Shown here: in pieces, positions 1-58,284 of the stretch
How positions within the stretch are numbered: position 1 is the stretch's first letter
How the letters are laid out: every line of letters starts with the position of its first letter
Assembly (NCBI GenBank): GCA_045530935.1
Contig: JAZSDC010000031.1
Location: forward strand, 1 to 58,284
DNA from: Candidatus Enterousia sp.
Lineage (GTDB): Bacteria; Pseudomonadota; Alphaproteobacteria; Rs-D84
Direction of reading: 5' to 3'
DNA length: 58,284 nt
Notes under the pieces: generated by a model
The model's database searches: none
Told to the model about the DNA's origin: nothing
The model's input: only the letters and a program-made list of their open reading frames with translations
Translations under genes and position numbers: made by a program

Positions 1-1395
1 GATATTTTTCCCATCGCCATAGTTGCAATGGAATGTTGCCAGATATGCACGCATGGCTTCTTCGGCGTTTTCGTCTGCCTGTTGTTCAGACAGTGCACTG
101 GCCAATTGCATGCCACCAATACCGGTTGCGCCCATCGACGCCGCCCCCAGTATTTTATTAGGCTTTGATTGCTCGCGTTCTTTTGCGACCTTTACCTTTT
201 CCTTTAACACTGATATTTCTGCCAAAGAATTCAACGCAGCAAATATCTGCTGATTTGTCATATTTTTAGTATCAATTGTATTCAGCCACGCATACAATTC
301 CTCTTCTTGTGCCGATATGTCACCTTCTATTTTTGCCACAACCTGGTCCGTCAATGCAGATACTTCTGACACTTCTGACGATGACGCTGCAACTACATCA
401 CTGCCCGAAACTTCTGCGCTGGATGCGACGGGTGCGACGGGTGCGACGGGTGTGCTGGATGCGACGGGTGCACCGAGTGTGCTGGGTGTGCCGGGTGCAG
501 GTGACACATTCGGTGCAAGCTGATTCACAAGATTATCATATGTACCCTTGAATGCAACTGACGATGTTAATGTCGCGTGGCTCCATCCCTGGTCAAAAGA
601 TAAACTACCATCAGCTACCCCACTGGAAAGCACCCCAAGAACATGTTCATTTGCGAAAAAACCACCACCTGAATTCCCACTCCACGTATCACATGTTGAT
701 TCCATAAGATTATTTCTTTTGTCTTCTTCATTGACATAAAACCATCTTCCTTCACAAAAATCTGGACGTGTTGAATGTCCACACTCTTCCGCTTGATCCA
801 GCGATAAAACCTTGCACCCTTCATGCTTTTTTAAATTATTACCATCTTTATTAAAATCAGCGCGGTCTGCTGCACTCAAAGCACTATTAATTTCATCAGA
901 AGTTACGCTACCTTCACTAAAAACGCGCCTTATTATTTCTAAATCTGTTTCATCCAAAACACGAACATATCCAAACCCCAGATTTGTAACTGTGTTTATA
1001 CCATCAGGGTCAAACCCACCCCCAACTTTTGGTATTGGCTTGTCAAATTTATAATACCCTTCTTCTTTATCAACAACATAAAGCGCCCAATCTGAATCCC
1101 CAACCTCTTTAAAAGGCGAAGAGCTGTTAAAGGTAACAGTAAATGTTTTATTGTTACAGTTTCTAATACGCCCTGTGTCGCCTTTAACACAATGTGCAGC
1201 TGTCAAGATTATGTTTTTTGCGACATACTGCGCTGTACAAGAATAACCTCCGGCACTAAGCTCTACAATATATGGAAAATCCCGACACCATTCGTCTTTT
1301 TCAACAAGCTTACGCCCATCCGATTCACCAACACCCGCAAAAACATTCGCAGTCCAAAAAGCAGCCATCAAAAACGCAACAATTCTAAATTTCAC
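1..1395 (-). CDS. Secreted trypsin-like (S1) serine protease with Pro/Ala/Ser linker and C-terminal extension; 3'-partial, runs off the left edge
   Basis: Not in the ORF track. Manual translation from GTG at 1395 gives MKFRIVAFLMAAFWTANVFA (signal peptide), then ILTAAHC (His at 1192-1194), DSDWAL (Asp at 1090-1092) and CDTWSGNSGGG (Ser at 670-672). The frame is open to base 1. Confidence 0.9.
   Translation of the reverse strand, partial: MKFRIVAFLMAAFWTANVFAGVGESDGRKLVEKDEWCRDFPYIVELSAGGYSCTAQYVAKNIILTAAHCVKGDTGRIRNCNNKTFTVTFNSSSPFKEVGDSDWALYVVDKEEGYYKFDKPIPKVGGGFDPDGINTVTNLGFGYVRVLDETDLEIIRRVFSEGSVTSDEINSALSAADRADFNKDGNNLKKHEGCKVLSLDQAEECGHSTRPDFCEGRWFYVNEEDKRNNLMESTCDTWSGNSGGGFFANEHVLGVLSSGVADGSLSFDQGWSHATLTSSVAFKGTYDNLVNQLAPNVSPAPGTPSTLGAPVASSTPVAPVAPVASSAEVSGSDVVAASSSEVSEVSALTDQVVAKIEGDISAQEEELYAWLNTIDTKNMTNQQIFAALNSLAEISVLKEKVKVAKEREQSKPNKILGAASMGATGIGGMQLASALSEQQADENAEEAMRAYLATFHCNYGDGKNI
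415..500. repeat. Imperfect 9-bp tandem repeat (GGGTGCGAC) encoding the PVA-PVA-PVA linker of the protease
   Basis: Read directly: ggatgcgacg ggtgcgacgg gtgcgacggg tgtgctggat gcgacgggtg; the minus strand reads GAPVASSTPVAPVAPVASS. Confidence 0.8.
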
Positions 1396-1412
1396 GCACA
1401 CACCCAGCCAAA

Positions 1413-2144
1413 TTAAAACAATATATTAATCCGACCACCAATCTGAACATCATCCGATTCAAATTCAAAATCCATGTGTCCAACATATTGTGTACGACCA
1501 TATTGGCGTACAATTTTTGCATGCAACCATTCTTGATCGAAATCAACATCTTCAATTTTATGTGTTGCCTTGCGAATTGTTGCACCTATGCCAAAGCGCC
1601 AATCTGGGGCAGTACGAAAGTAAGCTTCGGGCATAAAGTCCAAGAACGCAACCCCACGCGTATCATCAAACACCCATGTTGACTTAATCGTCGCAGCCAA
1701 CGTCATACCCGCCCATTGGCGACCAAAGCGCAAGCCCGCATAGTACGTTGAATCCGCATAATCTGGTGTACGCACACGCGAACCACCACCGAACTTGAAC
1801 CCAAACAAAACATCCGATATTACATGCGCATCATTATCATCGGCGCCCCCCATACGGTATATTGCACCCAAATCAATTGCAGAGAAACCGTCTTCATTAC
1901 CATTAAAATCATGCTGATAATGCACATTTGCGCCAACACTTAACCGATTATTCATCCCATAAGAAATCGATTGCCCTGCGCGTAAAATATGGTCCCAGTA
2001 CGTCATCGAAGTTTGCGACAAAACACCTTCGATTCCCAACATAAACAATGGATCAGATGTATCCTGTCCTATATCATTCGCACGAACAAATGATGGCATA
2101 AATATAAAACAAGACAATAAAATAACAGATAAAAACTTACGCAC
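1413..2144 (-). CDS. Putative outer-membrane beta-barrel protein
   Basis: Probable GTG start at 2144 after a GGGGA SD-like motif; signal peptide; alternating hydrophobic/aromatic strands; C-terminal BAM-like signature IGGRINILF. Confidence 0.7.
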   Translation of the reverse strand: MRKFLSVILLSCFIFMPSFVRANDIGQDTSDPLFMLGIEGVLSQTSMTYWDHILRAGQSISYGMNNRLSVGANVHYQHDFNGNEDGFSAIDLGAIYRMGGADDNDAHVISDVLFGFKFGGGSRVRTPDYADSTYYAGLRFGRQWAGMTLAATIKSTWVFDDTRGVAFLDFMPEAYFRTAPDWRFGIGATIRKATHKIEDVDFDQEWLHAKIVRQYGRTQYVGHMDFEFESDDVQIGGRINILF

Positions 2145-2229
2145 AGCGGTTCCCCTATCTCTCCACCCAGTCAAACAACTTTACACGCCCCAATAAATTT
2201 CAGGGGCGTGATTTTACATTAACATTTCC

Positions 2230-3564
2230 CTAGAACTGGAACATAACCTGCAGACCAATTGTTGTTTCCGCATAGTTATCTAAATCAACCGTTCCTAGCT
2301 TGGTCAAAGATGTCATAAACTTGCCATCCTGCAACTGGGGTACATACGATCCCCCACCCAGGTCAACAGGCTGTTCCATCCAATAAAAATCCAGTGTTTT
2401 ACCATCTGCACTGTCATAAAATACAGTTCTTGCATACAGGTTCAATGCAAAGTTATCATTTGGTTGCCAACCAATTGCGCCCTTGATTGATGCAGAATTA
2501 TGCCAATCATAATTACCAAATATACCTTCGACATTCAGTGTCCAATCTTCATTCAGCACACTAAATACACCCAAACCACCTTCGATGTACATGGCGCTGT
2601 CATCACCGACCTGATATGGGATATACATCATTGCATCACCGGTATAATTAACCCCATCAATTTCATACTGATACTGTCCCTTGACACCATTTCCATATGA
2701 ATTTGCTTCTAAATCCAGATACCACCCACGCACCAAACCATATATTGTTGATGTTGAAACTTTGTACCCTGCCTTTAATTCCATCAAGAAATTATTAGAA
2801 ACATCTTTTTGGTGCTGATAATATGCCGACGCCATACCAATCCAATCTTCGGTATCCAAGAAACGCCACTGTCCCCCAACACCAAACAAATTTATACCAT
2901 CGTCTTCATATTTATCATCTGCTGAATTATCATCCCATTCAAATTTAGACGTATCAGAATCAAATTCCAACATTCCCATCAACGCAAAAGTATCTGTAAT
3001 ACCATAACTAAAATCCTCTTTCACAGAAAAGCGTTTAAAATCCCAATTTCCGCCATGTCCATTCCATGCCAAATCGAATGCCGGCACATCCAACGATGGA
3101 TTCCACACAGGAACAGTCTGATTAATTTTAAAATCATATCCCGCCATAGTATACGAAAAATCAGTTACAGAACCAAACACACCCCCCAACGGCTGATAAA
3201 ATGGATGTGCGATAAAATATTTACGCGTTAATTTATCAACAACCTTTTCCGAGCGTGTTGTACGTTTTGTTGTCTTCATTGCACGCGCAGACGAAGAATT
3301 TGCCCCTTCGTATTGTTTATACAATGCGCTGCGACTTGCAGGCTGGGCATAATATAAATCTGCTGCATCTTTGGTTTCATATGTCTTGGTTGTTGTACGC
3401 GTTTTATATTTTTGATAATTAACTGTTTCACGTGTACGTGTGGCAGGCGCCCCTGTTAAATCAGCACTGGACGCGGCACGTGCGCCAAAATTTGTCGCAG
3501 CATTGGCATCCAAAACCGCCAACACAGATAAAACGCCAACGACACCAAATAATGTTTTCTTCAT
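2230..3564 (-). CDS. Putative outer-membrane beta-barrel protein with basic/Thr-rich N-terminal extension
   Basis: AGGAG SD; signal peptide MKKTLFGVVGVLSVLAVLDANA; Tyr/Trp/Gly-rich beta strands; ends IGLQVMFQF. Confidence 0.75.
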   Translation of the reverse strand: MKKTLFGVVGVLSVLAVLDANAATNFGARAASSADLTGAPATRTRETVNYQKYKTRTTTKTYETKDAADLYYAQPASRSALYKQYEGANSSSARAMKTTKRTTRSEKVVDKLTRKYFIAHPFYQPLGGVFGSVTDFSYTMAGYDFKINQTVPVWNPSLDVPAFDLAWNGHGGNWDFKRFSVKEDFSYGITDTFALMGMLEFDSDTSKFEWDDNSADDKYEDDGINLFGVGGQWRFLDTEDWIGMASAYYQHQKDVSNNFLMELKAGYKVSTSTIYGLVRGWYLDLEANSYGNGVKGQYQYEIDGVNYTGDAMMYIPYQVGDDSAMYIEGGLGVFSVLNEDWTLNVEGIFGNYDWHNSASIKGAIGWQPNDNFALNLYARTVFYDSADGKTLDFYWMEQPVDLGGGSYVPQLQDGKFMTSLTKLGTVDLDNYAETTIGLQVMFQF

Positions 3565-3645
3565 GATACATCTCCTTTTTACAAAAAATTATACCATAAA
3601 AAAATATTTCAGCAAAGAAAAAACCGCCAAAGATGACGGTTTATC

Positions 3646-4446
3646 TTAATTTGACGCACCTGGCCACCCATAGGGTCTTGAATTTTGTTGCCGGGTCATC
3701 TCTTGATTGTACAACAATATCTGCATTTTTACTTGTTCTGCGCAACTATTAATCTTCGCCTTTGCTTTTTCTTTCTTACAATATAATTCTGTACATGCGT
3801 TTAAAGGTGCACCATTCTTACCCTTTACTTCGCATGTTGGATTGCTGCCATCGGTTTTGTTAATAACCAAAAGCCCCATTTGTTGTGCAGTTTCTATATC
3901 TTTCATCAACTGCTTTCGCGCATCTGTTGTTTTACCAGAATCAACCGCCATTTCAATCAATCTAAGATTATACTGCAGACATTCAATCACAGACGCATAA
4001 TCCCCAGATTCCCTGACACAATTTTTCGCATTATCCAAAACAATATACTTATCACCACTGCCTGGCGTGCCTGTATCAGAATCACCACCTGTATCTTTTT
4101 TATCTTCACCAGACATAAAATCCTTTGAATATATTGCTTTTTCCAACTGCGTTCTTAATCGACGCACCATTGATTCCATTTCCTGATATTGTTTGTACAT
4201 TTGTTGCGTAATAACCGTCGTCTTCATACGTACAATTTCTTGCATTTGTTGTTTTTTTTCGTTTTCTGGATTTTGTTCTTCACCGATATTATATACATGC
4301 GTTGAACACAGTGCTAATTCTGGGATAACCGCATCATTCAATTCAGAATCACAATCATAATTCGCCGCACTTACACCACCGACCAACCAAAGATGTACGA
4401 TTCCAGAAATAACAAATATCAGAAAAATCTTCCTTAAAACACCCAT
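3646..4446 (-). CDS. Exported Cys-containing helical/coiled-coil hypothetical protein
   Basis: 266-aa ORF with signal peptide, several Cys and a Gln/Met-rich helix; co-oriented with its neighbours. Confidence 0.75.
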   Translation of the reverse strand: MGVLRKIFLIFVISGIVHLWLVGGVSAANYDCDSELNDAVIPELALCSTHVYNIGEEQNPENEKKQQMQEIVRMKTTVITQQMYKQYQEMESMVRRLRTQLEKAIYSKDFMSGEDKKDTGGDSDTGTPGSGDKYIVLDNAKNCVRESGDYASVIECLQYNLRLIEMAVDSGKTTDARKQLMKDIETAQQMGLLVINKTDGSNPTCEVKGKNGAPLNACTELYCKKEKAKAKINSCAEQVKMQILLYNQEMTRQQNSRPYGWPGASN

Positions 4447-4457
4447 TCTTAAGATCC

Positions 4458-6290
4458 TTATTTATCTACACATTCAAAATTACACCCAGAAACTTCCAAC
4501 ATTTGTGTCGGACTATTCTGACATTGTACAACAGTTTGATAAATATCTTTTGTCAACAAACAGCTATCATAAAACATACAACCACCAGTTTTAACCTCAC
4601 AACGAGCGGTATTTTTGTTCCAATCCATCGTACAATCTGTTCCACCAAGATTTCCTTTGTAAGTGGTACATTCAGCTTCATTCGAAATCCCCTTGGCATA
4701 AGGCAGAAACCCATACCCAGACGTAGCAGCAATATACGACGCAACCACTGGGGCATTACTATACATAGAATCCAAATTCTTTCGTGATGTACAAACCCTG
4801 GCAGGCAACTTTTTAGTTTGTATCGCATTTAACAATGTTAAATATTGATCTTCTGTTTTTACCGCACAATATTTTGTACCAGATTTAACAGCATTTTCCC
4901 CGCCATAAAAAGACGTACCAACCGCATAATCTGGGGCATCCTGGGCCAAGATACGTTCCAAAACATCCAAACCTGCCGCACGTCCACCATTTCCACTGAC
5001 ACGCCCTAACATCGGAATTGATTCTAATGCCGATGTCGCACACCCCAAACGCACCAAACGACCATTTGTGGCATCAGCTTCTTCATTTTCTGCAATCCAT
5101 GCACTACTTACCGCGGCACCTTCATCTCCGGCAGTAATAAATTCCGTCAATGTACAGCGCACATCATCATGCGCAGGTATCATCATACCAACGGTACAAT
5201 TTTGTCCACCTTTGGCATAGCCTTTTTTTACGGAACGTTCATTCTGACAATTCGTATGCGAATAATACGCAGGCTTATGTCCCGTTGCAGCACCACTGCC
5301 CACGCACATAAACTTTCCCCACCTGTTGCACGAACCATTCAACATCATTATAACATCTGAAACATCCGCACCAACCGCCAATGCCATTTCCAACGCATTG
5401 TACATTGCCGTGGCCGCTTGGTCATATGGACGAATAAAATCACGCGCTTTTTGTTTAAATGCTTTTACGCGTTTTGGCCCCGCGCAATTTTCACCACGTT
5501 CATCACATCCTGCATAACGAAACGCAGTCTGCATTGCTGCATATAATGATTTTAATGCGTCTTCTGCACTTTCAACCTCTGACAAAATCTGTCCCGATAT
5601 TTGTGCACGAAACTTCATATCTTCGATATAATCTTGGTTATCTGTACCCAGCAACGCTTCGTTATTACCCTCTGCACTTGACGCACCCCCCGCAACAGAA
5701 TTTGTTTCATTCGAAGCAGTCAACAATTCCTTTTGCGCATCCAATGCAGCACGAATTTCACGCATTTGATTATCGTTTTGTTCTTGTATCTGGTTTTGCA
5801 AATTGTTTATTTGATTTTGCATTTGTGTAATCTGTTGATTACTGTTGGCCAGTTTTGCTTCTGTCTGCTGGGCAGCAGCTGCAGCATCAGCCCTTTGCTG
5901 TTCTACAATTTTCGCATTTATATCAGACACAATTTGCGCTGCGATAAAATCAATCAGTTCATCCCCATGTTGCTTGCAAGTTTTATTACTGTTCACACAC
6001 CCAACAACAATCGGTCTTGCAATTTCCACTGTTGTACACCCTGAACATCGTGGCTGGGCGCAGCGCATTATCAATGAATTACAATTACCAAAATCCGCCT
6101 TGGGCTTTTCCCCCACAGGCCCTGTTGCCTGTGTTCTGGAATTCATCATATTATTCCAATTATTATTATTTGTTACCCCGACATTCCCATTCCATGCCGT
6201 CAAATTACTGCCTGCAGTTGTCGCAACATTCGCAGTCGCCACGCCAGGCAACAAACAAAACAACAATAAAAATCGTGTAAACAATGTCAT
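4458..6290 (-). CDS. Exported Cys-rich protein with Gln/Ala coiled coil
   Basis: 610-aa ORF with signal peptide, many Cys and a QQITQMQNQINNLQNQIQEQ coiled coil. Confidence 0.8.
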   Translation of the reverse strand: MTLFTRFLLLFCLLPGVATANVATTAGSNLTAWNGNVGVTNNNNWNNMMNSRTQATGPVGEKPKADFGNCNSLIMRCAQPRCSGCTTVEIARPIVVGCVNSNKTCKQHGDELIDFIAAQIVSDINAKIVEQQRADAAAAAQQTEAKLANSNQQITQMQNQINNLQNQIQEQNDNQMREIRAALDAQKELLTASNETNSVAGGASSAEGNNEALLGTDNQDYIEDMKFRAQISGQILSEVESAEDALKSLYAAMQTAFRYAGCDERGENCAGPKRVKAFKQKARDFIRPYDQAATAMYNALEMALAVGADVSDVIMMLNGSCNRWGKFMCVGSGAATGHKPAYYSHTNCQNERSVKKGYAKGGQNCTVGMMIPAHDDVRCTLTEFITAGDEGAAVSSAWIAENEEADATNGRLVRLGCATSALESIPMLGRVSGNGGRAAGLDVLERILAQDAPDYAVGTSFYGGENAVKSGTKYCAVKTEDQYLTLLNAIQTKKLPARVCTSRKNLDSMYSNAPVVASYIAATSGYGFLPYAKGISNEAECTTYKGNLGGTDCTMDWNKNTARCEVKTGGCMFYDSCLLTKDIYQTVVQCQNSPTQMLEVSGCNFECVDK

Positions 6291-6345
6291 ACTCTCTCAG
6301 CTTTCTTATATTTTAACATAAAAACAACATATATAAAAGACATTT

Positions 6346-6828
6346 TTATCTGGCGACACGCATCATATTCGTATGTGCCAGCGCAATTGCAATCGCATCT
6401 GCTTCGTCTGCAGTTTTCGGATTTGCAATCGGCAACAAGATTTTGACCATCTTATCAACTGCCCCCTTGTCCGCATGCCCTGCCCCTGTTAATGCTTTTT
6501 TAATGACATTCGGTTCATATTCGAACACAGGGATATCATGATTTGCAACCGCAACAATGGCGGCTGCGCGCGCCTGCCCCAAAATAAGTGTTGTTTTGGG
6601 ATTTTTATTCACGAATATTATTTCAATACTGCATTCATCCGGCTGAAACGTTTCACAAATCTTGCACAATTCCCGAAAGATTATCACCAACCGTTCCGAC
6701 ATTTCTAATTTTGGATTTGGCAAGATTACACCACTGGCAATATATTTACGCGATTGCCCCGCGGTATCAACAACCGCCCAACCCGTATGTAAAAGTCCAG
6801 GGTCAATTCCCAAAACGCGCTTTGTCAT
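6346..6828 (-). CDS. ruvC: Holliday junction resolvase RuvC
   Basis: LGIDPG...TGWAVV, catalytic E in CSIE, LGQAR, KKALTGAGHADK, DEADAIAIA. Confidence 0.97.
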   Translation of the reverse strand: MTKRVLGIDPGLLHTGWAVVDTAGQSRKYIASGVILPNPKLEMSERLVIIFRELCKICETFQPDECSIEIIFVNKNPKTTLILGQARAAAIVAVANHDIPVFEYEPNVIKKALTGAGHADKGAVDKMVKILLPIANPKTADEADAIAIALAHTNMMRVAR

Positions 6829-7154
6829 TTTCTAAAACTTATTTTAGTAACTGCGTTATACCCAAAATATTTATTTATTTTTTTTATTATTTCATCCGAC
6901 TGGTATGATAATTGCAACGCATATGCCGGTACAGTTGGTCTGATTACAACATTAAATGTATTATCGCGATTTTTTCTTATTGCCGCCAATCGTGCAACCG
7001 CTGCGATATCCGCCCCCATAATCTCGTCCCAACGTTGCATTAAATCTGAATCAGATGCACGCACCCCAAAAATTTTAATCAAACCACCCAACGCCCCCGC
7101 AATTGTTTGGGGGCGTTTGGTTCGTTCTTCAAATTTCTTAGTTTGGTTTGACAT
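6825..7154 (-). CDS. DciA/DUF721 family protein
   Basis: WDEIMGADIAAVAR and ALQLSY...IIKKINKYFG...VTKISF match the DUF721 pattern. Confidence 0.75.
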   Translation of the reverse strand: MSNQTKKFEERTKRPQTIAGALGGLIKIFGVRASDSDLMQRWDEIMGADIAAVARLAAIRKNRDNTFNVVIRPTVPAYALQLSYQSDEIIKKINKYFGYNAVTKISFRK

Positions 7155-8238
7155 ACGTATATTCTTTTGGCATCAAGATAAACATCTGCCCCTGGGCATG
7201 CTGTCCCTGGGCAAATTTATACGCTTCGTCCCCTTTGCCAAAGAATATATCCGCACGAATCCATCCACGAATCGCGCTGCCTGTATCCTGGGCAATCATC
7301 AGACGACGGAACGGACGTCCATCAGACAGATTTGTATTAACATATACCGGCAACCCCAACGTATATAAATCATCATCCATCGCAACACTGCGTATTTTTG
7401 ACAACGGTGTCCCCAGCTTTCCAATCACATCTGGTGGCGTTGATTCATAGAAATAAACATAACGCGGATTTTTATAAATAACATCTTTTGCCAAAGACGG
7501 ATTGGCCTTTAAATGTTGCCATACCGCTTCGGATGAAAAACCGCCCTTGGGTCTGATTCCACGATTACGCAGTTCTTCCCCAATTGATTTAAATGGCATA
7601 TCATTTACAGCAGCAAAATTTAATTTTACATCTGTACCATCTTCCAACCGCAGATTTCCTGAGCCCTGTATTTGAATATTTTGCACATCAACAATATTTG
7701 CCCAATATAAAACCCGTCCGATTTTCTTTTCTACGATATCCTTTTTTGCAACACCTTTATACTTACGTCCATCCGTTGGGATTCCCATCAAAGGTTCATT
7801 ACAAACCGCAGTCTGGGTTCTGCACGCAGGAATAATCGGCGAATAATAACCTGTATAGGTCCCCTTGTCCCCCCCATTGTCATTATAAATCTGATACGGC
7901 TGGAAATTAGATTCAAACCATGCGCGCACTGTTGCGATATCCGCAGACGCACTTGGCAGCATGCGACATTTTTCTGCAAACAATTCTTTATCTGGGATTA
8001 AACGCCCAGTATATTGAATTTTTGCCTTGCACGAATTACGGAACGCCTGCAACGCATAACGCACATCATCGTCGCGCCATCCCGGCAAATCCGAATATGA
8101 TACCCGCTTGAAATTAGATGGAATTACAGAATTATCCCCCACAACCGTCGGCGTTGAAACATCACACGATGTTAATACAGCCACTGCCCCTGCTGTTAAT
8201 AATAAACGCAAAACTGAATTTTTTTGAAAAAATCGCAT
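7138..8238 (-). CDS. mltA: Membrane-bound lytic murein transglycosylase A (lipoprotein)
   Basis: Lipobox LTSC; DLPGW, TGYYSP, IQIQGSG, NPRYVYF, AQDTGSAIRG..RADIFFG. Confidence 0.93.
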   Translation of the reverse strand: MRFFQKNSVLRLLLTAGAVAVLTSCDVSTPTVVGDNSVIPSNFKRVSYSDLPGWRDDDVRYALQAFRNSCKAKIQYTGRLIPDKELFAEKCRMLPSASADIATVRAWFESNFQPYQIYNDNGGDKGTYTGYYSPIIPACRTQTAVCNEPLMGIPTDGRKYKGVAKKDIVEKKIGRVLYWANIVDVQNIQIQGSGNLRLEDGTDVKLNFAAVNDMPFKSIGEELRNRGIRPKGGFSSEAVWQHLKANPSLAKDVIYKNPRYVYFYESTPPDVIGKLGTPLSKIRSVAMDDDLYTLGLPVYVNTNLSDGRPFRRLMIAQDTGSAIRGWIRADIFFGKGDEAYKFAQGQHAQGQMFILMPKEYTYVKPN

Positions 8239-8353
8239 TTTTTAGCAATCCCCCCACTTGTAAAAGTTTTTTATAATGCTATATTAACATAAAATCAGGA
8301 TGCAAGTCCAGACCATAAAAGATTTGAACAAAAAACACCGAAGGAGATAAAAC

Positions 8354-8779
8354 ATGGCAAAGTTCAATATCATTTCACAATTTTTAAAAGACATTTCTTT
8401 TGAAAGTCCAAACGTACCAGAATTATTTTTCAAAAATGATAATGGCCAGGCAAAACTAGAAATTAATATCGATATCCAAATCAAAGGTGCTGACAATAAT
8501 CTGTTTATGGTTGATGTAATTACCAAGGTTCATTCAAAATTAGAAGCAGACGATAAATCAATCTTTTTAATTGAATCCACATATTCTGGTCTGGTTCAAA
8601 TGGAAGAAGAAAAAGATGACGAAACAAAAAAACGCACACTGTTGATTGATGTTCCAACATTATTGTTCCCCGCAGTACGTGCATTAGTAACACGTTTGAC
8701 CAGTGAATCTGGATTTCCAACATTCACAATGCAACCTGTCGATTTTGCACAATTGTACGAACAAAAACAGGCAAAATAA
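8354..8779 (+). CDS. secB: Protein-export chaperone SecB
   Basis: AAGGAG SD; QFLKDISFESP, PTLLFPAVR, GFP...PVDFAQLY. Confidence 0.93.
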   Translation: MAKFNIISQFLKDISFESPNVPELFFKNDNGQAKLEINIDIQIKGADNNLFMVDVITKVHSKLEADDKSIFLIESTYSGLVQMEEEKDDETKKRTLLIDVPTLLFPAVRALVTRLTSESGFPTFTMQPVDFAQLYEQKQAK

Positions 8780-8794
8780 TATAAATTATCACTC

Positions 8795-8825
8795 AAAAAA
8801 ATCCCCAAAACAGGGGATTTTTTTT
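8795..8825. terminator. Bidirectional intrinsic terminator between secB and ftsK
   Basis: aaaaaaatcccc-aaaaca-ggggattttttt between convergent genes. Confidence 0.75.
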
Positions 8826-11094
8826 AAAGGATATGACGTTTATTATTAACATCTGGCGCAGAAACAATCCCATCTTGTTCCATACGTTCCATAAACCCAG
8901 CCGCCTTGTTATATCCAATCTGCAAGCGCCGCTGAATATATGAAATTGTTGGTTTTTTATCACGAATAACACATTCTTTGGCGCGTTCATACAAATCAGC
9001 TTCTTTATCCCCACTGCCGCCACTTGGAATTGCCCCCGGCAAACCTGCAAGATCTCCCGCACCTTCGGAATCAGTAACGCCATCAGCATATTCTGGTTCA
9101 CCCTGACTGCGCAAGAAGTTACCAATCTGGGTTAATTCTTTATCATCAATAAACGCCCCGTGTATACGAACAGGCACGCGTCCTGCCTCGCTAAACAGCA
9201 TATCACCCATTGCCAGCAACTGTTCTGCACCACCTTCACCCAGACACGTTACACTGTCGATACGACTGCGCGCCTGGAATGAAATACGCGTTGGGAAGTT
9301 CGCCTTGATAACACCTGTAATTGTTGTTGCATCTGGTCGCTGTGTCGCCATAACCAAGTGAATACCTGCTGCACGCGCTTTCTGTGCGATACGCTGAACA
9401 CACGCTTCCACATCTTTACGGGCCAAGCTCATCAAATCCGCTACCTCGTCAATAATAATGACCATATACGGCATATCAGACAAATTAATTTCCTGGGTTT
9501 CGAATAACAATTCACCTGTTTCTGGATCTGTACCAACGGCAACCTGTTTGGTCAACTTTTCCCCAGCCGCACGTTTTTGTGCCGCAATTTCATTATAACT
9601 TTCAATATTGCGCGCATTCAGAAGCTGTAATTGTTTATAGCGCTCTTCCATTTCACGCACCGCCCACTTCAGCGCATTTACCGCAGGTTCTGGTTCCAAT
9701 TTAACAATTGGCGTAATCAAATGTGGAATATCGTCCCAGAATCCAAAATCAACACCCTTTGGGTCAATAATAATCAACTTACATTTATCTGGGGTGAAAT
9801 GATAAACGATTGAGGTAATAATAGATTGAACAAACACAGACTTACCAGATCCTGTACGTCCTGCAACCAACATATGTGGCATTTTTGCCAAATCGAAATA
9901 CATTGGATTTCCACCGATATCAACCCCCAACGCCAATGGTATTTTATACTTGGTATTTACAAACAATTCATCTTCCATCAAACCACGGTATCGCACTGTT
10001 TGCCGCTTGGCATTAACCATTTCAACGCCAATCAATTGCGTACATGGGATATGTGCAATACGAATACTTTCTGTTGCCATTGCGCGCGTCATATCTGTTA
10101 CAGTTTTGCTAACATCTGCCATACGCGTACCATCATCTGGCATGAATTCATATAACGTTACAATTGGTCCTGGTTTAATTCCGACAACCTTGCCACGCAC
10201 GCCATATTGTGCAAACTTTACCTCCATACTACGTGCATTTTGTTTCAGTTCAGGGGTTACTACATATTTACTAAAATTAGAACGTTCCAATAATTTTGTA
10301 TCTGGCAAACGAAACACAGACCCCGCCTTAACTTTCTTTGGCACAGATGCCACCGCAGGCGTTGACGCACTCGCCACCTTTGCAGACTTACGCCCCAACA
10401 AACCGCGCCTATTTTTTTTCTCGCCCTGTTGTTTTTCAGCTTTTTCCGCACCTTCTGCCAGCTGTTCTTCACTCTGCCTGTAATCTGTGTCCACTGCACA
10501 CACAGGCTGAACCAAATGGAACGCAGTTCCCAACCAACGCAACCAACGCCATGCGATTCTTGCCACTAAACGCAAATGAGAAATTTTCACATGCAACAAT
10601 GCGCCCGCCATCCACACAAACCCCAGCAAAGCCAACACCCCAACAAACACCCCAATCTTTCCTGCAATCAATTCCAAATCGTGCCCTGCAATAACACCGA
10701 ACACGCCACCATATGTCATTGCTGGGAAAACAGCACCGAATCCGATTGCCCCCAAACACACAGTAATAAATACACGTAAAAAATTATATTCTGGCGTTTC
10801 ACTTATTTCTAATCCCACCATCTTAATCAATCCCCAACGCGCAAAACATAACACTAAAAACAATCCCGGAATAACACCAACCGCATAACGAATTGCACCA
10901 ACACACACACCCATTACAGATTGATTACCAAGTGTACTGGACACCGCAAACCCATCCAAATAAGGGTTATAAAACAACAACGCAAATGTTGCCCAAACGC
11001 CCAATAAAAAAACCACAGCGCCCAAAACACGAGACGCTAAATTCTTTAACATTCCAGAAACACTATCTGGTAAAAATTTAGATTTTCCTGCCAT
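8824..11094 (-). CDS. ftsK: DNA translocase FtsK
   Basis: N-terminal TM segments; PHMLVAGRTGSGKS Walker A; IIDEVADLM; LVMATQRP; gamma domain SYIQRRLQIGYNKA. Confidence 0.97.
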   Translation of the reverse strand: MAGKSKFLPDSVSGMLKNLASRVLGAVVFLLGVWATFALLFYNPYLDGFAVSSTLGNQSVMGVCVGAIRYAVGVIPGLFLVLCFARWGLIKMVGLEISETPEYNFLRVFITVCLGAIGFGAVFPAMTYGGVFGVIAGHDLELIAGKIGVFVGVLALLGFVWMAGALLHVKISHLRLVARIAWRWLRWLGTAFHLVQPVCAVDTDYRQSEEQLAEGAEKAEKQQGEKKNRRGLLGRKSAKVASASTPAVASVPKKVKAGSVFRLPDTKLLERSNFSKYVVTPELKQNARSMEVKFAQYGVRGKVVGIKPGPIVTLYEFMPDDGTRMADVSKTVTDMTRAMATESIRIAHIPCTQLIGVEMVNAKRQTVRYRGLMEDELFVNTKYKIPLALGVDIGGNPMYFDLAKMPHMLVAGRTGSGKSVFVQSIITSIVYHFTPDKCKLIIIDPKGVDFGFWDDIPHLITPIVKLEPEPAVNALKWAVREMEERYKQLQLLNARNIESYNEIAAQKRAAGEKLTKQVAVGTDPETGELLFETQEINLSDMPYMVIIIDEVADLMSLARKDVEACVQRIAQKARAAGIHLVMATQRPDATTITGVIKANFPTRISFQARSRIDSVTCLGEGGAEQLLAMGDMLFSEAGRVPVRIHGAFIDDKELTQIGNFLRSQGEPEYADGVTDSEGAGDLAGLPGAIPSGGSGDKEADLYERAKECVIRDKKPTISYIQRRLQIGYNKAAGFMERMEQDGIVSAPDVNNKRHIL

Positions 11095-11160
11095 AATGCA
11101 ACATATTTTATCATAAAATTCATAAAAATTCAGGCGATAAATTTTAATCGCCTGTAATTT

Positions 11161-11841
11161 TTATTTTTTCAACAAATTTCCTTTGACTATATCTGCAAAC
11201 ACCATACCAATAAAGGCACCAAATATAACATCGGACGGCCAATGTGCCCCAACTGCCACACGTGATACCCCAATTAAAATAGCCAAGGTCCATGTTAATA
11301 CCTTAAATCTGGGTGCCAGCATTCCAATCATAACCAACCCCGCAAAACTGACCGCCGTATGTCCAGATGGCATCGAATTAAACGCCCAATCTAATGATGG
11401 TGGGAAAAAACCCGTCATATCCAAGGCTTCAAAAAATATTGGTCTGGCACGTCCAATAAATATTTTTAATATTTTTACAATAATCCCCGCACCCAGCACA
11501 CTATAAAAAATCAAAAAAGCATTATTTGTTTTCGTTCTGACAAAAAAGTTCTTAATAAAAACAAAAAAATTTTTTTTGCCCAATGGATTTAAAAAGCTGC
11601 AATCTGTTTTCAAACACTTTTTCGCACAAAAACAAACCGCTGCGATAAATACCGAAATAATCCATACATGAGCTGCGAAAACAGTATCAAACCATTCCCA
11701 CAGCACGCAATCAAAAACACGCAAAAACACAAACACAGGTTTATCAAACCAAAAAACACCAAGAAACACCAAAACAGCTGTAATCAATGCGCCCCATCCC
11801 ATTTTGCGCCACTTAATCTGATTATCCTTTGTTAAAAACAT
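11161..11841 (-). CDS. PAP2-family membrane phosphatase (LpxE/PgpB-like)
   Basis: KIFIGRARP, PSGH and SRVAVGAHWPSDV motifs; start set at ATG 11841. Confidence 0.88.
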   Translation of the reverse strand: MFLTKDNQIKWRKMGWGALITAVLVFLGVFWFDKPVFVFLRVFDCVLWEWFDTVFAAHVWIISVFIAAVCFCAKKCLKTDCSFLNPLGKKNFFVFIKNFFVRTKTNNAFLIFYSVLGAGIIVKILKIFIGRARPIFFEALDMTGFFPPSLDWAFNSMPSGHTAVSFAGLVMIGMLAPRFKVLTWTLAILIGVSRVAVGAHWPSDVIFGAFIGMVFADIVKGNLLKK

Positions 11842-11863
11842 ATCCACACCCCCATCAATATAA

Positions 11864-13369
11864 TTATTCAGCAATCAGCCGATTATAAATTTTCTTATTT
11901 GTTAGAATCTTTGCAGCCACCGCCATAGATAACGCATCTTCATCGGCACCACTGGTAATAACAGGACATCCCTTGCGAACATCCTCTAAATTTAAATCTG
12001 TCTTGTTATTAAAATCTTGTGCACGGAAATCATCATTTATAATATTCAAAAAGAACGCATCTTGATGCTGACGGCTTCTAATATTTGACAAGCATACAAT
12101 TGGAAACAGACCACGACCATCAATGGCGCGTCCCTGCCCTGTTTTGATTGATTTATTTAACAGTTCTAATGCCCCACCATTACTTAAATCTATAGTTGAA
12201 ACAATGCGTGCAGCCCCTGCTGTCGGTGTTCCAACTAAAACGCCACGCTGATTTTCATAAAACGCAGCCACGATTGCTTCGGCGGTACCACGTGTCATAT
12301 TTGACATCAAAACAACAACAGGCACATCTGTCACCGCATCTCCACCTGGCACAACTTCGACTTCATCCTTGGCTGTTTCAACTATCCGCATAACAGGCTT
12401 TGCCCCAATGAATAAACCCGCCAACTTTGCTGCCGCCCGCTCATCATCACCAGTTGCTGACCGCAAATCTAAAACAATACCTGTTGCATCCGAATAATGC
12501 GCCAATGCTTCATTAATAATATTAACCGCACCTTCAGAAATCTTATGCACCACAAATTCCAGCAATCCACCACCATCAGGTTCACTACGATAAATAACAT
12601 CTACATCTGCCAAAATAATCGTTGCGCGTCGCAATACAACATCCTTGTTACCAGATGGGGTTAATAATTTTATCTTTGCCGTTCCAGAATTAAACCCTGT
12701 CATAACATCTGCCAGTTCATCATCTGTCATATTACGAACGTCACGACCATTAATCTGCGCAATTAAATCCCCTTCACTAATCCCTGCAGTATCAGCAGGC
12801 GCCCCCTTATAAATCCCCGTCACACGAAAGTTACCACGTTCATCACGTCCACCTTCGATACCGACACTGGTCAAGATTCGTCCATCTTCTGCAATTTCTG
12901 CTTCTTTTGAAAACACATAACGTCCATTTTCATCAACCCCACGCACCAGACTATCAACAACAACCTGATACATTTCATTTTCGCTTAAACTGCGCAAACG
13001 CGAATCATGCGCACGCATTTTTAAAATCAATGCAGTTGTGATTTCACCAAACCCCTTCCAATCTTTTGGCTCTGGACGTGGAAAATTCGCGATAATCGAA
13101 TCACCCCAAACCAAAACAACACGTTCATCAGTGGCTGCAATATGTGCCGATTTATTCAGTTTTTCTAAACTTTCAATCGCAACATTCAGGTTTTTTCCAC
13201 CCCAATTCACATCATCTAATTTCTCATAAATTTCTGCGAAAGTTTCAGAAACTTCAAAAACACGCAATCCGTCCTGCACAGGTTCATCTTTAAAAAACAA
13301 ACCTTCTGCATGGCATGGCATCACCCCCAGGATTAATGTTATAAAAACCAAGAATTTTTTTATTCCCAT
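11864..13369 (-). CDS. S41/CtpA-like PDZ protease homologue, catalytic residues apparently lost
   Basis: Signal peptide; PDZ domain (GAPADTAGISEGDLIAQING); VLDLR; the expected SASASE reads TRGTAE and TFGKG reads TAGAA. Confidence 0.8.
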   Translation of the reverse strand: MGIKKFLVFITLILGVMPCHAEGLFFKDEPVQDGLRVFEVSETFAEIYEKLDDVNWGGKNLNVAIESLEKLNKSAHIAATDERVVLVWGDSIIANFPRPEPKDWKGFGEITTALILKMRAHDSRLRSLSENEMYQVVVDSLVRGVDENGRYVFSKEAEIAEDGRILTSVGIEGGRDERGNFRVTGIYKGAPADTAGISEGDLIAQINGRDVRNMTDDELADVMTGFNSGTAKIKLLTPSGNKDVVLRRATIILADVDVIYRSEPDGGGLLEFVVHKISEGAVNIINEALAHYSDATGIVLDLRSATGDDERAAAKLAGLFIGAKPVMRIVETAKDEVEVVPGGDAVTDVPVVVLMSNMTRGTAEAIVAAFYENQRGVLVGTPTAGAARIVSTIDLSNGGALELLNKSIKTGQGRAIDGRGLFPIVCLSNIRSRQHQDAFFLNIINDDFRAQDFNNKTDLNLEDVRKGCPVITSGADEDALSMAVAAKILTNKKIYNRLIAE

Positions 13370-13401
13370 ATTTCCCCCCTGTTTGTGACGCCATTTCGTA
13401 A

Positions 13402-14265
13402 CTATTTATCTGTTTCACGCAAATTAAAATGATACAATATAATATTAGAAATATACATACTTGTAAACGTGCCCATAATAACACTAAAGCCCATTGCATA
13501 TGCAAATTCACGCAACAATTGTCCACCAAATATTGCCAAACCTATCATCGCCAATAAAGTAGAAACACTGGTCAACATTGTACGACGCAACATTTCATTT
13601 ACAGACAAATCAATCAATTCACCCATTGGCATTTTGTGATATCTTTTAACGTTTTCATCGATTCTATCATAATTAACAATTTTATCGTTAATCGAATATC
13701 CAATACCCGTCAAAATAACTGCAATTGCCGTCTGATTAAATTCCAGACCTGTAACTGAATAAAAACCAAACATCAACACAAAGTCCAAGAACAATGAACA
13801 GAATGCACCAACTGCATAACCGCCTTTGTATCGAATCCAAACATAGATAGCCATCATGATAAACGCAAACAGTATCGCCAATATACCACCACGCACCAAT
13901 TCGCCACCAATTTTTGGTCCAACAATTTGAACTTGTTCATACTGAACATTATCACCCAGAATATTCTTTATTTCACCGACACGTTCATTTTGCTGGGCAT
14001 CCGTTGATCCTTTTGGTAACCCAACACGTATCAATATCGCATTACCATCAACTTCCTGCAATTCTGGTTTAAAACCGCTTAATACTTCACGCATTTGTTC
14101 AATACCGAAATCTTGAACAATTGGTTTGACTTCCATTGCGATACCACCAGAAAAGTCGATACCATAATTCAACCCACGAACAAATAATGACAATACCGAC
14201 ATCAGGATAAAAAACCCAGAAACAATGTACGATATTTTACGATATTTCATAATCTGCAATTTCAT
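13402..14265 (-). CDS. secF: Protein translocase subunit SecF
   Basis: GLNYGIDFSGG, VGPKIG, GYSINDKIVNYDRIDEN, RTMLTS. Confidence 0.95.
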   Translation of the reverse strand: MKLQIMKYRKISYIVSGFFILMSVLSLFVRGLNYGIDFSGGIAMEVKPIVQDFGIEQMREVLSGFKPELQEVDGNAILIRVGLPKGSTDAQQNERVGEIKNILGDNVQYEQVQIVGPKIGGELVRGGILAILFAFIMMAIYVWIRYKGGYAVGAFCSLFLDFVLMFGFYSVTGLEFNQTAIAVILTGIGYSINDKIVNYDRIDENVKRYHKMPMGELIDLSVNEMLRRTMLTSVSTLLAMIGLAIFGGQLLREFAYAMGFSVIMGTFTSMYISNIILYHFNLRETDK

Positions 14266-14285
14266 AATACTTCCCCTTTGCACGT

Positions 14286-15848
14286 TTATTTTTTACCGCC
14301 AACAAAACCGATTTTTTTATTTTTGCCGTTCATATACCAATCGACCATAACCCTTGTCAACCAAACACAGGTAAACAATGTTGTCAAAATACCAATCGAC
14401 AACGTAACCGCAAAACCACGAATCGGCCCGGCCCCAAATTGGAACAACACCAAACCACAAATCAACGTCGTTAAATTTCCGTCCAATACGGCCTTCATTG
14501 CACGGTCAAACCCCATGCTGACAGCACGTAACGGCGTTGAACCCGACTTTATTTCATCACGAATACGTTCAAACGGCAACACATTTGCATCCACCGCCAT
14601 CCCCAGTGTCAGCACAATACCCGCGATACCAGGCAACGTCAAAGTCGCACCAAACAACGCAGTTAATCCAACAATCATCCCCAAATTTACCATCAGTGAT
14701 ATTGCTGCAATTATACCAAATCCACGATACACCATCAGCAAGAAGATAAATATCAATAACACACCTGCAACCGCGCCAATTTTTCCCCCTGCAATTGTAT
14801 CGGCCCCCAGTCCCGCACCAACAACACGCTCTTCAATAACCTGCAAAGGCGCAGGCAACGCCCCAGACCGCAATAGTACCGCCAAATCTTTTGCCCCCTG
14901 CAATGTAAAGCCACCAGAAATTTGACCACGTCCACCTGGGATTGGTTCACGAATAACCGGCGCAGACAAAACCTTGCCATCTAAAACGATTGCAAAACGT
15001 TCATTAACATGCTCGGTCGTCAGTTTTGCAAAACGACGTGCGCCCGCTGCATCAAACACAGTTGAAACAACCGGCATATTATTTTGGTCAAAATCAGCCT
15101 GGGAATCCTTTAAAGACTCTCCCGAAACCTCTACACGCGAATACACTGGCACAACCTGCCCTGGGGTATCCATATATGGCAAAAATTGCGTACCATTTGG
15201 TGCACGTCCTGATGCAATCTGCTCTGACGTAACATTTTCATTAACCAGATGGAACGTCATCTTTGCGGTCTGCCCAATCAATTCCTTGATTCTTTCTGGA
15301 TTATCAACCCCTGGCAATTGTACCAATATGTACTTTCCACCCTGACTTTGAATCGAAGGCTCTTTAGTCCCCAAAGCATCGATACGACGACGCACAATTT
15401 CAATACTGCGCGCCAAAGCATCTTTAATCATTTCTTGTTTTTGCTTTTCAGAATACTGCAAAGTAATTGTCTTGTCATCAGATGTTATATCCACCGTACC
15501 TGCAAAAGCACTTTTCAAGCGTCCCTTGGCATCCGAAACTTCATTTTCATCGCGCACTACCAACGACACAACCCCATCATGATTGCGCAAATTTGAAAAA
15601 CGAATAACACCTTTTTTTCTATCAATCATATTGACACGAACTTCATCATACAGCTGTGCCGCTTTTTCTTTTAACATTGTGTCCGTATCAACTTCCAACA
15701 ACAACTGCGCCCCACCTTTTAAGTCCAACCCCAATGGCACAGGCTTAATCCATGTTGGGAAATATGGTGCTGCACTTGGCATAATGGTTGGCACAGCCAA
15801 CAACACACAAAACACCGCTGTAAATACAATTGCCAATTTTTTAAACAT
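14286..15848 (-). CDS. secD: Protein translocase subunit SecD
   Basis: LGLDLKGG, RRIDALG, LRSGALPAPL, GMAVDANVLPFERIRDE. Confidence 0.97.
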   Translation of the reverse strand: MFKKLAIVFTAVFCVLLAVPTIMPSAAPYFPTWIKPVPLGLDLKGGAQLLLEVDTDTMLKEKAAQLYDEVRVNMIDRKKGVIRFSNLRNHDGVVSLVVRDENEVSDAKGRLKSAFAGTVDITSDDKTITLQYSEKQKQEMIKDALARSIEIVRRRIDALGTKEPSIQSQGGKYILVQLPGVDNPERIKELIGQTAKMTFHLVNENVTSEQIASGRAPNGTQFLPYMDTPGQVVPVYSRVEVSGESLKDSQADFDQNNMPVVSTVFDAAGARRFAKLTTEHVNERFAIVLDGKVLSAPVIREPIPGGRGQISGGFTLQGAKDLAVLLRSGALPAPLQVIEERVVGAGLGADTIAGGKIGAVAGVLLIFIFLLMVYRGFGIIAAISLMVNLGMIVGLTALFGATLTLPGIAGIVLTLGMAVDANVLPFERIRDEIKSGSTPLRAVSMGFDRAMKAVLDGNLTTLICGLVLFQFGAGPIRGFAVTLSIGILTTLFTCVWLTRVMVDWYMNGKNKKIGFVGGKK

Positions 15849-15870
15849 ACCCACTACCTTTATTTACCCT

Positions 15871-16182
15871 TTATTCTACGGACGCCACTGCATTTTTTAT
15901 AACTTCGACAACAACGCCCTCTGCGACTTCCACTTCCAAGGTTTTTTCATTTATTTTTTTGACAGTGCCATAAATCCCCGCAGCCATCACACGACTACCA
16001 ACCTTCAAAGAATCTAACATTTTTTGATATTCTGCCATCCGTTTTTTATTTGGTCGAACAATCGCCACATAAATTACAAGGCATGCAACAATTAAATATA
16101 AAATCAACCCTGTCAACCCACCTTGCTGGGGCACAGGTGTCGCTTGTGTAACTGTTTCTACAACTTCTGCTGTTTGTTCCAT
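15871..16182 (-). CDS. yajC: Preprotein translocase subunit YajC
   Basis: AAGGAG SD before ATG 16182; one TM segment, then VRPNKKR...SLKVGSRV..AGIYGTV; lies upstream of secD. Confidence 0.92.
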   Translation of the reverse strand: MEQTAEVVETVTQATPVPQQGGLTGLILYLIVACLVIYVAIVRPNKKRMAEYQKMLDSLKVGSRVMAAGIYGTVKKINEKTLEVEVAEGVVVEVIKNAVASVE

Positions 16183-16290
16183 CAGATTTCTCCTTACTTT
16201 AACAAGGGCACAATAATAAATAAACCCATAAAAGTAAAGAAAAATAAACATTGACCAAAAAATTTAACGGCCATATATCAATAAGATTTT

Positions 16291-18045
16291 TTACAATCGT
16301 TCAAACCAAGTGTCTATTTCTGAGATTGGTATTATTTTATAGACCGGTCTGCCATGATTACACTGCCCTGCACGTTCTGTACGTTCAATATCACGCAACA
16401 AAGCATCCATCTGAATTAAATCTAATTTCTGTCCCGCCCTAACAGAATGATGGCACGCATAATTTGCCAATTTTAAATGCAGTTTTTCATTCAACTGTGA
16501 TGAATGACCGTTTGCTCGAACTTCTTCTGCAACGCTGCGCAACACATCCACCCAGTTCATATCCCAATCTGCGGGCTTTTCAAAAATTGCAACAGCGTTT
16601 TCGCCAAATTCTCCAACCAATAATCCAGATTTTTTTAATTCATCGGCAATAGAAATAACCGCTTCCAAATCTTCTAAACGCAAATTTACAACAATTGGGG
16701 TTAATAATGGCTGAGTTTTCATTTTATTTGCACGTAATTTTTCATACGTTATACGTTCATGTGCGGCATGTTGATCAACAACAATCATATTATCTTCTTT
16801 TTGCGCAATAATATATTTATTCGCCACCTGTCCTATGACATGCCCCAATGGCATATCTATGATATCAGACACATACTTTTCTTCATTTTTATATTTAACA
16901 TTTGCATCTTCACGCACACGCGTAATCAAAGAATTTTCTTCAAATATACGCGGCATATTTGGGACAACATTATCACAAACCCGAAACACATCCTGTTTTA
17001 TACCAAAATCAAATTTTGACGCCACAGGGACCGTCTGCATCACCACAGTTTTTTCTGGCGCACGTGCCACAACCATTGTTTTAGCCAATCTATCACGCAA
17101 TGTCTTGATTATAAAGGAACGCACATGTGCAGGTTCCAAGAAATGCACTTCTGTTTTTGCAGGCGATACATTAACATCAACGGCATTTGTTGGCACCGTT
17201 AAATACAGTGCGCACAGTGGAAATTCACGTGCATGCATAACATCCATATACGCTGCCCGCAATGCACCGACCAAAACTTTATCTTTAACCGGACGCCCAT
17301 TTACAAACAAGAATTGGTCCACACTGGACGCGCGTCGCAATGTTGGTTCTGATATATATCCAGTCAATTTCATATCCGCATTTGATTTTGATACCGCGTT
17401 AATTTCCAACATACGCCCTGCGACCTCTTCTCCCATAACAGACTCTATTCGCGACAACAAATCTTCATCTTTTGAAAAACGCCACTTATTATTTAATGTA
17501 AAACCAACATCGCTGCGTGCCATTGCCAAACGTTTTACCACTTCCAACACAGACATCATTTCCGCCCGGTCGCCACGCAAAAATTTCAATCGCGCAGGTG
17601 TTTTGGCAAACAAATTCTGAACCCGAATACGCGTTCCACTTTCCCAATCAGACGGTCTAATTTCACCAGACGCAGCATTAATTTGCCAACCATTTTCATC
17701 CACGCCATTACACGTATCAATTGTCATATCAGACACAGATGCAATTGACGGCAATGCTTCGCCACGGAACCCCATGAAATTAATATTTAATAAATCATCA
17801 TCTGGCAATTTTGATGTTGCATGTCGCGTAATTGCCCGCGACAAATCATCACGCCCCATTCCACAGCCATTATCAATAACAGAGATTAATGTTCGCCCAC
17901 CATCTATTACATCAATCATTATCTGATCTGCACCTGCATCCAGCGCATTTTCCACCAATTCCTTTACCACACTTGCAGGACGCTCTACAACTTCACCGGC
18001 TGCAATTTGATTAATTAAAAATTCTGGCAACACACGAACAATCAT
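16291..18045 (-). CDS. mutL: DNA mismatch repair endonuclease MutL
   Basis: IAAGEVVERPASVVKELVEN, GFRGEAL, endonuclease motifs DQHAAHERITYE, ACHHS and CNHGRP. Confidence 0.97.
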   Translation of the reverse strand: MIVRVLPEFLINQIAAGEVVERPASVVKELVENALDAGADQIMIDVIDGGRTLISVIDNGCGMGRDDLSRAITRHATSKLPDDDLLNINFMGFRGEALPSIASVSDMTIDTCNGVDENGWQINAASGEIRPSDWESGTRIRVQNLFAKTPARLKFLRGDRAEMMSVLEVVKRLAMARSDVGFTLNNKWRFSKDEDLLSRIESVMGEEVAGRMLEINAVSKSNADMKLTGYISEPTLRRASSVDQFLFVNGRPVKDKVLVGALRAAYMDVMHAREFPLCALYLTVPTNAVDVNVSPAKTEVHFLEPAHVRSFIIKTLRDRLAKTMVVARAPEKTVVMQTVPVASKFDFGIKQDVFRVCDNVVPNMPRIFEENSLITRVREDANVKYKNEEKYVSDIIDMPLGHVIGQVANKYIIAQKEDNMIVVDQHAAHERITYEKLRANKMKTQPLLTPIVVNLRLEDLEAVISIADELKKSGLLVGEFGENAVAIFEKPADWDMNWVDVLRSVAEEVRANGHSSQLNEKLHLKLANYACHHSVRAGQKLDLIQMDALLRDIERTERAGQCNHGRPVYKIIPISEIDTWFERL

Positions 18046-18066
18046 AAATCCCCCCTGCGACCACAA

Positions 18067-18537
18067 TTACTCTTTAAACTTTACTTCTAAAATTTCATAT
18101 TCTTTTTCACCGCCTGGCAACTTAACAATACACGTATCACCGACACATCTCCCAATCATTGCACGTCCAACAGGCGACGTACACGAAATAACCGTACGTC
18201 CATCCGATTCGATATCAGACAAAATTCTACATTGCATTTTATTACCATCTTCATCTTCTGCGACAACACGCGCACCAAACACAACACGATTTCCAGACAA
18301 AGAATCTACGTCTATCACAACTGCATTTTCTATTATATTTTCAATAAATCTAATTCTGTTATCAATCTGACGCTGTTTTTCCTTGGCTGCGCTATAATCT
18401 GCGTTTTCAGACAAATCCCCCAACGAGCGCGCCCATTGAACAGTTTTCAAGATTTCCGGTCTTTGATTTTCCTTTAAATCTTTTAATTCTTTGATTAAAT
18501 TATCAAATCCTGTACGAGATATTGGCTTTTTTTCCAT
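18067..18537 (-). CDS. greA: Transcription elongation factor GreA/GreB family
   Basis: GDLSENADY and SPVGRAMIG; GreA versus GreB not firmly resolved. Confidence 0.85.
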   Translation of the reverse strand: MEKKPISRTGFDNLIKELKDLKENQRPEILKTVQWARSLGDLSENADYSAAKEKQRQIDNRIRFIENIIENAVVIDVDSLSGNRVVFGARVVAEDEDGNKMQCRILSDIESDGRTVISCTSPVGRAMIGRCVGDTCIVKLPGGEKEYEILEVKFKE

Positions 18538-18626
18538 TTTTACTTCCCTATTCTATATATCTGGCAGATTATACGCGTTCATTTTAATTTTGCAATTACG
18601 AAATTTCACTGTATAGTATACATAAT

Positions 18627-19685
18627 ATGTTTAGGCTAAATATCTTAACACGTTTTTTACTGCGCCGATTTTTTTCCGGCGTTGGTTTAGTTATGCTGGT
18701 TGTTTGTGGGATAATTTTGGCGGTAACATTTGTTGAACGCCTGCCGTCTAACTCTAATGCACTGGCTGCACTTTATGAATCATGGGTACGACTGCTAGAA
18801 TATGTACCAATGTTCTTGCCATTGGCTGTATTTATGGGAACCCTGCTGACATCATACACACTTACAAAATCCAGCGAAAGCATTATTGTATCCAGTGCAG
18901 GTCTTTCACCGTATCAATCTGCTCGTCCTTTTTTCATTGGGGCATTCATCATCGGTTTTTTCGCAACAACTGTAATCAACCCATATTCTGTCAGTATCAG
19001 CGCAAAAAACATAACCCCCGAACACTTGCAACTGATTGATAATAGAATCTGGTTACGTGAATCTTCAGATAACGGTTTTATCACAATGAACGCAGACGGG
19101 ATAAAAAAAATCGGCGAAACACTAACATTTGAAAACGCAACTATCTACACCCAAGACCAACAATTCAGATTAACCCACAGAATCCACGCAAACACTGTAA
19201 CATTATCTGATTCTGGTCTATCTGCAGACGATGCAACGATATGGAATGCAGATGGCACAACCCAACATTCTAATTGGCAATCAAAAACATTATTAACACC
19301 ACAAACAGTTCTGGACCGCTATCTACAACCGGACCAAATATCCTTTTGGCAATTACCCGAATTCATACGTCGCATGGAATCTATTGGGGCACCTGTACGT
19401 GGGCATCAAATTCAACTGTGGACATTATTGTTTTTACCATTAACCATGATATCTATGGCCGCCCTAGGTGTTGCGTTTTCTCAAACAAAACAACGCCGGA
19501 ATTACAGTTTTGGGACAAAATTTAGCCTGGGCATTGTAACATGTTTTGCACTATATTTCTTGATAAACATGTTTAATGCACTTGGTGCAACAGGCACACT
19601 GCCGCCAATACTATCCATAATCGCCCCCCCACTAATCATTATTGCAGGCGCTGGGATATTTATAACCAGTTTTGATACAATATAA
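18627..19685 (+). CDS. LptF/LptG-family LPS export permease
   Basis: Three TM + periplasmic beta domain + three TM layout; LPLAVFMGTLL...SESIIVSSAGLS motif. Confidence 0.85.
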   Translation: MFRLNILTRFLLRRFFSGVGLVMLVVCGIILAVTFVERLPSNSNALAALYESWVRLLEYVPMFLPLAVFMGTLLTSYTLTKSSESIIVSSAGLSPYQSARPFFIGAFIIGFFATTVINPYSVSISAKNITPEHLQLIDNRIWLRESSDNGFITMNADGIKKIGETLTFENATIYTQDQQFRLTHRIHANTVTLSDSGLSADDATIWNADGTTQHSNWQSKTLLTPQTVLDRYLQPDQISFWQLPEFIRRMESIGAPVRGHQIQLWTLLFLPLTMISMAALGVAFSQTKQRRNYSFGTKFSLGIVTCFALYFLINMFNALGATGTLPPILSIIAPPLIIIAGAGIFITSFDTI

Positions 19686-19702
19686 AAACAAGGAATATTA
19701 GC

Positions 19703-19837
19703 ATGCCGATAAAAAAGAAGAAAAAATCTAGATTTCCTAAAATATTAATGTGGATGTTAATTATGATTGTACTGGCATTAATGATAATATCATTTTCAAC
19801 CACACAGCACATGACAGAAATCGTGGTATACCCATAA
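19703..19837 (+). CDS. 44-aa single-TM membrane peptide coupled to xerD
   Basis: AAGGA SD; MPIKKKKKSRFPKILMWMLIMIVLALMIISFSTTQHMTEIVVYP; its TAA overlaps the xerD ATG (TAATG). Below the ORF-track size cutoff. Confidence 0.7.
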   Translation: MPIKKKKKSRFPKILMWMLIMIVLALMIISFSTTQHMTEIVVYP

Positions 19838-20688
19838 TGAATTACATCGATATTTTTCTAGAAGCATTATCTGCAGAGAAAGGCCGCAGCGAAAAAACAC
19901 TTTCCAGCTATGAATCTGATTTACGCCTGGCTGATTCTGCGATACCTGGCGGTTTATTATCTGCCACATCATCGGACATACAATCATATTTATCCGCCCT
20001 GCCCGATAAAACATCTTCAATTGCTCGTAAAGCATCCGCCTTGCGTGGATTTTATAAATTCTTAATGCTAGAAAAAATAATATCAAAAAACCCAACAAGC
20101 AATCTGGAATTACCGCGCAGCGAACGCAGCCTGCCTAAATTTTTATCCCCCCAGGAAATCGAACTGCTGATATCCAGTGCCGGCGACATAAAAAATTCTA
20201 TACGCCTGCGTGCAATGATTGAATTATTATACGCATCCGGACTGCGCGTATCCGAACTGTGCGAATTACCAATTACAGGTATATTGGGCGACAAATTATT
20301 AATTCACGGCAAAGGTGCCAAAGAACGCCTGGTTCCAATGCACGACACTGCCATTTACGCATTAAACAAATGGCTAGATGCGCGCGGTGACATTGATTCG
20401 AAATATGTATTTCCATCTGGTGGAAAATCAGGTCATATAACACGCGATGGATTTTTTAAAATATTAAAAAAATGTGCAGTACTATCTGGCATTTCACCTG
20501 ATCGCGTCAGCCCACACGTCCTGCGCCATTCATTTGCATCACACCTACTTGCGGGGGGGGCAAATTTACGGGCGATACAAACAATGCTGGGGCACGAAGA
20601 TATATCTACAACACAAATATATACACACGTAATGCCCGAACAATTATGTGAAACCGTACAAAATCATCATCCACTGGCAAAAAAATGA
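19837..20688 (+). CDS. xerD: Tyrosine recombinase XerD
   Basis: ELLYASGLRVSEL, GKGAKERLVP, SPHVLRHSFASHLL, LGHEDISTTQIYTHV; start moved to ATG 19837 (MNYIDIFLEAL). Confidence 0.9.
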   Translation: MNYIDIFLEALSAEKGRSEKTLSSYESDLRLADSAIPGGLLSATSSDIQSYLSALPDKTSSIARKASALRGFYKFLMLEKIISKNPTSNLELPRSERSLPKFLSPQEIELLISSAGDIKNSIRLRAMIELLYASGLRVSELCELPITGILGDKLLIHGKGAKERLVPMHDTAIYALNKWLDARGDIDSKYVFPSGGKSGHITRDGFFKILKKCAVLSGISPDRVSPHVLRHSFASHLLAGGANLRAIQTMLGHEDISTTQIYTHVMPEQLCETVQNHHPLAKK

Positions 20689-21203
20689 AGGTAAAAAAAA
20701 TGATAAAAAAATGTGATAAACCTGGATGCACCAAGGCCGGAACATGCCGCGCCCCAAAATCACGTGATTTACGTGACTATTGGTTTTTCTGCCAAGAACA
20801 CGCTGCAGAATATAATAAAAACTGGAATTATTACGCAGACATGTCCCCCGAAGAAATCGAAGCAGATTGGGAACGACAAACATTTGGTGAATCACTCAAA
20901 AATAAAGATTCTGCAAATAAAGACGCATCTGATTATGCAAAATTTATAAATGATTTTATCACTGGACGCAGTAAATTTGACCGTATACCTGCAAAAAGTA
21001 AATTACCAACAAATGTAGTCAGCGCATTAAAGGTATTTGACCTGGGGATATCTGCCACATGGCGTGAAGTTGGTGTAAAGTATCGCGCATTGGCAAAAAA
21101 ATACCACCCCGACACAGCAAGCGACAAAAAAAATGCTGCAACAGAATTTGCACGCATATCCACAGCTTATGAAATATTAAAAAAACATTTCGGAAAAAAA
21201 TAA
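20685..21203 (+). CDS. J-domain (DnaJ-like) protein with N-terminal Cys/His motif
   Basis: N-terminal CDKPGC...FCQEHAAEYNKNWNYY; C-terminal J domain with HPD. Confidence 0.88.
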   Translation: MKVKKMIKKCDKPGCTKAGTCRAPKSRDLRDYWFFCQEHAAEYNKNWNYYADMSPEEIEADWERQTFGESLKNKDSANKDASDYAKFINDFITGRSKFDRIPAKSKLPTNVVSALKVFDLGISATWREVGVKYRALAKKYHPDTASDKKNAATEFARISTAYEILKKHFGKK

Positions 21204-21216
21204 CACAACATCGCAA

Positions 21217-21264
21217 ATCGTGCCGATGCAAAAATACATATCACATATTATACATCGGCACGAT
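21217..21264. terminator. 12-bp inverted repeat with 24-nt loop between convergent genes
   Basis: atcgtgccgatg ... catcggcacgat. Confidence 0.55.
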
Positions 21265-21270
21265 AATAAA

Positions 21271-22170
21271 TTAATTTCTATTCAAAAATGCAACCGCATC
21301 CATACCAACTTCACAACCTGTTCCAACTGCTGTTGCAATTTGCATTTTTATACCACTGCGGACATCACCTGCAACAAACATACCTTCTGGCAATGCATCT
21401 ACCGCCAAACGCCCCAAAGCATCGCGTTTGATATCTTCACTCAAGAAATCAGTATTTGCTTCATGTCCGATGGCAACGAACAAGCCGTCAACAACCAACT
21501 GCTTGCCATCTGTTGTGGTCACAATCAATTCACCATCTGCTGAATCTGGCTTTTCTGCAATTCTTGCTAAATCCGTATTGAATAAACATTCTATATTTTC
21601 ACGCGCAGCGACACGTTCACGCAATACGGCCTCGGCACGTGTAAAAGAATCCTTGCGATAAACAATTTTTACAGTTTTTGCTAAATCCGCCAAATACAAC
21701 GCATCGTTCAAAGCACTATTTCCGCCCCCCAACACAATAACTGTTTTACCAGAATAGAAAAATCCATCACACGTTGCGCAATACGAAACACCACGTCCCA
21801 TCAGTTCACGCGCCCCTGCAACTTCTAATTTACGAGGGGATGCACCTGTCGCTATTACTATTGTACGTCCACAATATTCATTTCCATCATCACACACAAC
21901 CGCAAATCCCGCACTTGCATCACCTGTAATATTTTTTGCAGACACAAATTTTACTTCTGCCCCAAATGTTTCACATTGTTTTTGCATAAACTGTGCCAGT
22001 TCCAAACCACTGCCTGCCCACCCAGGGTAATTTTCTAACACTGCAATTCCTGCGGTCTGGCCACCTAATTTATCCCCCCCCAGCACCAAAGTTTTTTTAT
22101 TTGCACGCGCAGTATACAATGCAGCCGTCAGCCCTGCAGGCCCCGAACCTAAAATAATAACATCATACAT
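21271..22170 (-). CDS. trxB: Thioredoxin-disulfide reductase
   Basis: GSGPAG, GVSYCATCDG, GGGNSA, FVAIGH, AGDV. Confidence 0.93.
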   Translation of the reverse strand: MYDVIILGSGPAGLTAALYTARANKKTLVLGGDKLGGQTAGIAVLENYPGWAGSGLELAQFMQKQCETFGAEVKFVSAKNITGDASAGFAVVCDDGNEYCGRTIVIATGASPRKLEVAGARELMGRGVSYCATCDGFFYSGKTVIVLGGGNSALNDALYLADLAKTVKIVYRKDSFTRAEAVLRERVAARENIECLFNTDLARIAEKPDSADGELIVTTTDGKQLVVDGLFVAIGHEANTDFLSEDIKRDALGRLAVDALPEGMFVAGDVRSGIKMQIATAVGTGCEVGMDAVAFLNRN

Positions 22171-22236
22171 GATTAACTTCCTTTACCTATCTGCCATCAA
22201 GATACAAAATCCATAAATAATATGCAAATGAAATCG

Positions 22237-22265
22237 TTGCATTTAGAACAGGATTAATTTATAAT
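22237..22265 (+). promoter_or_regulatory. Sigma70-type promoter upstream of the serS leader
   Basis: TTGCAT-17 nt-TATAAT. Confidence 0.65.
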
Positions 22266-22274
22266 CAAAGTAAC

Positions 22275-22328
22275 ATGACACTAAAACATTCATTTTTCAG
22301 TCGTACATCATCCCCATTGGGGGAATAA
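22275..22328 (+). promoter_or_regulatory. Candidate Ser-rich leader peptide (uORF) of serS
   Basis: MTLKHSFFSRTSSPLGE*, 4 Ser in 17 codons; overlaps hairpin TCCCC-ATTG-GGGGA. Confidence 0.4.
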
Positions 22329-22391
22329 TTTATCACGTACTTATTTTTAATTTCAAAAACTAACATACAAACTATAAAAAGGTAAGAGATT

Positions 22392-23669
22392 ATGCTTGAT
22401 ATAAAATTCATTCGCGAAAACCCAGACGCCGTAAAACGCGCATGTGAATTAAAGGGTTTTACAGATTACACAGACGAAATTTTGGCACTGGACGCACGTG
22501 TTCGTGAATTAAAAACAATTACTCAGTCAAAAACCGCTGAAAAAAATAAAATAACACGTGAAATTCCAACCGCTGCAGATAAAGCACCCCTAATCGCTGC
22601 ATCCAAAGCAATTGCCAACGAAATCGCCAACGACATGGCAGAATTGGCTGAAAAAGAAGAAAAATTAAGTGATTTATTACATCGTGTTCCCCAGATTCCA
22701 TCTGATGCGGCGCCAATTGGTCGCGATGACAGCGAAAATATCGAAGTTCGTCGTGTTGGTACACCACGTGAATTTGATTTTACCCCCCGCCCACAATGGG
22801 ATTTATTGGAAATGAACGGTTGGTGGAAACCTGAAAAAATTGCATCTATATGTGGCACACGTACATACGCCCTGTTTGGCGAAGCAGCAGAACTGGAGCT
22901 GGCAATTGAAACATACGTTTTACAAAAGTTAATGGGCAAAGGCTTTACATTTGTCAGCTGCCCATCAATTACCAAACCTCAAACAATATTTAACGCAGGA
23001 CACTTTATGGGTACCGACCCATCTGTTATGGCAAACGATGTATTTATGTTAACCGATACAGACCGTTGCCTGGCAGGTACTGCAGAAATCATTCTGAACT
23101 GCCTGCACAGCGACGAAGTTTTAAATGAAAAAGACCTGCCAATAAAATACGCGGGATTTTCACCATGTTTCCGCAAAGAAGCAGGCGCCGCTGGTCGTGA
23201 CACCCGCGGAATCGTGCGTATACACCAATTTAACAAGGTTGAACAATACATATACTGCACACCAGAACAGTCCGATGAAATGCACGAACATCTGTTAAAC
23301 AACCTGTGCGAAGTTATGGAAGACCTGGAATTACCATATCGCGTTATCGCAGCCTGCACAGGCGACATGGGATTTAACAAGGTCAAAATGAACGACGTCG
23401 AAGCATGGTTCCCCAGTGAAGGCGCATACCGCGAATTGGGTTCATGCTCGTCAATCGGTCAATTCCAGGCACGCCGTACGAACACTCGCTTTCGCGATAA
23501 AAATGGCAACATGCAGTTCTGCGCGACTTTGAACAACACAGGCATTGCCCTGCCACGCGCGATTGTACCCGTAATTGAAAATCATCAAAATCCAGATGGT
23601 TCCGTTAACATTCCAAAAAAACTGCAACCACTGATGGGGGGACGCACAAAAATTGGTGGCAAACACTAA
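22392..23669 (+). CDS. serS: Seryl-tRNA synthetase
   Basis: MLDIKFIREN, GTAE, CFRKEAG..GRDTRG..RIHQFNKVE, ELGSCS, TLNNTG. Confidence 0.97.
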   Translation: MLDIKFIRENPDAVKRACELKGFTDYTDEILALDARVRELKTITQSKTAEKNKITREIPTAADKAPLIAASKAIANEIANDMAELAEKEEKLSDLLHRVPQIPSDAAPIGRDDSENIEVRRVGTPREFDFTPRPQWDLLEMNGWWKPEKIASICGTRTYALFGEAAELELAIETYVLQKLMGKGFTFVSCPSITKPQTIFNAGHFMGTDPSVMANDVFMLTDTDRCLAGTAEIILNCLHSDEVLNEKDLPIKYAGFSPCFRKEAGAAGRDTRGIVRIHQFNKVEQYIYCTPEQSDEMHEHLLNNLCEVMEDLELPYRVIAACTGDMGFNKVKMNDVEAWFPSEGAYRELGSCSSIGQFQARRTNTRFRDKNGNMQFCATLNNTGIALPRAIVPVIENHQNPDGSVNIPKKLQPLMGGRTKIGGKH

Positions 23670-23696
23670 AAAACGCCCAAATGGGCGTTTTTTTTT
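23668..23696. terminator. Bidirectional terminator (CGCCCA/TGGGCG family, copy 1)
   Basis: aaaaaacgccca-aa-tgggcgtttttttt. Confidence 0.8.
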
Positions 23697-24261
23697 AAAA
23701 CCATGATGTTCGTTTTATATTTTTTATAAATTCCCAAACAGCATACCTTCCTACATTATTATTCTTTAAATTTTCTATTTCTGTTTCCATTTTCAAAATT
23801 TCTTTTGCTGCATTCTGCGCTTTCTCTCTATCCTCTTTCTTTTTTGATGTACGTGAATACTCCCAATCTAAAACAAGTCCTGTAAACTTACTAAACAACC
23901 CTGACAATTCGGGATTATTTACAAAAGCACTGCGTACATTCCTATCTACTTCCATTTTTGGACTGCCAACTATAAACGCCACTGCATCTCTATTTTCTGA
24001 TTTAAAACCACCATGTTGTTGATACGCACGAATTCTTGCCGCCCATGCACGTCCTGTTTCAGCACGCGAAAAATACTTCTGTGGATTACGCGCAAGATTT
24101 TTCAAATATACTTGCGCACGCCCAGCCTTATACTGTTCTTGTTGTCCTAACTTTTTCCAGTACTTCGCCAAATTTTCATGTGCACAATCACCAAAATGCG
24201 AAAAGACAGATTTAATTGCCTTATAGACCTTATGCTCTGTTAAATATTGTTCCATATCCAT
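23695..24261 (-). CDS. Hypothetical helical protein
   Basis: 188-aa ORF with upstream TGnTATAAT and its own terminator; no recognised motif. Confidence 0.65.
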   Translation of the reverse strand: MDMEQYLTEHKVYKAIKSVFSHFGDCAHENLAKYWKKLGQQEQYKAGRAQVYLKNLARNPQKYFSRAETGRAWAARIRAYQQHGGFKSENRDAVAFIVGSPKMEVDRNVRSAFVNNPELSGLFSKFTGLVLDWEYSRTSKKKEDREKAQNAAKEILKMETEIENLKNNNVGRYAVWEFIKNIKRTSWF

Positions 24262-24283
24262 CTCTTTTTTCGCATTATACCAT

Positions 24284-24310
24284 AAAAAACGCCCACTTGG
24301 GCGTTTTTTT
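24284..24310. terminator. Terminator (CGCCCA/TGGGCG family, copy 2)
   Basis: aaaaaacgccca-ct-tgggcgttttttt, nearly identical to the hairpin at 23668. Confidence 0.8.
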
Positions 24311-24771
24311 TATCTATTCTTGTTTTGTTTTACTTTTTCGGCAAAAGATTCTGGCGACCTAAACGGCCAAATAAAATCTTTCAAGATATTTGTTGAATTT
24401 TTATATTCCATCGTCTTGACTGCATTCAACAAGCTTTCCTGTGCTGTCTCTCGTTCCCATGAATACCTGCTGTACAAAGACGGAATAATATTCAAAACCT
24501 TGTTATAAACTAAGTATGCAGAATTATCCATTGTTCCTGCCATAAATCCGTCAACAACCTTATGCGATTCCAACCCCGCCTTTACACGCGTATTATAATC
24601 CGCATATTGTATTGGATTATCAGAAATCGTCTGTACGGTCCAAATCGCATCAAAGACATTTTCTTGAATATACTTATCCTTAGCGGTCTCAGAACGTTTT
24701 TCCAAATACACAATACAGTGTTTAAAAAACTTTTCTAATGTTTTGTCGTAATCAATCATTTTGCTCTCCAT
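24310..24771 (-). CDS. Hypothetical protein
   Basis: 153-aa ORF; upstream TTGACA and TATTAT/TATAGT promoter-like words on the minus strand. Confidence 0.65.
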   Translation of the reverse strand: MESKMIDYDKTLEKFFKHCIVYLEKRSETAKDKYIQENVFDAIWTVQTISDNPIQYADYNTRVKAGLESHKVVDGFMAGTMDNSAYLVYNKVLNIIPSLYSRYSWERETAQESLLNAVKTMEYKNSTNILKDFIWPFRSPESFAEKVKQNKNR

Positions 24772-24900
24772 ATTTTTTCATTACACACTATAATATAGAC
24801 AAAACTACAAAAATGTCAATATTGATTACATAAAAAAGTTGAAAATTCTTATTTTTAGTTATACCCTGTATCCGATAAACAAAAAACAAGGCTTAAAATC

Positions 24901-26733
24901 ATGAAAATTCGCAACATTGCAATTATTGCGCACGTTGACCATGGGAAAACAACATTGGTTGACAATATGCTGAAACAGGCGGGCACATTCCGCGACAACG
25001 AACGCGTTGACGAACGTGTTATGGACAGTGGTGATATCGAACGCGAACGCGGGATTACCATTTCTGCCAAGCCAACATCAATTCAGTGGGGCGAATACAA
25101 AATTAATATTGTTGACACACCTGGTCACGCGGACTTTGGTGGTGAAGTCGAACGTATTTTATCCATGGTTGATGGTGTTGTCCTGTTGGTTGACAGCGCC
25201 GAAGGTCCCCTGCCCCAAACAAAATTTGTATTATCCAAGGCATTAAAACTGGGGCTGCGTCCAATTGTATGTATTAACAAAGTTGACCGCAGTGACGCCC
25301 GTCCAGACGAAGTCCTAACCGAAACATTTGATTTATTTGACAAATTAGGTGCAACTGATTCCCAACTAGATTTCCCATATTTATATTCTGTTGGTCGTGA
25401 CGGATGGGCGGTACGTGACCTAAACGATGAACGCAAAGATTTAACACCATTATTCCAATTAATTGTTGATCATGTCCCGGCCCCAGACTGCAACGGCAGT
25501 CGTTGTCAATTGGATGCACCATTTACAATGCTGGCCACCACATTAGAGGCAGACCCATATGTTGGCCGCATCCTGACCGGAAAAATTGAATCTGGCACTG
25601 TTCGCGTTGGTCAATCGGTCAAGGCAATTAATCGCAACGGTGAATTTATCGAAAACGCCAAGATTACAAAAATCATTGAACATCGCGGAATTGAAAAGAT
25701 TTCTCGTGACACCGCATCTGCGGGTGACATTGTCGTCGTCGCTGGTTTTTCCAAGGCAACCGTGGCAGACACCCTGTGCGACCCATCGGTTACCGAACCA
25801 ATTCCAGCCATGCCAATTGACCCACCAACCCTGACAATGACATTTTTTGTAAACACGTCCCCTTTGGCGGGTAAATCTGGCAAGAAATTAACATCCCGCA
25901 TGATTGGCGAAAGATTATTTAAAGAAGCCGAAACAAACATCGCCTTGAAAGTCGAACAAAGCGAAAACAACGAAGCATTCGAAGTTTCTGGTCGTGGCGA
26001 ATTACAATTGGGTATTTTAATTGAAACAATGCGCCGCGAAGGCTTTGAATTATCTGTATCGCGCCCACGCGTTGTAATGCAAACAAACGAAAATGGCGAA
26101 AAACTGGAACCAATCGAAGATGTTGTAATTGACGTTGACGACGAATTTTCTGGCGTCGTCATTGAGAAAATGACCAAACGCAAGGCAACAATCACTGAAA
26201 TGAAGGCATCGGGCGCTGGCAAAACACGTATTGTGTTTTCTGCACCATCGCGTGGTTTGATTGGATATCTGTCCGAATTCCGCACAGATACACGTGGCAC
26301 CGGTATTATGAACCGCGTATTTGATAAATACGACGTGTATCGTGGCGCGATTCAGCAATATCGCCCTGGCGTTTTGGTATCAATGGAAAAAGGCAGTGCC
26401 GCCACATACGCGCTGTTTAACCTGCAACCACGCGGCACACTGTTCATCGACCCCCAGACCGAGGTTTATTCTGGTATGATTATCGGCGAACACAGCAAAG
26501 AAAACGACCTGGAAGTAAACCCAATCAAAGGAAAAGAATTAACAAACATGCGTTCGGTCACAGCGGATGAAAAATTATTCTTGGCACCACCGCGTCGCAT
26601 TTCATTAGAAGAAGCGCTGTCCTATATCCTGGACGACGAATTGGTTGAAATTACCCCTGATACAATTCGTCTGCGCAAGAAAGAACTGGACAGCAACACA
26701 CGCAAAAAATTAAAGAAACATATTGAAGAATAA
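24901..26733 (+). CDS. typA: Translational GTPase TypA/BipA
   Basis: RNIAIIAHVDHGKTTLVD, DTPGHADFGGEVER, GRGELQLGILIETMRREG, DELVEITP. Confidence 0.98.
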   Translation: MKIRNIAIIAHVDHGKTTLVDNMLKQAGTFRDNERVDERVMDSGDIERERGITISAKPTSIQWGEYKINIVDTPGHADFGGEVERILSMVDGVVLLVDSAEGPLPQTKFVLSKALKLGLRPIVCINKVDRSDARPDEVLTETFDLFDKLGATDSQLDFPYLYSVGRDGWAVRDLNDERKDLTPLFQLIVDHVPAPDCNGSRCQLDAPFTMLATTLEADPYVGRILTGKIESGTVRVGQSVKAINRNGEFIENAKITKIIEHRGIEKISRDTASAGDIVVVAGFSKATVADTLCDPSVTEPIPAMPIDPPTLTMTFFVNTSPLAGKSGKKLTSRMIGERLFKEAETNIALKVEQSENNEAFEVSGRGELQLGILIETMRREGFELSVSRPRVVMQTNENGEKLEPIEDVVIDVDDEFSGVVIEKMTKRKATITEMKASGAGKTRIVFSAPSRGLIGYLSEFRTDTRGTGIMNRVFDKYDVYRGAIQQYRPGVLVSMEKGSAATYALFNLQPRGTLFIDPQTEVYSGMIIGEHSKENDLEVNPIKGKELTNMRSVTADEKLFLAPPRRISLEEALSYILDDELVEITPDTIRLRKKELDSNTRKKLKKHIEE

Positions 26734-26735
26734 GC

Positions 26736-26756
26736 AAACGCCCATTCGGGCGTTTT
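26736..26756. terminator. Terminator after typA (CGCCC family, copy 3)
   Basis: aaacgccc-attc-gggcgtttt. Confidence 0.7.
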
Positions 26757-26758
26757 GT

Positions 26759-27958
26759 TTATCTTGCGACAAATTTTGCCTTCATATAATTCCTGTACTT
26801 GCTGCGCAATTTACGACTGGGGATTAAACATGAAGAATACTTAATAAGTCTATTTCTTATTTTATTTGCACGCACACTGCCCCACTTTGTTTTGTATTGT
26901 TGCAATTGCGCTAAATATTCTTGTTCTTCGGCGTATTTAGGCTTTAAATCCAATTTTGAATATTGAAATTTATTTTGTTTAAAAAATTCTGCCATATAAT
27001 CATTTACACCAATTATTTGTGGCGCCGATGAAAAATGTTCAGTTGGTTCCCTCTCAACAGAAGCACAAACAACATCTGTATCCAATTCACACAATGAATT
27101 TATTAAATATTGCGATTCTAAATTATCTACTGTTACAGAATTTCGTTTTATTTGAATCAGTCTGCCCCCCGGTTTCATAAACAATGCCAAATGTAATGCT
27201 GTCCCCGCACACCCTGCCAATATACGTGCATTTTTTATCATTCCAACCTGTTGCAATAACGTATATTTTTCAGGACATATTATACAAAATCCATTTTTTT
27301 CAAAAATACGCTGTATCTGCAATTCTCCAAACGTACGTCTTTTATCCAACGCGCTGCGCGACAAATAGACTTTTTCACAGCAATCAAAATCCTTTGTATT
27401 TTTTGCCATATTTTGAAATGTTTGTACCCATTGATTGCTTGCACTGTTATTATTACATGCGCAATCTGGCACAATAACAGTTCTGAAACGCACATCCCTA
27501 TCCAGTATTAAAACCCTGTCTTTATCAACACCAGACATTTCCATAAAATCATAAAACCAACCCGGCAATTCTTTTAACAGTGCACTGTAAACAAATACAA
27601 ATTTATGTACTTTATCTTTAAAATGTTCTATTGCCCACATACGGTTAGTATGTTCTAATAGAAAATGCCCAAAATGCCAATGCAAATCCCCCAAGAACAA
27701 GACATCATATTCATTATATTCAACATTTCGCCCTGCTTTTATTTTTGACTTATGCGCCCCCGTTCCAATAATTAAATTTGATTGCGACACAAAATTATTT
27801 TCCGCATCATAAACCCCCATCACAGAATGTTTCTGATGCGAACAAATCAACCCATTTTTCACATGTCGCACATCAACGTCTTTTTTATTTATTTTTCGTG
27901 CAATTATTTTGTTCACATAATCTTTATATGAATCAGGACCAAAAACATTAACATTCAT
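26759..27958 (-). CDS. Glycosyltransferase family 61 (DUF563)-like protein
   Basis: HFGHFLLE, KVYLSR, PEKYTLLQQV, GCAGTALHLALF; start set at ATG 27958. Confidence 0.78.
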   Translation of the reverse strand: MNVNVFGPDSYKDYVNKIIARKINKKDVDVRHVKNGLICSHQKHSVMGVYDAENNFVSQSNLIIGTGAHKSKIKAGRNVEYNEYDVLFLGDLHWHFGHFLLEHTNRMWAIEHFKDKVHKFVFVYSALLKELPGWFYDFMEMSGVDKDRVLILDRDVRFRTVIVPDCACNNNSASNQWVQTFQNMAKNTKDFDCCEKVYLSRSALDKRRTFGELQIQRIFEKNGFCIICPEKYTLLQQVGMIKNARILAGCAGTALHLALFMKPGGRLIQIKRNSVTVDNLESQYLINSLCELDTDVVCASVEREPTEHFSSAPQIIGVNDYMAEFFKQNKFQYSKLDLKPKYAEEQEYLAQLQQYKTKWGSVRANKIRNRLIKYSSCLIPSRKLRSKYRNYMKAKFVAR

Positions 27959-28010
27959 AACAACCACACCCCTGTTGCAAAATATAAATAAAACGTGTAA
28001 ATTATATAAT

Positions 28011-28874
28011 ATGAAACACAAAGAAGCCACAACAAAACGATTATTCCTATTTGCAGGATATAACAAATCAGGCATCATTGACGATGCATTAATATTCTAT
28101 GTAAAAAAATTATCTGAATTTGGTGATATTGTATTATTCATGGATTCTGATTGCGCCGATTCAGAAATTAAAAAGATAAAAAAATACTGTCTTCATACAT
28201 GTGCCACCCGTCATGGCGAATATGATTTTGGTTCTTATAAACGCGCATATATTTGGGCAACAAAAAATGCAAACCTGGCGGACTATAACTTTATTTATTT
28301 GGTAAACGATTCTGTATATGGTCCACTGTACGATTTATCCAGATATTTTGATGCAATGGAAAATATGGGACACGACGGTTTTGGAATTGTAAAAAACCCA
28401 CACCACAACCACCCTCATATTCAATCATGGTTTATCGGATTAAAACAGTCCATATTTTTAACCAGCTGGTTTGATAAATTCATGCACAGCATTACAAAAC
28501 AACAATCCAAAGGTCTTATCACAAAACTATACGAGCATGGGCTGTCCAGACAAATAAGCGCCCATAAATTAACATGGGATTGCCTGTACTGTGTTCGTGG
28601 TCGCGGTATTTATAACCAGGTAAAAAAACTGTATAAATCAGGTATGCCATTTATGAAGAAAGTCGCATTCACACGCAATCATGGTGCACTGGGGGCACAA
28701 ATAAGATATGTTCTGAATAACACATCTATTGACGCACAAGAATCTATATTATCTGCCGCACAACACGCAAACGGAATACAATACACCAATTGGTTATTAA
28801 CCAAAAATCCGATTAGAATACTTATCAGACAGATTCATCATATAGCATACAAACTATTTATCGAAGGGATATAA
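28011..28874 (+). CDS. Rhamnan synthesis F (RgpF)-like glycosyltransferase
   Basis: RLFLFAGY, YDFGSYKR, LVNDSVYGP, HIQSWF, YEHGLS, PFMKK. Confidence 0.78.
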   Translation: MKHKEATTKRLFLFAGYNKSGIIDDALIFYVKKLSEFGDIVLFMDSDCADSEIKKIKKYCLHTCATRHGEYDFGSYKRAYIWATKNANLADYNFIYLVNDSVYGPLYDLSRYFDAMENMGHDGFGIVKNPHHNHPHIQSWFIGLKQSIFLTSWFDKFMHSITKQQSKGLITKLYEHGLSRQISAHKLTWDCLYCVRGRGIYNQVKKLYKSGMPFMKKVAFTRNHGALGAQIRYVLNNTSIDAQESILSAAQHANGIQYTNWLLTKNPIRILIRQIHHIAYKLFIEGI

Positions 28875-28876
28875 TT

Positions 28877-29707
28877 ATGACTAAACGTATTGCTGCAATC
28901 ACAATGGCACGGAACGATACATTTTTCTTGTCACGTTGGATAAAATATTATGGCAAACAAATCGGAACAGAAAATTTGTACATCTACCTTGACGGCACCG
29001 ACCAAGAAATTCCAAAAAATGCAGGTAACGCCCATATAACAAAATTACCGCATACTAACATGTCACGTGCTGCCGGTGACAAATACCGCATAAAACAAAT
29101 ATCAAATCTGGCATCAGAATTATTAAAAACCTATGATATTATAATTGGATGTGACGCAGATGAATTTTTAATTGTTGATCCTGCGCTTGGCGTATCTTTA
29201 TCACAGTATTTATCTGATAAAAAATTCAACACAACATTATCTGGTCTGGGACTTGACGTGGGACAGCATCTGACACTGGAAAAACCACTGGACATGACCC
29301 AACCATTCCTGCCCCAGCGTTCATATGCACTGCTTTCTACACGTTACACCAAACCTGTTGTTATAAATCGCCCTGTCCGTTGGGGCAGCGGCTTTCACAG
29401 TATCCAAGGTCACAATTTTCACATAGACAAGAATTTATACCTGTTGCATTTTGGCGCAATTGATATGAACATGTTATTATCCAAGGCGGCGGCACGCGGT
29501 CCAGATTGGATAAACCATTTAAAACGTCGTGGCAACGGAACGATTAATCTGATTTCAACACGTCGCATCAGTAATATTAAATGGCTGTCATGGGCACGAA
29601 TACTGCAAACATATCTGCGACCGATTTACGCGTTGGACAAACCTGGAATGATGGGTTTGAAACGCGTAATAAAAATACCATCGCGCTTCAAATCCACAAA
29701 GATTTGA
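28877..29707 (+). CDS. GT-A fold glycosyltransferase (GT2-like)
   Basis: TMARND.FFLSRW, CDADEFL (DxD), GSGFH, LLHFG. Confidence 0.8.
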   Translation: MTKRIAAITMARNDTFFLSRWIKYYGKQIGTENLYIYLDGTDQEIPKNAGNAHITKLPHTNMSRAAGDKYRIKQISNLASELLKTYDIIIGCDADEFLIVDPALGVSLSQYLSDKKFNTTLSGLGLDVGQHLTLEKPLDMTQPFLPQRSYALLSTRYTKPVVINRPVRWGSGFHSIQGHNFHIDKNLYLLHFGAIDMNMLLSKAAARGPDWINHLKRRGNGTINLISTRRISNIKWLSWARILQTYLRPIYALDKPGMMGLKRVIKIPSRFKSTKI

Positions 29708-29717
29708 CGCAAAAAAA

Positions 29718-30719
29718 ATGAAAATAGATATTGTTTATCTTTGGGTCGACAGCAACGACAATAAATGGCGCACAGAAAAAAACAAATGGCAAAAACGCCT
29801 GAACAAACGTAACAACATTTCTTCAGAATCAACATGCAAGGCCAGATGGCGCGACAACAATGAATTACTGTATTCGCTGCGCAGCGTTGATAAATTCGCA
29901 CCATGGGTCAATCACATATTTATTGTAACAGGATTTAATCATATTCCAAAATGGCTGAATACAAAACACAACAAAATTAGTATAATACCCCACGAACAAA
30001 TAATGCCACCGCGGGCATTACCAACATTTAATTCTAATTCCATTGAAATGTGTATTCCAAACATTCCAGGTCTGTCCGAGCACTTTTTACTGATGAATGA
30101 CGACATGTTTTTTAACAAACAGCTTTCACCATCTTACTTTTACGACACCAGAGGTCGCGCAAAGATAATGTACAGCACACATCACGGACGCAGCAAAAAC
30201 ATCCAAACATGGAAATCACGCGTTAACCAATACAGCCAGACACTAATCATATCTGCCCAACAAATAAAAAATATTTTTGGCAACGACGTATATAAATATC
30301 GCCCTGCCCATGGGATAGACCCATATATAAAATCATCATGGCAAGAATGTGCAAGCAACCCGACAATATCAAAATTAATATCTTCACAAATCACAAACAA
30401 ATTTCGTACAAACAATGAATTACAACGCTGGATTTTTAATCTGTACGACTTGATAACCAATCGTGCAATATTCATTCACAGTCGCGCAAAGAAATACCCA
30501 TGCAACAAGATTAAGAATATTATTTACAATACAATATTTACAAAACAAATAAAACAATCGCCCATTGTTTGCACAGATACCACCATTGCCCAATCCGCCT
30601 TGTCCAATGCCCCGATATTCTGTATAAACGATTCGCCAGACAACACCAACAAAATATTACGCAATAATGCAAATTATATGCAAAACAGATTTCCAGACAA
30701 ATCATCATTTGAAATCTAA
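29718..30719 (+). CDS. Stealth-family hexose-1-phosphoryl transferase
   Basis: IDIVYLWVD, ELLYSLRSVDKFAPW, PTFNSNSIE, MNDDMFF, FCIND. Confidence 0.92.
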   Translation: MKIDIVYLWVDSNDNKWRTEKNKWQKRLNKRNNISSESTCKARWRDNNELLYSLRSVDKFAPWVNHIFIVTGFNHIPKWLNTKHNKISIIPHEQIMPPRALPTFNSNSIEMCIPNIPGLSEHFLLMNDDMFFNKQLSPSYFYDTRGRAKIMYSTHHGRSKNIQTWKSRVNQYSQTLIISAQQIKNIFGNDVYKYRPAHGIDPYIKSSWQECASNPTISKLISSQITNKFRTNNELQRWIFNLYDLITNRAIFIHSRAKKYPCNKIKNIIYNTIFTKQIKQSPIVCTDTTIAQSALSNAPIFCINDSPDNTNKILRNNANYMQNRFPDKSSFEI

Positions 30720-30747
30720 AGCAAAGCAAGCAATCTTGCCCACTTAT

Positions 30748-31776
30748 TTATGCACACTTACATGATTTTATAAAACAGCATATTTCACTGCGCAATCTCT
30801 TGGTCCATTTATTTGGCGGACAATCCAGCGCACCAATTCTTTCCAAATCCTGAAATAATTCACGCGCACGCGCCAAATCATCTTCTGATTCAATATACTT
30901 CACCTTGCGAAAAGCCCACTTAACAAAATACCACTTAAAATTCTTGGACCACTTTTCCAATTGATATTCAGACGCCATTTCCTGATATTTCAAGAACGCA
31001 GTTTTAATTCCTATTACCAGTGAATTCATAATTTTCAACTGTTTTGCCCCCAATACAATCCCGCCAAAATTCGGTATATAGAAATATAATGGCAACGGCA
31101 CAATTGTCACACGCGGATTACGCAACATAACCTCGCTCCACCATGGGAAATCTTCGAACAAAATACCTTTGATGAACGAGACATCTGCAATCAATTCGCG
31201 CCGATACATATTTTTCCAAACCTGGCAATGTTTAATTAACCACTTTTTCTTTTTTCCTGGGACATTATGCGTACGTTCTGTCGCATATTCATACACATCA
31301 TCTGTAACCAAGCTGGGAATTTTATCTAATTTATATTTTTTTCGAATTCGCGTGGGCACAACATTATCTGTATCCAGTTTCAAAATATGACGCACCATTA
31401 ACTGTGGTCTATAAATTCTGTCGTATGTAAAGGATACAATATCCGACTTATCACGCTGTGCCATATAATATGCAATTTCCATTGTTTGCGGATGGATAAA
31501 GTCATCACTGTCCAGATACATAATATAATCACCTGTTGCATATGGCATACCTGCATTACGGGCATCTGACAATCCACCGTTTTCTTTTGTAACAATAACA
31601 AATCGCGAATCGCGTGCGGCGTATTCTGTCAGAATTTGTGCACTGTTATCTGGGCTGCCATCATTTACACATATGGCCTGCCAATCTGCAAAAGTTTGAT
31701 TTAGAACACTATCTAAACACCTGCGCAAATACTTTTCAACATTATATACTGGGATAATTATTGATATCGCCGGCAT
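30748..31776 (-). CDS. Glycosyltransferase family 2
   Basis: SIIIPVYNVEKYLRRCLDS, VNDGSPD, GLSDARN, LDSDD, FED. Confidence 0.93.
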   Translation of the reverse strand: MPAISIIIPVYNVEKYLRRCLDSVLNQTFADWQAICVNDGSPDNSAQILTEYAARDSRFVIVTKENGGLSDARNAGMPYATGDYIMYLDSDDFIHPQTMEIAYYMAQRDKSDIVSFTYDRIYRPQLMVRHILKLDTDNVVPTRIRKKYKLDKIPSLVTDDVYEYATERTHNVPGKKKKWLIKHCQVWKNMYRRELIADVSFIKGILFEDFPWWSEVMLRNPRVTIVPLPLYFYIPNFGGIVLGAKQLKIMNSLVIGIKTAFLKYQEMASEYQLEKWSKNFKWYFVKWAFRKVKYIESEDDLARARELFQDLERIGALDCPPNKWTKRLRSEICCFIKSCKCA

Positions 31777-31796
31777 GTAATCCCCCTTGATTTAAA

Positions 31797-32693
31797 TTAC
31801 ATCTTTATCATTTCATCTGCATAAGACCCAGGAACAGGATTTTTTGCCTGCTGATAAGTCGTTTTTTGAAAGAACGCCCCTGCAGTTACCTTATCAAATT
31901 CTTTTTTATTAAAAGGCTTGTTGTGATATTTCCACCATAATGCATGTGTTGGATCTTGATCAACATGTGGCATTTTTTCAAAATATTTTTTTGCACGCGC
32001 ATCATTTTCAACCAACGTCTTAAATAACAATTGGTGCATAAAATAGTCAAAATTTGAATTTTCATTCATCCAATAATCTAAAATCATTGCCCGCCACGCA
32101 TCCAATAAATACGCCCCTTTGCGCGAACGTATGAAACAATTTTGCATAAAGCTATACGGACTGCCCACTTTGCTGCCTGCCATATAAACAAAGAAATCTT
32201 CTTTTTCTATCCACTTGGGAATTTCTGCTGTTGCAAACCCTGTTGAATCCAGCCAATATCCCCCATGATTGTATAACAACTCAACACGACAAATATCAGC
32301 AAAATGCGCATGTGCAATTTTTCCTGCTTTATATTTATCGATGATAACCTGGGGCAAAGAAATATAATCAAATACAGTATTTATATCCAATACAATCAAT
32401 TCTTGTTTACAGTGCTTGCGAATATTTCTAAAACATGCCTGAACCAACGGTGGGGCTTTATCCTCGCCCTGCAGCCACAAAGAAAAAATCTTGTCATTTT
32501 CATCATTATTTTCGACTTTACGCTCTTTAATTGCCGCGGCAGCCGGCAAATATCGTTTAAAATACTGTGGAATAACTTTTGATATAACATCACTTCTTAC
32601 CGCGCGTCTATGCTCTCTTGTGCGCCATGGCCAATTCAGAATATGTCCATAAACCACAATTTTCATCAAAGCAATAAATCTTGAAAAACTCAT
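31797..32693 (-). CDS. Capsular polysaccharide synthesis protein (GT32-related)
   Basis: LWLQGEDKAPPLVQAC, HFADICRVELLYNHGGYWLDST, DYF. Confidence 0.87.
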   Translation of the reverse strand: MSFSRFIALMKIVVYGHILNWPWRTREHRRAVRSDVISKVIPQYFKRYLPAAAAIKERKVENNDENDKIFSLWLQGEDKAPPLVQACFRNIRKHCKQELIVLDINTVFDYISLPQVIIDKYKAGKIAHAHFADICRVELLYNHGGYWLDSTGFATAEIPKWIEKEDFFVYMAGSKVGSPYSFMQNCFIRSRKGAYLLDAWRAMILDYWMNENSNFDYFMHQLLFKTLVENDARAKKYFEKMPHVDQDPTHALWWKYHNKPFNKKEFDKVTAGAFFQKTTYQQAKNPVPGSYADEMIKM

Positions 32694-32758
32694 TCCACAC
32701 CCCTTTATTCATCCACAAAAACAAACGCCCCCAGTTTATGAAGCAACTGGGGTGTTTT

Positions 32759-33841
32759 TTATTCTTCTGTTTCTGACAACACATCGTCTTCATCATCGAT
32801 TGGACCTGTTGTCATTTCCTCAGCGATACCCGATGCACGCGCCATAATTTTATCCAACAATTCTTGCTGTACATCCGGTCTATCTTTTAGCCATTGTCGT
32901 GCATTGGCCTCGCCCTGTCCCATACGTTCACTATTATACGAATAGAAACTGCCTGCCTTTTCAATAAAATCATATTTAACACCCATATCCAAGATTTCAC
33001 TTATACGCGATATACCTTCGCCATACATAATTTTGAAGTCGACTGTACGGAATGGCGGCGCGACCTTATTTTTAACAACCTTTACACGTGTTTCATTTCC
33101 AATAATATTTTCTTTATCCTTAATCTGCCCTGTACGACGAATATCCAGGCGTACAGACGCATAGAACTTTAACGCATTCCCACCAGAAGTCGTTTCTGGA
33201 TTACCAAACATAACCCCAATTTTCATACGAATTTGATTAATAAATATTAACAAAGTATTACTGCGCGAAACAGACCCTGCCAATTTTTTCAAGCTCTGAC
33301 TCATCAATCGGGCAGTTGTACCAACGAACGAATCGCCAATATTACCTTCTAATTCTGCTTTTGGCACCAGGGCCGCCACAGAATCGATAACCACAACATC
33401 AACAGCCCCTGATTTAATCAAAGTATCTGCAATTTCCAACGCCTGTTCACCAGAATCCGGCTGCGAAATAATTAAATTAGAAACATCCACACCCAATTTT
33501 TTTGCATAGCTGGGGTCCAACGCATTTTCTGCATCAATATATGCACACGTACCACCTTTTTTCTGCGATTCTGCCACTGCATGCAAGGCCAGTGTTGTTT
33601 TTCCAGAAGATTCTGGCCCATATATTTCAACGATACGTCCCTTTGGGTATCCACCAATTCCCAGTGCAATATCCAATCCCAACGACCCAGAAGAGATTGC
33701 CTCTATATTCTGCTGTGAACCATCCCCCATCTTCATAATAGCTTCTTTACCAAACTGTTTTTGAATTTGTGCCAACGCCGATTCCAACGCTGGATTTTTT
33801 GCAAACAGTCCACTATCCTTGCTAACTTCTTTTTTTGCCAT
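32759..33841 (-). CDS. recA: Recombinase RecA
   Basis: [39 protein letters not shown]. Confidence 0.99.
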
Positions 33842-33899
33842 AAAATTCCCCTTTGATTTTCAAAAAAATCATACAAGGTAAAACCTAAAAAATCAAGCT

Positions 33900-35084
33900 T
33901 CACTTTCTGCTAATCAACACACCAATACTCAACGCCCCGATGGTTGCTGTAACCGCCCAAACTGCGGCAGTTGTCCCATATATCGCAATCATTGCCGCGC
34001 CTAAAATTGGTGCCAGAACATTTGGTAAATTCGCACTTGTTCGAAAAACACCATAAAATCGTGTCTGTTGTGCTTTTTTTGTATTATCAAAGAACAACAA
34101 ATCATGTACAGATTCCATCAGCGCCCCTGAAATCTGCCATGCAACGAATATTGCCAACAATGGAATCCCTGTTACAACCGTCGCCAACGCAGACAAAATT
34201 GCAAAAGAACCAAACCCCAGAATCAACCACAAAGTCTTACCTGTACGTCGCACGACCCGTCCCATAAATTCACTTAACAACAAATAAGGCACAATCCCCA
34301 ATGTTAAAACCCAACCCAAAACATCTTTATCAAAGCCATTTTCGATTACCAATATTGGCACATACAAAACACGCATTGCCCGCAATGAATAATATCCGAA
34401 ATTAACTAAATACGCCCGCAACATTCCCGGCAATTTAAAAAATCCAATCGTATTTTTCCACAGTGCCTTGAATGTTTTACGCGGATTTACGGGTCTTATC
34501 TGTTTATCTTCTTGAACAATCCGAAAATATTTAAATAATATCCAACCCGCCAAATAAATTACCGCAGAACCAAAAAACGCCGCCCTATTTCCAAAATTAT
34601 TTGCAATCAAAACAGCAATTATTGGCGCAAACAAAGCCCCCACATTCATCCATAAATGATATCGTGAATTAAGACGCGCCATACCAATATTTTTTGAAAA
34701 ATCTGACATAAACAACGGTATCAACATCCCAACAAAAGTAATCGCAACACCTGTCGTATAATCCAATATAATAAAAGTACGTGGCAAAATAGAAAATCCC
34801 ATCATTGCGTAACATACTGCCAACATCAGCATAACGAAATAAAACACACGCACCTTGGAAAACAATCGAAATATTTCATTTGCGAACAATCCGACAAAGA
34901 AACAAAACACAGAATAAATCGCTACATACACACCAACAACCGCCGAAGATTTAAATATTTCCAGAATAACCAACGAATATACAGCATTATAAATACCATC
35001 CGCAAAACCTGTGAACAGCCCTAAATTTGCGAATGAAAAACCACTTACGCGATTACTGATTGAAATGTATTTATCCCCTGCCAT
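33900..35084 (-). CDS. MFS transporter
   Basis: About 12 hydrophobic segments in a 394-aa two-fold layout. Confidence 0.75.
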   Translation of the reverse strand: MAGDKYISISNRVSGFSFANLGLFTGFADGIYNAVYSLVILEIFKSSAVVGVYVAIYSVFCFFVGLFANEIFRLFSKVRVFYFVMLMLAVCYAMMGFSILPRTFIILDYTTGVAITFVGMLIPLFMSDFSKNIGMARLNSRYHLWMNVGALFAPIIAVLIANNFGNRAAFFGSAVIYLAGWILFKYFRIVQEDKQIRPVNPRKTFKALWKNTIGFFKLPGMLRAYLVNFGYYSLRAMRVLYVPILVIENGFDKDVLGWVLTLGIVPYLLLSEFMGRVVRRTGKTLWLILGFGSFAILSALATVVTGIPLLAIFVAWQISGALMESVHDLLFFDNTKKAQQTRFYGVFRTSANLPNVLAPILGAAMIAIYGTTAAVWAVTATIGALSIGVLISRK

Positions 35085-35132
35085 TGCAGGGTTTATTATA
35101 ACATAAAAAGCCCTTATTTACAAACCGCAATA

Positions 35133-35903
35133 TCACTTTACTTCCAACATCAAACCACAATGATCTGTTGGTTTTGCTGCCAACCTTGGTTCGATATCTA
35201 TTTCACAATTTTTTATCATTTTCGCCGCTGTTTTATTACACAAGAAATAATCCAGTCGCAACCCCTGCTTGTTTCCAACTGTATCACGTCCACGATACCC
35301 ATACCATGTATAATCAATTTCATCAGGGTGCAACATTCTCCATGCATCAACCCATCCTGCATTTAACCATTCATTCATAATTTCACGTGCTTCTGGCGCA
35401 GAAATAGCAATCCCCTCATAATTTTTTGGCTTCCAAATATCCCTATCTTCAATTGCCACATTAAAATCACCCGCAATAATAACAGGCTCTGGCGAATTCA
35501 AATATTGCGCGATATAATCTGTAAACGCCCTCATCCATTCCAGTTTATATGGAAACTTTGGCGATTCCACCGTATCACCATTTGGCATATACGTATTAAT
35601 CAAGCGCACACGCCCATCAACAACACATTCCAAGAATCGCGCATTAACATCCGCATAATTTGGCATCCCCATTACCACATCTTCAATCGAATATTTTGAA
35701 AACGTCGCAACCCCATTCCAAGACTTTTGACCAAACACCTTAACATTATATCCGAATTCATCAAACAACATATGCGGAAAATTAGCAGTCTCAACTTTCA
35801 ATTCCTGAACCAATATAGTGTCATATTCCCCTTTACGCAGGATTTCCAAGAAACTTTCCGCATGTGCACGAATCGAATTTATATTTATCGTTAATATTTT
35901 CAT
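35133..35903 (-). CDS. xth: Exodeoxyribonuclease III
   Basis: NINSIR, QELK, WNGVA, YMPNG, GDFN, GLRLDY, TDH. Confidence 0.93.
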   Translation of the reverse strand: MKILTININSIRAHAESFLEILRKGEYDTILVQELKVETANFPHMLFDEFGYNVKVFGQKSWNGVATFSKYSIEDVVMGMPNYADVNARFLECVVDGRVRLINTYMPNGDTVESPKFPYKLEWMRAFTDYIAQYLNSPEPVIIAGDFNVAIEDRDIWKPKNYEGIAISAPEAREIMNEWLNAGWVDAWRMLHPDEIDYTWYGYRGRDTVGNKQGLRLDYFLCNKTAAKMIKNCEIDIEPRLAAKPTDHCGLMLEVK

Positions 35904-35973
35904 GTTTGATTTCCTTTGATTCTTGATTATAATACCTGGTGTCCAATATAAAAACAACAAGGAATTTTATAAC

Positions 35974-37554
35974 ATGAACATGTATCAATTACTGGAACGC
36001 ACTGCGCAAACATATCCAGATAATTTATATCTGGTCCGCGAAGGGGTTGCATACAAAGATTTTATTAATCTGGTCAAAGCTCGCGCCACATCACTGGCTA
36101 AATCCGGCGTAAGCAAGGGTGATATTATTGGTATTTTATCACACAATATCCCTGAATTTCCAATAACATTATTTGCTATTTGGTATTTGGGTGGCACAGT
36201 ACTGTTACTGGATACAAACCTGACTCCATTTGAATATGACAATATGGCAGAAATCACAAATTGCAAAATTGTTTGTGCAGAAAAGTCTTTTGTTTACAAG
36301 ACAGACAAATTTAAATTTTACGACATCACAAAAAAAGACAGCAAACCCGACCCTGATATTAAACCTGCCGCGGTTGAATCTTTAGACATCGCAACAATGT
36401 CATTTACATCTGGTTCAACTGGCACACCAAAGGTTGTACCGCTAACACACTTTAATTTGGTTGAATGCGCAAACTCATTAGAAGACATGGCAGAATGGAT
36501 TCGTCCTGCAGACTTCTTGTATGGATTTTTGCCAATGTATCATGTGTTTGGATTTGCTGTTGAAATCCTGGCGACATTACATTTTGGCGCAGGCGTATTA
36601 TTACAACCAACAATTAATCCAAAAGAAATTATGGCAGACTTTAAAAAGTTCCGTCCACAAATTATCCCTGCGGTTCCACGTCTGTGGGAAGTATTCCGCA
36701 ACAAAATTATTGATAATATCAAGTCCCAAAAAAAATGGTGGCTGGTATCATTTATCTTAAAGTATGGTAAAACCCTAGAAAAAATTGGATTAGGCACCCT
36801 GGTTCGCAAGGTACAAAAACCAATCCTTGATGTATTTGGTGGACGCGCACGCCTATTAATCGCAGGTGGTGCCGCCACAAAACCAGAAGTCGAAACTTTC
36901 TACGAACGCCTTGGTCTGACATTTATCCAAGGATATGGTCTGACAGAAACGGTTGGTCCAATCTGTATTTCAAAACCAACAAAAAAACGCTTTCCATTTG
37001 CTTTTGGGGGACCAACATCAAACAATGAATGTGAAATTCGCGACAAAAATGAAGATGGCGTTGGTGTTTTATGGTTACGCGGCCACCAAATATTTGGCGG
37101 CTACCTAAACAACGACGCGGCCAACAAAGAAATCTTTGACGAACGCGGTTTCTTTAATACAGGCGACATGGTATCAATGGATAAAAACGGCGAACTGCAT
37201 TTCGCAGGCCGTAAAAAACAGGTTATTGTTTTGGACAGTGGCAAAAACGTATATCCAGACGAACTAGAAGGCATGTTTATAACAATACCTGGGGTTAAAA
37301 ACGTCGCTGTATTTGAACACAAGGTCAAAGGTAAAACCGTTACATACGGCGTGTTTAGCGTCGAAGAAGGCATGACAATGGAAAAATTGGGTGCAGAAAT
37401 CGCCGCTGCAAACAAAAAAGTTGCCAGCTATAAATGGGTTACCCATTATGCAATGACAACCGAAGATTTACCATTAACCAGCACACAGAAAGTAAAACAT
37501 CACGTTGTGCGCAAAAACTTAATTGATGGTAAATATCCAGATCGTCACGAATAA
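35974..37554 (+). CDS. Long-chain acyl-CoA synthetase (AMP-binding enzyme)
   Basis: TSGSTGTPK, GYGLTE, TGD, GRKK...SGKNVYP; AAGGA SD before ATG 35974. Confidence 0.9.
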   Translation: MNMYQLLERTAQTYPDNLYLVREGVAYKDFINLVKARATSLAKSGVSKGDIIGILSHNIPEFPITLFAIWYLGGTVLLLDTNLTPFEYDNMAEITNCKIVCAEKSFVYKTDKFKFYDITKKDSKPDPDIKPAAVESLDIATMSFTSGSTGTPKVVPLTHFNLVECANSLEDMAEWIRPADFLYGFLPMYHVFGFAVEILATLHFGAGVLLQPTINPKEIMADFKKFRPQIIPAVPRLWEVFRNKIIDNIKSQKKWWLVSFILKYGKTLEKIGLGTLVRKVQKPILDVFGGRARLLIAGGAATKPEVETFYERLGLTFIQGYGLTETVGPICISKPTKKRFPFAFGGPTSNNECEIRDKNEDGVGVLWLRGHQIFGGYLNNDAANKEIFDERGFFNTGDMVSMDKNGELHFAGRKKQVIVLDSGKNVYPDELEGMFITIPGVKNVAVFEHKVKGKTVTYGVFSVEEGMTMEKLGAEIAAANKKVASYKWVTHYAMTTEDLPLTSTQKVKHHVVRKNLIDGKYPDRHE

Positions 37555-37555
37555 T

Positions 37556-37579
37556 AAATGCCCCACATGGGGCATTTTT
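37556..37579. terminator. Bidirectional terminator
   Basis: aaatgcccca-ca-tggggcattttt between convergent genes. Confidence 0.75.
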
Positions 37580-40076
37580 AATCTTTTATTCGCGCCAAAT
37601 CGTCATATATTTTGTATTTTTGATCATTTGTTTCATGATACTCATACCCTGCCCCACCTGCAGAATAAATATTAAACAACTCTGTAACTTTATCCACAGC
37701 TGCTTGAATCATTTGCATTGTTGTATCCGCATCATATTCAATTACACGCGCATCATTATTACGCAATTGCAAGAAACGCATAATCGGCGTACGCGAACGT
37801 TCAGACATACGAATCGGGAAACCGCCAGACTGTAACATATATGCCTCCAGTGGTAATTGTGGCATATTCCCCTGTACTAATTGTGACTTCGCAGGCGCAG
37901 CACCTGTCTTGACATCCAAAACACCACCATCCCAAATACGATCTGCACGGGCGCGCACATTACGCCCTGCAATCTTCACTGACCCACCTATTTCTGCATA
38001 CGCATCTGATACAGACGATAATTCTTTGGCGATAACTGGTGCAATTTCAACAAATCTTTTATGCCAAAAATGAAACAGCACACTGCCCCGCCCCAACTTT
38101 TCTAATGCACGTGCATCCATCTGTTGCACCAACAATTCAGGATTCATATCTGTTGCTTGTTCTATAACCTCATGAACTAAATTTCCAAAATCACGCGGTC
38201 CTACACCAACCCAATAATCATCCAAAACCCGCAATTTTAAAATATGTCGCACATAAAAAGCATACGGATTATGAATCAACAATTCTAATTCTGTAACATA
38301 GACATCACTCCAATCATTTTTTGGGGTTGGCACAGAATAATCCAAACTTTTATACGCGACATTATCTTGCGCCAAAACAGCGTTTAATATTTCTGTATCA
38401 CGCCCAATTTTTGCACCACGCGCAATCACACGTGATAAAAATCGTGATTCTGTTGTCTGAACACCCCCAGATTGTACCGCACGCAACCAATAAACAGATT
38501 TACCACACGACAAATTCATAAAATCCAAAGACTGCAACGACACCTTGCGATTCGGCGACGGCAATCCTATTTTATCCGCAACACTTCGTGGCAACCAGGC
38601 ATTTTCGTATCCACGCGCAGGGAACATCCCATCATTTAATCCTGTTAATATGACAACATCTGCTGTTTGCATACGCGATTCGATTGTTCCCAACACAACC
38701 ACATCCGCATCTTCATTCATTGGTGCACGCACAGATACGCCCGACATAACATCTGCGATAACCGCGCGCGCTTCGCCTAATGTCAAACGAACACCTGCGA
38801 CATTCAACGCATCCGACATCTGCTTTAACGCAATCCAAATTTGAACAGACACAGCATCATCCAACACAAACTGCGGTGTAAAGACAGACATATTATCGGA
38901 AATAATCTTAGCCATTGTATTAAACAAATCACCATTCATTTCCTGATAAATTGAATCAAACGCATTTGCCCCTACTTCTATCCAAGAATCCAAAAAGTTT
39001 AAAATCGCGCGTCCTGGCGCCGTCATCATTCCAGACACCCCACCTGAAAAATCTGCAACGATATTACGTGCCGCCAATGCCGTAGCTATACGTTGATTTC
39101 CTGCTGCGTCTGGTGTAATAACCAACACAGACTTTTCTTGCGCTATTGCACGCTGTGCGATTTCTGCAACAACATCCGCTTCAAGCGATTCGCGCGAAAC
39201 TTCTATCAGGTTACAATGTGACAAATCTTTGTTTACATTACAAGACGCGCACTGATTTCCGAATGCATAATTAAAAAAATCAATCGCACTGCCTCCTACA
39301 TCAATTGGTATAACATCTGTTGGTTTTAATCCCAACCTGGACAAAAATTTATATTCTGAATTGTACGGATTTGTATCTAATTCAAAATCGACAACACGCC
39401 CCGATATTTTTCCAGACAAAATAATTCTGCCATGGGGCAACCTGGCTATTTCTTCCATTAAATCTGCTGTTGCGGGCACACTAGCAGTTGACGCACACAC
39501 AATAACCAGCTTAAAATCCCCCAACGCATTGCGCCATGCACGAATATCGCGATTTTGTGCAGCAGTCGCAGTAATACGCCCTGCAGCATATTGTGGCATA
39601 AAATCAGATAATATCCCCAGTATTTTTGCCTTTGACTGAAAATGATTTGCATATTTATCATCAACTAATTCACCCCAATTTATATTAGTTGTATCCACAC
39701 CTTCATTTTCCAAATAATCTTGCATACGCACTAAATCATGGGCAATTGGCAATGCAGTTATTAAATTTCCAACATTAGCATCAGCTGCCAACAAACGCGC
39801 CAGAACAACAACACGTTCTGTATTTGAAATAATATCTGGAGCTTCTGCTTCTTCGACATCATCTGCCACTTCCCCCAGCGCAACCAACCTGGGCAATATC
39901 GCCGCGCCCCCCGACTTATCCACAATCATTTTTTCAACTGTTCTAACGGCGCGTCTACTAGGCAAAAATATCAACATATCCGCCACATCGACACCAGAGT
40001 TCTGCATTACATACCATAATGCATCTGACATATGCGCAGGATTTGTTGCACAAAAAATATTTTTATTTAATTCCAA
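37578..40076 (-). CDS. addB: AddB-like double-strand break repair protein (PD-(D/E)xK nuclease)
   Basis: FLPSRRA, VITPD, LGTIESR, LTGLNDG, ESRF, VTELE...NPYAFY, ARADRI..LDVKTG, QLPLEA. Confidence 0.85.
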   Translation of the reverse strand: MELNKNIFCATNPAHMSDALWYVMQNSGVDVADMLIFLPSRRAVRTVEKMIVDKSGGAAILPRLVALGEVADDVEEAEAPDIISNTERVVVLARLLAADANVGNLITALPIAHDLVRMQDYLENEGVDTTNINWGELVDDKYANHFQSKAKILGILSDFMPQYAAGRITATAAQNRDIRAWRNALGDFKLVIVCASTASVPATADLMEEIARLPHGRIILSGKISGRVVDFELDTNPYNSEYKFLSRLGLKPTDVIPIDVGGSAIDFFNYAFGNQCASCNVNKDLSHCNLIEVSRESLEADVVAEIAQRAIAQEKSVLVITPDAAGNQRIATALAARNIVADFSGGVSGMMTAPGRAILNFLDSWIEVGANAFDSIYQEMNGDLFNTMAKIISDNMSVFTPQFVLDDAVSVQIWIALKQMSDALNVAGVRLTLGEARAVIADVMSGVSVRAPMNEDADVVVLGTIESRMQTADVVILTGLNDGMFPARGYENAWLPRSVADKIGLPSPNRKVSLQSLDFMNLSCGKSVYWLRAVQSGGVQTTESRFLSRVIARGAKIGRDTEILNAVLAQDNVAYKSLDYSVPTPKNDWSDVYVTELELLIHNPYAFYVRHILKLRVLDDYWVGVGPRDFGNLVHEVIEQATDMNPELLVQQMDARALEKLGRGSVLFHFWHKRFVEIAPVIAKELSSVSDAYAEIGGSVKIAGRNVRARADRIWDGGVLDVKTGAAPAKSQLVQGNMPQLPLEAYMLQSGGFPIRMSERSRTPIMRFLQLRNNDARVIEYDADTTMQMIQAAVDKVTELFNIYSAGGAGYEYHETNDQKYKIYDDLARIKD

Positions 40077-40617
40077 GCGTTTCCTTTATAGAATCCAGCC
40101 CTGTTTTCTTTTCTGCTGATGTTTGTAAAATATCGGGCAACATCGCCCCATGATCTGTATGCAAAATTTCAAGTTGCTTTAATTCACGTACTTTTTTATC
40201 TTTTTTCGTATAAACAATCTGATATGGAATTGCATTAGCATCACAAAAATCCATCAAATCTAAATCTGCATCCTTGGCACCGATTCTTGAATCTATTAAA
40301 ATAAACAAACGTTTTAATTGCACACGTGTTACCAAATATTCTTCCAATCGTTTCAGCCATCGCATTGCGTCCACCTTGGACACGCGCGCATAGCCATAGC
40401 CTGGCAAATCAACAATCATAACCCGGTCATCCAGATTAAATAAATTCAAACTTTGTGTGCGTCCTGGTGTATTTGATGTACGCGCAATTGGCGCCCCAAC
40501 GACCGCATTAATCAGCGAAGATTTTCCCACATTACTGCGTCCAATAAATGCATATTCGGCAAAATGCGAATTTGGCAAAGATTTCACCGTTTCAAAACTG
40601 CCTACAAATTTAATCAT
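40063..40617 (-). CDS. engB: Ribosome biogenesis GTPase EngB/YihA
   Basis: GRSNVGKSSLIN, TPGRT, DLPGYG, TKKD, TSA. Confidence 0.95.
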   Translation of the reverse strand: MIKFVGSFETVKSLPNSHFAEYAFIGRSNVGKSSLINAVVGAPIARTSNTPGRTQSLNLFNLDDRVMIVDLPGYGYARVSKVDAMRWLKRLEEYLVTRVQLKRLFILIDSRIGAKDADLDLMDFCDANAIPYQIVYTKKDKKVRELKQLEILHTDHGAMLPDILQTSAEKKTGLDSIKETLGIK

Positions 40618-41410
40618 CCGCCCCACCCTTGTCCAACAATCGTTTATACGCTTCTTTTTTTGAAATACCTGTACGCTGTGCCAACTGTGCCGCCGCGCTT
40701 TTCATAGAAGTCGCAGCAATATCATTAACTATATCAGAAATCTCATCATCGCTCATTGGTTTTTCTGGTCGTGGCGCCACAACAATAACAATTTCTCCAC
40801 GCGGTGGTGTTATACCTAATAATTCAGCTGGATATCCAATTATTGTTTCTTCGTGAATTTTAGTTATTTCACGCACAATTGCGATTTGTCGTTCTGGCAT
40901 AACGCGCGCCATCACAGCAATTGTTGCCATAACCCGATTCGGACTTTCATAATAAATGATAGTATGCGGAATTTTATTATCATCGCGTAATTTTTTCTCG
41001 TCAAAAAAACCACAAAATGTAAATCTATCAGTTGGGAATCCAGACAGCACCAATGCCGAAATAGCCGCCACTGGTCCTGGCACAACAAAAACAGGCACAT
41101 TTGCCGCACGCGCTGCACGCACCAAACGAAATCCCGGGTCTGAAATTCCCGGCATACCCGCATCACTAACACATGCAATCGCCGCACCATTTTGAATTTT
41201 TTCAATTATACCAGACACAACATCACGTTCATTATGCTCATGACAAGATATACGCTTTGTCTTGATATCAAAATGTGCTGCCAACTTGCCAAACACACGT
41301 GTATCTTCTGCTGCAATTAAATCTACATTTTGCAAAATTTGTACTGCACGCGGTGACATATCAGACAAATTTCCAATCGGCGTACCAACAATATAAAGCC
41401 CTGTTTGCAT
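40610..41410 (-). CDS. rsmI: 16S rRNA C1402 2'-O-methyltransferase
   Basis: LYIVGTPIGNLSD, AEDTR, SDAGMPGISDPG, YESPNR, REITKIHEE. Confidence 0.95.
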   Translation of the reverse strand: MQTGLYIVGTPIGNLSDMSPRAVQILQNVDLIAAEDTRVFGKLAAHFDIKTKRISCHEHNERDVVSGIIEKIQNGAAIACVSDAGMPGISDPGFRLVRAARAANVPVFVVPGPVAAISALVLSGFPTDRFTFCGFFDEKKLRDDNKIPHTIIYYESPNRVMATIAVMARVMPERQIAIVREITKIHEETIIGYPAELLGITPPRGEIVIVVAPRPEKPMSDDEISDIVNDIAATSMKSAAAQLAQRTGISKKEAYKRLLDKGGADD

Positions 41411-41458
41411 TTAAAATCCTTTTATAGTAAAATGATACAAAATAAAATGGATTTTTCA

Positions 41459-43066
41459 ATGTTTAAGAACAGATTTTTCGGATACGTTATATCACTTTTA
41501 ATCCTGGCTGGCTGCACAGGCACCCACGACAACACAGGTCCTGAAAACGATTGGTTTGGCGAATATGGGAATTTAACAACAAATACCCCCGCAAACATGT
41601 ATGGGATGTTATCTGATGGATATGGCGCCACCATTTCTGATACTGCACACAACATAGCGGTATTATTACCCCTATCTGGCGACAAAGCGCCTGTTGGAAA
41701 AACAATTCGAACATCTGTTGAAACTGCAATTTTACAAAGCGGCGCAAAAAATCTGAATGTATCTTTTTATGATACAACCGACAACCTATCAGAAACATTT
41801 AAAACTGTTCTGGCGGGCAACCCAGAAGTAATTATTGGTCCTGTGTTTGCAAACAACGCCAAAATTGTCCGTGATAACAAGCCTGAAAATTTACCAGTGT
41901 TATCATTTACATCTGATGCAACCGCGGTTGGTGATGGTGTTATGACAATGGCATTAATGCCAACAAACAGCATTGAAACAATCGTACGCGAAATGCATTC
42001 CGACAACATAAAGAATTTCATAATCATGGCGCCTAACACTGATTCTGGTCATCTGATGGCAGGAACCGCCCTACGTGCTGCCGAATTATCTGAATTGGAA
42101 CCAATTGGGATATTTTATTACAATGAAAAAGATACAGATTCTATAAAAAACACCGCACTGGATGCGTCACTAAACAATGCGCGCACCGCCGCCCATACAC
42201 GTGCCCGCCAGATATTATCTGACATACTTATTAATGAAAAACTATCAGCAATCGAAAGATCTCGTCTAAATATACAGCTAGACAGACTGTCTAAAAAAGA
42301 AACAATTGGACATTTGCCATATAACGCGATCCTGTTCCTTGGCGATGGTGACGACACAAAAACACTTGCTTCATTTTTACGTTACTATAACGTCGGTGCA
42401 AATGATGTAAAGTTTTACGGCACAACAATGTGGGATGGTTCAGATATAATCACAGACCTGACAATGTCCGGCGCCAAATACGCAACATTATCTGATATAA
42501 ACCCTGAATTCAAAACTATTTATGAAAAAGTATCTGGTTCTATACCTGGCAGACTGGCGACATTTGGATATGATGCTGCAAACATGGCAATTGGTATGAT
42601 ATATTCTGACAAATCAAATGTTGCATACCTACTGGACCCCAGTGGATACATCGGTACAGATGGCATGTTTCGCTTGAAACCAACTGGCGACAACGAACGC
42701 GCACTACGTATAGTAAAATTAAATGGAACAGATACACCAATTGAATCAAAACCTGCCGCCAGCAGCTTTATATCCCCATTATATAATATTGAACAACGCC
42801 ACATAAAACCTGCGGATGCCATGGAATTAAAAACACCTGGAATTAACCCTGATAACCACATTCAAATACCAGACCGGTTTACTTCTAAATATCGCAGCAA
42901 AACAATTGGCGCAAACATCAGCGAACCAACCAACTTTCAACGCAGTAAAATCATTGCATTTCTGCCCGAAGATGACAGTGAACCAATTAAATCTGAAAAT
43001 TTCAAACCAATTAAACAGGAATCTGTCAACCGTTCATATATCGATGAATACGAAATAGAAGAATAA
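41459..43066 (+). CDS. LpoA-like penicillin-binding protein activator / PBP1-fold lipoprotein
   Basis: Lipobox ILAGC; IAVLLPLSG, IIGPVF, LATFGYDA, GMFRL; divergent from rsmI. Start at 41447 or 41459. Confidence 0.8.
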   Translation: MFKNRFFGYVISLLILAGCTGTHDNTGPENDWFGEYGNLTTNTPANMYGMLSDGYGATISDTAHNIAVLLPLSGDKAPVGKTIRTSVETAILQSGAKNLNVSFYDTTDNLSETFKTVLAGNPEVIIGPVFANNAKIVRDNKPENLPVLSFTSDATAVGDGVMTMALMPTNSIETIVREMHSDNIKNFIIMAPNTDSGHLMAGTALRAAELSELEPIGIFYYNEKDTDSIKNTALDASLNNARTAAHTRARQILSDILINEKLSAIERSRLNIQLDRLSKKETIGHLPYNAILFLGDGDDTKTLASFLRYYNVGANDVKFYGTTMWDGSDIITDLTMSGAKYATLSDINPEFKTIYEKVSGSIPGRLATFGYDAANMAIGMIYSDKSNVAYLLDPSGYIGTDGMFRLKPTGDNERALRIVKLNGTDTPIESKPAASSFISPLYNIEQRHIKPADAMELKTPGINPDNHIQIPDRFTSKYRSKTIGANISEPTNFQRSKIIAFLPEDDSEPIKSENFKPIKQESVNRSYIDEYEIEE

Positions 43067-43078
43067 CTACAAACTAAT

Positions 43079-43109
43079 ATAAACAACCCACAAAATGTGG
43101 GTTGTTTAT
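43079..43109. terminator. Bidirectional terminator
   Basis: ataaacaacccaca-aaa-tgtgggttgtttat. Confidence 0.8.
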
Positions 43110-43133
43110 TGTCGCAGATAAAACTATTAATAT

Positions 43134-43571
43134 TTAATCAGATACCATATCTCCACATAGTTCTACAGCATAACCCCCATCATAATTCATCTCTGTGCCA
43201 CAAAATAAACGCCACGAACAATTAGAAACTTCATTATCTCCTGCCATTTCTTTTAATATATTATAACTTATAGTATTGACCAAACATTTTCCAGGTTTAA
43301 TATATTGTGCCGGATTCTCAATAGATAAAAACGTCACTGTTTTTTCTTTATTATTATAAATTTGCAAAATTTCTGGTGTTTCATCTATATAGTATAAAAA
43401 GTCTCCACTTGTACCTTTGCTAATAACAACTGCATTTTCATCCCAGTTTTGTCTTTGTTGATTTATAAAAGTGACAAAATCAGCATCTCCTTCAGGATGT
43501 GTTGTAAACTCTTCGGCAAAAGCATTTATTGATACAACGGCTAATAAACCAGCAAAAATATATTTTTTCAT
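43134..43571 (-). CDS. Secreted hypothetical protein, AT-rich, directly behind the duplicated tRNA-Tyr 3' end
   Basis: AAGGA SD; MKKYIFAGLLAVVSINAFA signal peptide; four Cys. Confidence 0.7.
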   Translation of the reverse strand: MKKYIFAGLLAVVSINAFAEEFTTHPEGDADFVTFINQQRQNWDENAVVISKGTSGDFLYYIDETPEILQIYNNKEKTVTFLSIENPAQYIKPGKCLVNTISYNILKEMAGDNEVSNCSWRLFCGTEMNYDGGYAVELCGDMVSD

Positions 43572-43606
43572 AACGTATCCTTTATTTAGAAAAACTATAT
43601 CACAAA

Positions 43607-43672
43607 ATAAACCACAACACACTAAAAATAAATGGTCGCTTTTCAGCAACCATTTATTTTTAGTGGTGGGAG
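43607..43672. repeat. 66-bp direct repeat, copy A (tRNA-Tyr 3' end plus terminator hairpin)
   Basis: Identical to 44419-44484; the minus strand reads CTCCCACCA-CTAAAAATAAATGGT...ACCATTTATTTTTAG-TGTGTTGTGGTTTAT. Confidence 0.95.
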
Positions 43673-43758
43673 ACAGCTTGCACTAATCGAGCAGAAAACA
43701 AACAAGAATTTTCCGATTTAATGTTGCAAGTGAAATTGTTTAAAGAACGGTGGTTAAA

Positions 43759-44076
43759 TTAATATGCCATATGGCTTAAACCATAAACCAATAATATAAA
43801 CCATAAAACACACAATACTATGGCGAAAAGTCCGACATGCTTTTTATATTTTGGCGCAATAATTCTTGATACAAAGAAAACAGCGATAGTTGGTAATATT
43901 AATAAATCTAAAATAATAAAAACATTTCCGTATGAATTCCATAGTGCAGAACTATAAAAAAAGTGTTCAATCCATGCACAAATCATTGTGCAAACCCACC
44001 ATGTAAAACATATAGCAGGCAATAATACAACCCAACGAAAAACATCAAGACCTTTGTATGAATTAGTTTTTTTCAT
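43759..44076 (-). CDS. Small three-TM membrane protein between the direct repeats
   Basis: 105 aa, three hydrophobic segments; upstream TGnTATAAT and an AAGGG SD-like motif. Confidence 0.7.
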   Translation of the reverse strand: MKKTNSYKGLDVFRWVVLLPAICFTWWVCTMICAWIEHFFYSSALWNSYGNVFIILDLLILPTIAVFFVSRIIAPKYKKHVGLFAIVLCVLWFILLVYGLSHMAY

Positions 44077-44290
44077 GTTTTTACCCTTTTGTTGATAAAA
44101 TTATATCACATAATTTTATCATACTAAAATTAAAAACCGCCTCGGTGAATTCGAACAGAGCAAACACTTGGAAATCCAGACCGTTCGAAGATTGGTAAAA
44201 ATTAGTGTTTTTTAAATATGATATTTTCGAACCTTTAAAACTATTAGAAAACAAAAAGAAAACCACACCTTTATGGTGCGGTGTATCTTT

Positions 44291-44418
44291 TGGTGGGAGT
44301 GGCTGATTCCCTCGGACAAATATCCTGCGGGGCATTCGTTAGCACTCGAACTGCGCACTGCTTGTTCTCGCTTACTCATTGTCGAACCTGCAATCTTTCG
44401 ATTGCGTGTTTCAAATCC
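44291..44418 (-). repeat. tRNA-linked structured repeat ending in a copy of the tRNA-Tyr 3' end
   Basis: Minus strand: GGATTTGAAAC..GCAATC-GAAA-GATTGC-AGGTTCGAC...AATCAGCCACTCCCACCA. The last 15 nt match the tRNA-Tyr 3' end, and a hairpin plus U-tract follows (about 44253-44290). Confidence 0.75.
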
Positions 44419-44484
44419 ATAAACCACAACACACTAAAAATAAATGGTCGCTTTTCAGCAACCATTTATTTTTAGTGGTGGGAG
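44419..44484. repeat. 66-bp direct repeat, copy B (overlaps the tRNA-Tyr CCA end and its terminator)
   Basis: Identical to 43607-43672. Confidence 0.95.
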
Positions 44485-44562
44485 TGGCTGGATTCGAACC
44501 AGCTCAGGCTTAAGCCAACAGATTTACAGTCTGCCCCGGCTCTCCAACTCCGGCGCACGCCC
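44476..44562 (-). tRNA. tRNA-Tyr(GUA)
   Basis: GGGCGTG..GCAGA-CTGTAAA-TCTGT, long variable arm, GCTGG-TTCGAAT-CCAGC, encoded CCA. Confidence 0.95.
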
Positions 44563-44567
44563 AATCC

Positions 44568-44642
44568 TGGTGCGGGCAGCGGGAATCGAACCCGCATTTC
44601 AAGCTTGGAAGGCTTGCATACTAGCCTTTGTACTATGCCCGC
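44568..44642 (-). tRNA. tRNA-Gly(UCC)
   Basis: GCGGGCA..CAAGC-CTTCCAA-GCTTG..GCGGG-TTCGATT-CCCGC-TGCCCGC-A-CCA. Confidence 0.97.
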
Positions 44643-44662
44643 AACAAATTTAAAGCCCTGTG

Positions 44663-44690
44663 ATTATATACTAAATGAAAATAAAATCAA
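44663..44690 (-). promoter_or_regulatory. Putative promoter of the tRNA-Gly/tRNA-Tyr operon
   Basis: TTGATT-16 nt-TATAAT on the minus strand with an AT-rich upstream tract. Confidence 0.55.
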
Positions 44691-44915
44691 GAATAAAGTA
44701 AAAGCAAAAATTTTTTTATTCCCCCCGCAATGGGAATAAAAATAAAAGATAATGGTATAGATATGGACAGTGCCGTCCCTGTAGTGTACAAACACTACCC
44801 CCCTTGCACTTGGAACAGAATGAACAAAAATGGTTTAGATAAAAGAAAAACCGACAACGCAGTGTACAGAAGTTACATAAGTTGTCGGTTTTACTTTTAG
44901 ATAAATTATTTTTGT

Positions 44916-45632
44916 TTATTCTGCGGCGGTGAATACCTTCTGCACATCATCATTCGCATCCAGCGCATCAACCAGCTTTTCTAATTTAGCATAAGCTTCA
45001 TCATCTAAATCCATTGGCATGTTTGGCAACCATGTCAGTTCAGCCTGTTCTGGTTCGCCCAGCTTATCTGCCAAGAATTTTTGAACATTGATAAAATCTT
45101 CTGGTTTTGTTGTGATGATAAAACCTTCTTCAGATGCCTCCATATTATCAACTTCGGCCTCCATAATAATTTCCATCATTTCATCTTCGGTTTTGCCGAT
45201 TGATGCAGGATACATAATCTGACCTGCGCGTGTAAACATAAACACAACAGACCCTTCTTCACCCATATTACCGCCATTTTTACCAAAGATATTGCGAATT
45301 TCTGGCACCGTACGGCGTGGATTGTCGGTCAATGCCTCTACAATAACAGGCACTGCACCCGGGCCATATCCTTCATAGCGCACAGCTTCATAACTTTCTG
45401 TATTTGCACCTGACGCCTTTTCAATTGCGCGTTTAATATTATCGTTTGGCATAGAATTCTTGCGTGCGGTCAGAATTGCCAAACGCAGGCGTGGATTATT
45501 ATCTGGATTTTTATCGCCCAACTTAGCCGCCATAGTAATTTCACGCGCCAGTTTTGTAAACAAACCACTGCGTGCTGCATCGGCAGCGCCCTTTTTATGT
45601 TGAATATTATGCCATTTACTGTGTCCACTCAT
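44916..45632 (-). CDS. yebC: YebC/PmpR family protein
   Basis: MSGHSKWHNIQHKKG, NPRLRLA, YEGYGPG, LTDN, DDVQKV. Confidence 0.96.
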   Translation of the reverse strand: MSGHSKWHNIQHKKGAADAARSGLFTKLAREITMAAKLGDKNPDNNPRLRLAILTARKNSMPNDNIKRAIEKASGANTESYEAVRYEGYGPGAVPVIVEALTDNPRRTVPEIRNIFGKNGGNMGEEGSVVFMFTRAGQIMYPASIGKTEDEMMEIIMEAEVDNMEASEEGFIITTKPEDFINVQKFLADKLGEPEQAELTWLPNMPMDLDDEAYAKLEKLVDALDANDDVQKVFTAAE

Positions 45633-45682
45633 ATTTGACCTTTTTATTTATTTAGATTAAAATTACCCCAAAAGGATAACAA

Positions 45683-46276
45683 ATGATTGGAAAATTGCAA
45701 GGCATTGTTGATTATATCGGCGACGGTTTTATCATTTTATTAACAAACGGCGTTGGATACAAGGTACACACCGCCGAATACCTGACCCATAAATCAACGG
45801 TGGAACTGTGGATTGAAACAGTTGTACGCGAAGATTCCATTCGTCTGTTTGGTTTTACAACCCTGAACGGTCAAAGCCTGTTTAACATGCTGACAACTGT
45901 ATCTGGTGTAGGACCTAAGGTTGCGTTGGCAATACTGGGGACAATTAATTCTGATACATTAATGTCTGCGATTGCCACAAACGATGCAAAAACAATCGCC
46001 ACCGCCCCCGGCGTTGGTAAAAAGATGGCAGAAAAAATCATTGTTGAACTGAAAAACAAAATCGGTGGCGCATCTGCGACATTATTTGCACCAAATTCCG
46101 GCACAAGCGCGTCCGCATCATCTGCCCTGCCCGATTTGCTGATGGCATTGGAAGCCTTGGGCTATCGCCGTCTGAATATAATTGAAATGGCACAACACCT
46201 GGTAAATCAAAACCCAACCGCAGATGTATCAAAACTGGTCCCATTGGCATTAAAAGAAATCAGCAAAGCTAAATAA
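45683..46276 (+). CDS. ruvA: Holliday junction branch migration protein RuvA
   Basis: MIGKLQG, GVGY, VREDSIRLFGF, VSGVGPK, PGVGKK.AEKIIVELK, ALEALGY. Confidence 0.96.
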   Translation: MIGKLQGIVDYIGDGFIILLTNGVGYKVHTAEYLTHKSTVELWIETVVREDSIRLFGFTTLNGQSLFNMLTTVSGVGPKVALAILGTINSDTLMSAIATNDAKTIATAPGVGKKMAEKIIVELKNKIGGASATLFAPNSGTSASASSALPDLLMALEALGYRRLNIIEMAQHLVNQNPTADVSKLVPLALKEISKAK

Positions 46277-46300
46277 AAATCGCCCCAGATGGGGCAATTT

Positions 46301-48097
46301 TTATTCACCAACAAACCCACCTGTCTGCACATCCCATAATTTACGATATGCACCATTTGCGCGTAACAGCTGCACATGCGTACCACTTTCTACAATTTTC
46401 CCCTTGTCCAGAACGATAATCCTGTCCATATTACGCAATGTTGACAGACGATGCGCAATTGCAATTGTTGTCTTACCCCGCATAACAGTTTTCAACGATT
46501 TCTGAATCAACAATTCATTTTCAGAATCCAGCGCAGATGTCGCTTCGTCCAGAATCAATATTGGTGCATTTTTCAGTATTGCACGCGCAATTGCGATGCG
46601 TTGTCTTTGCCCACCAGACAATTTAATCCCACGATTACCAACCAACGTATCATATCCATCTGGCAACCCAGCAATAAATTCATGAATGTTTGCACGCTTT
46701 GCAGCATTTATAACATCTGCCCTGCTGGCATTCGGACGCGCATAGCGAATATTATCCATCAATGAACGATTAAACAAGACCGCTTCCTGGGGCACAAAAG
46801 ATATATTTTTATGCAGCGAATCCTGCTTTACATTACGAATATCCACCCCGTCTATTTTTATCGCACCAGAATTAACATCATAGGCACGCAGTATCAGATT
46901 AACCAATGTTGTTTTACCCGCCCCCGACAGGCCAACAATACCAATCTTTTCACGCGGTTTCACCACCAGGTTAAAATGTTTAATAACATCTTTTTTACCA
47001 TAGTTAAACGACACATCATCAAAATCAATTTGCCCTTTTACCTTGGTTAAATTCTTTGCCCCCGGCGCATCAACAATCGAACACGGCTGAATTATATCAT
47101 CATACGCATGCACAGACTTTGCCTTGTTTTCACTGTATTCAACGAACACAGAAACCAGATAATCAAACGAACTTGTAATTTGGCGTCCTGCAACAAAGAC
47201 AAACATACCATCTGCCAACGCCATTGTACCATTTTTGATAAAATACCAACACATCAGCACCAACATAAAACTAATTGCATACCACAATGCCAAAGAAGGC
47301 CTATCTTGGACACGACGCAAGAATCCAATTTTATGCTCTATTTCAATTTGTTCTGCCTGTTGATTCCAGATGTATTTATTTTCATATTCCACATTCCCAA
47401 ACAACTTAGCAGTCATCGCATTTCCCAGACTATCTGTCCGCATACCAGATATTCTAGAACTGACCTCTTGTAATAATTTTTGTTGTGCGTTAATCTTGCG
47501 CTGCCATATAAATCGCCAACCCGTACGCACCCCAGCAGCAACAATAATCATTAACGCAATCCACATATTTTGCCACAAAATACCAACCGACAAAACCAAC
47601 ATAGACAGGCTATATTTTATAATATCTGTATAATATTCCAGCGTCATCTTGTTCAGATTTGTACGAATTGTTCCAATTTGATTCGTCACCTGACCTGCCG
47701 GCCTATTTATAAAAAAGTCCGTATCATTTTTATACACACGCTTATACAATACAAACCCAGTATATCTGTTAATAATCGGTCGCCAATACAAATTCATATA
47801 TTGCCTTACACTGCCCATCAGGAAAATTGCAACAAACCAAATCGCAATCCATACTATCTTTTCATTCCACATCCCCTGGGACGCACTTTCAAATATTTCC
47901 ACTGCCCACTTATTAGCAAACGGGAACACAATATAATCAAATGAAAATGTCAGAATTATTGCAATACTGGTAACGCTATAAAAAAACGGAAAGCGTCGCA
48001 CCACCGACCAATAAAAACCAAAAACAGTCGCCGGAAAAGCCACCCCCACAGATTTGTCTGTATTTTGTTTTAATTTTTGTAATTTTTTATAAAACAT
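46301..48097 (-). CDS. ABC exporter, fused permease/ATPase
   Basis: Six-TM N-terminal half; GLSGAGKTT, LSGGQRQR, LILDEATSALD, IAHRLST. Confidence 0.93.
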   Translation of the reverse strand: MFYKKLQKLKQNTDKSVGVAFPATVFGFYWSVVRRFPFFYSVTSIAIILTFSFDYIVFPFANKWAVEIFESASQGMWNEKIVWIAIWFVAIFLMGSVRQYMNLYWRPIINRYTGFVLYKRVYKNDTDFFINRPAGQVTNQIGTIRTNLNKMTLEYYTDIIKYSLSMLVLSVGILWQNMWIALMIIVAAGVRTGWRFIWQRKINAQQKLLQEVSSRISGMRTDSLGNAMTAKLFGNVEYENKYIWNQQAEQIEIEHKIGFLRRVQDRPSLALWYAISFMLVLMCWYFIKNGTMALADGMFVFVAGRQITSSFDYLVSVFVEYSENKAKSVHAYDDIIQPCSIVDAPGAKNLTKVKGQIDFDDVSFNYGKKDVIKHFNLVVKPREKIGIVGLSGAGKTTLVNLILRAYDVNSGAIKIDGVDIRNVKQDSLHKNISFVPQEAVLFNRSLMDNIRYARPNASRADVINAAKRANIHEFIAGLPDGYDTLVGNRGIKLSGGQRQRIAIARAILKNAPILILDEATSALDSENELLIQKSLKTVMRGKTTIAIAHRLSTLRNMDRIIVLDKGKIVESGTHVQLLRANGAYRKLWDVQTGGFVGE

Positions 48098-48268
48098 AAG
48101 ACCCCCTTTTTTGACACCAACGCATTATTTACTAAAATCAACAGGTTAGTTCAAGGCGTTTTTGACAAAAATTGACAAATAAACCGTTTGACATTTCTCT
48201 CCTTTTGATTATACTAATAGTATCATAAAACAATTGGCAACAAAAGTTAGATTCCTATTCCCCACAAC

Positions 48269-49570
48269 ATGAATAATAACGACACAATTTTTGCATTATC
48301 ATCTGGCCACGGCAAATCCGGCGTTGCAGTAATTCGTATTTCTGGCGACAATCTGACAAACACATTTACAACATTTATAAATAAATCAGATTTTGCACCA
48401 CGCCACGCATACTTTTGTAATTTGCGCGACAGCATGGACGAACTGATTGATCAGTGCCTGGCAATATATTTTCCTGCACCCTATTCTTTCACCGGCACAG
48501 ATGTTATTGAATTACACACACACGGCGCACCTGCAACAATAAACGCAGTGTTTGAACATCTGAAAACATTTGGCATGCGCATGGCAACCCCTGGCGAATT
48601 TTCACGTCGTGCATTTTATAACAATAAAATGGATTTAGCCGATGTTGATGGCCTGGCGGCATTATTGGACGCACAAACAGATGTTCAGCGCAAACATGCC
48701 CTGCGTTCTATGCTGGGCCATGACAGCCATATTTACAACACATGGCGTGAACAAATGGTTGAAATATCGGCGTATGCGGCGGCAATTCTGGACTATAATG
48801 CAGACGACCTGCCACAAAACATTGGCGAAACAATTCACGCGCGTACAGAAAAACTGTATAAAGAAATTGACAGCGCACTGAATAATTATCAAACATCACG
48901 CGCAATTCGCGGCGGAATAAATGTTGTACTGGTCGGCGAAACAAATGTTGGTAAATCATCAATATTTAATTATCTGGCAGGTTCAAATCGCGCAATCGTA
49001 TCTGATATTGCCGGCACCACACGCGATGTCGTGTCAATCAATCTGGATATTGATGGATTTTTGATTAACTTGTCTGACACAGCAGGGTTACGCGAAACAA
49101 GCGACAAAATTGAATCAATCGGAATTGAACGCACCAAATCAGAAATCCAAAACGCAGACATTATAATTCATGTCTATACGCCAGAATCTGTGACACACAG
49201 CAATTTACACAACAATGAAATTATTGTTATAAATAAATCAGATACAACCGACATACATAATATAAAAAATGTAATTTATACATCCGTCAAAACAGGCGAC
49301 GGCATGAAAACACTGACCGACACATTGCGTGAAAAGATACATAAAATCATGGATGGCAGCGAAGATAAATTAACACTGAACGCGCGCACAAAATCATTAC
49401 TGGAATCTGCACGCGACGATTTATCATACGCCCTGGGCGCCGGCGAAAACTATGACATATTTGCCGAACACACACGCCGCGCATCTGATTCAATTGGCAA
49501 AATTCTGGGCACAATCACCGCAACCGAAGTACTGGATAAAACATTCGGTCAACTATGCCTTGGAAAATAA
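48269..49570 (+). CDS. mnmE: tRNA modification GTPase MnmE/TrmE
   Basis: TIFALSS, VAVIRISG, SFTG.D, PGEFSRRAF, GETNVGKSS, GTTRD, DTAGLR, NKSD, CLGK. Confidence 0.96.
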   Translation: MNNNDTIFALSSGHGKSGVAVIRISGDNLTNTFTTFINKSDFAPRHAYFCNLRDSMDELIDQCLAIYFPAPYSFTGTDVIELHTHGAPATINAVFEHLKTFGMRMATPGEFSRRAFYNNKMDLADVDGLAALLDAQTDVQRKHALRSMLGHDSHIYNTWREQMVEISAYAAAILDYNADDLPQNIGETIHARTEKLYKEIDSALNNYQTSRAIRGGINVVLVGETNVGKSSIFNYLAGSNRAIVSDIAGTTRDVVSINLDIDGFLINLSDTAGLRETSDKIESIGIERTKSEIQNADIIIHVYTPESVTHSNLHNNEIIVINKSDTTDIHNIKNVIYTSVKTGDGMKTLTDTLREKIHKIMDGSEDKLTLNARTKSLLESARDDLSYALGAGENYDIFAEHTRRASDSIGKILGTITATEVLDKTFGQLCLGK

Positions 49571-49598
49571 AACCCCACAAAATGTGGGATTTTTTTTT
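49570..49598. terminator. Bidirectional terminator
   Basis: cccaca-aaa-tgtggg core, the same as at 43079, flanked by A and T tracts. Confidence 0.7.
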
Positions 49599-49833
49599 AT
49601 CTCATTGGCAAAAAGCAATTTTCACCTGTTTCTGGACAACACGCAAACCCTTGCCCTTCCAGTTCTGTATAAACCTCTCCTGCGCAGCATCCATTTTCAT
49701 CTGGGAATCCGCCATTTGGACACATCGCATCTGATTTAAAAATATCACGATTTGCATACAACAACGCACCACAAAATGCCCCGACAAGAAACGCAACACA
49801 AACAACCAAAATCATACGTATCTTTGTTTTCAT
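49597..49833 (-). CDS. Small membrane-anchored protein with a 6-Cys C-terminal domain
   Basis: AGGAG SD; N-terminal TM segment; CPNGGFPDENGCC...FACC...CFLPMR. Confidence 0.75.
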   Translation of the reverse strand: MKTKIRMILVVCVAFLVGAFCGALLYANRDIFKSDAMCPNGGFPDENGCCAGEVYTELEGQGFACCPETGENCFLPMR

Positions 49834-49859
49834 AATCTATCTCCTGATATTATACCAAA

Positions 49860-50486
49860 CTACTTCAATGGTGGAAAACAATCATCGCCAACCTTTGCAC
49901 AACAGGCAAACTCGCCATTCCCCAAGTCTTTAAAGTACTCTTCTTCGCAACATCCAAATCTATTTGGTTTTTCACCACTTGGGCACAAACCCGCATCTAA
50001 ATTTGCAATTTCTTCAGCCAGAATTTTTTCCCAATCAATCTCTTCATCTGGATCAGCCAATGGCGCAACCAAGTCAACAGCATCTAATTCTATACCCTCA
50101 GCCAGGTCTATATTTTCATCCAACAATTCTTCATCTGTATATTCTCTTTCTGGTTCATCCAAGACCTTTCTTGCTTCTGGATCACTGAAAATTTCTTCAT
50201 CAGTCAAGATATCTTCATCCTCTTCTGGCGCTACATCCTTTATAACAACGCGCGTGTCCGCAGACGTTTTACGTTTAGACGCGCTTTTCGAACAACTTTT
50301 TCTGTACGATGCCTTTAACTTTGTTAACGCATCTACTGTCTGGGCATCAGGATTTTCATTTGCCGACAATTCAGAAATTTTCGCTTGAATTTCCGAACAG
50401 GTCATGCGTACAGACACAGACTTTTCATCTTCTGCAAACGCAGCGCCAGAAAAAACAATCGCCGTTATTAACACTAAGAATTTCAT
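49860..50486 (-). CDS. Secreted acidic protein with the same 6-Cys C-terminal domain
   Basis: Signal peptide MKFLVLITAIVFSGAAFA; acidic linker; CPSGEKPNRFGCC...FACC...CFPPLK. Confidence 0.78.
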   Translation of the reverse strand: MKFLVLITAIVFSGAAFAEDEKSVSVRMTCSEIQAKISELSANENPDAQTVDALTKLKASYRKSCSKSASKRKTSADTRVVIKDVAPEEDEDILTDEEIFSDPEARKVLDEPEREYTDEELLDENIDLAEGIELDAVDLVAPLADPDEEIDWEKILAEEIANLDAGLCPSGEKPNRFGCCEEEYFKDLGNGEFACCAKVGDDCFPPLK

Positions 50487-50499
50487 TTTTTCTTTCCTA

Positions 50500-51279
50500 T
50501 TATTCGTTAACAATCTTTTCTACCTGGTGGAAAAAATCGATTGTCGGGTTTATCAGTTTTTTTGCTGCCTCGCCTGCAACATCGATAATTTCTTCTGCTT
50601 TTACTTGCATATTTATACGCTTATACGTCTCTGCAACCTCATTAGCTTCTTCGTGGTCAAATTCATCATCTCTTAACGCACGTGCAATTTCCAATTCCTG
50701 TTTTGCCAAATCTACATATCTCTGTTGATTTTCTGGACATCCGCGTTCCGCCAAAATTGCATACGTCCTTGCACGTTCTATTCTGTCATATGAATCCAAT
50801 CTTGCAGAATCTGCTTCCAACCTATACAACAAAGATTTTTCAACATGCATACAAGCCGGCTTTATATCATAAGATACTTCATCCATATAGAAAGAAATTT
50901 CATTTTCTGAAACCAATGCTTCCAAGATCTGTCTTTCACGCACCAACAAATTACTATACTCCTGTTGATTTTCTGGACACCCAACTTCTATCAACCGTTG
51001 ATATATAGACATGTTGTCTGCATGATCCCGGGCACTCTGCGAATTCTCATCAGCTAAACGCTCTGATAACAATTCTTCAATCAGAACACACGTCGGCTTT
51101 GATTCCGCATCTGTAATTTTTTTCTGTTCTGGGGTCGCTGCATTTTCCAGTTTTACCTTGTTTTGAACAAATGTTCCCCCGGCCATAATTCCGCACACAA
51201 AAACACCAACAAAACCCAACACCCCAAACAAACGATGTTTAGAATTAGTATTTGACCTAATTTCTTTTATTTTTTTCAT
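50500..51279 (-). CDS. Membrane-anchored protein with a duplicated KPxC...GCPENQQ helical repeat
   Basis: GGGGAG SD; one TM segment; two internal repeats of about 75 aa. Confidence 0.78.
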   Translation of the reverse strand: MKKIKEIRSNTNSKHRLFGVLGFVGVFVCGIMAGGTFVQNKVKLENAATPEQKKITDAESKPTCVLIEELLSERLADENSQSARDHADNMSIYQRLIEVGCPENQQEYSNLLVRERQILEALVSENEISFYMDEVSYDIKPACMHVEKSLLYRLEADSARLDSYDRIERARTYAILAERGCPENQQRYVDLAKQELEIARALRDDEFDHEEANEVAETYKRINMQVKAEEIIDVAGEAAKKLINPTIDFFHQVEKIVNE

Positions 51280-51315
51280 GATAACTCCCCCCTTATTTTG
51301 TTCTACTTTGATGCA

Positions 51316-52026
51316 TTATATCACAAAACCTGCATCAATTGTAATCTTTTTATCTGCTCTTGATGCTAAATTCATATCGTGCGTAACAAACAACATTGCC
51401 ATTTTATTTTTTCGTACCAAATCCAACAATAAATCAAAGACCACCATTGCATGCTGTGGGTCCAGACTGCCGGTTGGTTCATCCGCCAATAAAATATCTG
51501 GATTATTTGCCAATGCCCGCGCAACCGCCACACGCTGCTGTTCTCCCCCCGACATTTCACCAGGCAAATGAGATACCCGATGTCCAACATTTGCAGACTT
51601 TAACAGTTTAATTGCACGTGCACGTGCGACATCTTCATCCATACCATTCGCCAGCATCGGCAACATCACATTTTCCAACGCCGTAAAATCCGACAGCAAA
51701 TTATGCCGCTGATATACAAATCCAATTTTATTTCTGCGGATTTGCGTACGCATATCTTCATCCATTTTTTGCACTGCGGCGCCATTAATAAGAATACTGC
51801 CAGAACTAGGCTTATCTAACAACCCCACACATTGCAACAAAGTCGACTTACCAGACCCCGACTGACCGACCATTGCGATAATTTCCCCCCGATGCAAATC
51901 AAAACCGCCCCCCCGCAGAATATGCTACGGCTGCCCCCCTTCGACAAAGGTCTTTTTAATATCACGCACGGACATAACAACATCACCCGCATGCACTTTT
52001 GACAAAGAATTCAATATATTCGCCAT
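51316..52026 (-). pseudogene. lolD: LolD lipoprotein-release ABC ATPase interrupted by an in-frame TAG (51925-51927); may be a sequence error
   Basis: From ATG 52026: MANILNSLSKVHAGDVVMSVRDIKKTFVEGGQP*HILRGGGFDLHRGEIIAMVGQSGSGKST... with GFVYQRHNLL, SGGEQQR, ADEPTGSLD; directly downstream of lolE. Confidence 0.8.
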
Positions 52027-52038
52027 CTAAAATTTCCT

Positions 52039-53292
52039 TTATTCCCCACGCAACACCTCAACCGGGTCTGTGTTTGCAGCCTTCCACGCAGGATACAATG
52101 TTGCTAAAAACGCCAATAATACTGCAATTAACGCAATTCCAAAAACATCTGTCCAAACCAATTTTGATGGCAGTTCCGACAAATAATATAATTCTGCTGG
52201 GAATAAATCACGTCCCGTCATCCATTGGAAAAACTGCCTGATTGGTTCTACATAAATCGCAATTATCACCCCCAGTATTGTACCAACAAACGCCCCAATT
52301 ATCCCAATTGATGTTCCCGACAGAATAAATATCTTCATCATAGATTTACGCGACACCCCAAAAGTGCGCAAAACCGCAATATCCTTGTTCTTATCTTTGA
52401 CCAACATAACCAAACTGGACACAATATTAAACGCCGCCACAATCACAATCAGCATCAAGATTAAAAACATCACATTTGATTCCACCTGCAATGCACCAAC
52501 AAACCCACGATTTAAATCACGCCAGTCACGCACCACAAACCCATCAGGCAACAAACGCACCAGACTTTCCAACACCTGGGTTGTATCTTCTGGATTGCGC
52601 AAGAACAAATCAATATGCGTTACCGCATTGCCAATATTCAAATACTTTTGCGCTGTTTCTAACGACATAAATACATAGCCTGAATCATATTCATACATTC
52701 CCATAAAGAACGAAGATTTTACCGGATACGACATAATTCGTGGCATTGAACCAAATGGGGTTGGTGTTGCATTATTTGCTGAAACCAACGAAATATTATC
52801 CCCCATAGTAACCTTTAACGCACGTGTAAGCGATGCCCCTGCAACCAATTCGCCATCTGCAATTTCTGTCAGTGGTTTACCATATACACGCGTTCCTGTT
52901 TGGGTTTTGGAAATTAAATCTGACATTCTGATACCACGTATCATGGCGCCTGTATTATTACCATTGGCTGTTGCCATAACTTGTCCTTCGGCAATTGGCA
53001 CAATAGAGGTAACCTGGGTTGACACCGCGCGATTTTGTTTCATTTTATCAATCAAGAAATCAAAATCAGAAATCGCACCATCTTGATGATAAACAACCAC
53101 ATGGCCATTCATTCCCACAATACGCCCCAACAATGTATCATGAAACCCGCCCATAACTGACATAACTACAATCAGGGTTGCAACCCCCAACATAATACCA
53201 ATCAACGACACCCATGAAATCACAGAACCAAATCCACGCTTTTTTGCGCCCAGGTACCTAAAAGCAATCTTTCGTTCCAGCCTTGAAAACAT
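52039..53292 (-). CDS. lolE: LolC/E-family lipoprotein-release permease
   Basis: IAFRYL, LGVATLIVVMSVMGGF, IVAAFNIVSSL.MLVKDK..DIAVLRT, TLYPAWKA...PVEVLR. Confidence 0.93.
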   Translation of the reverse strand: MFSRLERKIAFRYLGAKKRGFGSVISWVSLIGIMLGVATLIVVMSVMGGFHDTLLGRIVGMNGHVVVYHQDGAISDFDFLIDKMKQNRAVSTQVTSIVPIAEGQVMATANGNNTGAMIRGIRMSDLISKTQTGTRVYGKPLTEIADGELVAGASLTRALKVTMGDNISLVSANNATPTPFGSMPRIMSYPVKSSFFMGMYEYDSGYVFMSLETAQKYLNIGNAVTHIDLFLRNPEDTTQVLESLVRLLPDGFVVRDWRDLNRGFVGALQVESNVMFLILMLIVIVAAFNIVSSLVMLVKDKNKDIAVLRTFGVSRKSMMKIFILSGTSIGIIGAFVGTILGVIIAIYVEPIRQFFQWMTGRDLFPAELYYLSELPSKLVWTDVFGIALIAVLLAFLATLYPAWKAANTDPVEVLRGE

Positions 53293-53304
53293 ATCTACAA
53301 ATCC

Positions 53305-54633
53305 TTAATCATTTAAAAAATCACGTAATGCATCACCAATCAATTCATCTGCATCCGCCATATCACCCGCGCCATCAACCACCGAAACCACACGTGGCGA
53401 CATAAATACCACCAATTCTGCATATGGCGAAATTAATGTTTCAGGCGTTGTAACAAATGAATGTGTTGGGATTCCGACAATCACATAATTATCCCCAACC
53501 GTAGACGGGATTTCAAAAGAACTAAGTTCCCCCTGCCCTGTACGCAAAACTATCTTTGCATCAATTTTTTTACGTCCTGCAAAATCACCATATTTACCAG
53601 TTGCGCCAACAATCAAATCAGTTTCCAGTCTTTCTTCGCGTCCACATTGCCCAATATCAAATCTAGACTGCCACCCATCTGGGATTGCAAATGTACCCTG
53701 TGAAACCAGCACAACATTCGCCTGTTGCGCCAAGAATTCTTGTAGTGTTTTTGTGTTAATTTCTGGTCCAACAACCAACGCACGACCAACCACCCCCGGG
53801 ATAGACATTTTCACATTTCTTTCCCCAAAAGCCGGCAACAAATTCATCCAGACAATCGGATTATCCGTACGCGGATAAACACGATACACATCAATATCCC
53901 ACGCAATCATATATTTTTTCGAAGATATATCTGCAATTATACGTGCGACTTCACGTTCTGTCTGATAATTACCTTCGAATACAACTGTTTTATCCGCCCA
54001 ATCAACCAACAAATTACGCATATCCACACCATGCATTGCATCCAACAGCGCCATAATAATAGTCTGATTTTGCGGCATTTTTATCAACCACTTTGAACGA
54101 TGTTTTAAATGAATCTCTCCGGTGTGTTCATCATAATAATAGTACGCCCGTCCAATTTTTGTCATCAAATCAACTGCATCAACCAGGTTTCCTGCCGCAA
54201 TTGTTCCAGATATTTTTTCGTACAACGGCTCATCTTCAACAACATCTATATCTAACCCTTCCAACAATTTATCTAGCGCCTGTTTTACAGTCAAGTTTTT
54301 AAATTCATAATCCGAAACTGGCAAACTAGGCAATTTATCCCCTGTTACCAACTGAACCATTTCTATTTTTTCCGCTGGCACCACCGAAACGACACTTTGA
54401 TTATCCCAATTTACCTTGCAACGCATTGGCAATTCTATTGAAAATCGCCGCGCCGTATCAGTTGTCAAAGCTGCCTTCTTTGGAAAAATAGGCACAGAAC
54501 GCGAATCAATAACCAATTCATCAACAACGGTCACATTATCGAATGCGGGTTGCTCTTTTACTTTATCCTTTACACACCCCAGCAACACTGCGACCATCCC
54601 CATTCCTGCAAAAAACTTTTTCACAATCTTCAT
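53305..54633 (-). CDS. Outer-membrane lipoprotein resembling a divergent PilN/BfpB/TcpC-type secretin
   Basis: AAGGAG SD; lipobox VLLGC; STN-like segment FKNLTVKQALDKLL; N3-like segment ending IAWDIDVYRV; C-terminal ELVVFMSPRVV (compare secretin ELxIxxTPxII). Confidence 0.55.
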   Translation of the reverse strand: MKIVKKFFAGMGMVAVLLGCVKDKVKEQPAFDNVTVVDELVIDSRSVPIFPKKAALTTDTARRFSIELPMRCKVNWDNQSVVSVVPAEKIEMVQLVTGDKLPSLPVSDYEFKNLTVKQALDKLLEGLDIDVVEDEPLYEKISGTIAAGNLVDAVDLMTKIGRAYYYYDEHTGEIHLKHRSKWLIKMPQNQTIIMALLDAMHGVDMRNLLVDWADKTVVFEGNYQTEREVARIIADISSKKYMIAWDIDVYRVYPRTDNPIVWMNLLPAFGERNVKMSIPGVVGRALVVGPEINTKTLQEFLAQQANVVLVSQGTFAIPDGWQSRFDIGQCGREERLETDLIVGATGKYGDFAGRKKIDAKIVLRTGQGELSSFEIPSTVGDNYVIVGIPTHSFVTTPETLISPYAELVVFMSPRVVSVVDGAGDMADADELIGDALRDFLND

Positions 54634-54662
54634 AATTCGCTTCTCCTTACCGACATATCATA

Positions 54663-54986
54663 CTAAATATTCATAAGTTTTTCAAATTCTTCTAGTGTCA
54701 TTTCATGTATTGGTTTTTGTGTTGGGGTTACATACCCTTTTAATTTTTGGAATTGTTGTTCCAGTCTTTCCATCACCCCCAAGATTTCTGGCGCCAGATT
54801 TTCACCACTTGCTTTTAATTGTTTACCATACTCAATCACATATTCCAGCACATCAGCCACATAGAAACGCCCGACATAGTTTTCCATTGCGATTCCACCT
54901 TTTTGGACGCAAATTGCAGACATTGTTGTCATTGTTTGATTATAGAAATTTATCAACTTAATAAAATTTTGCACACTTATGGCCAT
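54663..54986 (-). CDS. Hypothetical protein
   Basis: AAAGGA SD before ATG 54986; alternative start at 54887. Confidence 0.6.
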   Translation of the reverse strand: MAISVQNFIKLINFYNQTMTTMSAICVQKGGIAMENYVGRFYVADVLEYVIEYGKQLKASGENLAPEILGVMERLEQQFQKLKGYVTPTQKPIHEMTLEEFEKLMNI

Positions 54987-55060
54987 ATGTTTGTCCTTTC
55001 TCTCTTTTTTACATTATAAAAACTATTGCCCCAAAAAGGCAATTAAATTATAATAAATAC

Positions 55061-55447
55061 ATGAGAATAAAAATTTTACCCATTTTTTCAGTATTACTTA
55101 TAACGTCATGTGCATCTGTAAACCGCGGCAGCATTGATGATGCCACAATTTTGAACTGGGAAAACGAAGCGGTCACCACCGAACAATTCGTTCGCGATCA
55201 CAAGTCATGTTTAGGGATAACTCGTCCATCATATGAGCCACGTTCCAGAATATCGAAATTATTATCACCGAACCAGGCTGGCATTATGCCTGATTGGGAT
55301 GGATTATGGGTAACATTTCAATCCAACGAATACCAAGATGTTGGTCAACGTAACTTACTGTCTGTTCCCCGCAACACGACATCACGCACAATTGGCGCAT
55401 ATCGTCGTTGCATGTTTCGTCGCGGATATTTATTACGCGCAATGTAA
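55061..55447 (+). CDS. Hypothetical lipoprotein
   Basis: Lipobox ITSC; DHKSC and YRRCMFRRGY; promoter TTGCCC-17-TATAAT ending 6 nt before the ATG. Confidence 0.75.
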   Translation: MRIKILPIFSVLLITSCASVNRGSIDDATILNWENEAVTTEQFVRDHKSCLGITRPSYEPRSRISKLLSPNQAGIMPDWDGLWVTFQSNEYQDVGQRNLLSVPRNTTSRTIGAYRRCMFRRGYLLRAM

Positions 55448-55510
55448 TTATAAAAATCTTTTTTTCCGAACACTTTGCTATGCATAATTTTTTGTGATAT
55501 AATATCCGAC

Positions 55511-56191
55511 ATGAAGCGTTCGATATGGTTTTGGTTATGTTTTTCAATTGCCATTATTTTTGGCATTTATTTTTCGACGCGAATGATAATGACACATACA
55601 GGTTCTGGTCCGTTATCATATGTACACAACATATCCATTCGCACGGACACCCCTGGGCAAGATTTATCTTCGATTGCCGCTGTGGCATCACTGCCCCCCG
55701 GAACGCGCGCCCATTCTGTTGACCTGTCCCTTTTGTTACAGCGCGTATCAAACGTACCCGGTGTCAAAGAATGCGCAATCCGTCGCATGCCTAATGGCAG
55801 CATCAGCATTTACACAAAAATGCATCATGCTGTTGCAATGTGGACAGACGGTGAAAATTATTATCCATTATCTGCGGACGGCACTGTTGTAAACACCCCA
55901 ACAAACGCGCGCAGCATTGCGCACATTGTATTTCGTGGCACACTGCCTAATAACATATCCGACATCACACGCGCAGCGCATAACTTAATTGGTTTTATTG
56001 ATTACCTTGAATGGATTGAACAGCGTCGATGGAACATACACACCACAGGTGGCATAACGATATTATTACCAGAAGAAAACCCGACGGTTGCGATAAATAC
56101 ATTGGTAAATTTAAACACAAACCACAATATTTTAGGCAAAGAACTTACTGTCATAGACATGCGTGACAGTTCACGAATTTTAGTTAAATAA
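55511..56191 (+). CDS. ftsQ: Cell division protein FtsQ/DivIB
   Basis: One TM segment; POTRA-like DLSLLLQRVSNVPGVKECAIRRMPNGSISI; RRWNI; IDMRD; promoter TTGCTA-17-TATAAT ending 7 nt before ATG 55511. Confidence 0.85.
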   Translation: MKRSIWFWLCFSIAIIFGIYFSTRMIMTHTGSGPLSYVHNISIRTDTPGQDLSSIAAVASLPPGTRAHSVDLSLLLQRVSNVPGVKECAIRRMPNGSISIYTKMHHAVAMWTDGENYYPLSADGTVVNTPTNARSIAHIVFRGTLPNNISDITRAAHNLIGFIDYLEWIEQRRWNIHTTGGITILLPEENPTVAINTLVNLNTNHNILGKELTVIDMRDSSRILVK

Positions 56192-56194
56192 CAC

Positions 56195-57991
56195 ATGAAC
56201 CTGTTTGATTCATCTTTTCTGTGTCTGGACATTGGCACGTATGGTGTACGTGGCATTGCGCACCGCATACGCAACGCCCAAATTGACAGTTCTGCATTTT
56301 TCACAATTGACAGTTCTGACACCATATTTGCGATGAAATCTGTAATTGACGAACTGGAAAGACAGATTGGCGCACATTTTGATTCTGCATATATAACAGG
56401 GAACTTTGGTCAATCATCATTTACCATGACCGCAAAAAGCACGACATGGACCGGGGAACACAAAATCAGCACAACCGACATACACAACCAGATTTCACAA
56501 ATCACCCCATCTGATGAAAATTTTTCATCCGGCCACTATTTTCCGATGCATATTGTTCCGTTACGATATGACACCCCTACTGCACGCAATTTACTGTCCC
56601 CTGTTGGGCACATTGACCGCCAGTTGATATCCGCATTTGGTGCAATATTTTATTCACATCATGGCATTGATTGCATCAACGAAATTTTACGTGGCGCCCA
56701 TATCCAAGCCACTGCAATGTACGATCCACATTTTTTATTGAATGCCATTTATCGCCAGACCAATCAAACAACAATGTTCATTGACTTTGGCGCAGAATTT
56801 ACATCTGCATCGATTTGGACAAATCGCGGTCCTGTTTGGCACACAAAGATAAAACTTGGTGGCACCGACATAACCAACGCAATATCATCGACACTGAATC
56901 TGGACCCAGAATCTGCGGATCGGATAAAACGTACTGTTGCATCGATGGCACCGCGCGAAATGGATCGCTTTACCCCTGCGGACAGCGCATATGATTTTTC
57001 TCGTGGTGACGTTAATGACATAATATTACCGATATTGGTTGACATCATCGGACAAATCAAGGACCAATGTTTACAATCATTCACGAAACACCACCCGACA
57101 AAGATAATATTAACAGGTGGTGGCGCCGAAACAGATGGTCTGCGTGATTTCATAGAAAACGCATTTGCGGTTATAACCGAAACCATGCCAATTGGTGCAA
57201 CTGTTCGCGCCCTGTCTGATTATATATGGCAATCCGAAGAACCCCATCGCAAGAAATATCTTTCCAATCGCGAACGTTGGTCAAATCGGACAAAGTGGCT
57301 TCGTCGTATATTCAACCGCAAGCCTAAAAAAACAACAAAATTTATCCCAATATTACCCAGTACCCTGTGCTTTGACATGCGCGCCCCCAACACATACAGT
57401 CTGTTTAAATCGGGCGGCATATCAATGATACACGTTGACATAATGGATGGATTTTACGTTGACAGAATCGAAGGCAGCATTTCTGAAATCAAGACAATTC
57501 GCGCGAACACAAACGCACACCTGCACGTTCATTTAATGACCGAAAGTCCATCTGTCTGGGCCAGTGACGCAATATCCGCAGGTGCAGACACAATTATTTT
57601 ATCAACCAACACATCTGGTTTACGCAACGCAATCCGCATAATCAAAAACGCAGGCCGTCGCGTTGGAATTGCATTAAATCCTGAATCATCTGTATCACTG
57701 TTAAAATCGGTATTGCGCGATATTGATGAAGTCATGATAATGTCTGTTTCACCTGGGGCAGCAGGTCAAAGCTTTGAACCATCTGCGTTACACAAGATAT
57801 CTGTATTGGCAGCCACACGAAAAAAATATGGACTTCGTTTTTTAATATCTGTTGACGGTGGCATAAACGACAAAACCGCCCCACTGTGTTGGCAGGCAGG
57901 TGCAGATTTACTGGTATCTGGTTCGTACCTGGCACGATCTCCTGATTTTCCATTGGCTGTTCACAGTTTGCTAAAAAAAGACACACCATAA
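56195..57991 (+). CDS. Fusion of an FtsA-like actin-fold protein with ribulose-phosphate 3-epimerase (Rpe)
   Basis: N-terminal part: LDIGTYGVR, IDFGAEFT, LGGTDITNAIS..L...ADRIK, LTGGGA and an amphipathic RWSNRTKWLRRIF helix. C-terminal part from about 57338: ILPS, HVDIMDG, HVHLM, GIALNPES, MSVSPG..GQSF, VDGGI, GADLLVSGS. One uninterrupted frame. Confidence 0.88.
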   Translation: MNLFDSSFLCLDIGTYGVRGIAHRIRNAQIDSSAFFTIDSSDTIFAMKSVIDELERQIGAHFDSAYITGNFGQSSFTMTAKSTTWTGEHKISTTDIHNQISQITPSDENFSSGHYFPMHIVPLRYDTPTARNLLSPVGHIDRQLISAFGAIFYSHHGIDCINEILRGAHIQATAMYDPHFLLNAIYRQTNQTTMFIDFGAEFTSASIWTNRGPVWHTKIKLGGTDITNAISSTLNLDPESADRIKRTVASMAPREMDRFTPADSAYDFSRGDVNDIILPILVDIIGQIKDQCLQSFTKHHPTKIILTGGGAETDGLRDFIENAFAVITETMPIGATVRALSDYIWQSEEPHRKKYLSNRERWSNRTKWLRRIFNRKPKKTTKFIPILPSTLCFDMRAPNTYSLFKSGGISMIHVDIMDGFYVDRIEGSISEIKTIRANTNAHLHVHLMTESPSVWASDAISAGADTIILSTNTSGLRNAIRIIKNAGRRVGIALNPESSVSLLKSVLRDIDEVMIMSVSPGAAGQSFEPSALHKISVLAATRKKYGLRFLISVDGGINDKTAPLCWQAGADLLVSGSYLARSPDFPLAVHSLLKKDTP

Positions 57992-58008
57992 AAACATGGT
58001 GTGTTTTT
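57974..58008. terminator. Terminator after the ftsA::rpe fusion
   Basis: acacaccat-aaaaac-atggtgtgt followed by tttt. Confidence 0.75.
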
Positions 58009-58153
58009 GTAAACAAATTCGCCTGTTTAGTTTTTTTTAGGGATGTGGGCTTCCGGTTATAAAAGTCTATGACTTTTAAACAGCGACATGTTCACACAAA
58101 CATATTTACAAATACACAAAATATTATCAATCGGTATGATTTCCCAAACATTT

Positions 58154-58284
58154 TTACCGATATATATCAATTACAAAATCATCACCATATTCCGCAACGG
58201 TCTGACCATTTACAACACATTGATAGCCATCCATTCCAGACGATATTTGATTTTTACGAATTACTTTGTTTGCAATTACACCGC
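58154..58284 (-). CDS. C-terminus of a hypothetical protein entering from the right edge (5'-partial)
   Basis: Minus frame reads GVIANKVIRKNQISSGMDGYQCVVNGQTVAEYGDDFVIDIYR*. Confidence 0.6.
   Translation of the reverse strand, partial: GVIANKVIRKNQISSGMDGYQCVVNGQTVAEYGDDFVIDIYR

Follow-up and report, generated by a model that had tools for sequence, protein, structure and literature searches.

Small integrase-free gene units arrayed downstream of tRNA-Tyr in Candidatus Enterousia and across its genus

The space between the tRNA-Tyr gene and an LppC-like gene is probably a genus-wide dock for integrase-free units, with entry at the ...CCCACCA end of the tRNA gene. The discovered cassettes have a defined anatomy and are present or absent at exact joints, and their cargo has been transferred between species and between tRNA genes. 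Each cassette would encompass a left end, L (a terminator hairpin, in many cases a TTCGAA-rich stretch, and a promoter-like extended -10), a cargo, and a right end, R, that finishes in ...CTCCCACCA. The units would enter exactly past ...CCCACCA, either at the tRNA's own end or at the copy left by an earlier unit, and therefore arrays of the order tRNA, unit, unit, displaced native terminator would accumulate.

The window, that is the whole stretch of 58,284 nucleotides that was analysed, belongs to a metagenome-assembled genome (MAG) of 1,013,212 bases in 43 contigs, which is 93.8% complete. Cassette ends were searched for in 121 genomes of the genus with the R-to-L junction as the query, the arrays were compared at 41 loci, and strains were compared through Logan assembled contigs from public sequencing runs, where the highest share of words from 43000-45000 was 0.37 and no run reached half; the parts of the stretch uncovered in single runs were not counted as evidence. 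Because the compared genomes are MAGs and close kin, the counts of loci and genomes are not independent events. The locus contains the following features:

44916..45632, minus strand: YebC/TACO1 family gene, conserved neighbour upstream of the two tRNA genes (Pfam PF01709, PF20772)
44568..44642, minus strand: tRNA-Gly(tcc), first of the tRNA pair (ARAGORN; Rfam tRNA 71 bits)
44476..44562, minus strand: tRNA-Tyr(gta), with the 3' end ...AGCCACTCCCACCA as the putative attachment point (ARAGORN; Rfam tRNA 39.3 bits)
44419..44484, minus strand: 66-bp repeat copy B, comprising the last 9 nt of tRNA-Tyr, the hairpin Ta (44432-44477) and 13 nt
44291..44418, minus strand: EL, a non-coding tRNA-linked element with two covarying hairpins and no Rfam family
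44110..44290, minus strand: L module, left cassette end (37 L copies in the compared loci)
43759..44076, minus strand: TM3 cargo gene, 105 aa with three hydrophobic segments, no Pfam family
43664..43750, minus strand: R module, right cassette end, reading ...TTCTTGTTTGTTTTCTGCTCGATTAGTGCAAGCTGT and CTCCCACCA, a decayed tRNA-Tyr 3' part (30 R copies)
43607..43672, minus strand: 66-bp repeat copy A, comprising the 9-nt tRNA end (the last bases of R), Ta and 13 nt
43134..43571, minus strand: SecOrph cargo gene, 145 aa with a signal-peptide-like N-terminus, no Pfam family
43079..43109, minus strand: terminator hairpin in the spacer that separates SecOrph from the convergent LppC-like gene
41405..43066, plus strand: LppC/LpoA-like lipoprotein gene, the conserved flank convergent on the array (Pfam PF04348)

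The repeat-flanked locus described by the initial annotation was confirmed. The two copies of the direct repeat are 100% identical over 66 bp with a start-to-start distance of 812 bp, and they are the only two forward copies across the whole genome (1.01 Mb). Copy B runs, as annotated, from the end of tRNA-Tyr into the terminator hairpin Ta, which forms 20 pairs followed by a T-rich tail (-33.3 kcal/mol, z = -9.0), and none of 200 shuffled sequences folded equally well. Likewise, the decayed T-arm-like tract CTCGATTAGTGCAAGCTGT-CTCCCACCA is present ahead of copy A, the repeats enclose the tRNA-linked element and the AT-rich three-TM gene, and the secreted orphan starts at 43571, 35 nt past copy A; the GC content is 0.31 in 43001-44000 and mostly 0.35-0.45 in the rest of the window. 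The promoter that had been ascribed to the three-TM gene was borne out in part, as an extended -10 can be read directly in the sequence for TM3 (TGATATAAT, 44108->44100) and another ahead of SecOrph (TGATATAGT), but a consensus scan returned no -35/-10 for either ORF.

The 812-bp segment is a genuine insertion/deletion. The empty site that had been proposed as a check was observed in a contig of 1147 nt (depth 8.5) from a public animal-gut run, X7, which covers 43160-43606 and then 44419-44720, joining 43606 to 44419 exactly without the 812 bp; 66 ambiguous bases fit either side of the joint, 255 nt lie on its shorter side, and the 1145 aligned nt differ from the window by 23 other letters and one gap. 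A contig from run X8 joins 44305 to 44476 and omits 44306-44475, and joints that go back along the sequence were seen among the assembled contigs of X3, which may be array variants. It is scarcely credible that the window owes its layout to an assembly that threads two strains through the 66-bp repeat: the source is a MAG in 43 contigs and the 812 bp are present in some strains and absent from others, but the joints recur elsewhere, as R of the relative G016 is followed by CTAAAAATAA..., an R-to-Ta joint independent of the window, the Ta-to-EL joint is found in the relatives G019 and G083, and a contig of run X1 spans 43518-43693, with just 21 nt of it within R. The 9-nt common end is moreover too short to mislead an assembler.

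The segment consists of two stacked units, a 185-bp non-coding unit of Ta and EL and the L-TM3-R cassette, while SecOrph in the window lacks an R end. The minimal array of captured sub-kb cassettes that had been suggested stands as an array, with the amendment that the 812 bp are two units and not one cassette. Similarly, the role given to the repeats as delimiters holds for the joints at tRNA ends but not for the 66 bp, which are not the general boundary; their identity is that of the stretch "tRNA end, Ta and 13 nt" beside the tRNA with the matching stretch after R, and the general boundary of the cassettes is a tRNA end of 7-9 nt within the conserved R-to-L junction.

The cassette ends are widespread in the genus. 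The R-to-L junction query matched in 37 of the 121 genomes, nearly always on one contig per genome, and tRNA-Tyr adjoins 18 of the 20 R-to-L places fetched. L in the window contains the terminator Tb (44262-44282, AAAGATACACCGCAC...GTGCGG), three TTCGAA motifs and the start of the extended -10, and R is represented by about 90-115 conserved nt ending in the decayed tRNA-Tyr 3' copy. L begins directly after a ...CACCA-type end (of the tRNA, of R, or of EL/EL2) in 33 of its 37 copies. R is followed by L in 11 of its 30 copies, and after most of the remaining copies comes a terminator hairpin resembling the native one of cassette-free genomes, giving the layout of tRNA, L-cargo-R, L-cargo-R and displaced native terminator. 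The units measure 0.2-2.2 kb and carry mostly one gene, with unrelated cargo in either orientation, and the similarity of L and R between cassettes is 75-95%. The LppC-like gene was found downstream of tRNA-Tyr in 21 loci, where the gap between the two genes ranges from 62 to 4871 bp and holds unrelated cargo, in line with the variable cargo that had been named as a check. When each species was represented by a single genome, L was observed after tRNA-Tyr 16 times, after tRNA-Val(cac) twice and after tRNA-Leu(tag) once.

The transfer of cargo is evident for both TM3 and SecOrph. The TM3 proteins of G044 and G107, likewise encoded within L-R cassettes, are 96% and 93% identical in aa to that of the window, and the block 43664-44136 (promoter region, TM3 and R) shows nt identities of 97.9% and 97.0%, respectively; the flanking proteins of these two species are less alike, with identities of 63-64% (LppC-like), 89-91% (RsmI-like) and 89-93% (EngB-like). 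The right end of the block falls exactly at the CCA joint, and its left edge lies inside L (L position 155), away from any CCA joint, which looks more like homologous exchange. A full L-SecOrph-R cassette is located directly after tRNA-Leu(tag) in another species, G130, and G070 has one behind an R-to-L junction. At the Leu joint of G130 only CCCACCA is common, and R retains the Tyr-type ACTCCCACCA. The only match to the flank of G130, in the 74%-identical relative G126, contains tRNA-Leu(tag), about 110 nt and the same neighbour gene, a layout that fits an insertion in G130 at a divergence too high to fix the exact joint. A circularly permuted SecOrph cassette was considered in G016 and rejected, as the order of its parts is wrong and the alignment reflects plain collinearity, with a decayed Ta in the counterpart of copy A. 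Neither TM3 nor SecOrph could be assigned a function by a Pfam family, and the best Atlas score, 0.87, is a lead only.

EL, the non-coding partner of the stacked pair, starts with a hairpin and GGTTCGAC and ends in a copy of the tRNA-Tyr end, AGCCACTCCCACCA, at 44291-44304. L directly follows tRNA-Tyr in G016, bounded by AGCCACTCCCACCA, and as the tRNA there runs straight into L, the 185-bp unit of Ta and EL is absent. The initial annotation had proposed a scan of other tRNA loci for the same architecture, and at seven further tRNAs of this genome the tRNA's 3' end was found to recur 142-234 nt downstream. A search of 42000-46000 against Rfam at E <= 1 returned only tRNAs and chance microRNA-type matches below gathering scores, and an Rfam identity for EL or the hairpins was rejected, since no family fits. 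These elements bear on the improbable reading that EL inserted behind the terminator of the tRNA by a nuclease- or repair-driven process, in which the stretch from the T-loop to beyond the terminator would have been copied in the manner of a long target duplication, with L-TM3-R entering later at the CCA of the copy; the EL insertion would then be flanked by the two 66-bp copies. Such an origin would agree with EL-type elements that have the 3' end of the respective tRNA and a similar terminator on either side, at tRNA-Arg(acg), where about 100 nt are duplicated, and in part at tRNA-Val(gac) and tRNA-Glu(ttc), with the finding that every EL copy closes with the 3' end of the tRNA it follows, with the T-loop-like GTTCGA (6 in 963 bp, compared with 0.36 per kb window-wide), and with a mini GIY-YIG ORF about 190 nt after tRNA-Thr(ggt) on another contig (C30) of the genome. 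Against it, no GIY-YIG or other nuclease gene was found at the tRNA-Tyr locus, G019 and G083 have the same Ta and EL with no second Ta downstream, and the L-R cassettes themselves would be left unexplained.

Recombinases and larger mobile elements were looked for around the arrays. The claim that no integrase is nearby was upheld: the nearest tyrosine-recombinase gene of the window is Xer-like (PF00589; 19750-20688), about 23 kb off, and no integrase was found within 20 kb of the array. Pfam matches to integrase, resolvase, transposase, relaxase or T4SS families were observed for 0 of 116 ORFs within or next to the arrays at the 41 loci (24 ORFs, of which 2 are from the window and 22 from relatives, and a further 92), no element of the 41 loci has both an integrase and an R-to-L junction, and exact-pattern scans of viral contigs gave 0 matches for the CCA-to-L joint and 0 for the R motif. 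The cognate recombinase that had been suggested was found neither among the array ORFs nor by genome association. Among the matches listed, P4-like integrases (at least 39% identity to the C16 integrase) were present in 8 of the 37 L/R-positive and 27 of the 84 other genomes, so that they show no association with L/R, and at four places with weak L-like or C16-type integrase matches a Tb-like terminator after tRNA-Asn was all that was seen, with no R-to-L junction. The genome of the window itself has six tyrosine-recombinase matches and one large serine recombinase, which are trans-acting candidates; the candidate enzymes include two P4-like integrases (C16, C30), a 333-aa recombinase (C19), XerC/XerD and the serine recombinase (C15).

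A large island, ICE or prophage at tRNA-Tyr that has decayed to a remnant, with the integrase and most genes gone, is very improbable. The 3' ends of tRNA genes are classical attachment sites, and a true island of 7.4 kb with a P4-like integrase and a repeat of at least 37 nt at its ends is located at tRNA-Met in the same genome; this island, however, has other arm repeats and neither L nor R, no ICE, prophage, integrase, phage or conjugation gene was found at the tRNA-Tyr site in any of the 41 loci, whereas a full element in relatives had been named by the initial annotation as refuting its reading, and the same L/R ends surround unrelated cargo in units of 0.5-2.2 kb.

For the preferred reading of a dock at the tRNA end, the mode of entry has to be considered. 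The chances are about even that a site-specific recombination step takes place just past ...CCCACCA, performed by an enzyme encoded elsewhere. Such a step would be conservative and confined to the terminal 6-9 nt of the tRNA, a circular R-to-L junction recombining with the tRNA end, and the recombinase would be encoded elsewhere or arrive transiently. No circular form was observed among the assembled contigs. It is possible, and put forward tentatively, that this amounts to a dedicated integron-like cassette system on tRNA 3' ends, in which R-CCCACCA-L is served by a chromosomal enzyme outside the cassettes; the candidates would be Xer, a resident tyrosine recombinase aided by a conserved, catalytically degenerate integrase-like protein (C35), or an unrecognised enzyme. 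No inverted core-type binding sites were clearly readable around the joint.

Homologous recombination alone is rather unlikely, with the tRNA, the terminators and L/R acting as portable homology, cassettes exchanged among strains following DNA uptake, and the 812 bp gained or lost by RecA across the 66-bp repeats. For the 812 bp in particular, RecA may equally well have acted on the perfect 66-bp homology, also under the preferred reading; a RecA gene is present in the window (33008-33790) and ComEC in the genome, and the left boundary of the TM3 identity block inside L, the likeness of L and R between cassettes and the absence of a recombinase linked to the arrays point the same way. Homologous recombination alone is opposed by the full cassettes right after tRNA-Leu(tag) and tRNA-Val(cac), whose ends have just 6-7 nt in common with the Tyr end, by the 33 of 37 L copies that begin precisely with the base next to CCA, by the native-type terminators pushed to the far end of the array, and by DprA, which was not found in this genome of 93.8% completeness.

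The finding bears on how these gut Alphaproteobacteria with genomes of about 1 Mb gain accessory genes. Their flexible genes appear packaged as insulated one-gene units of terminator, promoter, gene and tRNA-end mimic, the unit ends are common to at least 37 of the genomes searched, and the units move between species and tRNA genes, none of them with a recombinase. Were the sites served by an enzyme of the host or of a helper, the arrays would constitute a counterpart of integrons that is built on tRNA ends; if homologous recombination does it, the conserved non-coding ends would provide the portable homology through which reduced genomes exchange genes. Should the integron-like reading be true, single genes with their own terminator and promoter would be shuffled among species and among tRNA genes ending in CCACCA, and genomes of 1 Mb might acquire genes chiefly in this way.

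Integrons have intI, attI and Pc at the head of the array and mostly promoterless cassettes ending in attC. The arrays are like them in having single-gene cassettes with conserved ends, a fixed site and a putative off-cassette enzyme, but no intI, attI or Pc was found beside the array, whose head is tRNA-Gly/tRNA-Tyr after the YebC family gene, the junctions are R-to-L composites of 200-300 nt around a tRNA end and not attC hairpins, and the cassettes have their own terminator, with which L opens, and promoter-like element, with cargo either way round. The RtT RNA of the E. coli tyrT operon, with tRNA-linked repeats, is Rfam RF00391. EL and the units resemble these repeats in lying downstream of a tRNA-Tyr gene and containing tRNA 3'-end copies, whereas the units here enclose protein genes and differ between strains; the RF00391 covariance model gave no match at E <= 1 in 42000-46000. 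The insertion at a tRNA gene with a full tRNA and a partial copy at the flanks is that of a tRNA-targeting integrative element, and no tyrosine or large serine recombinase of such an element was found in the arrays. Cis-mobilizable elements (CIMEs) and site-specific tandem accretion were reportedly treated by Bellanger et al. in 2011. As far as the account in PMC6323972 goes, CIMEs have lost integration and transfer genes, keep attL/attR-like ends and accrete in tandem at one site. The units here are alike in lacking such genes, which they lost or never had, and in stacking at one site, and their ends are att-like, with a tRNA-end copy on both sides and conserved L and R; they differ from that account in that no cognate ICE, integrase or integrase-bearing partner element was found, in their size of 0.2-2.2 kb with terminator and promoter-like element, and in the same ends flanking many unrelated cargos in 37 of 121 genus genomes. 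The tycheposons of Prochlorococcus (bioRxiv 10.1101/2020.12.28.424599) each encode a tyrosine (or serine) recombinase together with replication genes. Measured against them, the streamlined genome, the integration at tRNA genes with partial-tRNA repeats left behind, the niche-type cargo, and the arrays split by partial tRNAs in which newcomers push older units outward are alike, whereas no unit in the 41 loci carries a recombinase and the tRNA identity comprises only the last 6-9 nt and a decayed T-arm. This comparison of sequence organisation suggests that the cassettes belong near the known CIMEs and tycheposon arrays, from which they would be set apart as small integrase-free units.

The direct repeat proposed in the initial annotation was borne out in coordinates and composition: copy A (43607-43672) and copy B (44419-44484) are 66 nt long, 100% identical and spaced 812 bp apart, each consisting of the 3'-terminal 9 nt of tRNA-Tyr, a 20-pair hairpin and its T-rich tail (terminator Ta; folding -33.3 kcal/mol, z = -9.0) and a further 13 nt, and they are the only two forward copies in the whole genome (1.01 Mb, 43 contigs). 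The GC content of 43001-44000 is 0.31, against mostly 0.35-0.45 in the rest of the window. Along the tRNA direction, which is the minus strand of the window, the locus is ordered as follows.

44568-44642, minus strand: tRNA-Gly(tcc)
44476-44562, minus strand: tRNA-Tyr(gta), part 1
Minus strand: Ta and 13 nt, forming copy B, part 2
44418 to 44291, minus strand: EL, non-coding tRNA-linked element of 128 nt, 3' end AGCCACTCCCACCA, part 3
44290 to 44110, minus strand: module L, left conserved cassette end, part 4
Minus strand: TM3 ORF, 105 aa, three hydrophobic segments, part 5
43750 to 43664, minus strand: module R, right conserved cassette end, terminal ...GCTCGATTAGTGCAAGCTGT-CTCCCACCA, part 6
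Minus strand: Ta and 13 nt, forming copy A, part 7
Minus strand: extended -10-like TGATATAGT, then SecOrph ORF, 145 aa, signal-peptide-like start, part 8
43109 to 43079, minus strand: terminator, followed by the end of the LppC-like gene, part 9
41405-43066, plus strand: LppC/LpoA-like lipoprotein gene, convergent on the array

Module L opens with Tb, a further terminator (AAAGATACACCGCACC...GGTGTGGTTTTC), followed by three TTCGAA motifs and a terminal extended -10, TGATATAAT. The -35/-10 promoter scan returned none for TM3 or SecOrph. The terminator scan gave five sites where 1.2 were expected, and neither a Pfam family nor a usable Atlas neighbour was found for either gene. The flanking genes are ordinary, those on the opposite side of the array being YebC, RuvA and an ABC transporter (the names LpoA-like, RsmI-like and EngB-like are readings of Pfam matches). 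The reported absence of a nearby integrase also held, as the closest tyrosine-recombinase gene within the window is Xer-like (19750-20688), and integrase, resolvase or transposase families had no match in two sets of array ORFs (24 and 92).

Smaller features were also observed around the locus. The T-loop-like GTTCGA occurs six times in the 963 bp of 43600-44562 (tRNA, one; EL, two; L, three), that is 6.2 per kb versus 0.36 per kb window-wide, and GGTTCGAA, about 58 nt past the joint, is kept in about two thirds of relatives' L copies as counted by eye. On the plus strand, R (43664-43765) reads as an open frame in several genomes, its end being ...ENKQEF.DLMQRVKEF.EKWL...; the window carries an indel that preserves the frame. 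This frame might be the remaining end of a lost gene, or a small ORF across the R-L joint. Between tRNA-Gly and the YebC gene lies a palindromic dispersed repeat (44721-44923; arms 44816-44858 and 44881-44923), with many copies of 70-96% in the same genome and across the genus; in metagenome contigs small indels and segment replacement cluster in this stretch, with joints at 44720 to 44799 and 44763 to 44852/44861 and differing inserted letters.

L and R modules of identical type recur around unrelated cargo across the genus. The comparison took in the tRNA-Tyr regions of 20 congeners, 19 of them with tRNA-Tyr detected, and 20 places matching an R-L junction query, 18 of them with it; every genome is a MAG, related genomes do not count as independent, and the 121 genomes sample the genus. 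The arrays are ordered as tRNA, optionally an element (EL or the second type, EL2), successive L-cargo-R units, terminator and LppC-like gene. L starts exactly after a ...CACCA-type end in 33 of 37 copies, this end belonging to a tRNA, R or EL/EL2, and 11 of 30 R copies are followed directly by L, while most others are followed by a hairpin resembling the native tRNA-Tyr terminator of cassette-free genomes, such as R then GAAATAAAAACACCCCC... in G023 versus tRNA then GAAATAAAAATACCCCC... in G006. Insertion at the tRNA CCA end predicts that older material and the native terminator are displaced outward, as is seen. The junction query matched 37 of the 121 genomes (24 of the 87 good-quality ones), and the matches of a genome almost always share a single contig. 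Searching one genome per species for an exact 18-nt match to CCA plus the start of L gave 85 stretches; among the 80 matches listed, 70 are gut MAGs named Candidatus Enterousia sp., Alphaproteobacteria bacterium or uncultured proteobacterium, and the other 10 lack the expected following hairpin, with about 10 chance matches expected. The partner at the 71 true joints is tRNA-Tyr (16), tRNA-Val(cac) (2), tRNA-Leu(tag) (1) and otherwise an R, EL or EL2-type end.

The variable cargo that the initial annotation anticipated was found: in the 21 loci with an LppC-like gene downstream, the gap after tRNA-Tyr ranges from 62 bp (G006, terminator alone) through 1413 bp (the window) to 4871 bp and the content differs by genome, including a Fic domain with VbhA-type antitoxin, methyltransferases, GNAT acetyltransferases, DUF3419, glycosyltransferases, subtilase-like, M15 and S51 peptidases, RgpF, metallophosphoesterase and many family-less proteins.

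TM3 and SecOrph are both mobile cargo. TM3 is present in 12 of 121 genomes, and in G044 and G107 L-TM3-R cassettes stand at tRNA-Tyr in different array contexts; the block 43664-44136 shows nucleotide identities of 97.9% and 97.0%, respectively, and the neighbouring proteins show identities of 63-64% (LppC-like), 89-91% (RsmI-like) and 89-93% (EngB-like). One end of this block falls exactly at the CCA joint, and its left edge, at L position 155, lies inside L and away from any joint, which would fit homologous exchange better. SecOrph is present in 33 of 121 genomes, standing next after the R-L junction in G070 and, in G130, within a complete L-SecOrph-R directly after the CCA of tRNA-Leu(tag), where CCCACCA is the sole stretch shared by the two ends at the joint and R retains the Tyr-type ACTCCCACCA. 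In a 74%-identical relative (G126), about 110 nt with no cassette separate tRNA-Leu(tag) from the same neighbour gene, an inexact but suggestive comparison of empty and filled sites.

The 812 bp is a live polymorphism, as observed in Logan contigs (assembled, not reads) of four animal-gut runs from four studies, compared over 42000-46000. In run X7, a single contig of 1147 nt (depth 8.5) covers 43160-43606 and continues at 44419-44720, skipping the 812 bp (the 66 bases fit either side; the shorter side is 255 nt), with 23 other letters and one gap across 1145 aligned nt; this is the empty site, tRNA-Tyr followed by Ta with 13 nt and SecOrph, expected if cassettes are gained or excised as first proposed. 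A contig of X8 joins 44305 to 44476, the EL-less form as in G016, and a contig of X3 passes from the R end (43674) into CTCCCACCA and L (44300), so that in X3 TM3 precedes another L cassette; a second X3 contig leads from R (43664) through unknown letters to the 13 nt and EL (44427) and represents either a variant array or a circle-type joint. TM3 itself is covered by contigs of X1, X3 and X8, with 4 to 10 other letters each.

The 66 bp is the exact stretch common to the R end, Ta, 13 nt and EL on the one hand and the tRNA end, Ta, 13 nt and the SecOrph leader on the other; beyond it, R and tRNA differ on the left and EL and the SecOrph leader on the right. Two histories fit the window arrangement: a circle of Ta-EL and L-TM3-R may have recombined with an X7-like empty site anywhere in the 66 bp, or EL may have entered first, duplicating the tRNA end and Ta, with L-TM3-R then entering at the CCA of EL. 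G016 is collinear with the window here (82% over 740 nt), R being succeeded by a decayed Ta and then SecOrph, as would be expected from independent insertion at the same tRNA-Ta joint. Hence the perfect identity of copies A and B in the window points to a recent event or recent conversion.

Similar architecture, which the initial annotation suggested looking for, exists at other tRNA loci. Eight of 44 tRNAs in the genome have a downstream copy of their own last 14 nt (at most one mismatch), the first copy lying 142-234 nt downstream for seven (Gly-ccc, Leu-tag, Glu-ttc, Ser-tga, Tyr, Val-gac and Arg-acg), while the eighth, a tRNA-Met, delimits a 7.4-kb island carrying a P4-like integrase. EL is one member of a family found across the genome: EL-like copies that follow tRNA-Gln (two), Ser and Arg each terminate in the 3' end of their own tRNA, and aligned copies show compensatory changes, e.g., CCCC...GGG to GCGGC...GCC, as well as swapped stems flanking the conserved loop AAGCNNTGCGCA; no Rfam match for EL was found. 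The tRNA-Met(cat) island (contig C30, 23797-31240) is of the classical type that carries its own integrase (394 aa, P4-like); it is bounded by a direct repeat, 37 nt or longer, that spans anticodon stem to CCA, it has TTTGCTACC-type repeats at both ends, and these ends are unlike L and R. EL2 follows tRNA-Tyr in other genomes, such as G023 (L020, 7381-7521), and occurs twice after tRNA-Glu(ttc) in the genome of the window (C18, 28940-29155); the 5' end of EL2 is reverse-complementary to the tRNA 3' end, so the ends can pair like an acceptor/T minihelix. After tRNA-Leu(tag) (C6, 4560-4720), an EL-type core precedes a near-complete tRNA pseudo-copy (D-arm to CCA) with an altered T-loop, and a TM3 paralogue (35% identity; C6, 1071-1355) lies about 3.4 kb further downstream. 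A GIY-YIG-domain ORF of about 80 aa (C30, 9279-9491) is found on the strand of tRNA-Thr(ggt), some 190 nt downstream of it.

The comparisons establish precise presence and absence at tRNA-end copies, conserved ends, displaced terminators, inter-species transfer, and insertion at three different tRNA genes with CCACCA as their sole common stretch. We infer a conservative site-specific recombination of the R-L junction with a tRNA end, by an enzyme that would be encoded outside the array. Candidate recombinases in the same genome are a XerC-like and a XerD-like gene; two P4-like integrases (C16 and C30); a 333-aa recombinase with a broken one (C19); and a 524-aa large serine recombinase (C15, 7230-8804), convergent with tRNA-Pro(tgg) and ending about 180 nt from its 3' end. 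The C16 integrase (156-1325, 389 aa) is 99-100% identical in G000 (the genome of the window), G066, G103, G101 and G024, which are different species, a distribution that points to an element in recent spread; around the integrase, no tRNA turned up in the sequence examined from two of the five genomes. A 336-aa integrase-like protein (C35, 32348-33358) has arm-DNA-binding and core-binding (central integrase) domains, with no PF00589 catalytic-domain match and no HxxR motif by reading; its type occurs in most genomes of the genus, sharing about 25-28% identity with the P4-like integrase, and it may be a domesticated, inactive integrase. Homologous exchange remains a serious rival to site-specific recombination, especially where the 812-bp event and the left edge of the TM3 block are concerned, because the P4-like integrases show no association with L/R (8 of 37 L/R-positive versus 27 of 84 other genomes) and RecA and ComEC are present in the genome; DprA was not found there.

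No description of the present tRNA-end cassette system was found in the literature, subscription papers and supplements aside, and the words integrase, mobile, tRNA and genomic island are absent from passages of a published Enterousia genome paper. CIMEs are functionally described, in PMC6323972, as lacking integration or transfer genes and keeping att-like ends; the array units resemble them in both respects, but the defining cognate element of a CIME is absent. Like integron cassettes, they are single-gene units that would be served in trans, yet they fail both defining integron features tested. Although the units lack the recombinase that defines tycheposons (bioRxiv 10.1101/2020.12.28.424599), the arrays resemble those of tycheposons in site, stacking and streamlined host genome.

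Follow-up and report, generated by a model that had tools for sequence, protein, structure and literature searches.

An in-frame fusion of FtsA and ribulose-phosphate 3-epimerase in a family of gut Alphaproteobacteria with no recognizable FtsZ

In 'Candidatus Enterousia', which belongs to the order and family Rs-D84 according to its published placement, a protein of the FtsA family is joined in one reading frame to ribulose-phosphate 3-epimerase (Rpe). The host family comprises uncultured gut Alphaproteobacteria with reduced genomes of 0.5-1.1 Mb. On balance, we favor the reading that the fusion is ancient, selectively maintained and characteristic of this family, and that its product is bifunctional, acting as an FtsA-like hub of a divisome without recognizable FtsZ and as the sole Rpe of the cell. 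Literature searches turned up no prior description of an FtsA::Rpe fusion or of the missing FtsZ, which agrees with the initial reading of the DNA, made from the sequence alone, that knew of no such fusion. Public records title the protein "ribulose-phosphate 3-epimerase" only.

The fusion gene lies near the end of the window, by which we mean the whole stretch of 58,284 nucleotides that was analyzed. It is a single 598-aa frame on the forward strand (56195-57991), and its ATG is 3 nt from the stop codon of an ftsQ-type gene (Table 1). The sequence-only reading had described such an ORF directly after ftsQ; it gave the span as 55511..57991, of which the end is correct and the start is that of ftsQ. 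The hairpin and T run that overlap the stop codon of the fusion look like an intrinsic terminator. Promoter-like hexamers within the ORF (57372-57400) were considered as a separate start for rpe, and were rejected because a transcript beginning there would be without the first strand of the barrel; the hexamers are codons of conserved FDM...TYS residues.

Table 1. Features of the fusion locus, in window coordinates.
Feature	Position	Strand	Basis or detail
ftsQ-type gene	55511..56191	+	226 aa from ATG at 55511; PF03799 FtsQ_DivIB_C, E 3.7e-9
FtsA-like actin-fold half, residues 1-347	56195..57235	+	PF14450, PDB profile, Foldseek
Long helix, residues 349-373	57239..57313	+	AF2 helix; alignment to sister FtsA tails
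Polybasic disordered linker, residues 374-384 (NRKPKKTTKFI), the fusion junction	57314..57346	+	pLDDT <50 at residues 375-381
A7 run inside the linker	57326-57332	+	
Complete ribulose-phosphate 3-epimerase barrel, residues 385-598	57347..57988	+	PF00834, NF004076, 2fli
Hairpin (10 pairs, 57981-58004) followed by a T run; overlaps the fusion stop codon	57981..58010	+	

The in-frame joining of the two genes is conserved well beyond this contig. Logan contigs from four runs belonging to four studies span the A7 run, which had been flagged at the outset as a possible source of error, with 0 gaps and no indels. Each of the 24 orthologs fetched from the genus is one uninterrupted stop-to-stop ORF, 591-612 aa long; in every case the junction is without Met and offers no start codon for a separate rpe, as the sequence-only reading had maintained for this copy. 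Sampling of the family gave a match in 120 of 121 genomes and in all 18 genera, at identities down to about 30%, nearly all of the matches being one open frame of 555-634 aa, and representatives at 50% identity form about 20 full-length fusion clusters. No stand-alone ftsA or rpe was found in the Enterousia genome itself. In both halves dN/dS is about 0.03-0.15; the two pairs with the least saturation give 0.031 and 0.125 in the FtsA portion and 0.054 and 0.090 in the Rpe portion. Among the 24 genus orthologs, 106 alignment columns are invariant, both active sites included. By these measures, both halves are under purifying selection. A homopolymer does sit at the junction, but an A7 frameshift that falsely merged two genes, or a decaying pseudogene, is effectively ruled out by the indel-free contigs, by linker codons that differ between orthologs while every frame stays open, by the matches across the family, by the want of a start codon for rpe, and by dN/dS far below 1.

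The established role of FtsA is to anchor FtsZ to the membrane, and it binds the C-terminal peptide of FtsZ by way of its subdomain 2B. The N-terminal half of the fusion exceeds the Pfam cut-off for FtsA (PF14450, 34.6 bits against 31.8, residues 195-325), and is below that of the curated ftsA equivalog (TIGR01174 in NCBIfam, 58 bits against 175.85). The Pfam model SHS2_FTSA, which covers the 1C insert, was not detected in this half; by fold comparison, it carries a 1C-type insert. In a PDB profile search FtsA ranks first (7q6f, E 1.4e-16, query residues 6-340), followed by PilM (7.6e-10) and MreB (4.1e-9), and a Foldseek search with the AF2 model gave FtsA chains as its top matches (3wt0, E 4.1e-24; 7q6f, TM 0.74). 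Both searches thus bear out the FtsA-like actin fold of the sequence-only reading. With canonical FtsA (7q6f of Vibrio maritimus; 4a2a and 1e4f of Thermotoga maritima) the half has in common an actin-like fold that includes the extra subdomain typical of FtsA, the position directly behind ftsQ, and the nucleotide-site Asp and Gly residues, which are kept in the genus; its tail helix lines up with the membrane-targeting helix of FtsA in sister families. It differs in the deletion of about 40 loop residues, in its score below the equivalog cut-off, in carrying the helix internally, with a polybasic linker and an enzyme behind it, and in that its FtsZ partner was not found in the genome.

The ATP motifs of the FtsA half had been called diverged. 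The residues of the nucleotide site (D12, G14, D197, G199, G308, and G309) are, however, invariant among the 24 genus orthologs, and the site is therefore less degenerate than was implied. Across the family, the phosphate-binding Asp residues are replaced in 5 of the 12 orthologs that diverge most, so ATP binding is not universal in the family. The FtsA half scores 35-87 bits against FtsA of the sister families, which score 108-189 bits against each other, whereas the Rpe half shows no comparable drop (87-134 bits against sister Rpe; 94-155 among sisters). Judged by these scores, the FtsA half was altered at the time of FtsZ disappearance.

At the junction, residues 349-373 are helical in the AF2 model, and the end of the helix (TKWLRRIF) lines up with the membrane-targeting helix at the C-terminus of stand-alone FtsA proteins in sister families. 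The helix was first described as an FtsA-type amphipathic membrane helix that is now internal. Its internal position is upheld and its alignment with FtsA tails fits the description, but its amphipathicity is weak (the hydrophobic moment averages 0.47, a z of about 1 relative to shuffled sequences), and it is missing in the four orthologs of one genus (g23). The linker that follows is 9-12 residues long among orthologs and, as had been proposed, basic, with a net charge of +4 to +8 in all 24 from the genus. The AF2 model of the fusion has a mean pLDDT of 90.3 with confident domains; with a disordered linker and a pTM of 0.61, it predicts no fixed interface between FtsA and Rpe.

The C-terminal half is a full Rpe barrel, as had been recognized from its translation. 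It matches Ribul_P_3_epim in Pfam (PF00834, E 1.2e-42, residues 402-579) and Rpe structure 2fli (PDB profile, E 1.3e-49; Foldseek, TM 0.92, rmsd 1.3 A, 33% identity), and it lies above the cut-off of the NCBIfam rpe subfamily (NF004076, 174.2 against 165) and below that of the rpe equivalog (TIGR01163, 153.7 against 212.6). Rpe uses His/Asp/His/Asp as metal ligands, two of which are the catalytic Asp pair. All four are present: H413, D415, H446, and D554 align to H34, D36, H67, and D176 of 2fli, are invariant in the genus, and remain in place in 11 of the 12 family orthologs that diverge most. Like the enzymes of Streptococcus pyogenes (2fli) and potato (1rpx), the fusion half has the complete (beta/alpha)8 barrel, the metal ligands, and the Met cushions. 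Unlike them, it lacks its own start codon, is joined to FtsA at its N-terminus, falls below the equivalog cut-off, and reads FYVDR instead of FVPN and PGAAGQ instead of PGFGGQ. The first of these changes had been pointed out as a diverged HFVPN loop; both are seen in the fusion family only. The barrel is the only Rpe match in its own genome, where no second Rpe was found and where transketolase and RpiB are encoded.

FtsZ was searched for by sequence in metagenome-assembled genomes, and was found in 0 of the 121 family genomes, one-contig assemblies included, and in 15 of the 16 sister-family genomes. In the Enterousia genome, TIGR00065 and PF00091 gave no match, and an order-specific FtsZ HMM gave a best E of 4. 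When all 536 ORFs of at least 250 aa were compared by hhalign, the best FtsZ probability was 5.8%, against 52% for a degenerate FtsZ control. A degenerate FtsZ-like protein from another genome (G027), used as a phmmer bridge query, retrieved nothing at E <=10 among the ORFs of at least 150 aa, and a regular expression for the FtsZ-type C-terminal peptide returned one irrelevant match from the ORFs; a protein ending in an IPGFF motif, discussed below, escaped it. Homologs of the genes that flank ftsZ in one sister family (f3) are on a single contig (C18) of the Enterousia genome with opposite-strand genes interposed, where no simple deletion scar of ftsZ is readable. The sequence-only reading had the enzyme tethered to the anchor of the Z ring; with no FtsZ found, there is no recognizable Z ring to anchor, and this part of the proposal falls. 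All family genomes are kin, so the fusion and the loss of FtsZ count as one co-occurrence and not as many.

Much of the remaining division machinery is kept. The genome encodes FtsQ, FtsK, MreB, MreC, two SEDS proteins, and four PBPs with a transpeptidase domain; one SEDS protein lies between mraY and murG, and a second set consists of MreC, PBP2, and RodA. Matches to DivIC/FtsB are weak and ambiguous, and the FtsL Pfam model drew a blank that is uninformative, since among the controls it matches E. coli only. Of the 25 genus genomes, 24 retain ZapA. To our knowledge, FtsZ is the only partner of ZapA, and its retention means that an unrecognizable substitute for FtsZ may exist. The FtsZ-less Chlamydia, Planctomycetes and Wolbachia supergroup J resemble the fusion family in having no detectable FtsZ, with MreB, RodA/PBP2, FtsK, FtsQ, and an FtsW-type SEDS protein remaining. 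In Table 2 of a published review, both ftsA and ftsZ stand at 0% for Chlamydia and Wolbachia supergroup J, whereas FtsA in the fusion family is kept, fused and under purifying selection. The fusion lineage is further set apart from the three groups by the ZapA of the Enterousia genus, and by being alphaproteobacterial and gut-associated.

The sister families also indicate how the fusion came about. Within the same order, they have ftsQ, ftsA and rpe as separate genes that abut or overlap, with an ftsA of 409-426 aa that ends in a helix of the ...KVKKWIDDNF type and an rpe of 195-235 aa. The boundary between ftsA and rpe is a 17-nt overlap in one genome (G025), an abutment in another (G029) and an ATGA-type overlap in a third (G032); in family f3 the two are separated by an ABC-transporter gene. 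The order ftsQ-ftsA is the same as at the fusion locus. Given this adjacency, the fusion arose from neighboring genes, and the gene-order comparison shows, at the level of sequence, that it was born by loss of the ftsA stop/rpe start boundary in an ancestral ftsQ-ftsA-rpe operon. It also corrects the statement that a terminator follows the fusion "instead of ftsZ". The hairpin and T run are there, but the comparison with ftsZ misleads, because in the FtsZ-bearing sister families ftsZ is away from ftsA, which already has rpe behind it.

From these elements, a model for the fusion can be proposed. Loss of the boundary would have placed the two ancestral products on one polypeptide, both halves of which appear to keep working. 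The barrel, as the only Rpe of the cell, would serve the non-oxidative pentose-phosphate branch together with transketolase and RpiB. The N-terminal half would be a trimmed FtsA, its nucleotide site still there in the genus, that is probably kept near the membrane by the helix it still has and by the always polybasic linker, and that probably provides the late divisome components still present (FtsQ, FtsK, FtsW-type SEDS, and PBPs) with a cytoplasmic hub. Because the lineage has no recognizable FtsZ, placement of the division site may rely on MreB, a role proposed for it in Chlamydia, or on other factors. The fusion would set the two activities at 1:1 and put Rpe at the membrane; regulatory coupling need not be assumed.

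Such coupling is nevertheless one way to read the fusion. The Rpe barrel may be a pentose-phosphate sensor or regulator of the FtsA half, gating division or septal wall synthesis by the supply of sugar phosphates. UgtP and OpgH, to which the fusion had been likened, act on FtsZ and are separate polypeptides. They share with it a sugar-metabolism enzyme that is physically tied to the division machinery, but the link is covalent here and no FtsZ was found. Preservation of the covalent link through 18 genera, a short and always basic linker that keeps the barrel beside the FtsA tail, and the two family-specific loop changes in Rpe are consistent with coupling. We consider it unlikely, as the adjacency of the genes in sister families is a sufficient neutral origin, the model has no fixed interface, and the Rpe half evolves as an ordinary housekeeping enzyme.

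Another reading takes the fusion to be a scaffold repurposed after the loss of FtsZ, in which the FtsA fold and the Rpe barrel, which is oligomeric in solved structures, would form a membrane lattice, with ATP turnover and epimerase chemistry both dispensable. One genome (G049) fits this description: D12, D197, H413, D415, and D554 are replaced, so that three of the four metal ligands are lost, and the 591-aa frame is intact. No other Rpe was matched there, and a frame kept under these conditions hints at a role beyond catalysis. The FtsA phosphate-site Asp residues are also absent from all three sequences of one genus (g14). In addition, to the extent of the table cited above, other FtsZ-less bacteria lose FtsA along with FtsZ, and its retention here therefore needs a reason. 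On the other hand, both halves have invariant catalytic residues in the 24 orthologs from the genus, the Rpe ligands are retained in 11 of 12 divergent ones, and the partner enzymes of the pentose-phosphate pathway are present; G049 is a single genome, possibly en route to gene loss. We regard this reading as improbable. A more elaborate form, in which the family divides without tubulin-type FtsZ, FtsA::Rpe is the membrane scaffold with Rpe as its oligomerization or cross-linking module, preserved even after loss of its catalytic residues as in G049, and the partners are ZapA and a 'headless FtsZ' encoded beside zapA that docks on FtsA, strikes us as quite improbable.

The protein invoked there would also be the candidate if a divergent or 'headless' FtsZ derivative persisted and the FtsA half still anchored it, which we consider very unlikely. 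It is a disordered, family-specific protein (C6:13248-14327 in the Enterousia genome) that adjoins zapA in all 24 genomes with both genes; the protein itself occurs in 117 of 121 family genomes. Besides the retention of ZapA, the case for it lies in its C-terminus (...DEDFSIPGFF..KK), which resembles the FtsZ tail of sister families (LEIPAIFKK) and aligns by hhalign to the C-terminus of the degenerate G027 FtsZ with 42% identity over 38 columns (E 0.0016, probability 15.8%). Against sister FtsZ itself, however, the profile of the candidate reaches an hhalign probability of 1.1%, and its N- and C-terminal profiles retrieve no FtsZ in 16 sister-family genomes, where the C-terminal profile gave nothing at E <=10 and the N-terminal profile gave four weak matches, away from ftsZ. 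The protein is mostly disordered in AF2 (mean pLDDT 49) and is without any tubulin GTPase domain; it would therefore be at best a tail, and no ring-former. An atlas look-up returned hypothetical proteins only (0.80-0.81). A complex prediction for FtsA residues 1-348 and residues 300-360 of the candidate (its C-terminal 61) scored 0.00 against a mark of 0.32, a value that says nothing either way on binding.

The favored reading, that of an FtsA-like hub joined to the sole Rpe, has consequences for how division is understood in this family. Throughout one bacterial family, FtsA persists under purifying selection, joined to an enzyme of central metabolism, with no FtsZ found, and would have to function in the absence of its usual partner. 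The family may represent a further, independent loss of FtsZ, within the Proteobacteria. For annotation, a protein name that mentions Rpe only hides the division half, and the genomes that carry the fusion will be misjudged by pipelines in which FtsZ or FtsA counts as a universal marker. For the biology of FtsA, the family is a natural experiment on what the protein does independently of FtsZ, for example in recruiting the divisome, in activating FtsW/FtsI, or in self-assembly.

The 598-residue ORF encodes two recognisable proteins in one frame. Its C-terminal part matches Ribul_P_3_epim (Pfam; E 1.2e-42, residues 402-579) and scores above the cut-off of the rpe subfamily NF004076 (NCBIfam; 174.2 vs. 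165). Its N-terminal part matches FtsA PF14450 (Pfam; residues 195-325, 34.6 bits vs. a cut-off of 31.8) and falls far below the cut-off of the ftsA equivalog TIGR01174 (NCBIfam; 58 vs. 175.85). When searched against solved structures, a profile from an alignment of 24 orthologs matches FtsA 7q6f over positions 6-340, nearly the entire N-terminal half (E 1.4e-16), with PilM (7.6e-10) and MreB (4.1e-9) weaker, and matches Rpe 2fli at 1.3e-49. The AF2 model, a confident one (mean pLDDT 90.3, pTM 0.61), has a long helix at 349-373 and disorder at 375-381; its top Foldseek matches are FtsA chains (3wt0, E 4.1e-24; 7q6f, TM 0.74), and Rpe 2fli superposes with TM 0.92 and rmsd 1.3 A. In the residue alignment, 2fli positions 34, 36, 67, and 176 correspond to H413, D415, H446, and D554, which we take to be the Rpe metal ligands, the catalytic Asp pair among them. 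Promoter-like hexamers inside the ORF (see table), which fall on codons for the conserved FDM...TYS residues, are probably fortuitous.

Features of the window and of the compared genomes (G000, source genome of the window; other G numbers, compared genomes; C, contig; L, DNA piece)
Feature	Location	Strand	Remarks
Four consecutive ORFs (253, 444, 266, 610 aa)	window 1416-6290	-	no Pfam family at E <=1e-5
FtsK	window 8827-11094		kept in source genome
ORF just upstream of ftsQ	window 53305-54633	-	no Pfam match; lipoprotein-like signal sequence at start (...LLGC)
ORF just upstream of ftsQ	window 55061-55447	+	no Pfam match; lipoprotein-like signal sequence at start (...ITSC)
FtsQ-type gene	window 55511-56191	+	PF03799, E 3.7e-9
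FtsA::Rpe ORF, 598 aa	window 56195-57991	+	starts 3 nt past FtsQ-type gene
Promoter-like hexamers	window 57372-57400		TTGACA, 17 nt, TACAGT; at barrel start
10-pair hairpin, then T run	window 57981-58004		closes fusion gene
ZapA homolog, 92 aa	G000:C6:12680-12955 (outside window)	-	PF05164, 39 bits
zapA-neighbour protein, 360 aa	G000:C6:13248-14327 (outside window)	+	divergent to zapA; no Pfam match
Multi-pass membrane protein, 430 aa	G000:C8 (L137:17343-18632)	-	no Pfam match; near aPBP-mraY-SEDS-murG block
Stand-alone Rpe-like gene	G119:C2:100131-100790
Stand-alone Rpe-like gene	G119:C12:591-1208
Stand-alone Rpe-like gene	G141:C3:77894-78463
Stand-alone Rpe-like gene	G136:C4:61521-62075
Stand-alone Rpe-like gene	G065:C2:30099-30623

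Mean pairwise identity within the genus is 54% in the FtsA half, 38% in the tail (341-385), and 71% in the Rpe half. The 106 invariant columns include D12, G14, D197, G199, G308, and G309 in the former half and H413, D415, D418, H446, M448, and D554 in the latter. dN/dS was calculated by Nei-Gojobori for nine pairs, in several of which synonymous sites were saturated. In the two pairs with the least saturation it is 0.031 and 0.125 for the FtsA half, 0.158 and 0.248 for the tail, and 0.054 and 0.090 for the Rpe half. Neither half is decaying. The FtsA half scores 35-87 bits against five proteins of sister families, whereas different sister families score 108-189 against each other; the Rpe half shows no comparable drop (87-134 against sisters, 94-155 among them). 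The FtsA half thus diverged strongly on the family stem and was constrained later. Regulatory coupling between the two halves is conceivable, but we regard it as doubtful.

The Rpe ligands are retained in 11 of the 12 most divergent family orthologs fetched, and only seven of the 12 keep intact Asp residues at the FtsA phosphate site; the five exceptions are three sequences of genus g14, G049, and G055 (D197E, G14N). The G049 ortholog (L141, G049:C1) has D12, D197, H413, D415, and D554 replaced in a 591-aa frame that is still open, and this 98% complete genome has no second Rpe-family match besides the fusion. Such replacements in both halves, like the g14 sequences, would suit a fusion that is mainly structural throughout, a role that we consider unlikely. 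The four sequences of genus g23 among them lack the helix and retain the basic stretch. The helix of the window protein is weakly amphipathic (mean moment 0.47, z about 1); sister FtsA tails give 0.41-0.70 and z of 0.8-3.1. Four genomes of the genus carry stand-alone Rpe-like genes in addition to the fusion, about 217-281 aa long and sharing 28-32% identity with the fused barrel; two of them are in G119, and one of these contains stops.

The fusion is found in an unexpected context, one without recognisable FtsZ. The source genome (1.01 Mb, 43 contigs, 93.8% complete) has no match to the FtsZ model TIGR00065, nor to the Tubulin Pfam model even at E <=1. An HMM was made from five FtsZ sequences of the same order and, with every filter switched off, searched against all six-frame ORFs of at least 40 aa; the best E was 4. 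When this order FtsZ profile was compared by hhalign with all 536 ORFs of at least 250 aa, the best probability was 5.8%; the control, an FtsZ-like protein that is degenerate and comes from a different family of the order, reached 52%. A degenerate protein of this kind in family f4 (408 aa; G027:C18, L139, ORF 2022-3245, - strand) has no glycine loop of the GGGTGSG type, and its TIGR00065 score is only 31 bits; the fusion query matched neither an FtsA nor an Rpe in G027. FtsZ was found in 0/25 genus and 0/121 family genomes (0/103 of high quality; two one-contig assemblies likewise lack it), and in 15 of 16 sister-family genomes, 13 above the curated cut-off. The family genomes are kin, and the absence therefore counts as one loss, not 121. 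The sequence-only reading had the fusion tether a sugar-phosphate enzyme or sensor to the Z-ring anchor; its fusion stands, and its Z-ring anchoring is, given these searches, unsupported.

The source genome keeps much of its apparatus for division and elongation: FtsK, FtsQ, MreB, the aPBP-MraY-SEDS-MurG block, MreC-PBP2-RodA, and four transpeptidase-domain proteins. A 430-aa membrane protein is encoded near the block. A search for separate copies of the fused genes found no stand-alone ftsA, the other TIGR01174 matches being MreB and a 634-aa ORF that is presumably DnaK, and the fusion is the only Rpe match. Transketolase and RpiB are present.

ZapA, whose known role is on FtsZ, has a homolog above the Pfam cut-off in 24 of 25 genus genomes. 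Its neighbour gene adjoins it in all 24 genus genomes having both, and occurs in 117/121 family genomes; in two sister genomes zapA lies instead beside a small coiled-coil gene and an rph-like gene. The neighbour protein, which is specific to the family, has an almost invariant N-terminus (48 residues), a middle part that is acidic and variable but for three conserved islands, and about 55 highly conserved C-terminal residues ending ...DEDFSIPGFF..KK; most of it is disordered in the AF2 prediction (mean pLDDT 49). This end resembles the sister FtsZ C-terminal peptide LEIPAIFKK, and hhalign pairs the region with the C-terminus of the G027 FtsZ-like protein (42% identity over 38 columns, E 0.0016, probability 15.8%). 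Comparison with sister FtsZ gives no significant match (probability 1.1%), and profiles of the two ends retrieved no FtsZ from 16 sister-family genomes, so that a "headless FtsZ" may be taken as a lead only, homology not being established. A cryptic FtsZ substitute still bound by FtsA is, in our judgement, quite improbable.

The fusion has a full-length match in 23 of the 24 other genus genomes; the exception is an assembly of 110 contigs that is 70% complete. Each of the 24 fetched sequences, that of the window included, is one ORF from stop to stop, 591-612 aa long ("1 TAA" flags are the terminal stop), with no Met at the junction and a linker of 9-12 residues whose net charge is between +4 and +8. 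Independently assembled contigs from four runs of four studies span the A7 run at 57326-57332 with no gap and no reported insertion or deletion; A57335G is present in all four and turns T381 in the linker into A. With these contigs and open frames the proposed in-frame fusion is real, and an artefact can be dismissed. Across a family sample of 121 genomes (18 genera), 120 have a match. All but four of these have a single match within a single open frame of 555-634 aa, at identities down to about 30%; G071, G082, and G053 have two matches inside one frame, and in G050 (61% complete) the two halves fall on separate contigs. G077, the one genome with no match, is 72% complete. In a word-indexed protein search the best 120 matches listed are all of 584-598 aa with both Pfam domains, and those that bear a name are annotated only as "ribulose-phosphate 3-epimerase". 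An exhaustive search of 50%-identity representatives gave about 20 full-length fusion clusters, then fragments, and finally ordinary Rpe proteins of 210-230 aa. Orthologous contigs are recorded as "Candidatus Enterousia" and uncultured Alphaproteobacteria of animal guts.

In sister families ftsA (409-426 aa) and rpe (195-235 aa) are separate genes in the order ftsQ-ftsA-rpe, with ftsZ elsewhere. The ftsA/rpe boundary is a 17-nt overlap (G025), abutting (G029), or a 1-nt overlap (G032); in family f3 an ABC-transporter gene intervenes. Losing the ftsA/rpe boundary, whether at the ftsA stop or at the rpe start, therefore suffices to explain the fusion. SHS2_FTSA is detected in sister FtsA, and its membrane-targeting tail helix (...KVKKWIDDNF-type, C-terminal) aligns with that of the fused half, which has about 40 fewer loop residues.

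We found no description of an FtsA fusion to ribulose-phosphate 3-epimerase, or of FtsZ in Rs-D84, in a search short of most subscription journals, and nothing on FtsZ absence in alphaproteobacterial MAGs in the literature searched; listings on Alphaproteobacteria lacking FtsZ showed nothing on the Rs-D84 group. The accessible part of a 2025 mSphere paper assigns Enterousia to order and family Rs-D84, with genomes <1 Mb and a non-oxidative pentose-phosphate branch without transaldolase, and nowhere in the paper's main text do FtsZ, FtsA, or "cell division" appear (PMC12306168). The available section of a review gives ftsA as 0% wherever ftsZ is 0%, in Chlamydia and Wolbachia supergroup J (PMC10591338, Table 2). 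Only Chlamydiae, Planctomycetes, and some Mollicutes are named as lacking FtsZ in the accessible text of another review (PMC5147048), and FtsZ-less Alphaproteobacteria are unmentioned in the available portion of a 2025 preprint on alphaproteobacterial FtsZ paralogs.

The data show how the fusion arose, that it is conserved, and in which context it occurs. The reading that we favour, and hold to be reasonably probable, is of a bifunctional protein born of gene adjacency: it would be the cell's only Rpe, presumably active as an enzyme, joined to a trimmed, still constrained FtsA that may lie near the membrane and, FtsZ not being recognisable in this lineage, serve those late divisome proteins that are kept.
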